Position numbers and translations under genes: made by a program | Assembly (NCBI GenBank): GCA_039794365.1 | Contig: JBDIVN010000001.1 | Coordinates: forward strand, 450,753 to 514,752 | Direction: 5' to 3' | From: Vampirovibrionales bacterium | Lineage (GTDB): Bacteria > Cyanobacteriota > Vampirovibrionia > Vampirovibrionales > Vampirovibrionaceae | DNA: 64,000 bases | Notes under the pieces: model-generated | Told to the model about the DNA's origin: nothing | Database searches by the model: none | The model's input: the letters and a program-made list of their open reading frames with translations, nothing else | Shown here: piece by piece, positions 1 to 64,000 of the stretch | Position numbering within the stretch: position 1 is the first letter of the stretch | How the letters are laid out: each line of letters starts with the position of its first letter

Positions 1-866
1 GCAACCGCATTCTCGGATTCTTCCGGCACAGGAACGGATTGGACTTCCATCTGGGTAACGGCATACCGGGATGCCAGGGGTTTGTCTTCCGGTTCCGGCA
101 GAAACGGGTTACTGTCCGCAGCAGCCGGTCCATTGGCCTGGTTGTCGCTGGAAGCCGCCATCACGGGCTGGTCTTCAATAACATAGCCCACTTCCATATA
201 CTGTTCACGGGGACTTTGAAGGGCGGCCAGAATCCCGGCGTCATCCACACGGGCACCGGGAAACTGCTCAAGAATCCGCTGCCGGATTTCCGCCACCGAG
301 GGTCTGCCCCGATTAAACACATCCCGGTATGTGGCAATACGAATCTTGTCATCATGCTTTCGGATCAGAACCAGATCATAACGGACCTCAACCGGGGTGC
401 CGATATCCACCAGGTCAAACAGCACCTCGGCATCGCCGACTTTCATCCGAACACAGCCGTGGGAACTGAACTTGCCGACGGACGAGGGCCGGTCGGTCCC
501 ATGAATGCCATACTCCCCGCCCTTGTAGGGATGAAAACCGATCCAGCGGGTCCCCAGCGGGTTGTTGGGGCCAGGGGCAATGCGGGAAGCCCCGCCCGGT
601 TTGTAGGGATTTTCCCAACCGGGGTCCAGGATTTTCCGTGTAACCCGGAATGCCCCGACAGGGGTGGAAAACCCCGGACGGCCCACCCCTACGGGAAACC
701 ATTTGACAATCTCCTCACCCTGGTAAAGCCAGAGGGTCCGCGAGGGAATGTTAATGACAATCCGATGGCCGTCATTCGGTGAATTTGCCCAGGCTGCGGG
801 CATAAACAGCATCGTAACGGCAAACACCAACAGGGTTGTCAATGATTTTATTCCGCGCATCTTCAT
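1..866 (-). CDS. L,D-transpeptidase (YkuD family), secreted; 3' end runs off the window
   Basis: Not in the ORF track because it has no stop inside the window. Manual translation from ATG 866 gives MKMRGIKSLTTLLVFAVTMLFMPAAWA (signal peptide), RIVINIPSRTLWLY, VGVGRPG, NPLGTRWIG and YGIHGT...SSHGCVRM (catalytic His/Cys motif). Confidence 0.92.
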   Translation of the reverse strand, partial: MKMRGIKSLTTLLVFAVTMLFMPAAWANSPNDGHRIVINIPSRTLWLYQGEEIVKWFPVGVGRPGFSTPVGAFRVTRKILDPGWENPYKPGGASRIAPGPNNPLGTRWIGFHPYKGGEYGIHGTDRPSSVGKFSSHGCVRMKVGDAEVLFDLVDIGTPVEVRYDLVLIRKHDDKIRIATYRDVFNRGRPSVAEIRQRILEQFPGARVDDAGILAALQSPREQYMEVGYVIEDQPVMAASSDNQANGPAAADSNPFLPEPEDKPLASRYAVTQMEVQSVPVPEESENAV

Positions 867-1170
867 TCCTTTGCTCCGGTTCTTTTACGTGGGCGATTCA
901 TTGCTGTTTGAAATATGCCGGCAGCATCTGTACCCGAAAGTATAAAAGAAACAGGATTGCCTTGACAGTCGCCAAAGCGTCTAATCTCATCAACCAACCT
1001 GCTATTGTCCAACCCGGAACCGATCCGTTTTTTTACGCAATCCCTCGGATCACCGAAAGCCCGCTTCACTCCTCCCCCGCTCATACTCCGGTGCCTTACG
1101 GATACCCTCTGCCAATGGTTTATCACATTATCTTTACCGTACACGAAGTCGGGAATGAGGATTTGACAGC

Positions 1171-1899
1171 ATGGCACAGGAGTTGAGCGTTTCACCGCAT
1201 TCTCTGGAAAGCATTTCCTCCGCCGAGGCACCCAAACATGCGCTACACCTGGATATTCAGGTCCTGTTTCTCAGCCAGGTCACCGACTTTGCCTATCAGT
1301 TCCAGCAGGTTCTCAAACGCATGGCAGACATGATGCTGGCCCTGGCGGCACTGGTCGTCTTTTCCCCCCTGCTGACGGCCATTGCCCTGCTGATCAAACT
1401 GACCTCCCCCGGACCGGTCTTCTACCTGAGCGAACGCGTCGGGAAGAACTACAACCGCTTCCGCATGGTCAAGTTCCGAACCATGACCACCGACGCCGAC
1501 AGCCAGCGTGACAGGCTGCGCGAGTCCACCGCGCAGCAGGGTAAGCTCTTCAAGATGAGGGATGATCCGCGGGTCACTCCCCTGGGCCGGTTGCTGCGCA
1601 AAACCAGCCTGGACGAACTTCCCCAGCTGTTCAACGTTGTTCGGGGAGAGATGAGCCTGGTGGGGCCGCGCCCCTTGCCGCCAGACGAAAGCTTTCTGTT
1701 CGATGCGCCCTACACCCTCCGTTACCGGGTTTTTCCGGGGATTACCGGCGCCTGGCAGGTGCATGGCCGTTCAAATACGGATTTTGAAAACCTCTGCCGG
1801 CTGGAGATGGATTACCTGATGAACTGGACGCTGAAAAAAGACGCCGAACTGATCCTGAAAACCATTCCCGCCGTCCTGACCAGCCGGGGTGCCTATTAA
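1171..1899 (+). CDS. Priming sugar transferase (undecaprenyl-phosphate glycosylphosphotransferase, Bac_transf domain)
   Basis: KRMAD-TM-SPGPVFY, KFRTM, DDPRVTPLGRLLRKTSLDELPQLFNV, SLVGPRP and PGITGAWQV motifs. Confidence 0.95.
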   Translation: MAQELSVSPHSLESISSAEAPKHALHLDIQVLFLSQVTDFAYQFQQVLKRMADMMLALAALVVFSPLLTAIALLIKLTSPGPVFYLSERVGKNYNRFRMVKFRTMTTDADSQRDRLRESTAQQGKLFKMRDDPRVTPLGRLLRKTSLDELPQLFNVVRGEMSLVGPRPLPPDESFLFDAPYTLRYRVFPGITGAWQVHGRSNTDFENLCRLEMDYLMNWTLKKDAELILKTIPAVLTSRGAY

Positions 1900-1912
1900 C
1901 ACGTCAGGCCAT

Positions 1913-2926
1913 CTAGTCCTGGACGGCGGTTTCCCGGCGCAGCCGGACCAGACGCCGCACCAGCCAATGGCAGTACAGCCGCCCCCGCAAAGACCTGGGA
2001 TTCGGCATGACGAGTTCATACGTGCGAAGCTGCCGGTTGGACGACAGGCGCTTGTACATGTAGCCGCCCGAACCCATGTTGAAGAGTTTCACCCCCATGT
2101 CCGCCGCCCGCTGAAGCTGAAGATACAGACTGATCAATCCCGGAAAGTACTCGTTGTGCAGCCCCGTGTTGATGGGCAGCAGCCAGTAAATCACGGGACC
2201 GATACGGATGTTCATGCTGAGGCTCGCGATCCCGTCTCCCAGCCGAAGGGCGCAAAGTTCCAACTGGCCTGAGGCCTGAAGGCATCTGGACCACTCCACG
2301 ATAAACCGCCGCTCATGGGGATCGTTAAAGTAGGAGTAACCCGCTTTTTCATCCCAGTAGGGTATGTGATAGTGGAAATAGGACCCGAAAAAGTCATCCA
2401 CCATGGACGAGCTGCCTGATGAGTCGCCTGATGAATCGTCAGTTAAATAAACCAGTTCCGGCGAAAGGGCGCGGGCCTTTTTGAATTTCTTCTGGAAATC
2501 CCGGCGTCCGCCGTAGGGGATGCTGGCCATATAGGCATCCATCCCGCCCGTCAGGTCCGCCGCATATTCCACGTCACCCGGCAGAACAGCCGGGCGGTAG
2601 CCGGGTTCGCGGAGCATGTCCCATGCCTGCACACCGTCCCGAAGCCCCGACCATTGCAACCTGAGGTAATCCCACGGCCAGTCGTCCCGAAGCAGGCGGA
2701 AGTCCTTGATCCGCTCGGCGGTCAGATCCTGGTTCCAGGCATTGTTCCAGCCCGACAGGCGAAGCTCCTTCAGCGCAAGCATGTTGTGCAAAAAAGATCT
2801 GCGGTGCAGGACGAAATCTCCAAAGCGATTGTCAATCCTGAATTTCGGCGACAGGTACAGATGCCAGCACCGGTGAAAATCCGCTGACTCGTACGGAAAC
2901 GGTTCAAGGAGCGATGTTACCGTCAT
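1913..2926 (-). CDS. GNAT-family N-acyltransferase (CelD/BcsL-like)
   Basis: C-terminal ELCALRLGDGIAS...YFPGLISLY...FNMGSGGYMYK. Start moved to ATG 2926 (MTVTSLL), which has GGAGGTG upstream. Confidence 0.78.
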   Translation of the reverse strand: MTVTSLLEPFPYESADFHRCWHLYLSPKFRIDNRFGDFVLHRRSFLHNMLALKELRLSGWNNAWNQDLTAERIKDFRLLRDDWPWDYLRLQWSGLRDGVQAWDMLREPGYRPAVLPGDVEYAADLTGGMDAYMASIPYGGRRDFQKKFKKARALSPELVYLTDDSSGDSSGSSSMVDDFFGSYFHYHIPYWDEKAGYSYFNDPHERRFIVEWSRCLQASGQLELCALRLGDGIASLSMNIRIGPVIYWLLPINTGLHNEYFPGLISLYLQLQRAADMGVKLFNMGSGGYMYKRLSSNRQLRTYELVMPNPRSLRGRLYCHWLVRRLVRLRRETAVQD

Positions 2927-2933
2927 GCTCTGG

Positions 2934-4112
2934 TCACCTCCGAAGCAACTTGTTGCGAATATCCCGGACCCGGTCATCCATCCGCCACATCTGCCAGGCA
3001 AGGGGGCTGGAAAAAGCGAGCAGGTTCCAGAGCGGCTGTTCGTCGTTCTGCCATCGGGCCTTGTGCGGCTCGTTTCCGCGGCCCAGGTAATAGCACCGGT
3101 CCCCCTGGGTGATGCCGTACTGCAGCAGCATTTCATCCAGCAGAAAACCGGGGCTGAAACGGCTGAACTCCCGGTTGTAGGCGCCCAGATGCCCCAGGTA
3201 GCCATTAATACGCTGTAGACCAATATCGTAGGCCAGCACGTCATCCTTCAACTTCAGGACAAAAAAGCGGACCTTCGGGCGTTCACCGGCGTACAGGATC
3301 AGCAGGTCGCTGTAAAAGTTCCTGAGCCGGGGAAACCGCTCAAAGTTGCTCCGGCTCCCGCGTTCCTCCCAGTACGCGCTGTGCCATTGGGCCATGATTT
3401 CCAGGTGGTAGCTGATCTCCAGGGGGGAGCGGATCATTTCCATCACCGGCGGCTCGTACCCGGCCTTCGCCACCAGCTTCAACTGCTGGCGAAGTTTCTT
3501 CATGTTGGACGGATACAGCTTCTCGTACACGGCCAGGCTTTCCGGCAGGTTCATGAAAGGACAGGACATGGTGGGGATGACCTCACCCCGGAATGTGGTG
3601 GATCTCAGGTGATAAAGCAGGGCCTCCGACTGGGATCGGTCCGGCACGTAGCGCAGGTCAAGAACGTCCCAGCAATGGCGCGATTTGCCCAGTTGCTCCG
3701 CAACCAGCCGGAGGATGCGCCCCTCATCCTCCCCCTGCCGGATAATGATTTTCATCTCATCATACAGGCAGGGTTCGGTACCGATAAATTGCAGGTGCCT
3801 GAGCAGGCGCCGGTTCAACCCGGACGGCGCCCGGCGGATACGAAACGGCGCCGCAGCGGCCAGTTCGCCCTTTGCATTGCGAACCGTCACCACGAACAGA
3901 TCGTCACTGCCCGAAAAGTTTTTGAGCCACGCATGCAGCCAGCCATGTTCAATGGTAATCATCACCTCGCCGGAATGGGCGACCAGATCGTTCCACTCCT
4001 CCGCCAGTTCAAGAAACCGGGAAAACCGGCGGATCACCCGTCCGCGGTAACCGGCGGCATCCTCATTGCGTGGAATGACTCCGGGGGATAATTCCAAGAC
4101 GCTGCCATGCAT
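2934..4112 (-). CDS. GNAT-family N-acyltransferase (CelD/BcsL-like)
   Basis: EEWNDL...WLHAW, LAAAAPF, FSRFSPGFLL and YYLGRGNEPHKARW. ATG 4112 has a GAAGGAGG RBS. Confidence 0.85.
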   Translation of the reverse strand: MHGSVLELSPGVIPRNEDAAGYRGRVIRRFSRFLELAEEWNDLVAHSGEVMITIEHGWLHAWLKNFSGSDDLFVVTVRNAKGELAAAAPFRIRRAPSGLNRRLLRHLQFIGTEPCLYDEMKIIIRQGEDEGRILRLVAEQLGKSRHCWDVLDLRYVPDRSQSEALLYHLRSTTFRGEVIPTMSCPFMNLPESLAVYEKLYPSNMKKLRQQLKLVAKAGYEPPVMEMIRSPLEISYHLEIMAQWHSAYWEERGSRSNFERFPRLRNFYSDLLILYAGERPKVRFFVLKLKDDVLAYDIGLQRINGYLGHLGAYNREFSRFSPGFLLDEMLLQYGITQGDRCYYLGRGNEPHKARWQNDEQPLWNLLAFSSPLAWQMWRMDDRVRDIRNKLLRR

Positions 4113-4145
4113 GGTTTTTCGTCCTCCTTCAAATTGCTGCATCTA

Positions 4146-5177
4146 TCAGGTCACCGCATCCACGGCCCGCTGGAATCGACCAGACACCTGCCAGCGGGCC
4201 TTGACCAGGAAATTCTGGAAATCGCCGGGAAGCCAGGATCGCACCAGCAACGGGAAACACCGAATAAACCAGTGGCCCAGCCCGACATAACGATCGGCGA
4301 ACGCCTCCAGGACGAGGTACCGGGCCAGATCGGGCTGATCCGCCAGCAGGCGTTCCCGCGCCAGGTAACGGTAAATATCCGTGTAGGCCAGGGAGCGGTA
4401 CCGGTGAAGGGGCCGGGGAAGCGTTCCCTTGGCGAACAGCCATTCGGCAATTTTCAGGTTGCTTTCCAGCAGACGGTCCACATGTTCCGGCGCCTTCGTC
4501 AGGCTGCGCGAGTGGACCCGATACCGGTAGATATAGGCCGGCAGGCAACGGACGCCGTTGAAATTATCCAGAAACAGCCGCACGTAGAATTCATAGTCTT
4601 CCGGTCCGCACAATTCCTCGTTGAAGTGGCCCACCCGCTTGAGGGTGGAACGGCGGATCATCAGGGCCGGGAGCATGCACGTGACGGTCCCGGTCAGGAT
4701 CTCCTTCCACGTGCAACGATACCCCGGAGGCAGGCGATAATCGCCATCCTCTCCCTCGATCAATTGAATGGCGGGCGTCACAGGGTTTCCTGCCTCGTCC
4801 ATGTAGTCGGCAAAGCCGTAGACCGCGGTGAGTCTCCGATTGTTGATCAGCACCGCCGCCTGCTTCTCGATACTGTCGGGAAAGTAAACGTCGTCGGCAT
4901 CCAGAAAGGTAATCAGGGTTCCCTCGCACAGGTCCAGCCCGATATTGCGCACACCAGCGGGAGAGCCGACCCGCGCCACCTGCACGTAGCGGATGCGGCG
5001 ATCCCGGTAGCTCCGGATGACCTCCGCCGTGTCGTCGCTGGAGTCATCATCCACGATGATCAGCTCCCAGTTGCGGTACGTCTGGACCAGGACAGACTCA
5101 ATCGCCTCGGCGATGTAATCCTCCGCGTTGTGCGCGGGCATGATGATGGAGACCTTGGGAAGCACGGGTTTGGACAT
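4146..5177 (-). CDS. Glycosyltransferase family 2
   Basis: VSIIMPAHN, IIVDDDSSD, FLDADD and PEDYEF. Confidence 0.95.
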   Translation of the reverse strand: MSKPVLPKVSIIMPAHNAEDYIAEAIESVLVQTYRNWELIIVDDDSSDDTAEVIRSYRDRRIRYVQVARVGSPAGVRNIGLDLCEGTLITFLDADDVYFPDSIEKQAAVLINNRRLTAVYGFADYMDEAGNPVTPAIQLIEGEDGDYRLPPGYRCTWKEILTGTVTCMLPALMIRRSTLKRVGHFNEELCGPEDYEFYVRLFLDNFNGVRCLPAYIYRYRVHSRSLTKAPEHVDRLLESNLKIAEWLFAKGTLPRPLHRYRSLAYTDIYRYLARERLLADQPDLARYLVLEAFADRYVGLGHWFIRCFPLLVRSWLPGDFQNFLVKARWQVSGRFQRAVDAVT

Positions 5178-5183
5178 AACGGT

Positions 5184-6725
5184 TCACTCCGGTTTGACTG
5201 ACATAACGGACAGGTTGACCATGATTTTTTCCCGGACGAACTGGCGTTCCGTCTCGCCAGCCGTCCAGAGAAACCAGAACAAAGCCGCCAGAAGCAGGCA
5301 CAGCGCACTGATCGCCATCGGTCCGACCAGGGCCTGCGGCGGCAGCATCAGGCTCAGCCCATGAATGGTCAGACCGTATATTCCCAGCAACACCCAGACC
5401 TTAAGATGGACGTGCAGGAAATAATCCCGGAAGCTAATGGACAGGTGACGGCAGGAATGGGGAATCAGGCCCAGCTGATGCTGCACCAGCTGAGGCACCA
5501 GCGTGCCGATAGCCACCCCGGCCAGGCCGATAAATTGCACCAGGACCAGACTCAGCAACAGATTCGCCGCCGCAGCCGCCAGGCTGGTAACCGTCAGGAA
5601 CTGCTGATGGCCGGACGTGTACAGGAAATAGCACGCCGGAATCTGCAGGGCGCTGCTCCAGATGATGGGAACGGCCAGGACCAGCAGGGGCAGCGTCTGC
5701 TCAATGTTCATCCGGCCCGCCGAGAAGAAGTGGAACAGGCGGGGATAGAACAGGATCACCGGCACCAGCAGCCCGCCGATGAGAAAATGGTTGAAACAGC
5801 TCATGCGCAAAAACAGGCGGCGGGCCGTTTCCTGTTGGGCGCCGCCATACATGCCGGCAAACAGGGGAAAGATGCCCTCACCCATTTTCAGGCACAATTG
5901 CAGGGCGCTGCCCAACAGCCGAAAAACCACCTCGTAATAGCTCACCAGCGTGAGGGGGAGAAACAGCGCAATCACCAGGGTATCGAGCTTGTGGGATACG
6001 ATCACGCTGAGGTTGACCATCATGGCATGCCCTGTCTGCCGGACCAGCTCCCGAAGCTCGGAAAACCGGAAGACCGCCGCCGGGTGAAAAAGCCGGTCTT
6101 CGGCCCGGCGGGCCTGGTATACCACCAGCAGGGACCAGAAAACGGCCCCCATCAACCGGATGGCCAGCAGCCCCTCCAGTCCGTAGCCCAGCCACAGGGC
6201 CAGGATTCCGAACGTGAAGAGAAGCAGGTAAAAAGCCGTCTCGGCAATATGATTCCATTGGTGCAGGCAATGGCTGAGCAGAACAGCCTTGTAGTAGGTC
6301 GCGTAAAGGGTCAATCCCCCTTCGAGAATCACCAGGACGATTGCCACCTGCGCCAGCGTGGCGATATTCTCCTCCCATCCGAAAACAACCGGAAACATGG
6401 GCGAAAGGGACAGCCCTGCGGTCAGAATGACCAGCGCCAGGATGACAAACAGCCCATGGGCTGTTTTCAGCATGCCCGTATAACGGTTCCCGTCTCCGGC
6501 ACCACGGTATTCAGCCAACAGCTTGACCATCGCGTCGGTCATGCCAAGATCCAGCAGCACCATGATCTCCAGCAGGCCGATGAGCAGAATATACAAGCCG
6601 AAGGTCTCCACGCCCAGCAGATGGATCAGGATTGGCAGCAGCAGAATGTTCAGCAGGTGACGAACCACCATGCTGCCCGCCCCGGTCAGCATCCCCATCA
6701 GAAAGCGTTCACGAACGGGCCGCAT
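5184..6725 (-). CDS. Wzx-type polysaccharide flippase
   Basis: Many predicted TM helices, LLDLGM motif, typical 'KLDTLVIALFL...VSYYEV' segment and EPS context. GGGAGG lies 6 nt before ATG 6725. Confidence 0.85.
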   Translation of the reverse strand: MRPVRERFLMGMLTGAGSMVVRHLLNILLLPILIHLLGVETFGLYILLIGLLEIMVLLDLGMTDAMVKLLAEYRGAGDGNRYTGMLKTAHGLFVILALVILTAGLSLSPMFPVVFGWEENIATLAQVAIVLVILEGGLTLYATYYKAVLLSHCLHQWNHIAETAFYLLLFTFGILALWLGYGLEGLLAIRLMGAVFWSLLVVYQARRAEDRLFHPAAVFRFSELRELVRQTGHAMMVNLSVIVSHKLDTLVIALFLPLTLVSYYEVVFRLLGSALQLCLKMGEGIFPLFAGMYGGAQQETARRLFLRMSCFNHFLIGGLLVPVILFYPRLFHFFSAGRMNIEQTLPLLVLAVPIIWSSALQIPACYFLYTSGHQQFLTVTSLAAAAANLLLSLVLVQFIGLAGVAIGTLVPQLVQHQLGLIPHSCRHLSISFRDYFLHVHLKVWVLLGIYGLTIHGLSLMLPPQALVGPMAISALCLLLAALFWFLWTAGETERQFVREKIMVNLSVMSVKPE

Positions 6726-8277
6726 GAGCATCCTCCCGGAATGCCATCCCATACAGGGTCGTGGCAAAGACCCAGAACAAAATCGGCGCATCAAACATGT
6801 ATGTCGCCTCGTCAAAAGCGCACACCGCCAGGAAATAGACACACAGGGCGATAATGGCGGAAAGCAGCGGGCGCGTGCGGCGGTGGCCCATCTCGAACAT
6901 GCGCCGCAGGGCCTTGCCGAACAGCGTCAGCACGGCGGCAAAATACAGCAGGCCCATCACGCCGAGATCGTAGAGCAGGGCGATATACCCGTTATGCACC
7001 ATCATCAGCGGCCTGACATTGGTTTCGCTGTTGTAGAGCAACTGGTAGACCCACACGTTGGCCGCGGTGAATCCGTGCCCGGTCAGCAGGGCCGTTCCAT
7101 GGATGCCGGAAAGCAGGTAGTCCCACACCTGAAGACGCCAGTCCATGCTGTGGGTATTATCCAGGCGCCGTTGAACCATGGTGAAAAAACTTTCGTCCGT
7201 GACCCAGGCGTACAACGCCAGCCCCAGCGGAATCAGCGCCGCCATGCAGACCGTTCCGGTCAGGACGTTCCGCCGAATCTTCGGTGACGAGAGATTCAGC
7301 AGGAAGATGAGGACGATGCAGATCCCGGCCACCATGATGGCGGTTTTCGACAGTCCCAACAGGAATGCGCACAGGTTTGCCAGCAGGGCACCTGTCAGAA
7401 GCATCCCGGAGATCCGGCCCTTGTTTTCATCCTGGTAATAAAAATAAAGCCCCAGATTATAGAGTAGCAGCAGACCGGTATGATGGGCGAACGGGTTAGG
7501 ATGACTGAAAATGCCGTGCGCCCGGTTGAAACCGTCAAGCCACTGGCTGGTCAGCATAAACGGATAGCCGATGATGGTATATGCCGCCACCCCGATGGAG
7601 ATGATGAGCAGCCACCGGTTGAGCCAGTCGAAATAAGGCTCGGATCGCTCGGCGGTATAAACGGCCACAGCGGCAACGCCAATGGCCAGCAGATTGTAGA
7701 AGTAGGAAACCGCCTGGAATATGCCGGTGGATCCCTCGGATACCGTACCCTCCCGGTACAGTTGGGGGTCCGTCGCCCAGGCATTGAAAAACACGAAATA
7801 AAGCCCCAGCCACAGAATGAAAAGAAGATAGAACCGGAAATGGGGAAGCCGCCACAGGACCTGCCGGTGCGACGCCATCAGGGCAAGGGCCGGGATGCCC
7901 AACACCAGCATGATCAGCGGACGGAAACGCAGGTTCAGCCCCAGGCCCAGAAGCCATTCGTTGACCCCGTTCGCCAAGGCCCAGCCGGCCACCAGGAACA
8001 ATGCCAGCCATTTCGGCTCACGCAGGACGTAGCGGAAGTAAGCCGTATATCCCACCCCGGCCACGACCAGGAAAACCAGCACAAAGATATTGAGCGGGTT
8101 CAGCAACGAGGCTGCCCGATCCAGGCCGATAGCGGGGAATACCCCGTAAACCAGCAGGGAAAGGACCGTCGCCGCCAGCAGCGGGACAAGCCAGAACCCG
8201 TGACGAAAGAGAATTTCACCCGCGGGTTTTTCAGACAAGGATTCAGACGCAGACATCGGTTTACCCGTTCGTTTCAT
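6709..8277 (-). CDS. O-antigen ligase / Wzy polymerase family membrane protein
   Basis: Multi-TM protein with RAHGIFSHPN, SMDWRLQVW, GHG and HNGYIALLYDLG (Wzy_C-type). Confidence 0.88.
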   Translation of the reverse strand: MKRTGKPMSASESLSEKPAGEILFRHGFWLVPLLAATVLSLLVYGVFPAIGLDRAASLLNPLNIFVLVFLVVAGVGYTAYFRYVLREPKWLALFLVAGWALANGVNEWLLGLGLNLRFRPLIMLVLGIPALALMASHRQVLWRLPHFRFYLLFILWLGLYFVFFNAWATDPQLYREGTVSEGSTGIFQAVSYFYNLLAIGVAAVAVYTAERSEPYFDWLNRWLLIISIGVAAYTIIGYPFMLTSQWLDGFNRAHGIFSHPNPFAHHTGLLLLYNLGLYFYYQDENKGRISGMLLTGALLANLCAFLLGLSKTAIMVAGICIVLIFLLNLSSPKIRRNVLTGTVCMAALIPLGLALYAWVTDESFFTMVQRRLDNTHSMDWRLQVWDYLLSGIHGTALLTGHGFTAANVWVYQLLYNSETNVRPLMMVHNGYIALLYDLGVMGLLYFAAVLTLFGKALRRMFEMGHRRTRPLLSAIIALCVYFLAVCAFDEATYMFDAPILFWVFATTLYGMAFREDAHAARS

Positions 8278-10223
8278 TCACCCTGACCCGCGCCGGCCCT
8301 GGGGGTTTCCACCGAATCCGGCTGAGGCGCGGGATTGGATTCCGCCCGGCGCGAGGACAGGGCATGCCGGAACCGCATTTCGAATTCCCGGTCGATACGG
8401 CTCTTGATCTGACCCTCCTTGCGCTTGAGCATGTTCTCCCGGAATTCCAGGGACTGCTGCAGATGTTCCAGTTCCTTGTTTCGGACCATCAGCCGATCCT
8501 GCAAGCCGTACATGTAGTCGCGGGCCTCGTTGATTTCGGCTTCAAGCCGCTGAAGCCGGCGTTCGCGCTCGTCCAGTTCCGCTATCCGATCTTCTAATTC
8601 CTTTTTTCGGCTGGCCAGTTCCGACTCGATGGTGCGAATGACGGACTTCTGGACGCCGGAAGAGTCGGTAGCCGGGATCTCCGGTTTTGGAACTTCAGGC
8701 ATAGGGTTTTCCTCCGATGATTCCAGCGAACCAAACAGGATGTCCAGGGGATCGCCCTCCTCATCGGGATGTCGGGGCTGGAGGGTTTCCACCTTTTCGA
8801 GCAGCCGTTTCGGCAGGGTGCGAACCTTGCCGTCCAGATCGAAACGGTGCCTCAGGTAAACCGCGCCCCCGCTGGCCGCGACCCCAAGAATCAAGGCAAT
8901 GGCAAACAGGTGCAGTGGCGATGGAAAATTGGCATGCCGCGGCAGGTTCGGCGGGTCCACGATAAAGACATTGCTCAGGGTCTGGGCTTCCTTGAGCTTG
9001 GCCTCCATGAACTTGCGGCGCAGGGAGTCCAGCGATTCGCTCAGGGAGCGCTCTTTCTGCTCAATGGCAGCCAGGCCCTCCTCCACCACCGGGAACGACC
9101 GAATGCGCTGGTCCAGTTCATTAAGCCTGGCTTTCAACGCCTGGGCTTCGCGATGCGCCCGGTTGCGCTGGGCCTGGGTACTCAGCATCTCGTTGACCAC
9201 CGTGCTTCGGGCCGTATCGGCCACCACCGGCACATCCTCCAGGTTGGCGGAATATCCCAGCGTGCTGGCCAACTCCTTGCGGATGTCCGCCTCCACTTGC
9301 TCCCTTTTCTCCCGGACTTCCCGGAGCTTGGGGTTCTTGTCGGTCAGGTTGGCCGACAGGAACGCCTGGGTTTCACTCAGATCGTAATACTCGGTGCGCA
9401 GCTTCCGCAGGGTCGGATTCATCCCGACCGCTGCGGCCTTCAGGGCCTCATCGGGATTCATGCCCAAGGCCTGCTGGTAACGGGCAAGAGCGGCACTGCC
9501 GCCTTCCGCCTGGGCCAGCATCTGATCCAGCCGCTCCTGGAACCTTGCCCGGAGCTTGGTCAGCTCGGCGCTCTCAATTCCGGCATCCACCGTATTCTGC
9601 TGGCGCTTGTAGTCGCTCTTGGTCCGCCGGACATCATCCAGCGCCTTCGAGAATTCCTCGACCTGCCCCTGGAGATACTTGCTCTGCTTGCGTTGCTCTG
9701 CCTGGTTGATATCCAGGCTGGCCTGCTGGAAAGCCTTGAGCAGGATCACCGCGCCCTGCCGGGAGAGTTCGGGACTCGTCCAGGAAAACCGGACCGTAAT
9801 CAGGTCGGTTCCCGGCTTGTTTTTTGCTTTGATAAACGCCGATCCGTCCCTGAAGAATTCCTCCCAGTCGGACGAGTTTCGAATTCCCCGCTTTTTGAGT
9901 TCGTCCGGGTGGTTTTTCCGAAAGAAGTCGTAAAGCGCCATGGAAATCGGCGCCGAATTCAGCAGACCCATGGTGTTCAGAACCGGGTTGGCCGATGTCG
10001 ACGACGTGGTCCGGGCGTCACCGCTCTTCTGCTCAAGAAACGGTGTGCTCATGGCGTAGTCCCGGATCATAACCGTGGCCTCGGACGTATAGGAAGGCTG
10101 ATAAAACAGCAGGCCGTAAATCAGCATCCAGCACCAGATGAACAGCATGGTGCCGGCCATCAGGCGGGCGTTCCGCCGGAAAAAGCCGCTGTGTGTCAAT
10201 CTGAAAAGATAATATTTCAACAT
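8274..10223 (-). CDS. Polysaccharide co-polymerase (GumC/Wzc-like) without a kinase domain
   Basis: N-terminal TM + YTSEATVMI, long periplasmic coiled coil (TDKNPKLRE), IVDPPNLP before the second TM. The cytoplasmic tail is a coiled coil with no Walker A. Confidence 0.85.
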   Translation of the reverse strand: MLKYYLFRLTHSGFFRRNARLMAGTMLFIWCWMLIYGLLFYQPSYTSEATVMIRDYAMSTPFLEQKSGDARTTSSTSANPVLNTMGLLNSAPISMALYDFFRKNHPDELKKRGIRNSSDWEEFFRDGSAFIKAKNKPGTDLITVRFSWTSPELSRQGAVILLKAFQQASLDINQAEQRKQSKYLQGQVEEFSKALDDVRRTKSDYKRQQNTVDAGIESAELTKLRARFQERLDQMLAQAEGGSAALARYQQALGMNPDEALKAAAVGMNPTLRKLRTEYYDLSETQAFLSANLTDKNPKLREVREKREQVEADIRKELASTLGYSANLEDVPVVADTARSTVVNEMLSTQAQRNRAHREAQALKARLNELDQRIRSFPVVEEGLAAIEQKERSLSESLDSLRRKFMEAKLKEAQTLSNVFIVDPPNLPRHANFPSPLHLFAIALILGVAASGGAVYLRHRFDLDGKVRTLPKRLLEKVETLQPRHPDEEGDPLDILFGSLESSEENPMPEVPKPEIPATDSSGVQKSVIRTIESELASRKKELEDRIAELDERERRLQRLEAEINEARDYMYGLQDRLMVRNKELEHLQQSLEFRENMLKRKEGQIKSRIDREFEMRFRHALSSRRAESNPAPQPDSVETPRAGAGQGE

Positions 10224-10260
10224 ATTTGCCTATCCTGATTCCTTGCTAACACTTTTCTCA

Positions 10261-11394
10261 CTAGAATCCGCCGAATATGGCCGCGGAAAATGCGGCATTG
10301 GTGAAGGGCGAGAGAATCCGGTTGACCTGATCGAAAAACTTGCCGGTCTTGAACAGCCGTTTTTCGCCCACCACCACAATATCGTTGGGACGCAGCACAA
10401 TATCGGCCCGCTGCGGATTGACATACAGGGTGGAGAAGTCATGCTCGTTGGTGAACCGCCGGATGGCGATGACATCCCGGCTGGCGCCATCCTTGTAGCC
10501 TCCGGCCTGGGAAATCGCCGAATTCAGGTAGGGCGAGTTTCCGGGCAGTTCATAAACCCCCGGCTTTTCCAGCTCACCCAGAACCCGCACCGGAAACGTT
10601 CCCGGCCCGATGGACGAATTCAGCAGCATCTGATACTCGGCATCGGTCAGGGCCATGGAGGGCAGGGCCGGAATGTAGATGCTGTCCCCGGAGCGCAGCA
10701 TGATATCCTGGCTGGTATCACCCTCCTGAAGCATCTTCAGCAGGTCCACCTCCAGCGACTCCTCGCTGACGTTGCCGTGGCGGGTAATACGGATGCGCCG
10801 GAGATCCGCATTCATCTGCACCCCCCCGGCATTGGCCAGGATGTTGGAGAGGCGCAGATCGATCCGGTTGATGGGACCGTTGGCGGTGGGTCCCACGGCA
10901 CTGTTCTGGTTACCGGTGGAAAGCTGGTACATGCCCGGATGCTTCACCGCGCCCGCCAGGTAAATAGTGCCGGGGCGGGTCTGATCCACCGTGACCGAGA
11001 CGATGGGTTCCTTGATCAGCTCGCTCAGTTCGTAACGGAGAATGGACTGGACCTCGGAAATGGTCCGGCCCTCCACCTTGATCTCACCCACTCCGTTAAA
11101 GGTGGCCATGCCGTCGGAGCGCACCAGGATGCTGCCCTGGGTCAGGTCCGGCTGGTGATAGACCTGGAAGGACAAGACATCCCCCGGACCGATCCGGTAG
11201 TGGGTATCCTCGGTGGTGAACCGGACAGCCCCCCGAAGGGTTTCCGAGGCGGCGGGCGCCAGTCCCGGCCCAAGCGGACCTGTCACCAGAACGAGTATCA
11301 GCATCCCCATCCAGAAAATTTTTCTGAAAAAGGCATCCAGTGGCCAGAGGTCAAAAACCATAGCCGGAGCAACCTCCACTCGTTCAACCAACAT
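10261..11394 (-). CDS. Polysaccharide export protein (Wza/Poly_export + SLBB domains); true start may be downstream
   Basis: YRIGPGDVLSFQVY...VRSDG, GAVKHPGMY, AGG motifs and VLRPNDIVVV. Confidence 0.9.
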   Translation of the reverse strand: MLVERVEVAPAMVFDLWPLDAFFRKIFWMGMLILVLVTGPLGPGLAPAASETLRGAVRFTTEDTHYRIGPGDVLSFQVYHQPDLTQGSILVRSDGMATFNGVGEIKVEGRTISEVQSILRYELSELIKEPIVSVTVDQTRPGTIYLAGAVKHPGMYQLSTGNQNSAVGPTANGPINRIDLRLSNILANAGGVQMNADLRRIRITRHGNVSEESLEVDLLKMLQEGDTSQDIMLRSGDSIYIPALPSMALTDAEYQMLLNSSIGPGTFPVRVLGELEKPGVYELPGNSPYLNSAISQAGGYKDGASRDVIAIRRFTNEHDFSTLYVNPQRADIVLRPNDIVVVGEKRLFKTGKFFDQVNRILSPFTNAAFSAAIFGGF

Positions 11395-11520
11395 TTTTGC
11401 TGATAACGCATGAACCGACGATGGCTGAAGTCTCGGATAAAAGCGTTTTTTTCAAAATTAGACCGGTGGGGGAGGGGAGGAGGGATTTACGGAGTCCCCC
11501 TTTCAGCTATTGATACAACC

Positions 11521-12246
11521 ATGCTGATTTTCAATTTTCATCATACGGAGCCGTGGCCAAAGTTCCGGCAGCGCCGGCATCTGAGCATTACTCCCAAGGG
11601 TCTGCTAGGATTCATCCGGCTGGTACGGGGCATCGGTTTCCGGATCTGCTCGATCCGGGAGGTTCTGGACGCCGGAGGCCCCGACAGGCTTCCGGAAAAA
11701 TCAGTCCTGCTGACCTTTGACGACGGTTATGAAAACAACTACAAGTATGCCTGGCCGGTTCTGGAGGCCGAACGGTGTCCGGCAACCATTTTTCTGCTGG
11801 CCGGAAAATTCGGCGGCACCAACGATTGGGACCAGGCCCACCTGCCAGAGCAGAAACGGGATCAACTGATGTCATGGCACCAGCTTAAACGGATGGCCAT
11901 GTCGCCCTGGATCAGCTTCGGCAGTCACGGCCTGTTTCATCGCAACCTGCCCGAACTAACCATTGAGCAGGCCCATGCCGAACTGTATTTTTCTCATGCC
12001 GTTCTGTCAGAAGATTTTCCCGAAGCCTACGCACCCGTTTTCGCTTACCCCTGGGGCAGTTTTTCGCGGCGCGAGGTGGAGATCCTGATGGACTCTCCCT
12101 ATCACTATGCCTTCACCACGGACAAAAGCCGCTGGGACAGCATCAACTCCCCATTTACCGTCCCCCGGTACTCGATTTACGATCGGGACGCCAACCCGTT
12201 TATTTTGCTTGGAAAGTTCTGCCGCCACCAGATTCTGTTCGGCTGA
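11521..12246 (+). CDS. Polysaccharide deacetylase (CE4/NodB, IcaB/PgaB-like)
   Basis: LLTFDDGY, FGSHGLFH and FAYPWG. ATG 11521 (MLIFNFHH) is preferred over 11410. Confidence 0.9.
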   Translation: MLIFNFHHTEPWPKFRQRRHLSITPKGLLGFIRLVRGIGFRICSIREVLDAGGPDRLPEKSVLLTFDDGYENNYKYAWPVLEAERCPATIFLLAGKFGGTNDWDQAHLPEQKRDQLMSWHQLKRMAMSPWISFGSHGLFHRNLPELTIEQAHAELYFSHAVLSEDFPEAYAPVFAYPWGSFSRREVEILMDSPYHYAFTTDKSRWDSINSPFTVPRYSIYDRDANPFILLGKFCRHQILFG

Positions 12247-13075
12247 GGGCAATGGGGCGGGTCTGGCCGATCCAGGCCCCGCCTAACAGCAGCCGGGAGA
12301 AAAACCAGGGGTTCCCAATCACGTAGCGTCCGAACATCCGGCCCGGCTGCCTTCCGAAACGATAGAGCCACTCCAGGCCCATGTTTCCCATCCACCGCGG
12401 ACATCGGACCTCCTCGCCGGTAAAGTAATCCATCACGGCCCCCAGGGGCAGAACAAGCGGAACCTCCTTCAGTTCGTCACGACGTTTTTCAATCCAGAAT
12501 TCCTGCAGGGGGGTTCCGAACCCTACCACGAGAATATCCGGACGCGACCGGTGAATCTGCCGCAACGCCCAGCGCTCCACCATGGCGTTGCGATGGATAT
12601 ACCCGTGATGGGTTCCCACCACCGTATGTTCCGGCAGACGTTCGTTCAGCACGTCCAGCATCCGCTCCGGCACACCGGGCTTTCCACCCAGCAGAAATAC
12701 GCTTTTTCCATGACGGGCCATGGTGCGGAAAAAATCCAGGAACCAGTCCGCCGCGGGCAGCCGTGCGGGCAGATAGCCGCCGGAGAAACCGGCCCCCCAG
12801 CATATGCCCATGCCATCGCAGTAGATACAGTGAGCCTGTTGCAGAAATTCCTTCAGCTTTTTTTCCCGCCAGGCCACGTTGGCCACATGGATATTCAGGT
12901 ACGTCATCAGACGGGTTCCGGGCTGCTCCATCTCATGCAGCATCCGCTGAAAAAGGCTCTCAACATTTTCAAACGCGGCAACCGGGATCTCCTCAATGCG
13001 ATGACAGGGAGGAAAGGGATCAACAAAAGCCCTTCCCGCACCGGAGGCATAATCCGTCATAAGCTGTCCCCTCAA
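12200..13075 (-). CDS. WecB/TagA/CpsF (GT26) glycosyltransferase
   Basis: YCDGMG, FLLGG, HHGY, VGFGTPLQE, GAVMD and GLEWLYRF..QP.R motifs. Confidence 0.93.
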   Translation of the reverse strand: MRGQLMTDYASGAGRAFVDPFPPCHRIEEIPVAAFENVESLFQRMLHEMEQPGTRLMTYLNIHVANVAWREKKLKEFLQQAHCIYCDGMGICWGAGFSGGYLPARLPAADWFLDFFRTMARHGKSVFLLGGKPGVPERMLDVLNERLPEHTVVGTHHGYIHRNAMVERWALRQIHRSRPDILVVGFGTPLQEFWIEKRRDELKEVPLVLPLGAVMDYFTGEEVRCPRWMGNMGLEWLYRFGRQPGRMFGRYVIGNPWFFSRLLLGGAWIGQTRPIALSRTESGGGRTFQAK

Positions 13076-13082
13076 GAAAAAC

Positions 13083-14261
13083 CTAACGATATAACGATAA
13101 ATTCAGCGGAAGCCGCCGCTTGCTCCACGTGCGGGTAACATAATGCCGGGGCGGAATCCTTCGCCCGGCACCGCTTCCGTTCTTTCCGAAAACCGGCTGC
13201 CGCTGCCTTGAGGCGGCCTGCTCCGACAGCATCCGGTAAATTTTCACGTATTCGGCAGCAGCTTTCTCAATGGAAAAATGCGTTTCAACCTGGTACCGGC
13301 AGTTGCGCCGGTTGATGGCGGGAATCCGGCTGACCGCCTGGACCATCTCCTCCACGGAATCCGTAATGAAACCGGTTTTTCCGTTTTCCAGGATCTCCGT
13401 CACCGGCCCGCTCTTAAGGGCCAGTACCGGCGTCCCGCAGGCCAGCGACTCGATGCAGACCGGATCGAACAGTTCCGGCCAAGCGGCGGGCATCAGGGTG
13501 GCCAGCGCTTTTCGCATCAGCCGGATGCGGTACGACGGGTTGATTTCCCCGATATAGCGAATCTGTTTGCCGTCCACATAGGGCGCGATTTTTTCGTGGA
13601 AGTAATCCCGGCATTCCGGCGCAATGCGTCCGGCCAGCACCAGCGGCATGCCGGTTTTCATGGCGACATACACGGCATGGTGGGCGCCGCGCATGGGAGA
13701 AAAATCCCCCCAGAAGGCGAGATATTTTTTGTAGGAAATACTGAATGACGGTTCGTACTGTGAGAGGGGAACCGCGAACGGAATGGTCGCCAGGTAATTC
13801 AGCACCGGGCAGGCGGTGCGCTGATACCGGGTGATGGACACAAACGGCAGGCGCGAGTAGCCGGAGAGGAATTCCCGAACCGTTCGTGACGGCGAGATGT
13901 CGTCATGGGTGGTCAGGAAAGGGGTCTGGGTAAAGGTTGAGAACGGCAGCGCCTGCACTCCCAGGAAATTATGAATCACATCGAACCGCTTCGCCTCCGA
14001 AACCAGCCGCTCCATCAACTTTAGTTCGTAAAGCCGGACCAGGTCTTCGGAAAGCTCCTGCTCCCGCAGGGTCCGATCCGAAATCGACACCAGTTCCGCC
14101 CCCGGAAAATCCGGTACCCGTGATCCACCCGCGGCAAACAGGGTTACCTCATGGCCATTGCGAGCCAGTTCATCCATGAGATGGCAGACCATCTGTTCCC
14201 GGCCCGATCCCGTCTTGGGCGGAACCGTCTCGCTGATTCCGCAAACCAGTGCAATGCGCAT
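13083..14261 (-). CDS. Glycosyltransferase family 4 (some motifs divergent)
   Basis: MRIALV...GHEVTLFA, E-x7-E (ELFDPVCIE), ACGTPV and ENGKTGF. Confidence 0.88.
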   Translation of the reverse strand: MRIALVCGISETVPPKTGSGREQMVCHLMDELARNGHEVTLFAAGGSRVPDFPGAELVSISDRTLREQELSEDLVRLYELKLMERLVSEAKRFDVIHNFLGVQALPFSTFTQTPFLTTHDDISPSRTVREFLSGYSRLPFVSITRYQRTACPVLNYLATIPFAVPLSQYEPSFSISYKKYLAFWGDFSPMRGAHHAVYVAMKTGMPLVLAGRIAPECRDYFHEKIAPYVDGKQIRYIGEINPSYRIRLMRKALATLMPAAWPELFDPVCIESLACGTPVLALKSGPVTEILENGKTGFITDSVEEMVQAVSRIPAINRRNCRYQVETHFSIEKAAAEYVKIYRMLSEQAASRQRQPVFGKNGSGAGRRIPPRHYVTRTWSKRRLPLNLSLYR

Positions 14262-14412
14262 GTCGCTTCCCTCGTCTGAATACTCAAACCGGGGGAATCA
14301 TAAATAAAAGCAAGCCGCAAAAAATCATTCCAACCGTCCCACAGATGTCCTATTCCAATCCGGCGGGGCAAGGGAAAATCACCCCCGTCGAAACGGAAAG
14401 AAACGGTTGGAC

Positions 14413-16770
14413 CTATCCCTTCAGGGCATCGCGCAGGAGCCGGTTGAGGAGTTCCGGGTTGGCCCGGCCACCGGTCTGCTTCATCACCTGTCCCACGAAA
14501 AATCCGAAGAGGCGATCGTTGCCCCCGCGGTATTTCGCCACACTGTCCGGGTTGGCGGCCAGGATTCCGTCGATCACCGGCTGTAGTTCAGCGGGGTCCG
14601 TCATCTGCCTCAGATCTTTTTTCTCCACAATGGCCTTCGGGTTGCCGCCACCGGTGAGCATGTCGGCAAACACGTCTTTCGCAATCTTGCTGGAAATCGT
14701 CCCGTCATCCATGAGGACCACCAGCTCCGCCAGTTCGGCGCCGCCAAAGGGCAGTGCGTCCACCGGTCGATCCTTCAGTTCGCGCAGCAGCTCGTTGTTA
14801 ATCCAGTTGGCCAGCCCTTTCGCATTATCATGTCTGGCCAGGGCGTCCTCGAAGAGCTTAGAAACCGCCGGGTCCTGTGCCAGCAGCAGGGCATCCTCAT
14901 AGGGCAGCCCCAGCTCCAGCCTGTAATGATTCAGCCGTTCCTCCTGCTGCGGGGTCAGGGGTTTCTCCGAAATCTCCGGGCGATCGGCCTGAACGGACCT
15001 GGGTTCCGCCTTCGGCTTCTCTTTCTTCGGCTCCGGCTTTGGCGGATCTTCGGTCTTCTGTACCTGTTTCGCCCAGGAATCACGCAGGGTCACAATCCGG
15101 TTAAATACCAGGTTGCCCGGCTTCGAATCCGGATCGACACAGAAATAACCCTGACGCTCGAACTGGAACCGGTCGCCCACGGCGGCACCGGCCACGGCAG
15201 CCTCGATACGGCAGCCGCTGAGTACCTGCAGCGAATCCGGGTTCAGGTAATCGGTAAATTCGCCTTTCTCCGCATCGGGGTTGGGCACCGTCAGCAGGCG
15301 GTCGTAAAGACGCACTTCCGCCGGGCTGGAGTGATCGGCGGAAACCCAGTGGATGACCCCCTTCACCTTCCGGCCTTCGGGCGCCGCCCCGCCGCCGGTG
15401 GCCGGATCGTAAGAGCAGCGCAATTCAACCACGTTACCCCTGGCATCTTTAATCACGTCCTCGCACCGGATGACATATCCGTAGCGCAGACGGACCTCCG
15501 CACCGGGAGACAGGCGGTGATAGCCCTTGGGAGGCTCTTCCATGAAGTCGTTCTGTTCAATGTAAACCTCACGGGAAAAGGTGAGCTTGCGAGACCCCTC
15601 CTTGGGCACGTCTTCAGGATAGTAGGGCGCGTCGATTTCCTCGGTTTTGCCTTCCGGCCAGTTTTCAATGACCACCTTCAGGGGTTTCAGTACGCACAGC
15701 ACGCGGGGCGCCCTGGTGTTGAGATCGTCGCGGATGCAGTATTCGAGTTGGGCCATATCCACCACGCTGTTGGCCTTGGCAATACCCACACTCTCGCAGA
15801 AGTTGCGGATGGCTTCCGGCGTATAGCCCCGGCGGCGCAAGCCGGAGATGGTCGGCAGACGGGGATCATCCCAGCCGTTGACGTATTTCCCCTCCACCAG
15901 CGTCAGCAGTCTGCGCTTGCTCATCACCGTATAGTTCAGGTTCAGGCGGGCAAATTCGATCTGCACCGGGCGGCTGGGAAGGGTCAGGTTTTCCACCACC
16001 CAGTCGTACAGCTCACGGTTATTCTCGAACTCTAATGTACACAGGGAATGGGTGATACACTCGAGGGCATCGGAGATGGGATGGGCGAAGTCGTACATGG
16101 GATAGATGCACCACGTGTCGCCGGTCATGTGGTGGCTCACGTGGCGAATGCGATAAAGCAGCGGGTCACGCATCTTCATGTTGGGCGAGGCCATGTCGAT
16201 TTTCGCCCGCAGTACGTGCTCGCCGTTTTTAAATTCGCCCCGGCGCATTTTTTGAAACAGCTCCAGGTTCTCGTCAATTGATCGTTCGCGGTAGGGGCTG
16301 GGCTTTCCGGGTTCCGTCACGGTGCCGCGGTATTCCCGAATCTCCGCCTCGCTCAGGCTGCACACATAGGCCTTGCCGTCCCTGATCAGCTGGATGGCGC
16401 AGTCATACATGGTTTCAAAATAGTCCGAGGCGTGAAACAGCTTGCCTTTCCAGTCGAAACCCAGCCAACGGACATCCGCCTGGATGGACTCCTCGAAGAG
16501 GGTGTCTTCTTTCGCCGGGTCCGTATCATCGAAACGCAGATGGCAGATGCCGCCATATTCCAGCGCAATGCCGAAGTTCAGGCAGATGGACTTGGCATGG
16601 CCGATGTGCAGAAACCCGTTCGGCTCCGGCGGAAAGCGGGTGACAATCTGCCGGTGCTTGCCGGTGTTCAGATCGTCATTGATCGTCCGGCGGATGAAAT
16701 CCACGTTTCGGGAATCCGCCGGGGTCCCACCCGGCATCTGCTCCTTGGCGCTCGGTACGGTCACGGTCAA
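14413..16770 (-). CDS. glnS: Glutamine--tRNA ligase with C-terminal GatB/YqeY domain (start uncertain, 16737-16770)
   Basis: [26 protein letters not shown] and FQFERQGYF, then ANWINNEL...[16 protein letters not shown] (YqeY). Confidence 0.96.
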
Positions 16771-16963
16771 TGCACCTTTACTGTCGACTGAAACTGGCTG
16801 ACCTAGTAATACTATCACAGGATGCCCCCCTTTCACGCCCTCCCGATGCGGGAGTTCGTCCCCCCATCGCCCGCCGGAATTCGAAAATACATTCGACTTT
16901 TTCCCGTACCTCCGCTATGATGCTGTCGTCCACCCAGATTCCCGAACCGGGGGCCAGACACCG

Positions 16964-18079
16964 ATGACCGCCAACCGAAAAATCATTCACATCGACATGG
17001 ACGCATTCTATGCATCCATTGAGCAGCGGGACTTTCCCGCATACCGGGGCATGCCCCTGGTCGTCGGAGGCCGGCCCGACCGCCGGGGCGTGGTGGCCGC
17101 CGCCAGCTACGAGGCCCGCCAATACGGAATCCGTTCGGCCATGTCGTCCTACCAGGCAGCCAGACGCTGCCCGGATCTCATCTTCGCACCGCCCCGTTTC
17201 GAGGTTTACAAGCAGGTCAGCGGCCAGATCCGGGAGATTTTCCTGGACTACGCCGATCTCGTGGAACCCCTCTCCCTGGACGAGGCCTACCTCGATGTAA
17301 CGGAGAACAAAAAGAACAATCCCTCCGCCACGTGGATCGCGAAAGAGATCAAGGTTCGCATCCGGGAAGCGACCGGCCTCACCGCTTCTGCCGGGATCTC
17401 CTATAACAAGTTCCTCGCCAAAATCGCCTCGGACATGGACAAGCCCGACGGCCTGTATCTCATCAAACCGGAAGACGCCCCGGCCTTCCTCGAAAGGCTG
17501 CCCATCGGGAAATTCTACGGCATCGGCAAGGTCACGGCGCGAAAAATGAAGGAACTGGGCATCCACACCGGCGCCGATCTCAAGAAATGGCCGCTGGAAC
17601 GGCTGACTGAAACCTTCGGCAAGACGGGCGCCTGGTATTTCGGGATCGTCCGGGGCCATGACGACCGCGAAGTCAGCCCGGAGCGGGAGAGAAAATCGCT
17701 GGGCGCAGAGACAACTTTTGATACGGACCTCTGCGATACCGAGGAGATGATGGACGAACTGGGCAAACTGGCGGACGACGTGGTGGAAGGACTGGAGAAA
17801 CGGGGCCTCCGAGGGCGGACGCTTACCCTGAAGGTGAAATACGAGAATTTTCGGCAGATCACCCGAAGCCGCACGGTGGATACCCCGGTGACCGGCAAGG
17901 CGCTCATGCTGGATCTGGTCCGCGAACTGCTGGCCCAGACGGAGGCCGGCCCCCGAAAAGTCCGGCTCCTGGGCATCACCGTCTCCAACTTCGAGACAGC
18001 TCCCGGCTCAGAAGCCGAAGAACCCGCCGAAGCGGACGGAATCCGCCAGCTTCGGCTGGACTTCGGCATAGCGGGCTAG
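16964..18079 (+). CDS. dinB: DNA polymerase IV (Y family)
   Basis: RKIIHIDMDAFYASIEQRD, SYEAR, SLDEAYLD, NKFLAKIASD..KPDG and VRLLGI. Confidence 0.97.
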   Translation: MTANRKIIHIDMDAFYASIEQRDFPAYRGMPLVVGGRPDRRGVVAAASYEARQYGIRSAMSSYQAARRCPDLIFAPPRFEVYKQVSGQIREIFLDYADLVEPLSLDEAYLDVTENKKNNPSATWIAKEIKVRIREATGLTASAGISYNKFLAKIASDMDKPDGLYLIKPEDAPAFLERLPIGKFYGIGKVTARKMKELGIHTGADLKKWPLERLTETFGKTGAWYFGIVRGHDDREVSPERERKSLGAETTFDTDLCDTEEMMDELGKLADDVVEGLEKRGLRGRTLTLKVKYENFRQITRSRTVDTPVTGKALMLDLVRELLAQTEAGPRKVRLLGITVSNFETAPGSEAEEPAEADGIRQLRLDFGIAG

Positions 18080-18088
18080 ACTCCGGCC

Positions 18089-18949
18089 CTAGAAGACCCA
18101 GAGGCCTCCAGCCCGGCAGTCACCCTGGTACTGGGTACGGCGCGTCCGGGTACGGATCTGGAAGTACCGCTTGAACTTCTCGCCCTGCGGCGTGGTGATC
18201 ACCGGCCCGGGCACCCAGACGGTTCTCACCTGAACGTCGGGCTGGGTGTTGGGCACCGGGACGGGATTGCCGTTCCGGCGCTTGAGGACGCACTGGCAGT
18301 GATCCTTGCAGGTATCCGCCTGGTAGAAGAACCCCCGGTTCGGCTCGGCGTCTGAGGGTTTGTTGAGATCGAAATAGGCCTGGGCATCGGCGCGTTCCTG
18401 GGGATTCATGCCCGGATTGTCCGGAATTCGCCGCCGCCGGGAGTAGATGCTGCCCGTTGTTCCGTAGGCGTAAGGGACCTCAACGACACCGCGGAACTGG
18501 TACATATACGTGCCGTCCGCCTCTTTCTGCAACTGGTGGAACTCCACCCGGCAGGGGCACTCACAGTTCTTGTCGATGGCGTCGAGGTCGCCGTAAAGCT
18601 CATCCAGAATGGACCCGCCCGGCTTGGGTCCTTCATAGGCGTCCCCCTTGTGGCAGTCGGTTTCCGTTCCGGAGCCGCCGCCGTTGCCGTCGTCGATGGG
18701 TTCGCCGTCGTCACCATTGCCATCGCCGTTGCCGTTCTCATCCCCATCCTCATCATTTGCGGGTTGGGGATTGGGCTGGGGCGGCGGACAGTCCTCATCG
18801 TCCTGGCGGCAGATGAAACCGCTGTCCTGCTGTTGCTGTTCCTGGGCCTGTTCCTGGCCGTCCACCGCCTCGGACGTCAGCACGGCAGCCTGAAGCCCTG
18901 CGCCCAAGGCGAACGTCATCGCCAGGGCGAGTAACCACTGCTTAGTCAT
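18089..18949 (-). CDS. Secreted Cys-rich, acidic hypothetical protein
   Basis: Signal peptide MTKQWLLALAMTFALGAGLQA, 10 Cys, D/G/N-rich linker. GGAG lies before ATG 18949. Confidence 0.75.
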   Translation of the reverse strand: MTKQWLLALAMTFALGAGLQAAVLTSEAVDGQEQAQEQQQQDSGFICRQDDEDCPPPQPNPQPANDEDGDENGNGDGNGDDGEPIDDGNGGGSGTETDCHKGDAYEGPKPGGSILDELYGDLDAIDKNCECPCRVEFHQLQKEADGTYMYQFRGVVEVPYAYGTTGSIYSRRRRIPDNPGMNPQERADAQAYFDLNKPSDAEPNRGFFYQADTCKDHCQCVLKRRNGNPVPVPNTQPDVQVRTVWVPGPVITTPQGEKFKRYFQIRTRTRRTQYQGDCRAGGLWVF

Positions 18950-19048
18950 AAACTCCAAACTCTCCTGTCAAAAAATAATCACGGGTGGTTTTTAAACGAG
19001 TAAGTTATCTATCTGTATACCGTTAAAACGGCCTGAAAAAAATAGGTT

Positions 19049-19077
19049 TTGACAAAATGTATCTATTCCTCTAGATT
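19049..19077 (+). promoter_or_regulatory. sigma70-type promoter of the arg leader
   Basis: TTGACA (19049-54), 17-nt spacer, TAGATT (19072-77). Confidence 0.8.
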
Positions 19078-19087
19078 TGTAGGTCCT

Positions 19088-19180
19088 ATGAAAAACTTTG
19101 AATTCACGCCGAATACCATTGTCCGCCGTCGCCGCCGCAGCCTGACGGCCGGGTGGACATTGGCGCGAAATTCACGATAA
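19088..19180 (+). CDS. Arg-rich attenuator leader peptide MKNFEFTPNTIVRRRRRSLTAGWTLARNSR
   Basis: 30-aa ORF with codons 13-17 = CGC CGT CGC CGC CGC, lying directly upstream of a terminator and argB. Confidence 0.85.
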   Translation: MKNFEFTPNTIVRRRRRSLTAGWTLARNSR

Positions 19181-19217
19181 ACCGCAAACCAGAGCCTTAC
19201 AATCACCCTGAGCCGTC
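19116..19217 (+). promoter_or_regulatory. Attenuator alternative helices (1:2 protector, 2:3 antiterminator)
   Basis: CCATTGTCCGCC (19116-27) pairs with GGTGGACATTGG (19152-63). GACGGC/GGGTG/ATTG (19144-62) pair with GCCGTC/CACCC/CAAT (19200-17). Confidence 0.8.
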
Positions 19218-19244
19218 GAATCCGAGCCGGGGTGATTTTTTATT
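19201..19244 (+). terminator. Intrinsic terminator (attenuator 3:4 hairpin)
   Basis: AATCACCC...GGGTGATT stem followed by a T-tract (TTTTTTATT), ending about 46 nt before the argB ATG. Confidence 0.85.
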
Positions 19245-19290
19245 GACCGGATTTTATACAGATACGCCCAAGCCGAAAGGGAACCCCACC

Positions 19291-38398: not shown

Positions 38399-39172
38399 TC
38401 AGGGGGTTTCGAAATCCCCCCACATCAGGCGCATCTCCAGCCCACGGGCGGCATGCTCGACGGCCCTGCGCAGGTTGCCCTTCTTGAGCCAGGCCTGGCC
38501 CAGCAGCATGTAGGCGCCGGGATTGTTCGAATCATCCACCGCCAGGGATTCCTCCCACAGCGTCATCGCCTCGTCCAGCCGCTTCTCGCCGCCGGTATCC
38601 ACCATCAGGAAGCCGAGGTAATTCCGCGCCCAGATATCCTCAGGGTCCACGTCAATCAGGCGCGATAACGTCTCCTCGGCCTTGGCGTACCAGAATTCGG
38701 GAGATTCCGGGCTGTTCCTGATGTAGTTTTTCTCGATACCGTACCCCTTGGTGTAGTAGATAAACGCCAGCCGGTAAAGCACCAGGGGATCGTCCACCCG
38801 GTAGGTGAGCATGTCCTCGTATTCGGCGATTTTTTCGTCCAGGTTCGCGTAACGCTCCGGGCTTTTCTTCATCAGTTTTTTCGCCCGCTTGAACGCGTAA
38901 AACCCCTTTTCAATATAGGGGGTCCTGCTGTAGGCAATGGCCAGCAGGAACTGGGCCTCGAAACTGTCCGGGTAGGCCTCCGCCTGGGCCTTTGCGATCT
39001 CCAGATCGTCCGTCAGCGTCAGGGATTCATTGGAAAGATCCGCCGTGATGGGCGCCCCGGAGAAAACGGTGGTGTCCTCCCCCGGCGCAGGCTCCTCCGC
39101 CCGGATCGGCATCATCAGCATGCCCGTCATGAAAACCAACCCCAATAAACCCGGAAAAATACTTCTCATCAT
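38399..39172 (-). CDS. Secreted TPR-repeat protein
   Basis: Signal peptide and TPR-like helices (ARNYLGF, AYMLLGQAW). Confidence 0.8.
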   Translation of the reverse strand: MMRSIFPGLLGLVFMTGMLMMPIRAEEPAPGEDTTVFSGAPITADLSNESLTLTDDLEIAKAQAEAYPDSFEAQFLLAIAYSRTPYIEKGFYAFKRAKKLMKKSPERYANLDEKIAEYEDMLTYRVDDPLVLYRLAFIYYTKGYGIEKNYIRNSPESPEFWYAKAEETLSRLIDVDPEDIWARNYLGFLMVDTGGEKRLDEAMTLWEESLAVDDSNNPGAYMLLGQAWLKKGNLRRAVEHAARGLEMRLMWGDFETP

Positions 39173-39304
39173 CAGATCCTGTCACGCTTACCCTGCCCGA
39201 AATCCCGATACCCCTGCGAAGGTGCCGGTGGTGCTAGTAAAGAATAACATACGGGAAGAATGGCGACCGGCCCGGTATAATCTCAGTACACCCGAACCGT
39301 TGTC

Positions 39305-40222
39305 ATGCAGGAAACCATCATGGGCCGCTGTACCCGATTTCTCCCGTTTGTCCTCGCCATCACCCTTCTGGGTGGGTGGATGATCCCCGTGCAAGCGGAA
39401 GACTACCCCAACGTGAAGATCGGCAACCCGGTGAGCCGCGCCGTTCAGAAAGTGACGGGCATCACCCTGCTCAGCGGCTGGATAGGCTCCCGTGTCGCAA
39501 AAAATCTGCTGCAGAAAGAACTGGGCGGGGAGGTGAACGTCTCCCTCAAACCTTTCAGCGCCACGGATCTCATCGCCGGGAAAGCCCGACGGCTGGAAAT
39601 CCGGGGGGAAAACCTGCTGATTGACGACATGCTCCCCATCCGCGCCTTTACCGTGGAAACCCTGGGCGACTCGCCCATTTTCGTCCGGAAAGGCCGCAAG
39701 CCGGTGTTGATGCGCCCGGTAGAATTCCGGGTATCCGCCGTGGTGGACGAGGAAAACCTGAAGACGTTTCTGGAAAGCGAGAAGGGGCGCAAGCAACTGA
39801 CGCGGATCAAGGTTCCGCTGCCGCCCTACAAAAAACCCCAGTATCTGGACGTGCTGGACCCGGCAGTCAGTATTCGGGACGGCAAGCTGATCATCGATTC
39901 CTTCGTGAACGTCCACGGGGCACCGAAGGCGAACGGCCTGCCGGTGAAAGTCTCCACCGGCCTCAAACCGGTGGACGACACGCTGAAACTTGACGGCGTG
40001 AAGATTGACATTCCCGGCATCAGGAAAACCCGTGGCGCCGAAAAATTCGTTGAACGGTTTTTCACGGAACTGTTCGACGTCTCGAAGATCCGCATCGACC
40101 GCCACAAAATCATCATGGCCTATGACAAGTCCGAACTGACCGGCAACCGCCTCCTTATCGAAGCCCACGGCTACATCAAGCCTGACGGCAAGGGGCTGAA
40201 GCTCTTATCCGAAAATGATTAG
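39305..40222 (+). CDS. DUF2993/LmeA-like exported protein
   Basis: Signal peptide, 'DLIAGKARRLEIRGENL' and 'VDEENLKTFLES' resemble this family. Family assignment is from memory. Confidence 0.6.
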   Translation: MQETIMGRCTRFLPFVLAITLLGGWMIPVQAEDYPNVKIGNPVSRAVQKVTGITLLSGWIGSRVAKNLLQKELGGEVNVSLKPFSATDLIAGKARRLEIRGENLLIDDMLPIRAFTVETLGDSPIFVRKGRKPVLMRPVEFRVSAVVDEENLKTFLESEKGRKQLTRIKVPLPPYKKPQYLDVLDPAVSIRDGKLIIDSFVNVHGAPKANGLPVKVSTGLKPVDDTLKLDGVKIDIPGIRKTRGAEKFVERFFTELFDVSKIRIDRHKIIMAYDKSELTGNRLLIEAHGYIKPDGKGLKLLSEND

Positions 40223-40254
40223 GCAGAATCGACATTTAAACCTGAAACATTTGC

Positions 40255-40589
40255 CGTCATTCCCGTTGGAATTTATTTCGGGTTTTTCCGGTCAATGGAT
40301 TCCGGCTCACCCATATCCGTACAGCTCGGCTTTGGCCTCGCTTACGGCTATCGGCGTCCGGAATGACAGGATGCTTCTCACTCGGATTAAATGTCGATTG
40401 GCCCTAGCCGTCAGTCCTGTGATTCTCAGTCTTTTCTGCCATCCTCGCCCCTTTTTGTCATTCCCAGGCCTTTTGTCATTCCCAGGCCTTTTGTTCATTC
40501 CCAAGCCTTTTGTTCATTCCCAAGCCTTTTTGTCATTCCCGCGCAGGCGGGAATCCATTCCCAGGAACTGTTACGACGTCCGGAATGAC
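40255..40589. repeat. REP cluster, copy E (long-hairpin REP + tandem half-REPs + canonical REP)
   Basis: 40294-40369 matches 33417-33492 at 73/76 nt. Four TTTTGT(T)CATTCCCA(G/A)GCC units precede GTCATTCCCGCGCAGGCGGGAATCCA (40532-57). Confidence 0.9.
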
Positions 40590-40601
40590 TCTGTTTTCCT
40601 G

Positions 40602-41693
<1,092 letters not shown>

Positions 41694-42245
41694 TCAGGAT
41701 ACGGGCAACGGCTCCAGGGTCCGGATCACCCGCGCCGGGACCCCAGCGGCGATGGAAAACGGCGGAATGCTGTGGGACACCACGGCTCCCGCGCCAATCA
41801 CACTGCCCGTGCCAATGGTGATTCCGGAAAGGATCACCACATTGGTGCCGATCCAGACGTCGTCCTCGATAACCACCGGCTTCTGGACGATGAGGGCGTC
41901 CTTGACGTAGGGGTGGTCTTTCAGACGCGAATGGCTCGGCTTGGACTCACAGGCCACGGTCACATTGGGCGAGATGGCCACCCGGTTCCCGATTTTCAGC
42001 AGGGGCCGGAAACCGTCGGAAACGACGAAGTTCATGTTGATGACCACGTCGTCGCCAAGCTCCACCCCGGTTTTTGCATAGAAAACCGGGCGCATGGCAT
42101 TGTCCGGGTGGTTCATTCCCAGCCAGCGCAACATCTGGGGCGGCAGATCCTCGCAAAGCCGGTCGATTTCCCCCGGAGAAAGCACATCGTAGTTGAACAT
42201 CAGGGTATTGACGATTTCCGCGCGGTTCATCAGTCCTCTTCTCAT
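41694..42245 (-). CDS. Hexapeptide-repeat (LbH) acyltransferase
   Basis: PVVIEDDVWIGTNVVILSGITIGTGSVIGAGAVV...AGVPAR. Confidence 0.9.
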   Translation of the reverse strand: MRRGLMNRAEIVNTLMFNYDVLSPGEIDRLCEDLPPQMLRWLGMNHPDNAMRPVFYAKTGVELGDDVVINMNFVVSDGFRPLLKIGNRVAISPNVTVACESKPSHSRLKDHPYVKDALIVQKPVVIEDDVWIGTNVVILSGITIGTGSVIGAGAVVSHSIPPFSIAAGVPARVIRTLEPLPVS

Positions 42246-42591
42246 CCGTTGCCGACGGTTGGAAATAACGATTATACATTAACCACCCGGCATCCGCGCC
42301 AGCTCATCGGGAATTGAGCAGTATCATTCCGACATACCCATAATATCTTTACGTTTACATTTGCCGGGCACCCTCCCAAATATAACGGAGAAACAGGCAA
42401 GACGCTTTCCCGCTGGTTTTGCGGGTTCAGCCCGGTCAACCCAAGACTGGCCTGTTCCTTTACGAAGGAAAGTGTAACGTTTACACCCGTACCCCTCGCC
42501 AGAGGGCAGGTTCAATCGCTATAATAATAGGAAACCTTAGAGTAATTTGAACACTATCAAGAAGCGATCGATGAGATGAGGATCGACCGAC

Positions 42592-48502
<5,911 letters not shown>

Positions 48503-49432
48503 TCACTGCATGCAGACCGCCCCGTTGCCGCTGCCCTCGCCCGCGGCGCAGAAGGCGTCGGAATTCAGGTTGGTAATGGTGGAAGCCGAGTATTGCTTCA
48601 TGTCGAGACTGGGGTCCCTCATCTTCTTGTCGGCAGCGTTTTCCACCACTTCGGTCAGAAAGATAATCTCCTGGGCCAGACCGGACACCCATTCCTTCGT
48701 TTCCGGGTTGTCGAGGCTGGTATTCACCTGCTGGTAAATTTCAAGAAACACCCGATTCTCCGGAGTTGCATTTTCGTAGTTCGGGTCCAGGATGTCCACG
48801 CCATTTGTGACCTCGTTGGGGCTGTCATTCAGCCAACCAATCCGCGCCGACAAATCCTTCATGTTGGCATAGGTGACCCCATCAAAAACCACCGGCGCGT
48901 GGGGATCGGTCACGTTTTCCAGGGTCTGCTCAAGCAGGGCGATCCGGTAGCCCTGATTGGACAACCGGCGAAGGAGTCCCGCCTGTTCGGCGGTGATTTC
49001 CCCACTGGCCAGACGGCTGTCAATCTCGTCATTGAAGGTTTCCAGCCTGCTGGCAGCCATTCCGCTGACCCCGACCCTTTCAACCGCCGCCGCCAGATCG
49101 TCCTGGCCATTAACACTGGTGGAAATCAGGCCGGAAGCCATGGAACTCAGGGCGGACTGGTCGTAGGAAATAACCGAGTCTCCCCCTGCGATTGAATTAT
49201 TCGGCCCGCCGCCTTCCGGCGCAGTCGTCGTGGCCGTGACCCCGCCATTGGCGCCGCCCCCACCACCAGAAAGCAGTGAAAACAAGCCATCCGCCTGGGA
49301 GAGACCCCGGCTGTTATGGGCAAACAATTCGTCGAGACGAAGACCCAGGGTTCCCAGCGCCGGTATGGCCACCAGCACAACCAGAAAGCCGATAACGGCG
49401 TACTCCGTAATGGAATGTCCCGTATTTCTCAT
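48503..49432 (-). CDS. Long Flp/TadE-like prepilin protein, paralog 1
   Basis: G-HSITEY + hydrophobic helix and C-terminal FCAAG....C. Confidence 0.8.
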   Translation of the reverse strand: MRNTGHSITEYAVIGFLVVLVAIPALGTLGLRLDELFAHNSRGLSQADGLFSLLSGGGGGANGGVTATTTAPEGGGPNNSIAGGDSVISYDQSALSSMASGLISTSVNGQDDLAAAVERVGVSGMAASRLETFNDEIDSRLASGEITAEQAGLLRRLSNQGYRIALLEQTLENVTDPHAPVVFDGVTYANMKDLSARIGWLNDSPNEVTNGVDILDPNYENATPENRVFLEIYQQVNTSLDNPETKEWVSGLAQEIIFLTEVVENAADKKMRDPSLDMKQYSASTITNLNSDAFCAAGEGSGNGAVCMQ

Positions 49433-49577
49433 CGCTACTCCTTTGCCGGGACCGGAATCCCGATTGTGATTCTGCTTCCTATCTATCGTTTATGATTCAG
49501 AAGATTTCGAATTTTTGTAAACCGATGCTGTCAAAAGGCAGGACGCCAGGCCATCAAATGAATTTGCCACCCGGCGA

Positions 49578-50501
49578 CTAGTTGCAGATTGCCGTTCCTT
49601 TGCCCTGACCCGCGGCGCAGAAGGCCTCGGAATTCAAATCGGTAATCTTGGACGCTGAGAATGCCTTCAAGTCCAGACCAGGATTGATCCCCTTGTTATA
49701 TGCGCCATCCTCGACCATTTCGGTTAGCAGGGCAATTTCCGTGGACAAGCCGGCTACCCAGACGGCAAGTTCCGGATCGGCAATATTGCGATCAACCTGC
49801 TGGTAAGCTTCCAGAAATTTCCTGAGTTCAGGGCCGGCATTCCCATACGACGGGTCCAATACCTTGTTCGACAATACAGTGCCAGGATACACGTTCTGAT
49901 ATCCAATCAATTTCGAAAATTCATGCAGGTTGGAATACGTCCGGCCTTCAAAGGTAATCGGCTCATGAAAGCTTTTGGCGTCTTCCGCGATTTTCTCGAT
50001 GGCCGCGATCCGGTAACCCTGGTTGGACAATTCCCGAAGCAGGCCGGCCTGTTCGGCGGTGATTTCGCCATTGGCCAGGCGGCTGTCAATCTCATCGCTG
50101 AAGGCTTCCAACCGGCTGGCCGCAACCCCGCTGGCGCCCGCTTCCGACACCGCCTTCGCCAGATCCTGCTTGCCATTGATGCTGGTGGCCATCAGGCCGG
50201 ATGACATCACGCTCAGGCCGGACGAATCCGCGGCATGGGACAGGGCCGAATCCTCCGTCATCATCGGATCGCCCGGCCCTTCTCCCGGCCCGTTTGCCGC
50301 CGCAGCAGCACCGCCATTGGCGCCGTCCCCGCCGCCGGAAAGGAGGGAGAACAGCGCATCCGCCTGGGACAACTCCTGGCCGCTGCCGTTCAGCAGGGCG
50401 TCAATCTGACCGCCCAGGGTTCCCAGCGCCGGTATGGCCACCAGCACAACCAGAAAGCCGATAATGGCGTATTCCGTTATGGAGTGACCCTTGCTTCTCA
50501 T
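49578..50501 (-). CDS. Long Flp/TadE-like prepilin protein, paralog 2
   Basis: G-HSITEYAIIG, GEITAEQAGLLR and FCAAG...C. AAGGAG lies before ATG 50501. Confidence 0.8.
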   Translation of the reverse strand: MRSKGHSITEYAIIGFLVVLVAIPALGTLGGQIDALLNGSGQELSQADALFSLLSGGGDGANGGAAAAANGPGEGPGDPMMTEDSALSHAADSSGLSVMSSGLMATSINGKQDLAKAVSEAGASGVAASRLEAFSDEIDSRLANGEITAEQAGLLRELSNQGYRIAAIEKIAEDAKSFHEPITFEGRTYSNLHEFSKLIGYQNVYPGTVLSNKVLDPSYGNAGPELRKFLEAYQQVDRNIADPELAVWVAGLSTEIALLTEMVEDGAYNKGINPGLDLKAFSASKITDLNSEAFCAAGQGKGTAICN

Positions 50502-50630
50502 CGATACTCCTTCGCCGGAACCGGAATCCCGATCGTGATTCTGCTTCCCATCCATATCGTTACTACTCGGCTCACGACCACCGCGACTTGAATATTCCGG
50601 GATTTTGTTAACTGTTGTTAATGGTCCATG

Positions 50631-51587
50631 TCAGCCGCCGCAGGACGTGCCCGTCGCGTCGCCCGCACCGGCATTGCAGAAGAGGTCGGAGTCATAATGG
50701 GTGATGGTCGAAGCGACCAGGGCATTGTATGCCTGCGGGTCCCACCCATGAACGCCCATTCCCATCGTCGTGTCCTCCACGGATTCCGTCAGCAGCAGGA
50801 TCTCGCCGCTCAGGCCGGTTACCCATTGCGCCAGTTCCGGATTATCGGAAAGGCTGGCCATGACGGCATCATACGTTTCCAGAAAAGCCCTGTTCTCCTG
50901 GCTCAGGTACGGGCTGCCGGAATTCGTCAGCAGGCTGTTGTTGAAATTCGTCGGATTATAGCCCGTCCAGCCGATCATGCCCATGAGCTGATCACGGGAA
51001 TAGGCTTGCCCGTTAAGCATCAGCCCCGTAGTCTGGCCCGACGCGAAAGACTGGGAGATCAGCATCTCGATATCGGCAATGTGATGCCCCCGCCCGGAAA
51101 GCTGTCTCAGCAGGGCAGCCTGCTCGGCGGAAATTTCCCCGCTCGCCTCCAGGGCATTGATGGTCTGGTCCAGGTCGCTGAGCAACAGGGAGGTGACATA
51201 GCCCGCGCCATGCTCCTCGATCATCCGGACAAATTCTTCCTGGCCCTGCACACTGCTGCTCATGATGGCCGTTCCCGTACCCCCCAGGCCACCGCCGGAA
51301 TCGCCGGGATTCACAGGATCGTCTCCACCGGCGCCCGTAACCGTGCCGGTTCCCGTACCGGCCCCGTTGCCGCCGGAGCCACCGGGGGTGAGCAGGGAGA
51401 ACAGGCCGTCCGCCTGCACCACGCTGCTTCCTCCCTCGGCATAAAAGGCGCTGATGTTCCGGCCCAGCAACATGAGGGCGGGAATGGCCAGTATGGCAAC
51501 CAGTACACCGATAATGACATACTCCGCCAGGGTATGCCCGGCGATTGCCTGCCGCCCCGGAATTATCCGGTTTTCCTCTCTTTCCAT
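50631..51587 (-). CDS. Long Flp/TadE-like prepilin protein, paralog 3
   Basis: G-HTLAEYVIIG, GEISAEQAALLR and FCNAG....C. Confidence 0.8.
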   Translation of the reverse strand: MEREENRIIPGRQAIAGHTLAEYVIIGVLVAILAIPALMLLGRNISAFYAEGGSSVVQADGLFSLLTPGGSGGNGAGTGTGTVTGAGGDDPVNPGDSGGGLGGTGTAIMSSSVQGQEEFVRMIEEHGAGYVTSLLLSDLDQTINALEASGEISAEQAALLRQLSGRGHHIADIEMLISQSFASGQTTGLMLNGQAYSRDQLMGMIGWTGYNPTNFNNSLLTNSGSPYLSQENRAFLETYDAVMASLSDNPELAQWVTGLSGEILLLTESVEDTTMGMGVHGWDPQAYNALVASTITHYDSDLFCNAGAGDATGTSCGG

Positions 51588-51642
51588 CCGGTTTTCAGAA
51601 GCCCCTCTGTTCCCTGCACCCTTACAAAACAATACTGCAGGG

Positions 51643-51669
51643 ATATCGTCAGGACGGCGAACAACTTGA
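51643..51669 (-). promoter_or_regulatory. Candidate sigma28-like promoter of pilin paralog 3
   Basis: TCAA-N15-GACGATAT versus consensus TAAA-N15-GCCGATAA. Confidence 0.45.
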
Positions 51670-51708
51670 AGAAATCCGCCGGATCTTAATACGCCTTAAC
51701 AGTCCGGA

Positions 51709-52491
51709 TCAGACAATGGGGGCGAACTGGAGCAGGCGGGTCAACTGGTTCAGGCGGTTTTGGGAGTTGGCCTGGACGTTGTTGAACAACTGCGCAATAC
51801 CGCCAGCGGCATCACCCTGAAGGAAGAAGGAACTGACACCCTCAAGGATTCCCGGCGGCCCCTGCGCCAGCAACGGCGAGGTCTGCTGGGAAAACGGCTG
51901 GAAAACACCCGATAGCTGAGGGGTTCCCGGCGCTGCCAACCCGCCTGTACCCAGAAGATTCGGCTGAAGCTGGCCGGCCCCGGCGGTTACGCCGGGTATC
52001 CCGGTTGCGCCCGGAATGCCCTGGTTCAACGTCTGGAACAACGAACTATTCAACACGTTGCCCGTTTGGGGTATCTGCGGCAGGTTGCCGAGCTGTCCCA
52101 GTTCCGGCGTATTGGCCGCCATGTTGAGAATGTTCCCGATATCCAGGACACCGTTGTTATTGTTGTTATTTTCCTCTTCGGCGCCGGTGCGGCCACTGAA
52201 AGGATTACCCGGCGGAAGGCTCTTGCCCCGCAATCCGGGTGGAATAAAACCGTTCTCGCCATCGGCTGACATGAGGTTACGCAGGCCAGTCAGGGCATTA
52301 TCGGCCCCACTGTTGCCGCTGCCGCTGCCGCCACTGCCACCGGCTTTTTTCGGGCCTTTACCGCCGCTGCTGCCACCTTTTCCGGCAGATCTCTCGGATT
52401 TCCCGCCATCTTTGCGAAACATCTCACCGCGACTGGCACCGGGTCCACCTTTGGGACCGCCAGCAAGATTACTCACAAATGCAGGGGGCAT
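51709..52491 (-). CDS. Low-complexity Gly/Gln/Asn-rich hypothetical protein
   Basis: GAGGAG RBS, G/K-rich N-terminus, poly-N run and amphipathic C-terminal helix. Confidence 0.7.
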   Translation of the reverse strand: MPPAFVSNLAGGPKGGPGASRGEMFRKDGGKSERSAGKGGSSGGKGPKKAGGSGGSGSGNSGADNALTGLRNLMSADGENGFIPPGLRGKSLPPGNPFSGRTGAEEENNNNNNGVLDIGNILNMAANTPELGQLGNLPQIPQTGNVLNSSLFQTLNQGIPGATGIPGVTAGAGQLQPNLLGTGGLAAPGTPQLSGVFQPFSQQTSPLLAQGPPGILEGVSSFFLQGDAAGGIAQLFNNVQANSQNRLNQLTRLLQFAPIV

Positions 52492-52841
52492 TACACACTC
52501 CTCACTAATTTTCCCGATACACAATCAACACGATGCCAAAGGCTGCTCGTTTCGACTCTCTCCGTTTTTGATAACAAATGGACGAACACACTTTAACCGA
52601 TGCACACTTCTAAAGTTAATAAAAACATTAATTCGAGGGGAATTGCCCGTATATCCAACGTAATCAAGGATTTTCCCCGGTCCATAAGCCGCTTGCAGAG
52701 CAAGTTTCCCAAAAACCGGGACATTTTCGGAAAATTTTCGACAGAAATATATCGACTATCAAGGATATATCCGCTTGAATCTCCCTGGACCCAATGAAAC
52801 CGGGTCCGACGTCAGGCTGACGGCTGGGCGGTTCTGGTGCT

Positions 52842-54005
52842 ATGCTGTTACCCATGCAGGCTGAAGATTCGAACAACCCCATTGAAACCCGCCGGATTGT
52901 TGTCAAACTCGGCACCCGGATACTCACCGGGGACGACGGCGCCCTGGCGCGGGACCGGCTGACGGAACTGGTCGCCCAGTGCGCGGAACTGATCCGGCAG
53001 GGGAAGGAGGTTCTGGTCGTTTCTTCCGGCGCCGTCGGACTGGGCCGCCAGATGCTCAGACCCCAACCGCTGGCCTCAGGCTCGATTCCGCTGGTAGACA
53101 AGCAGGCCTGCGCCGCCGTCGGGCAGAACCTGCTGATGGACGTCTACCGTGAGCTGTTTGGCCGGTACGGCCTGGTAACAGCCCAGGTGCTGCTCACCGC
53201 CGCCGACTTCGCCGACCGCAAACGCTACCTGAACCTGCGGGGAACCCTGGAACGGCTGTTGCATTACAAGGCGGTGCCCATCATCAACGAGAACGATACG
53301 GTCTCCACGATGGAACTGGAAGAGTCAGGTCAGGGCAAGGGTTTTGGCGACAATGACATGCTCTCCGCCCTGATTACCAGCAAGCTGGACGCGGACCTGC
53401 TGGTGATTCTCACCAACGTGGACGGGGTCTATTCGGAAAACCCGGAGAATAACCCGGCAGCCCGACCGCTCCCTCTGATCGACAGCTTTGAGAAGCTGGG
53501 GGGCATCAAGATCCAGGGGCAGTCCGCCGGGGGGCGCGGCGGCATGACCACCAAGCTGGAGGCTGCCCGGATCGCCGCCATCAGCGGGGCGCACACGTTC
53601 ATCACGTCAGGCTATCGGGAAAACGCTCTGCTGGACGCCCTCAGCCTTTCAGCAAACGGACGGGATCATGGTACACTGGTCCTCGCCCAATCGACCCTTT
53701 CCGGCAAAAAACGCTGGATTGGTCTGGCCTCCGGCTACCGGGGCGTCGTAGTCGTCAACGGGGGCGCCCGGGCCGCCCTTGTGGAAAAGCACGCCAGCCT
53801 GCTGCCCATTGGCATTGTAGATATCCAGGGTGATTTTGCCCCCGGTCATGTGGTCAGCATCCAGGACGAGACAGGCATCGAGATTGGCCGGGGCCTTATC
53901 CGGTTTTCCTCGGCGGACACCCGGCAGCTTATTGGCCGAACCCCCTTCGATGACGTGGTTATTCACCGTGACAACCTGGTCATCTTTGAGGAATATTACA
54001 GGTAA
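52842..54005 (+). CDS. proB: Glutamate 5-kinase
   Basis: IVVKLGT, VSSGAV, AAVGQ, PIINEND, FGDND, GGMTTK and PUA domain. Confidence 0.97.
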   Translation: MLLPMQAEDSNNPIETRRIVVKLGTRILTGDDGALARDRLTELVAQCAELIRQGKEVLVVSSGAVGLGRQMLRPQPLASGSIPLVDKQACAAVGQNLLMDVYRELFGRYGLVTAQVLLTAADFADRKRYLNLRGTLERLLHYKAVPIINENDTVSTMELEESGQGKGFGDNDMLSALITSKLDADLLVILTNVDGVYSENPENNPAARPLPLIDSFEKLGGIKIQGQSAGGRGGMTTKLEAARIAAISGAHTFITSGYRENALLDALSLSANGRDHGTLVLAQSTLSGKKRWIGLASGYRGVVVVNGGARAALVEKHASLLPIGIVDIQGDFAPGHVVSIQDETGIEIGRGLIRFSSADTRQLIGRTPFDDVVIHRDNLVIFEEYYR

Positions 54006-54040
54006 AAGCGATTTCACGTAAGCGGAAGGACGGACCCCCT

Positions 54041-55342
54041 ATGGCAACCTCGCAGCAATTGAACATTGAACAGCTCCTGCGCAGCAGCCGCCAGGCCTCG
54101 TATCGGATGGCCGTGCTGGGCACGGATCAGAAAAACGCGGCGCTGGAGCAGTTCGCCCGGCTCATCGAGGAAAACGCCGACTTCCTTCTGGAGGCCAACC
54201 GCAAGGACAAGGCGGAACAGGAAGGCAAAATCAGCCAGGCCCTTTACCAGCGCCTGGGGCTGGATCAGGGCAAGCTGAAACAACTGGTGCAGGGAATCCG
54301 GGATGTGGTTCACCTGCCCGATCCGGCAGGGCAGATCCTGAGCCGGACGAAACTCGACGAGGGCCTGGTGCTGGAAAAACAGACCGTGCCGCTGGGGGTT
54401 ATCGGAATTATCTTCGAATCCCGTCCGGATGTTATTCCGCAGATTCTTTCGCTGATTCTCAAAAGCGGCAATGCCGTGGTACTGAAAGGCGGCAGCGAAG
54501 CGCTCCATTCCAACCGGGCCTTCATGGCGCTGGTGGAGAAACTCAACGCCGCATGCCCCTGGCTGCCCGAAAGCTGGGCCAGCCTGGTGGACAGCCGCCA
54601 GGCGGTTCAGGAAATGCTGAACTATCCCCAGTACGTGGATTTAGTGATTCCCAGAGGCTCCAACGAACTGGTGCAGTCCATCATGGCGGCGACGAAGATC
54701 CCGGTCCTGGGCCATGCCGACGGCATCTGCCATCTCTACGTCCATGACGCGGCGGACATCGCCAAAGCCGTGCCGCTGGCCGTGGATGCCAAGGCTCAGT
54801 ACCCCGCCGCCTGCAACGCCCTGGAAACCCTGCTGGTAGAGGGGAAGATTGCTGATAAATTTTTGCCCCTCTTTGCCAAGGCCGCCCAAAAAGCCGGAAT
54901 TACCCTCAAGGGCTGCAACCGGACCCGGCAGGTTCTGCCGGATATCCAGCCCGCCACGGAGGAAGACTGGCGCACGGAGTACGGCGATCTCACCCTTTCC
55001 GTGAAAATCGTGGATTCGCCTGACGACGCCATTGCGCACATCAACACCTACGGATCGCACCACACGGACGGCATCCTGACGGAAAACCGGGACACCGCCG
55101 AGGACTTCGTGCGGCGGGTGGATTCGGCCAGCGTGTTCGTCAACGCCTCCACCCGGTTCGCCGACGGCTTTCGCTTCGGCCTGGGCGCCGAGATCGGCAT
55201 CAGCACGGCCAAGACCCATGCCCGCGGCCCCGTGGGGCTGGAAGGGCTGATCATCTACAAATACGTCCTGCGCGGCCAGGGGCAGATCGTCGCCAGCTAT
55301 ACCGGCGAAAACGCCCGCCCGTTCATGCACACAAGCTGCTGA
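54041..55342 (+). CDS. proA: Gamma-glutamyl phosphate reductase
   Basis: PLGVIGIIFESRP, LKGGSEA, IPRG, ACNALETLL and NASTRFADG..FGLGAEIGIST.K.HARGP. Confidence 0.98.
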   Translation: MATSQQLNIEQLLRSSRQASYRMAVLGTDQKNAALEQFARLIEENADFLLEANRKDKAEQEGKISQALYQRLGLDQGKLKQLVQGIRDVVHLPDPAGQILSRTKLDEGLVLEKQTVPLGVIGIIFESRPDVIPQILSLILKSGNAVVLKGGSEALHSNRAFMALVEKLNAACPWLPESWASLVDSRQAVQEMLNYPQYVDLVIPRGSNELVQSIMAATKIPVLGHADGICHLYVHDAADIAKAVPLAVDAKAQYPAACNALETLLVEGKIADKFLPLFAKAAQKAGITLKGCNRTRQVLPDIQPATEEDWRTEYGDLTLSVKIVDSPDDAIAHINTYGSHHTDGILTENRDTAEDFVRRVDSASVFVNASTRFADGFRFGLGAEIGISTAKTHARGPVGLEGLIIYKYVLRGQGQIVASYTGENARPFMHTSC

Positions 55343-55345
55343 TTC

Positions 55346-57085
55346 TCAGAACTGCCGGTTTCCGGAAGCATCCGCGTCATTGGCTATGACCGGACGCGAC
55401 TCGTCCGGCGCCTTATCCTTCCTTTTGTCTATCAGGTGGGCTTGGATGGTTTCATCGGAAACCGTCACACGGTTGACCTGGCCGTCGCGGATGTATGTCA
55501 GTTCCGGGTTGTGATAGACAAACCGGCGCAGACAGCCCTTGGTGAAGCTGTGGGGGTCCACCTCCTGGCCGTCCAGGTGGGTGATGACGTCTCCCTCGCG
55601 CAGGCCGATCTCTTCGGCCATGCCGCCTTCCTCCACACTGGTCACAATGACCCCGCCCTTGACCGAAAGATCCTGAACGTTGGCGGAAGCTTTCTCAAAG
55701 TAACCCCTCTCCGTTTCGAACTTCTCGCGGAATTCCTCCTCCCGCTTTTGCGCTTTTTCAAGCTCCTTCTGGTATCGAAGCTCCATTTTCTCCATATCGT
55801 CCTGCAAGCTGTCGATGGCATTCTTCCGGATGTCCCGGAAACTCTCCAGTTCCTGCTCGGCCAGCAGCACGGCCTGGCGGCTGTGGTACCATTTCTGCTC
55901 CAGCAACCGCAATTCGTTGTGCTGCGAATCATACGGGGTCAGATCGTAGGTAAAGCCGGGGATGGCAAAATTATCTACCGGCAGGCCGGCCTCGTAGGCC
56001 ACGATGGCATCGGCCACATCGTTGATGTGAATGCCCTGGTTCATGTCCGCCTTGCTGATAATACCCGAATTGTGCAGGGCGACAACTTCGCCGGTATGGA
56101 GGGTGACCGCGCTGCCCGAACTGCCGCCATCCGTGGGGATGGAATACTGGAACAGCGGAACCGCCTCCGAAGGACGCCAGCGCTGGGTGTGTGAAATCTT
56201 ACCATCCACGAAGGTGAACAGATAGCCCTTATGGTTTCCGGTCAGAGCGACGTAATTGCCTTTTTTCACGTTATTGCTGTCCTCGACAAAGCGGAAGGAA
56301 GGAAACGTTCCCTTCTCAAACGGTTCGCCATCCTCATCAAGCAACTGGATGTATGCCAGATCCCGCTGGGGGGATTCGAAAAGTATCCTGGCCGAATACT
56401 CGGAACCGTCCGCCAGCCGGACGTTAATCGAGCCGTCCGGGTTCTGTTCGGCATGTTCCGTAATGTGATGGTTGGTGATCATCTTGCCATCGGTGGACGA
56501 AAACCAGGCCGTGCCCATGTAACCGTTGAATTTCTTATCATCGAACCTGGCAGGGGTCAGGGGCGCATTGGGATCAATGGCGCCACCGCCCCTCATCCGG
56601 ATATGGCCCGTGCGGGCCTCCTGGTATTCGGCCAGCGGAGAAACATCCAGCGGACTGATCTGCGGAATGCGGACCCCGTCATCCTCCGCGGCGCGGCGGT
56701 TGATCTCCCCACGGGACAGTTCCTGCAACGGGTCCACGTCGGGGGCGATGTTGATCGCGTCCGTCCGGGGGTTCGAGAGCGACGTCAGTTCAAACGGGGA
56801 ATTTTCCACCGCCTGCGGGTTCGGGAATGATACCAGGTCAAACGAGGGATTTTCCACCGCCAGCGCCGGACCGGATATTGTTCCGGACATCACGTACATC
56901 AGACTGCCCAGCAGGAGCGGCAGCAATCTTTTATTCCGTTTGGGACGCGCCGCGCCGAAGCGGACAAACGTATCGCCGGCTTCTTCCGGATACGCCGCCG
57001 GGTTCCTGTATGGAACCGTTCCGGCAAAGGCCGGTATGGATGCCGTCTTAAAGGCCGGATATCTGTTCACGGACGTCACGTTCAT
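55346..57085 (-). CDS. Trypsin-like S1C/HtrA-family protease with coiled-coil insert and PDZ domain
   Basis: GTAW, ITNHH (His), RDLA (Asp), GGSSGS (Ser) and PDZ AEEIGLREGDVITHLDG. Confidence 0.85.
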   Translation of the reverse strand: MNVTSVNRYPAFKTASIPAFAGTVPYRNPAAYPEEAGDTFVRFGAARPKRNKRLLPLLLGSLMYVMSGTISGPALAVENPSFDLVSFPNPQAVENSPFELTSLSNPRTDAINIAPDVDPLQELSRGEINRRAAEDDGVRIPQISPLDVSPLAEYQEARTGHIRMRGGGAIDPNAPLTPARFDDKKFNGYMGTAWFSSTDGKMITNHHITEHAEQNPDGSINVRLADGSEYSARILFESPQRDLAYIQLLDEDGEPFEKGTFPSFRFVEDSNNVKKGNYVALTGNHKGYLFTFVDGKISHTQRWRPSEAVPLFQYSIPTDGGSSGSAVTLHTGEVVALHNSGIISKADMNQGIHINDVADAIVAYEAGLPVDNFAIPGFTYDLTPYDSQHNELRLLEQKWYHSRQAVLLAEQELESFRDIRKNAIDSLQDDMEKMELRYQKELEKAQKREEEFREKFETERGYFEKASANVQDLSVKGGVIVTSVEEGGMAEEIGLREGDVITHLDGQEVDPHSFTKGCLRRFVYHNPELTYIRDGQVNRVTVSDETIQAHLIDKRKDKAPDESRPVIANDADASGNRQF

Positions 57086-57596
57086 GATTGCCATTCTTCC
57101 CACACTCTGTATCGATGACGCCGGACCACCCACGTGACCATTGCCACCGCGTACTGTGCCATTCGTTTTCCTAATCCCTTCGATTCCCCCTGCTTGTCGG
57201 CAGGAGAACCCACTTGTTCTTTTATTCTTTTACCAGAAAGAAAGTATATTGTGAATACGCCGGGAAACAGTCGTATGCCGGAAAAAATGACATATTCCCC
57301 AGTCATCCAGAAGATACGGTTGATATAGTAAGGGCGTTCAAGGCAGACTTGTGTCACCCGTTTAACAATTGTTTACAGAATCAACGGCCTTACAGGGCCT
57401 ATTTAGGCAATTGGCTGTCACAAGACGGCGAAAAACCGTTTTCATGCAACCAGAGGGCTGACATAGAATTCATCGGTTAGACAGTCAGGGATGACATACT
57501 CTTTAGTCACATCCGGGGCATAAGCTAACGCCTGGGTATCCCAGATCACGATCCGGCCCTCCGGGAAGATGATCGATCGTTTGAAAGGGCAATGGC

Positions 57597-58352
57597 ATGA
57601 TTTCTGCTGGTATGATCTCCGTGAAGGAACTCACCAAATTCCGGGCGGGACGCAGGGAGCCGGTTCTGAACCGGATTGACGCCGAATTTCCCGAAGGGAG
57701 CATTTCGGTGATTATCGGCGTTTCCGGCGCCGGCAAAAGCACGTTCCTGAAGTGCCTGCTCAACCTGGAGACACCGGACGCAGGCACCCTTCACCTCAAC
57801 GGAGAACGGCTCGATCCCGGCGACGTCAATCCGGCCCTGATGGGCGGGGTGCTCCAGAAGCCGTCATTGTTCCAGCATCTGACGGTCATGGAAAACCTGA
57901 TGCTGGCGCCGAAAATCGTGCTGAAAAAGCCGGTGGACCTCATTGAGATGGAAACGCTGGATATGCTGGATGCCCTGGGCGTTGCCGACAAGGCCCATTA
58001 CTACCCCCACGAGCTTTCCGGCGGCGAGTACCAACGGGTCAGCATTGCGCGGGCGCTTGTTTTCGGGCCGAGAATCCTGATTCTCGACGAACCTACCAAC
58101 GCCCTGAACGAAGCATGGATCCAGGAACTGGTGGCCATGCTGCGGGCGCTCTCGGACCAGGGCATGACCATCATCGTCAGCACCCATCACCTGGCCTTTG
58201 CCCGCCAGATCGCGGACCGGCTCTACCATCTGCAGCCGAACGGCAAGATGCAGCGGCTGGATGATATTCCGCCCATCAACGTGGTGCGCCAGGAATTTGG
58301 CGAATTTGAAGTCCGTCCCAGCGGATTCGATCACCAGGTGATCGGCATGTAA
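57597..58352 (+). CDS. Polar amino-acid ABC transporter ATP-binding protein
   Basis: GVSGAGKST, LSGGEYQRV and ILDEPT. Confidence 0.93.
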   Translation: MISAGMISVKELTKFRAGRREPVLNRIDAEFPEGSISVIIGVSGAGKSTFLKCLLNLETPDAGTLHLNGERLDPGDVNPALMGGVLQKPSLFQHLTVMENLMLAPKIVLKKPVDLIEMETLDMLDALGVADKAHYYPHELSGGEYQRVSIARALVFGPRILILDEPTNALNEAWIQELVAMLRALSDQGMTIIVSTHHLAFARQIADRLYHLQPNGKMQRLDDIPPINVVRQEFGEFEVRPSGFDHQVIGM

Positions 58353-58378
58353 CGCATTACCAATGCACAGGGTTTGCC

Positions 58379-59068
58379 ATGGATTACCAGTGGCTGTCAT
58401 TCGGCGATATTCTTTTGAAAGGGCTGCTTACCACCCTGGCACTTACGGTGTTCGGCAGCATCCTTGCCGTGGCACTGGGCCTGCTCATCGCCCTCTGCCG
58501 CACCCGCTGGATTCTGAATCAATTCCCGCCCGTCCAGAAAGCGGCCATTATTTATATCGAACTGTTTCGCAACACGCCCCTGCTCTGCCAGGTTCTGTTC
58601 TTCTACTACGGGCTGCACCTGTCGGGCTTCATCGCCGCCCTGCTGGGGCTGGCGCTTTACACATCGGCCTACATCGCCGAAACTTTCCGATCAGGCTTTT
58701 CCACCGTCAGCGAGGACGAACTGCACGCCGGCAGGCTGCTCGGTATGAGCCGGCTTCAGGTGATCCGGCACATCCTGCTGCCGCGGTCGCTGGAATCCAT
58801 TACCGGCGCCCTGGGCAACCAGTTGATGAACCTGACGAAAAACAGCGCCATCGCCTATTTCGTTGCCGTCTCCGACCTGACGTCGGTGTTTGAATTCCTG
58901 ACGACCCAGACCTACCACTTCCTGGAGTTTTTCCTGATCGTACTGGGCGCCTACTTCGGGCTGTGCTTCCTGATCAACCTGGGTTCCAGAAAGCTGGAAA
59001 AGCACCTGTTGACCCGCTATGACGAAACACGGGCCATCCCGCCAGGGAGGACGCTGGCATGGAATTGA
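58379..59068 (+). CDS. Polar amino-acid ABC transporter permease
   Basis: YIELFRNTPLL, SAYIAETFRSG and EAA-like loop. Confidence 0.93.
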   Translation: MDYQWLSFGDILLKGLLTTLALTVFGSILAVALGLLIALCRTRWILNQFPPVQKAAIIYIELFRNTPLLCQVLFFYYGLHLSGFIAALLGLALYTSAYIAETFRSGFSTVSEDELHAGRLLGMSRLQVIRHILLPRSLESITGALGNQLMNLTKNSAIAYFVAVSDLTSVFEFLTTQTYHFLEFFLIVLGAYFGLCFLINLGSRKLEKHLLTRYDETRAIPPGRTLAWN

Positions 59069-59718
59069 ACGCGCTGGGTCTGAATCCTTCCGATTGGCTG
59101 CTGCTATGGCGAGGCCTGCTCACCACCCTGGAGATCACCGCGCTGACCCTGCTCATCAGCCTGCCGCTGGGGGCGGTCCTGGGCACGATCCGTTTCCTGA
59201 ATTTTCCTGTGATATCCAATGCCATCGGCGGGTTTATTGACAGCCTGCGCAGCATTCCGCTGGTCCTGTACATCGTGGTCCTGTTCCTCGTGGTTCCTCT
59301 ACCCGCCAAGGTGCTGGCAGTGCTGGCCCTTTCGAGCTACACGGCCACCAGCATCGCCGAGATCATCCGCGGCGGCCTGCTGTCCATTGACGTTTCGCAA
59401 CTGGAGGCGGGAAAAATCCTCGGCATGACGCTGAAACAACGCATGCTCCACATCGCCCTGCCCCAGGCGTCCCAGCGCATGCTGCCCGCCCTGGTGAGCC
59501 AGGCGAGCGTCGTGGTGAAGGACACCACCCTGGTTTCCATCGGCGTGCTGGAACTGACCAAGGCGGTCAACGTCCTGAACATGCGCCATCTCGATCTCTC
59601 CATCGAGTTCATGATCCTCGTGGCCGCGTCCTACTTCATCCTGTGCTACGGCATCTGCCTGATGGGCCGCTGGCTGGAGTTCCGGCTCATCCCCGCCTGC
59701 CAGCACCAGCAGGTTTAA
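59059..59718 (+). CDS. Polar amino-acid ABC transporter permease
   Basis: RSIPL, AEIIRGG, QLEAGKILGM...LPQA and KDTTL. Confidence 0.93.
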   Translation: MELNALGLNPSDWLLLWRGLLTTLEITALTLLISLPLGAVLGTIRFLNFPVISNAIGGFIDSLRSIPLVLYIVVLFLVVPLPAKVLAVLALSSYTATSIAEIIRGGLLSIDVSQLEAGKILGMTLKQRMLHIALPQASQRMLPALVSQASVVVKDTTLVSIGVLELTKAVNVLNMRHLDLSIEFMILVAASYFILCYGICLMGRWLEFRLIPACQHQQV

Positions 59719-59726
59719 TAACGCTT

Positions 59727-60434
59727 CTAGACGACGGGTTGCGAGCCGGAGAGCTTGATTTCCCGGAAGCTCGCCGCCATGTCATACATCATCGACCGGA
59801 CGCTTTCCGGATCGCGGCATGACTGCACCACGCTGAGTCCTGCCTCGCGGGCGGCTTTTAATTCTTCCACGCTGTCGGAGACAAACAGGATCTTCTCCGG
59901 GGGCAGTTTGATACGCTCGGCAATGGCCTTGTAGGAGCCGGGTTCCTTCTTGCCGCCGATGTTGGTATCGAAATAATGGCTCAGGAAGTGGCGCAGATCG
60001 CCGTGGACGGAGTAGCGGAACAGCAGTTGCTGGGCCTGCACGGAGCCGGAAGAATAGATGCCCATGCGGACCTTCTGGTCCCGCCAGTGACGAAACATCT
60101 CCGGCACATCGTCGTAAACGTGGGCCTGAAACTCGCCCTTTTCGAAGCCCTCTTTCCAGATCAGCCCCTGTAACGTCTTGAGCGCCGTATGCTTGCGGTC
60201 CTCGTCGATCCATTGCTTCAGGACGTCAATGGCCTCTTCGGGCATGATTTCCCGGTCTTCCTCGCTTTTCACCGTCTCCTGGACGGAAACGAGACACTCC
60301 TGCACCTCGGCATCTTCCAGATGGTTTTTCACGAAGAATTCCAGGTGCTTCTCCGAGTAGGGAAACAGGGTCTTGTGGACGAAATCGATGTCCGTTGTCG
60401 TGCCTTCAACATCGAGCAGAATGTATTCAATCAT
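59727..60434 (-). CDS. mtnC: Acireductone synthase (enolase-phosphatase E1)
   Basis: LLDVEGTT, LFPY, DRKHTALKTLQG and IYSSGSVQAQ. Confidence 0.95.
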   Translation of the reverse strand: MIEYILLDVEGTTTDIDFVHKTLFPYSEKHLEFFVKNHLEDAEVQECLVSVQETVKSEEDREIMPEEAIDVLKQWIDEDRKHTALKTLQGLIWKEGFEKGEFQAHVYDDVPEMFRHWRDQKVRMGIYSSGSVQAQQLLFRYSVHGDLRHFLSHYFDTNIGGKKEPGSYKAIAERIKLPPEKILFVSDSVEELKAAREAGLSVVQSCRDPESVRSMMYDMAASFREIKLSGSQPVV

Positions 60435-60973
60435 GGGGTCACCGGTTGATAACGCTTGTCTATACCAGAATGGGTGTAATGGGGCACCCAGCCCGCCTCG
60501 TCGATAAAAATGCGGATGGCCTTCACGTGGGCGGGTTCGCCCAGATCAAACCAGTGCTTGACGTTGGCGGGAACCGAGAGCAGGTCGCCCGCCTCGCATT
60601 TCACGCAGAAAACCTCTTCGTCGCCGTTTTCGGGCTCAAGATGGAACCAGAAATATCCCTGGCCTTCCACGAAAAACCGCACCTCGTCCTCGCTGTGGGT
60701 GTGCTCGCTCAGGAACTTGTCCCGGATGGCCTGCAGATTCGGGGTCTGCGGATGGACCACGATGACGTCAGCGGTTTTATAGCCGCCCTGTGCCATGAAC
60801 GGTTCCAAGGCATGCCGGTAGGCATCCAGCACGGTCTGCGGGTCCGCGTCGGGAGCGAACGCCTCGGCGGCTTCCCAGCGGTCGATGAAGATGCCGCGGG
60901 CGTCGAGAAAACGCCGAATCGCCTCGAAATCCACCATCGTCTCTCGTTTCTCAGGAAGGGTCAGGGTAGCCAT
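60431..60973 (-). CDS. mtnD: Acireductone dioxygenase
   Basis: FLSEHTHSEDEVRFFVEG and GDLLSVPANVKHWF. Confidence 0.95.
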   Translation of the reverse strand: MATLTLPEKRETMVDFEAIRRFLDARGIFIDRWEAAEAFAPDADPQTVLDAYRHALEPFMAQGGYKTADVIVVHPQTPNLQAIRDKFLSEHTHSEDEVRFFVEGQGYFWFHLEPENGDEEVFCVKCEAGDLLSVPANVKHWFDLGEPAHVKAIRIFIDEAGWVPHYTHSGIDKRYQPVTP

Positions 60974-61619
60974 AGGACCTCAATTTTAAAACAGACTCGA
61001 AGAGAAATTCAAACACCTCCACGTGGCGCTTGGCCGCCTGCGGGGTTTTTCCCCATGTATAGAGGCCGTGTCCGGCCAACAGGAAGCCATGCCCCGGTCC
61101 ATGCTGCCGGAAATACCGGCGTATCTCCCCGGCGAGGGTCACCATATCCTGCGCATTGGAGAACACGGGGACGCTGACTTCCGCCTCGTGGGTCCGGATA
61201 CCCTCCAGCCCCTTGAGGATCTCGAACCCGGAAAGTTTTACCACTCCTTTCGGCTCATCCAGCAGGGACAGCACGGTAGCGTTGACAGAATGGGTGTGCA
61301 GGACCACGTCCATGTCGGGCAAAACCTCGTAAATCAGCGCATGGAGCGGGGTTTCAGCAGAGGGCCTGATGTGACCCGCCTTCGGGTCCGACACCCGGCC
61401 TTCAAAATCGACGGCGATAAAATCGTCGGGCGTGAACTCGCCCTTATCCCGCCCGGAAATGGAAATGGCAAAGCCGTGGCTCTCCGGCTCCGGCAGGCGG
61501 AAGGAAAAGTTGGAGCTGGTGGCAGGCGTCCAGCCTTTGGCATGCAGAAACCGGATCACGTCCGTGACGGCCTGACGACGATCGGCGAGTTCCTGCGGCT
61601 GGGGTTTCAGCGTGGGCAT
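60951..61619 (-). CDS. mtnB: Methylthioribulose-1-phosphate dehydratase
   Basis: GWTPATSSNFS, PSAETPLH, LHTHS and GHGLYTWG. AAAGGG lies before ATG 61619. Confidence 0.95.
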   Translation of the reverse strand: MPTLKPQPQELADRRQAVTDVIRFLHAKGWTPATSSNFSFRLPEPESHGFAISISGRDKGEFTPDDFIAVDFEGRVSDPKAGHIRPSAETPLHALIYEVLPDMDVVLHTHSVNATVLSLLDEPKGVVKLSGFEILKGLEGIRTHEAEVSVPVFSNAQDMVTLAGEIRRYFRQHGPGHGFLLAGHGLYTWGKTPQAAKRHVEVFEFLFESVLKLRSYGYPDPS

Positions 61620-61655
61620 GCCCTTTCTCCAGTTGCTTCGGTAACCGGGAAGGGC

Positions 61656-61664
61656 ATTATAGCA
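61656..61664 (-). promoter_or_regulatory. Extended -10 element for mtnBDC
   Basis: TGCTATAAT on the minus strand, 36 nt before the mtnB start. Confidence 0.55.
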
Positions 61665-61693
61665 AAGAGAAGGAACGCTGTCCCCTCTTGAAA

Positions 61694-62839
61694 TCAGGCG
61701 TTTTTCGGGACGTTTCCACCGGAAAGCACGCAGACGGACAAGCGCTCTTGCGAGGGACGATACGCATCCAGGCAACGAACCGGATAGAGCGTGCCCCCGG
61801 CGGCGCCTTCCACCGGTGCGCCGCGATCCGCCTCGGCGAAACGGGCGCCTTCGGCCATCTGCTCGTCGGTGATCCGCAGGGTTTCCACCCGCAATAAATC
61901 AAAAAGCACCTGGTTATCAGGTGCTAATTCTTGAACACGGATGGCGTCGCCGAGTACGGAGCCGAGATCGGCGAGGCGAAGGCCAAGGACGTTTACTTTA
62001 AGATGGCTGAAGCGGAAGTCGCGGGCAAAGGCCAGCTTGAGCGCGGTGGCCGTACCGGCCAGCAGGCCGCCGCCGCCCACGGGAACCACCACCTGAAGCT
62101 CTTTCAGATCCGGGCGGGCTTCCACGAGGGGAACGAGCTGGTAAAACAGCTCCAGGCCGATGGTACCCTGACCGGCCACGACCCAGCGGTCGTTGTACGG
62201 GTCGATGTAGTATTCGCCGTCATCCTGCGCCATGGCCCACTCGCGGGCATCGTCGAAGGCATCGCCCGCGAAAACGACCTCGGCGTGGACACCGCGCTCC
62301 AGCAAGGCGGCGACCCGGTCACGGATCTTTTGCGCCTTGCCGGATGCGGTATTTCGGGGGACGACGATTCTCACGGAATCCGGGTTCAGGAGTTCGGCGG
62401 CCTTGAGAACGCCCAGGGCATGGTTGCCGGTGGAAACGGCCAGAAAGCGCTTGCGGCCGCACTCCATCATCTTCGCCATGCACACGGTGGCCCCGCGCAG
62501 CTTGTAGGCACGGGTCACCGTCTGGTACTCGCACTTGTAGAAGAGGTTTTCCACATGGTTCGAGGCCACCAGCGGGGTCAGCGGTTCCTGCGACGGGTTG
62601 TCCGACTCGGACGCTTCATACAGCGTCAGTTCGGTCCGGTATTTTTCGAGAATCCGCTTGGCCTCCAGGGCATCCACGTACAGATGGATGAGCCGCAGGT
62701 AGGACGCCATCGAGAAACCGCCCGGCATCCCCGGAATGCAAATAATGCTGTCAATCCCGCCATCGATGCCAATAATCGGGTACTGGCTCCGGACTTCAGG
62801 TTGATTCAGCACTTGCGTTCCAAGACCTGCGGTTTCCAT
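61694..62839 (-). CDS. PLP-dependent threonine/serine dehydratase-like enzyme (catalytic domain only)
   Basis: KCE...AYKLRGA, STGNHA, GQGTIGLE, PVGGGGL and LSGGN. Adjacent to ilvC. Confidence 0.85.
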   Translation of the reverse strand: METAGLGTQVLNQPEVRSQYPIIGIDGGIDSIICIPGMPGGFSMASYLRLIHLYVDALEAKRILEKYRTELTLYEASESDNPSQEPLTPLVASNHVENLFYKCEYQTVTRAYKLRGATVCMAKMMECGRKRFLAVSTGNHALGVLKAAELLNPDSVRIVVPRNTASGKAQKIRDRVAALLERGVHAEVVFAGDAFDDAREWAMAQDDGEYYIDPYNDRWVVAGQGTIGLELFYQLVPLVEARPDLKELQVVVPVGGGGLLAGTATALKLAFARDFRFSHLKVNVLGLRLADLGSVLGDAIRVQELAPDNQVLFDLLRVETLRITDEQMAEGARFAEADRGAPVEGAAGGTLYPVRCLDAYRPSQERLSVCVLSGGNVPKNA

Positions 62840-62868
62840 AATGGTGCTCCTGTACTCCTTTGTTCTGC

Positions 62869-63906
62869 TTAATTGCGTTCTCTGTTAACGAGGCGGCTTT
62901 CCTTCAGCCAGCTCATCATCTTGCGCAGCTCGCGTCCGGTCTGCTCCAGCGGGTGGTTGCGATCCGCCTCGACCAGATCCTTCATGTGGGGCTGACCGGC
63001 ACGGTACTCGGCGATCCACTCGCGGGCAAAACTGCCGTCCTGGATCTGACCCAGGACTTTCTTCATATTGGCTTTCACTTCCGGGCCGATGACCACGGGA
63101 CCCCGGGTGACATCGCCGTAGCGGGCGGTGTCACTGATGGAGTAGCGCATGTCTTCCAGCCCGCCCTCGTAGAGCAGATCCACGATGAGCTTGAGTTCGT
63201 GAAGCACCTCGAAGTAGGCAAGCTGCGGCGGATACCCGGCCTCAACCAGGGTTTCGAACCCGGCCTTGATCAGCGACGTCGCGCCACCGCAGAGGACAGC
63301 CTGTTCGCCGAAAAGGTCGGTTTCCGTCTCGTCCTTGAAGGTGGTCTCGATGACCCCTGCCCGGCCGGAGCCGATGCAGGCGGCGTAACCGAGGGCCAGT
63401 TCCAGGGCTTCGCCGGAGGCGTCCTGGTAGACGGCGACCAGCGACGGCACACCGCGATCCCGCTGGAATTCGGCGCGAACCAGGTGGCCGGGGCTTTTTG
63501 GGGCAATCAGGAAGACATCGATGAAATCCGGCGGGGCCACTTCGCCGTAATGAACACTGAAGCCGTGGCTGAAGACGAGGGCCTGCCCCTTTTTCAGCTT
63601 GCCTTCGAAGTAGTCCTTATAAACATCGCGGTGGTTCACATCGGGGATGAGAAACACGATGACGTCCGCCCATTCGGCGGTTTTTTCAAGATCGACGACC
63701 TCGAACCCGGCGGCCTTCGCCTTTTCGGCGGATTTGCTGCCGGAGCGCAGGGCGATTTTCACCTTGGCGCCGGAGTCCTTCAGGTTGGCGCTCTGGCCGA
63801 ACCCCTGGCTGCCAAAACCCACCACCGCAATGTTTTTCTGCAAAAGCTTGTCGCGGTTGATGTCCTGGTCGTAGTACATTTTCAGCTTACTGGCTGTTGC
63901 TGGCAT
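62869..63906 (-). CDS. ilvC: Ketol-acid reductoisomerase
   Basis: GFGSQG, FSHGF, APKSPGH, ETETDLFGEQAVLCGG and AYFEVLHELKLIVDL. Confidence 0.98.
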   Translation of the reverse strand: MPATASKLKMYYDQDINRDKLLQKNIAVVGFGSQGFGQSANLKDSGAKVKIALRSGSKSAEKAKAAGFEVVDLEKTAEWADVIVFLIPDVNHRDVYKDYFEGKLKKGQALVFSHGFSVHYGEVAPPDFIDVFLIAPKSPGHLVRAEFQRDRGVPSLVAVYQDASGEALELALGYAACIGSGRAGVIETTFKDETETDLFGEQAVLCGGATSLIKAGFETLVEAGYPPQLAYFEVLHELKLIVDLLYEGGLEDMRYSISDTARYGDVTRGPVVIGPEVKANMKKVLGQIQDGSFAREWIAEYRAGQPHMKDLVEADRNHPLEQTGRELRKMMSWLKESRLVNRERN

Positions 63907-64000
63907 GAGCTTCTCTCCTTACGGTATGCAAAGGAACAAACACAGGGGTGGATTTCTGGCGGGTCTCATTTTGAGACGGGGCAATGGAGGCCACCGGAGT

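What the first reader, a model, noticed from the sequence alone, without database searches (positions are those of the whole stretch)
19049..19290. Classical leader-peptide attenuator with five tandem Arg codons controlling argB-argG
Seen in sequence: promoter TTGACA-N17-TAGATT; a 30-aa ORF (19088-19180) MKNFEFTPNTIV-RRRRR-SLTAGWTLARNSR; helix 1:2 (19116-27 with 19152-63, 11 of 12 pairs, overlapping the first Arg codons); helix 2:3 (19144-62 with 19200-17); terminator 3:4 (19201-37) plus T-tract; then the argB RBS. The hexamer GCCGTC occurs both inside the Arg codons (19125-30) and in the terminator 5' arm (19212-17), and both can pair with GACGGC (19144-49). Established: this is the trpL/hisL/thrL/leuL architecture. 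Bacterial arg biosynthesis is normally controlled by ArgR/AhrC repressors or T-boxes; the Arg-sensing AAP uORF is fungal and SpeFL senses ornithine. I am not aware of a described poly-Arg transcription attenuator for bacterial arg genes. Inference: stalling on Arg codons when Arg-tRNA is scarce frees segment 2, which blocks the terminator and allows read-through.
Basis: partly seen in the sequence, partly recalled or inferred. Interest (0 to 1): 0.92.

Follow-up and report, generated by a model that had tools for sequence, protein, structure and literature searches.

The report
Arginine-sensing leader-peptide attenuator of arg genes
A short upstream reading frame with five arginine codons, followed by a switchable terminator, most likely lets this bacterium and its relatives turn on arginine-synthesis genes when charged arginine tRNA runs low, a textbook control mechanism that I could not find described for arginine.

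Summary
These are the promoter (19049-19077), a 30-codon uORF (19088-19180) with five tandem Arg codons, a long 1:2 helix, a 2:3 antiterminator, and a terminator hairpin with a T-tract (19201-19241). argB-argG-argH lie downstream.

It is not chance. It is the only intergenic uORF with four or more Arg codons plus a terminator that my scan found in the 3.49-Mb genome.

Homologous leaders precede arginine genes in relatives. I found 20 leaders in 16 genomes of two families of the class, upstream of argB, argJ-argB, argC, argF or argG. One genome has three.

The segment just after the Arg run is complementary to the terminator's 5' arm. It changes together with that arm: cognate pairs average -15.5 kcal/mol against -11.9 for non-cognate pairs, and 0 of 5000 permutations reach the observed mean.

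Of the 108 Arg codons in the runs, 105 are CGU, CGC or CGA.

No ArgR was found in the genome, or in 48 other genomes of its order.

Rfam has no match, and seven literature searches found no arginine leader-peptide attenuator.

Verdict: a real ribosome-mediated attenuator, and a new variant of a known kind. No expression data exist. Equilibrium folding shows only a partial switch in this copy.

The parts
19049..19077 (+). Sigma-70-type promoter, TTGACA-17 nt-TAGATT. The -10 box ends only 10 nt before the uORF ATG.
   Evidence: 10 of 12 matches, and the only site in 18800-19500. A TTGACA-type -35 box sits at the same place upstream of the homologous leaders.
19088..19180 (+). Leader peptide gene (uORF): 30 codons plus TAA.
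   Evidence: All 23 canonical homologous leaders have an in-frame start codon before the run. In the table it lies 4-27 codons upstream, and for G022 an earlier ATG gives 11.
19124..19138 (+). Five tandem Arg codons (CGC CGT CGC CGC CGC), the proposed sensor.
   Evidence: All five would be read by tRNA-Arg(ACG), which has two genes in this genome.
19099..19137 (+). Segment 1, the 5' strand of helix 1:2. It contains the Arg codons.
   Evidence: -32.4 kcal/mol; duplex -36.3 kcal/mol, z = -3.67.
19143..19174 (+). Segment 2. It pairs either with segment 1, or through 19143-19156 with segment 3 (the antiterminator).
   Evidence: It starts 4 nt after the Arg run.
19201..19218 (+). Segment 3, the 5' arm of the terminator. 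It is also the 3' strand of the antiterminator (19203-19218).
19223..19241 (+). Segment 4, the 3' arm of the terminator (19223-19237, of which 19236-19237 are the first two T), with the run of six T at 19236-19241.
   Evidence: Hairpin energy is -16.6 to -19.2 kcal/mol.
19291..20262 (+). argB, acetylglutamate kinase, the first structural gene.
   Evidence: TIGR00761, 256.8 bits against a cut-off of 151.3.
20262..21506 (+). argG, argininosuccinate synthase. Its ATG overlaps the argB stop codon.
   Evidence: NF001770, 585 bits.
21733..23043 (+). argH, argininosuccinate lyase.
   Evidence: TIGR00838, 608.6 bits.

Best explanation
This is a ribosome-mediated (leader-peptide) transcription attenuator specific for arginine.

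Proposed mechanism (inferred from sequence and comparison):
- Transcription starts at the promoter at 19049-19077, and a ribosome translates the 30-codon leader.
- When charged tRNA-Arg(ACG) is plentiful, the ribosome runs through the five CGY codons to the stop at 19178-19180. Segment 2 is then covered, or re-pairs with segment 1 behind the ribosome. The terminator (19201-19237 with its U-tract) forms, and most transcripts end near 19241.
- When charged tRNA-Arg is scarce, the ribosome stalls on the first Arg codons and covers segment 1. Segment 2 begins 4 nt after the run and stays free. It pairs with the 5' arm of the terminator as soon as that arm is made. The terminator cannot form, and RNA polymerase reads on into argB-argG-argH.

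Status of the steps:
- Shown here: the sequence elements, their mutually exclusive pairings, their conservation and co-variation, and their association with arginine genes.
- Inferred: translation of the leader, stalling, and arginine-dependent read-through.

The element belongs to a regulon-like set. Homologous leaders sit in front of argC, argJ-argB, argF and argG in relatives. The lineage is probably Melainabacteria/Vampirovibrionia, but that is only a lead.
For: 1. Anatomy in the window:.

2. Uniqueness in the genome.
- Among 2070 terminator-like sites, seven have an upstream uORF with four or more consecutive Arg codons.
- The other six lie inside long ORFs of 120 aa or more. Only the argB one is intergenic.
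- The covariance models find exactly one copy in this genome.

3. Conservation in the family (f1).
- All 6 genomes that have a true argB carry a uORF with an Arg run plus a terminator. These are G000, G010, G021, G022, G015 and G004.
- The run is RRRRR, RRRRSRR, RRRRVRR or RPRRRPR.
- The leader sits upstream of argB or of argJ-argB, each with its own TTGACA promoter.

4. Conservation in a second family (f5).
- Model searches found 14 more leaders in 10 genomes, upstream of argF (7), argJ (4), argC (2) and argG (1).
- Gene identities were confirmed with NCBIfam.
- G109 has three leaders, before argC, argJ and argF.
- Of the 9 full-length non-training hits of model R2 at E <= 0.001, 7 lie directly upstream of an arg gene.

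5. Antiterminator.
- In the 14 leaders tested, segment 2 starts 1-13 nt after the Arg run and pairs with the terminator's 5' arm.
- It beats 500 dinucleotide shuffles at a fraction of 0.05 or less in 11 of 14.
- Across 20 leaders, cognate segment 2/arm pairs average -15.5 kcal/mol and non-cognate pairs -11.9. None of 5000 permutations reaches the observed mean.

6. Reading frame and codons.
- All 23 leaders have an in-frame start.
- 105 of 108 Arg codons in the runs are CGT, CGC or CGA, counted by hand from the lists.
- In 1082 long ORFs of this genome, CGG alone makes up 33% of Arg codons.
- The third codon position varies while CG is invariant. That is a coding signature, not a signature of structure alone.

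7. No ArgR.
- PF01316 and PF02863 have no match in this genome, which is 96% complete.
- PF02863 is found in 0 of 24 f1, 0 of 19 f3 and 0 of 5 f2 genomes.

8. The upstream gene is divergent (18089-18958, minus strand). The terminator therefore cannot belong to it.
Against: 1. No expression data. No RNA run was listed for this sequence.

2. Equilibrium folding does not give a clean switch.
- With a footprint of -15..+14 nt, the antiterminator is the minimum-energy fold only for the A site on Arg codons 2 and 3. The terminator stays for codons 1, 4 and 5.
- With a footprint of -15..+12 nt, the probability of the terminator falls only for codon 15, to 0.34-0.60.
- G010 and G004 switch clearly. 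G021, G022 and G015 do not switch at all at equilibrium.
- The classical model is kinetic, so this weakens the case but does not refute it.

3. The -10 box ends 10 nt before the ATG. The uORF would therefore have a 5' UTR of only about 2-5 nt and no usable Shine-Dalgarno sequence. Translation would have to be leaderless or nearly so. Homologous leaders have longer 5' UTRs.

4. The 1:2 pairing is significant against shuffles in G000 and G015 (fractions 0.003 and 0.013). It is not significant in G010, G021, G022 or G004 (fractions 0.08-0.31).

5. Arg runs are common in off-frame reads of this 58% G+C genome. There are 1978 short stop-to-stop segments with four or more Arg, so the run alone proves nothing.

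6. One genome that has ArgR (G225) also has a leader. The leader is therefore not simply a replacement for ArgR.

7. This genome and G010 lack argC and argJ. What argB does here is unclear.

8. Misses.
- G037 (family f3) has argB with no Arg uORF in the 369 nt available before the contig ends.
- A second, divergent argB copy in G021 has none.
- No convincing leader was seen in 14 loci of families f6-f9.
Confidence: 0.82

Rival explanations
1. The leader is a protein- or ligand-controlled attenuator: a riboswitch, or a TRAP/PyrR-like RNA-binding protein that recognises the CGN repeats. On this reading the open reading frame across the repeats is incidental.
For: - The terminator and its competing pairing would serve any attenuation mechanism.
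- The Shine-Dalgarno sequence is weak or absent in the window copy.
- The equilibrium switch under ribosome masks is only partial.
Against: - No Rfam family matches, including T-box and the riboswitches, even at E <= 10.
- Outside the Arg codons and the terminator, sequence is poorly conserved: mean column identity is 48%. There is no aptamer-like conserved core.
- The repeats keep CG and vary the third base, which is a period-3 coding pattern. They are always in frame with a start codon and a later stop.
Confidence: 0.07
2. The nascent Arg-rich peptide is an arrest peptide that senses free arginine or a related metabolite in the ribosome tunnel, as fungal AAP or SpeFL do. It would not be a sensor of tRNA charging.
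For: - The peptides share some residues besides Arg. Examples are N before the run and EF or S after it within families.
- Arrest peptides that sense arginine or ornithine exist (recalled for AAP and SpeFL; abstract of PMC6386406 read for the Salmonella speF leader).
Against: - Stalling at high arginine would free segment 2 and raise expression of biosynthetic genes when the product is abundant. That is the wrong sign.
- Peptide sequence outside the Arg run differs greatly between families.
- Peptide length after the run varies from 3 to 16 residues.
Confidence: 0.04
3. The Arg run and the hairpins are chance or non-regulatory features, such as a constitutive partial terminator or leftover sequence in a G+C-rich intergenic region.
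For: - Arg runs are frequent in this genome's non-coding frames.
- The simple terminator scan found nothing in the region.
Against: - Twenty homologous leaders lie upstream of five different arg genes in 16 genomes.
- The antiterminator co-varies with the terminator arm: 0 of 5000 permutations reach the observed mean.
- The leader folds with z = -3.33.
- It is the only intergenic case in the genome.
Confidence: 0.03

Closest known systems
Enterobacterial hisL, pheL, leuL, thrL and ilvL leader-peptide attenuators (named from my own knowledge of the field)
   Same: - Own promoter and a short ORF with a run of codons for the pathway's end product.
- Segments 1 to 4 with mutually exclusive 1:2/3:4 and 2:3 pairings.
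- An intrinsic terminator before the first biosynthetic gene.
- As in hisL, there is a run of five to seven identical codons, and the uORF stop lies downstream of segment 2.
   Different: - The amino acid sensed is arginine.
- There is no sequence or model similarity to any Rfam leader family.
- The lineage is different, probably Melainabacteria (a lead).
- The element is multiplied across several arg operons, up to three per genome.
- The window copy may be translated almost without a 5' UTR.
trpL of E. coli, the classical four-segment model (recalled)
   Same: The logic is the same: a stall on the control codons in segment 1 frees segment 2, which blocks the terminator.
   Different: - trpL has two control codons, and its stop codon lies between segments 1 and 2.
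- Here there are five codons, and the stop lies 38 nt after the start of segment 2.
Salmonella orf34 (speFL) leader of speF
   Same: A bacterial uORF in which ribosome pausing at consecutive Arg codons under low arginine selects an alternative mRNA structure (abstract of PMC6386406).
   Different: - Only two Arg codons.
- It controls ornithine decarboxylase, not arginine synthesis.
- The output is RNase G sensitivity, Rho termination and RBS access, not an intrinsic terminator.
Fungal arginine attenuator peptide (AAP) of arg-2/CPA1 (recalled)
   Same: A uORF upstream of an arginine-pathway gene.
   Different: - Eukaryotic.
- It senses free arginine through the nascent peptide, has no Arg-codon run, and acts on translation.
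ArgR/AhrC repression and Arg T-boxes
   Same: The regulated pathway is the same. PMC1262725 (passage read) lists arginine as regulated at RNA level by T-boxes.
   Different: - ArgR was not found in this genome or its order.
- No T-box match.
- A T-box reads uncharged tRNA directly, without translation.
Other recently described amino-acid uORF attenuators: the cysS uORFC-8-2 motif with two Cys codons
   Same: A uORF with tandem codons of the cognate amino acid, stems and a terminating U run. It was proposed from comparative genomics alone (PMC8632094, passages read).
   Different: - It senses a different amino acid.
- It regulates a tRNA synthetase gene.
- It is found in Rhodobacterales.

Membership tests
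Ribosome-mediated (leader-peptide) transcription attenuators, as a mechanistic class | A short ORF with a start codon in the 5' leader of a biosynthetic operon. | tested here: met
   uORF at 19088-19180. An in-frame start is present in all 23 homologous leaders.
Ribosome-mediated (leader-peptide) transcription attenuators, as a mechanistic class | A ribosome-binding site that allows efficient translation of the leader. | tested here: inconclusive
   The -10 box ends 10 nt before the ATG. The only AGG (19081-19083) would lie at or before the start of the transcript. Translation would be leaderless or nearly so.
Ribosome-mediated (leader-peptide) transcription attenuators, as a mechanistic class | A cluster of codons for the amino acid made by the regulated pathway. 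| tested here: met
   Five tandem Arg codons lie upstream of argB-argG-argH. Homologues have 3-7 Arg codons upstream of argC, argJ, argF or argG.
Ribosome-mediated (leader-peptide) transcription attenuators, as a mechanistic class | An intrinsic terminator (G+C-rich hairpin plus U-tract) between the uORF and the first gene. | tested here: met
   19201-19237 with six T, -16.6 to -19.2 kcal/mol. Present in all 14 leaders.
Ribosome-mediated (leader-peptide) transcription attenuators, as a mechanistic class | An antiterminator that shares a strand with the terminator and is free only when the ribosome stalls on the control codons. | tested here: met
   19143-19156 pairs with 19203-19218 at -25.6 kcal/mol. 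The pairing is significant in 11 of 14 leaders. Cognate pairs beat non-cognate pairs in 5000 of 5000 permutations.
Ribosome-mediated (leader-peptide) transcription attenuators, as a mechanistic class | Segment 1, holding the control codons, pairs with segment 2. | tested here: met
   For the window: -32.4 to -36.3 kcal/mol, z = -3.67. RNAalifold recovers this helix on the six f1 leaders. It is not significant against shuffles in 4 of the 6.
Ribosome-mediated (leader-peptide) transcription attenuators, as a mechanistic class | Read-through that depends on translation of the leader and on supply of the charged tRNA. | not testable with these tools
   No RNA run was listed. This needs reporter, Term-seq or in vitro assays.
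Rfam leader families (Trp_leader, His_leader, Leu_leader, Thr_leader and the like) | A match to the family covariance model. | tested here: not met
   cmscan of 18900-19400 against 4227 families at E <= 10 gave six matches. All were unrelated families far below their gathering scores.
T-box leaders | A match to the T-box model (specifier loop, T-box sequence). | tested here: not met
   No T-box match.
ArgR/AhrC-ARG box repression | An ArgR protein encoded in the genome. | tested here: not met
   PF01316 and PF02863 have no match in the 96%-complete genome. The same searches ring in 8-9 of 14 control genomes.

The most novel reading that the evidence does not exclude
A whole bacterial class (probably the non-photosynthetic cyanobacterial relatives, Melainabacteria/Vampirovibrionia) runs its arginine regulon on a poly-Arg leader-peptide attenuator that reads charging of one tRNA, tRNA-Arg(ACG), largely in place of ArgR.

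In members that have lost arginine synthesis, the same sensor has been moved in front of a conserved membrane protein of about 500 aa with no known family. That protein would then be an arginine-starvation-induced uptake, scavenging or prey-attack factor.
Probability: 0.3. Interest if true: 0.78.

Novelty: new variant of a known kind. Interest (0 to 1): 0.62.

Why it matters
- Leader-peptide attenuation is the textbook example of RNA-level sensing of amino-acid supply. To my knowledge arginine is usually cited as a pathway controlled by a repressor (ArgR/AhrC) or by T-boxes, not by attenuation.
- This element would fill that gap. It shows the four-segment design arising again for another amino acid in a little-studied lineage with few cultured members.
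- It gives a ready-made, compact arginine-responsive switch.
- It provides a covariance model that marks arginine-regulated genes in these genomes. These include a conserved gene of unknown function in arginine auxotrophs.
- It also offers a natural test of which tRNA-Arg isoacceptor limits translation during arginine starvation.

Tried and rejected
- Rfam at a permissive threshold found nothing relevant.
- Simple terminator scan: 0 sites. The hairpin has bulges that the scan does not allow.
- The search for related loci in genome contigs with ArgB returned only distant named relatives, 49% identity to Planktothrix and an Obscuribacterales MAG.
- The protein-atlas search with ArgG gave no taxonomic lead.
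- RNA evidence: no RNA holder was listed for 18900-20300.
- Search for other classical attenuators in this genome (uORFs with three or more identical residues plus a terminator):
  - No convincing His, Trp, Leu or Thr leader turned up.
  - One candidate, MKPTSKPTTTT, precedes what looks by eye like a membrane protein and was dropped.
- The region upstream of argF in this genome has no Arg leader.
- Family f3:
  - uORFs ending in RRRR-stop lie upstream of argJ in G038 and G034.
  - They have no stable fold (z = +0.8 and +1.1) and no canonical terminator, and neither model detects them.
  - I do not count them as attenuators.
- Phylum sample with model R2 (151 genomes):
  - I inspected 19 of the 25 hits outside this genome.
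  - None was an Arg leader. They were terminators or G+C-rich coding sequence, one of which looks by eye like the start of a ribosomal protein gene.
  - The six hits I did not inspect were short matches to the terminator part only.
- I looked for a strict ArgR-or-leader complementarity and rejected it. G225 has both.
- The roughly 500-aa protein downstream of Arg leaders in G007, G016 and G025 has no Pfam family, no homologue in this genome, and only one marginal PDB sequence hit at E = 0.007. Its function was not pursued further.
- Supplementary files of papers were not consulted.
- The literature library lacks most subscription journals. An older report of an arginine attenuator there would have been missed.
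Full report
**The observation**

- A promoter-like site, TTGACA-17-TAGATT, lies at 19049-19077. It is the only one in 18800-19500, against 0.3 expected.
- An ATG at 19088 opens a 30-codon frame, MKNFEFTPNTIVRRRRRSLTAGWTLARNSR, ending in TAA at 19178-19180.
- Codons 13-17 are CGC CGT CGC CGC CGC, at 19124-19138.
- The free leader folds into a long helix, 19099-19137 with 19143-19174 (-32.4 kcal/mol), and a hairpin at 19201-19237 followed by six T.
- The whole fold has z = -3.33, and 0 of 200 shuffles fold as well.
- When only 19139-19220 is folded, 19143-19156 pairs with 19203-19218 at -25.6 kcal/mol. This mimics a ribosome on the Arg codons with the 3' arm of the terminator not yet made.
- Downstream lie argB (19291-20262), argG (20262-21506) and argH (21733-23043). 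The operon is therefore argB-argG-argH.

**Is it chance?**

Arg runs alone mean little in this 58% G+C genome. There are 1978 short stop-to-stop segments with four or more consecutive Arg.
- I scanned the genome for terminator-like hairpins (2070 sites) and for upstream uORFs with residue runs.
- Seven uORFs have four or more Arg. Six of them lie inside long ORFs, and only the argB one is intergenic.
- The 2:3 and 1:2 duplexes in the window are stronger than dinucleotide shuffles: z = -3.6 to -3.7, fractions 0.002-0.003.

**Relatives in the same order**

ArgB was sought in 41 relatives and in 301 genomes of the class. In the family (f1), 5 of 24 other genomes have a true argB.
- G010 is the closest, with 62% ArgB identity. 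Upstream of its argB is VSRPFHVASFRRRRRIFGEGKA and a terminator, in a different nucleotide sequence.
- In G021, G022, G015 and G004, argB follows argJ. The leader sits between argC and argJ, with its own TTGACA promoter. The peptides are:
  - G021: MLISFFENTQIRRRRSRRTFG...
  - G022: MFISFSSMSQNRRRRVRRSTG...
  - G015: MIVVFNSNTQSRRRRSRRNPAG...
  - G004: MISVSITNRQPRPRRRPRTVRG...
- The six leaders align at 55% mean identity. RNAalifold recovers the helix between the Arg codons and segment 2, and the terminator.
- Misses:
  - G037 has no Arg uORF in the 369 nt available upstream of its argB.
  - A second, divergent argB copy in G021 has none.
  - The two f3 genomes, G038 and G034, have uORFs ending in RRRR-stop upstream of argJ. 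These show no stable structure and no canonical terminator, so I do not count them.

**A wider regulon**

I built a covariance model from the six leaders (R1) and searched with it in 49 genomes of the order and 151 of the class.
- It found five full-length hits in a second family, f5. All five have an Arg-run uORF, a terminator and a TTGACA promoter. Four lie upstream of argF and one upstream of argC.
- A second model built from 14 leaders (R2) found more:
  - G109 has three leaders, before argC, argJ and argF.
  - G118 has two, before argF and argC.
  - G112 has one before argG.
  - G132, G128 and G225 have one before argJ.
  - G149 has one before argF.
- In all there are 20 leaders in 16 genomes. 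Their targets are argB (2), argJ (8), argF (7), argC (2) and argG (1).
- Of the 9 full-length non-training R2 hits at E <= 0.001, 7 are directly upstream of an arg gene. One has no uORF. One precedes a small repeat-containing ORF.
- R2 hits by family at E <= 0.001:
  - f1: 5 of 14
  - f2: 1 of 1
  - f5: 11 of 30
  - f6: 1 of 30, a match to the terminator part only
  - f3: 0 of 17
  - f7: 0 of 32
  - f8: 0 of 9
  - f9: 0 of 12
- In a phylum sample of 151 genomes, I inspected 19 of the 25 hits outside this genome, and none was an Arg leader.

**The switch**

- In the 14 leaders tested, a segment starting 1-13 nt after the Arg run is complementary to the 5' arm of that leader's own terminator. 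It beats 500 shuffles at a fraction of 0.05 or less in 11 of 14.
- The pairing sequences differ between leaders and change together. Over 20 leaders, cognate pairs average -15.5 kcal/mol and non-cognate pairs -11.9. None of 5000 permutations reaches the observed mean. In that run the automatic window missed segment 2 in three leaders, which counts against the result.
- Equilibrium folding with a masked ribosome is less clear.
It does not for codons 1, 4 and 5.
  - With a shorter footprint, the terminator probability drops only at codon 15, to 0.34-0.60.
  - G010 and G004 switch strongly: 0.00-0.03 against 0.82-0.93.
  - G021, G022 and G015 do not switch.
  - Attenuation is decided during transcription, so these equilibrium figures are a caveat, not a test.

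**Codons and tRNA**

- Of 108 Arg codons in the runs of the 23 leaders, 105 are CGT, CGC or CGA. Two are CGG and one is AGA. This is my count of the lists.
- In 1082 long ORFs of this genome, CGG is 33% of Arg codons and AGR is 11%.
- The genome has two tRNA-Arg(ACG) genes and one each of CCG, TCT and CCT.
- By established decoding rules, the sensor would read the charging of tRNA-Arg(ACG), which after modification to inosine reads CGU, CGC and CGA.
- CG is invariant while the third base varies. That fits selection on codons.

**Other regulators**

- ArgR domains were not found in this 96%-complete genome.
- They were not found in 0 of 24 f1, 0 of 19 f3 and 0 of 5 f2 genomes. They occur in 19 of 96 f5 genomes.
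- One ArgR-bearing genome, G225, also has a leader before argJ. The two systems can therefore coexist.

**Comparison with known systems**

- The design is that of the enterobacterial leader-peptide attenuators. It is closest to hisL in having a long run of one codon.
- It is not a member of any Rfam leader family, nor a T-box.
- The nearest bacterial precedent for sensing arginine through Arg codons in a uORF is Salmonella orf34 upstream of speF. That uORF has two codons and acts on mRNA decay and Rho termination (abstract of PMC6386406).
- PMC1262725 states that arginine genes are regulated at RNA level by T-boxes (passage).
- PMC8632094 describes a comparable uORF motif with Cys codons for cysS (passages).
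- PMC2965389 and PMC4833913 do not mention arginine at all (term searches).
- Seven full-text searches found no arginine leader-peptide attenuator. The library lacks most subscription journals, and supplements were closed.

**Lineage**

- The unknown protein of G007 resembles Atlas clusters whose commonest taxon is Candidatus Melainabacteria.
- The nearest named ArgB sequences are cyanobacterial or from an Obscuribacterales MAG, at 49% identity.

**Open points**

- The -10 box ends 10 nt before the ATG. The window's uORF may therefore be translated from a nearly leaderless mRNA.
- This genome and G010 lack argC and argJ but keep argB.
- No expression data could be found.

**Verdict**

This is a real, conserved, arginine-specific leader-peptide attenuator (confidence 0.82). 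It is a new variant of a known kind, of moderate to high interest.

Noticed in passing
L079 (G007:C2:318564-318742, minus), L085 (G016:C2:164138-164300, plus), L081 (G025:C37:101165-101322, minus); downstream genes in L088, L089, L090: Three relatives have no argB but carry the same kind of Arg-run leader plus terminator. The uORFs are MISFNATSQNNRRRPRRFRV..., ...LRDKRRRRRTGHEG... and MSQLFAQQQQRRRRSRQPQVDPR. Each precedes a single-gene unit encoding a conserved protein of 502-563 aa. The three proteins are 30-38% identical and have a few hydrophobic segments. They have no Pfam family, no homologue in this genome, and no clear PDB relative. This may be an arginine-starvation-induced function in auxotrophs.
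   Followed up: partly
L081 (G025), about 60-160 nt downstream of the first terminator: A second uORF with an Arg run (MNLNLVTTSLRQAQQQQRRRRPGLCRGWRSLS) follows the first leader before the same gene. This may be a tandem attenuator.
   Followed up: no
Whole genome G000, and G010: Both genomes lack argC and argJ. The only weak hits are an aspartate-semialdehyde dehydrogenase and a sugar-type oxidoreductase. Both genomes nevertheless keep argB behind the Arg leader. G000 also has argF, argG and argH. The source of ornithine and the role of argB are unexplained.
   Followed up: partly
Its uORF is MEFFTIFAIVMIMCPIILRE(S/C)GP(I/M)RCEE(T/I), followed by a strong terminator. It lies upstream of another ORF of 484-491 aa; the one tested (G017) has no Pfam family. 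The uORF is rich in Ile, Met and Phe, so it may be an attenuator for another signal.
   Followed up: no
L052:2370-2436 (G038) and L054 (G034), family f3: uORFs ending in four Arg codons immediately before the stop (CGA CGA CGA) lie upstream of argJ. A conserved TTTGTACTACAATAGG box follows them, and there is no canonical terminator. This could be a different arginine-sensing design or a protein operator.
   Followed up: partly
L087 (G023:C37:206909-207092) and L144 (G012:C28:184948-185133): An Arg/His-rich uORF (MFSIQVN.YNH.RRHRQ.LSRR...) with a hairpin lies upstream of a roughly 123-aa ORF made of repeats (LGSYRHDVAYTAALKS). Its nature is unknown.
   Followed up: no
window 18089-18958, minus strand: The divergent 289-aa ORF next to the leader matches no NCBIfam family.
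   Followed up: no
Class-wide: Many genomes of the class have no argB with this query: f1 5 of 24, f3 3 of 19, f2 0 of 5 and f7 1 of 99 have one. This suggests widespread arginine auxotrophy.
   Followed up: no
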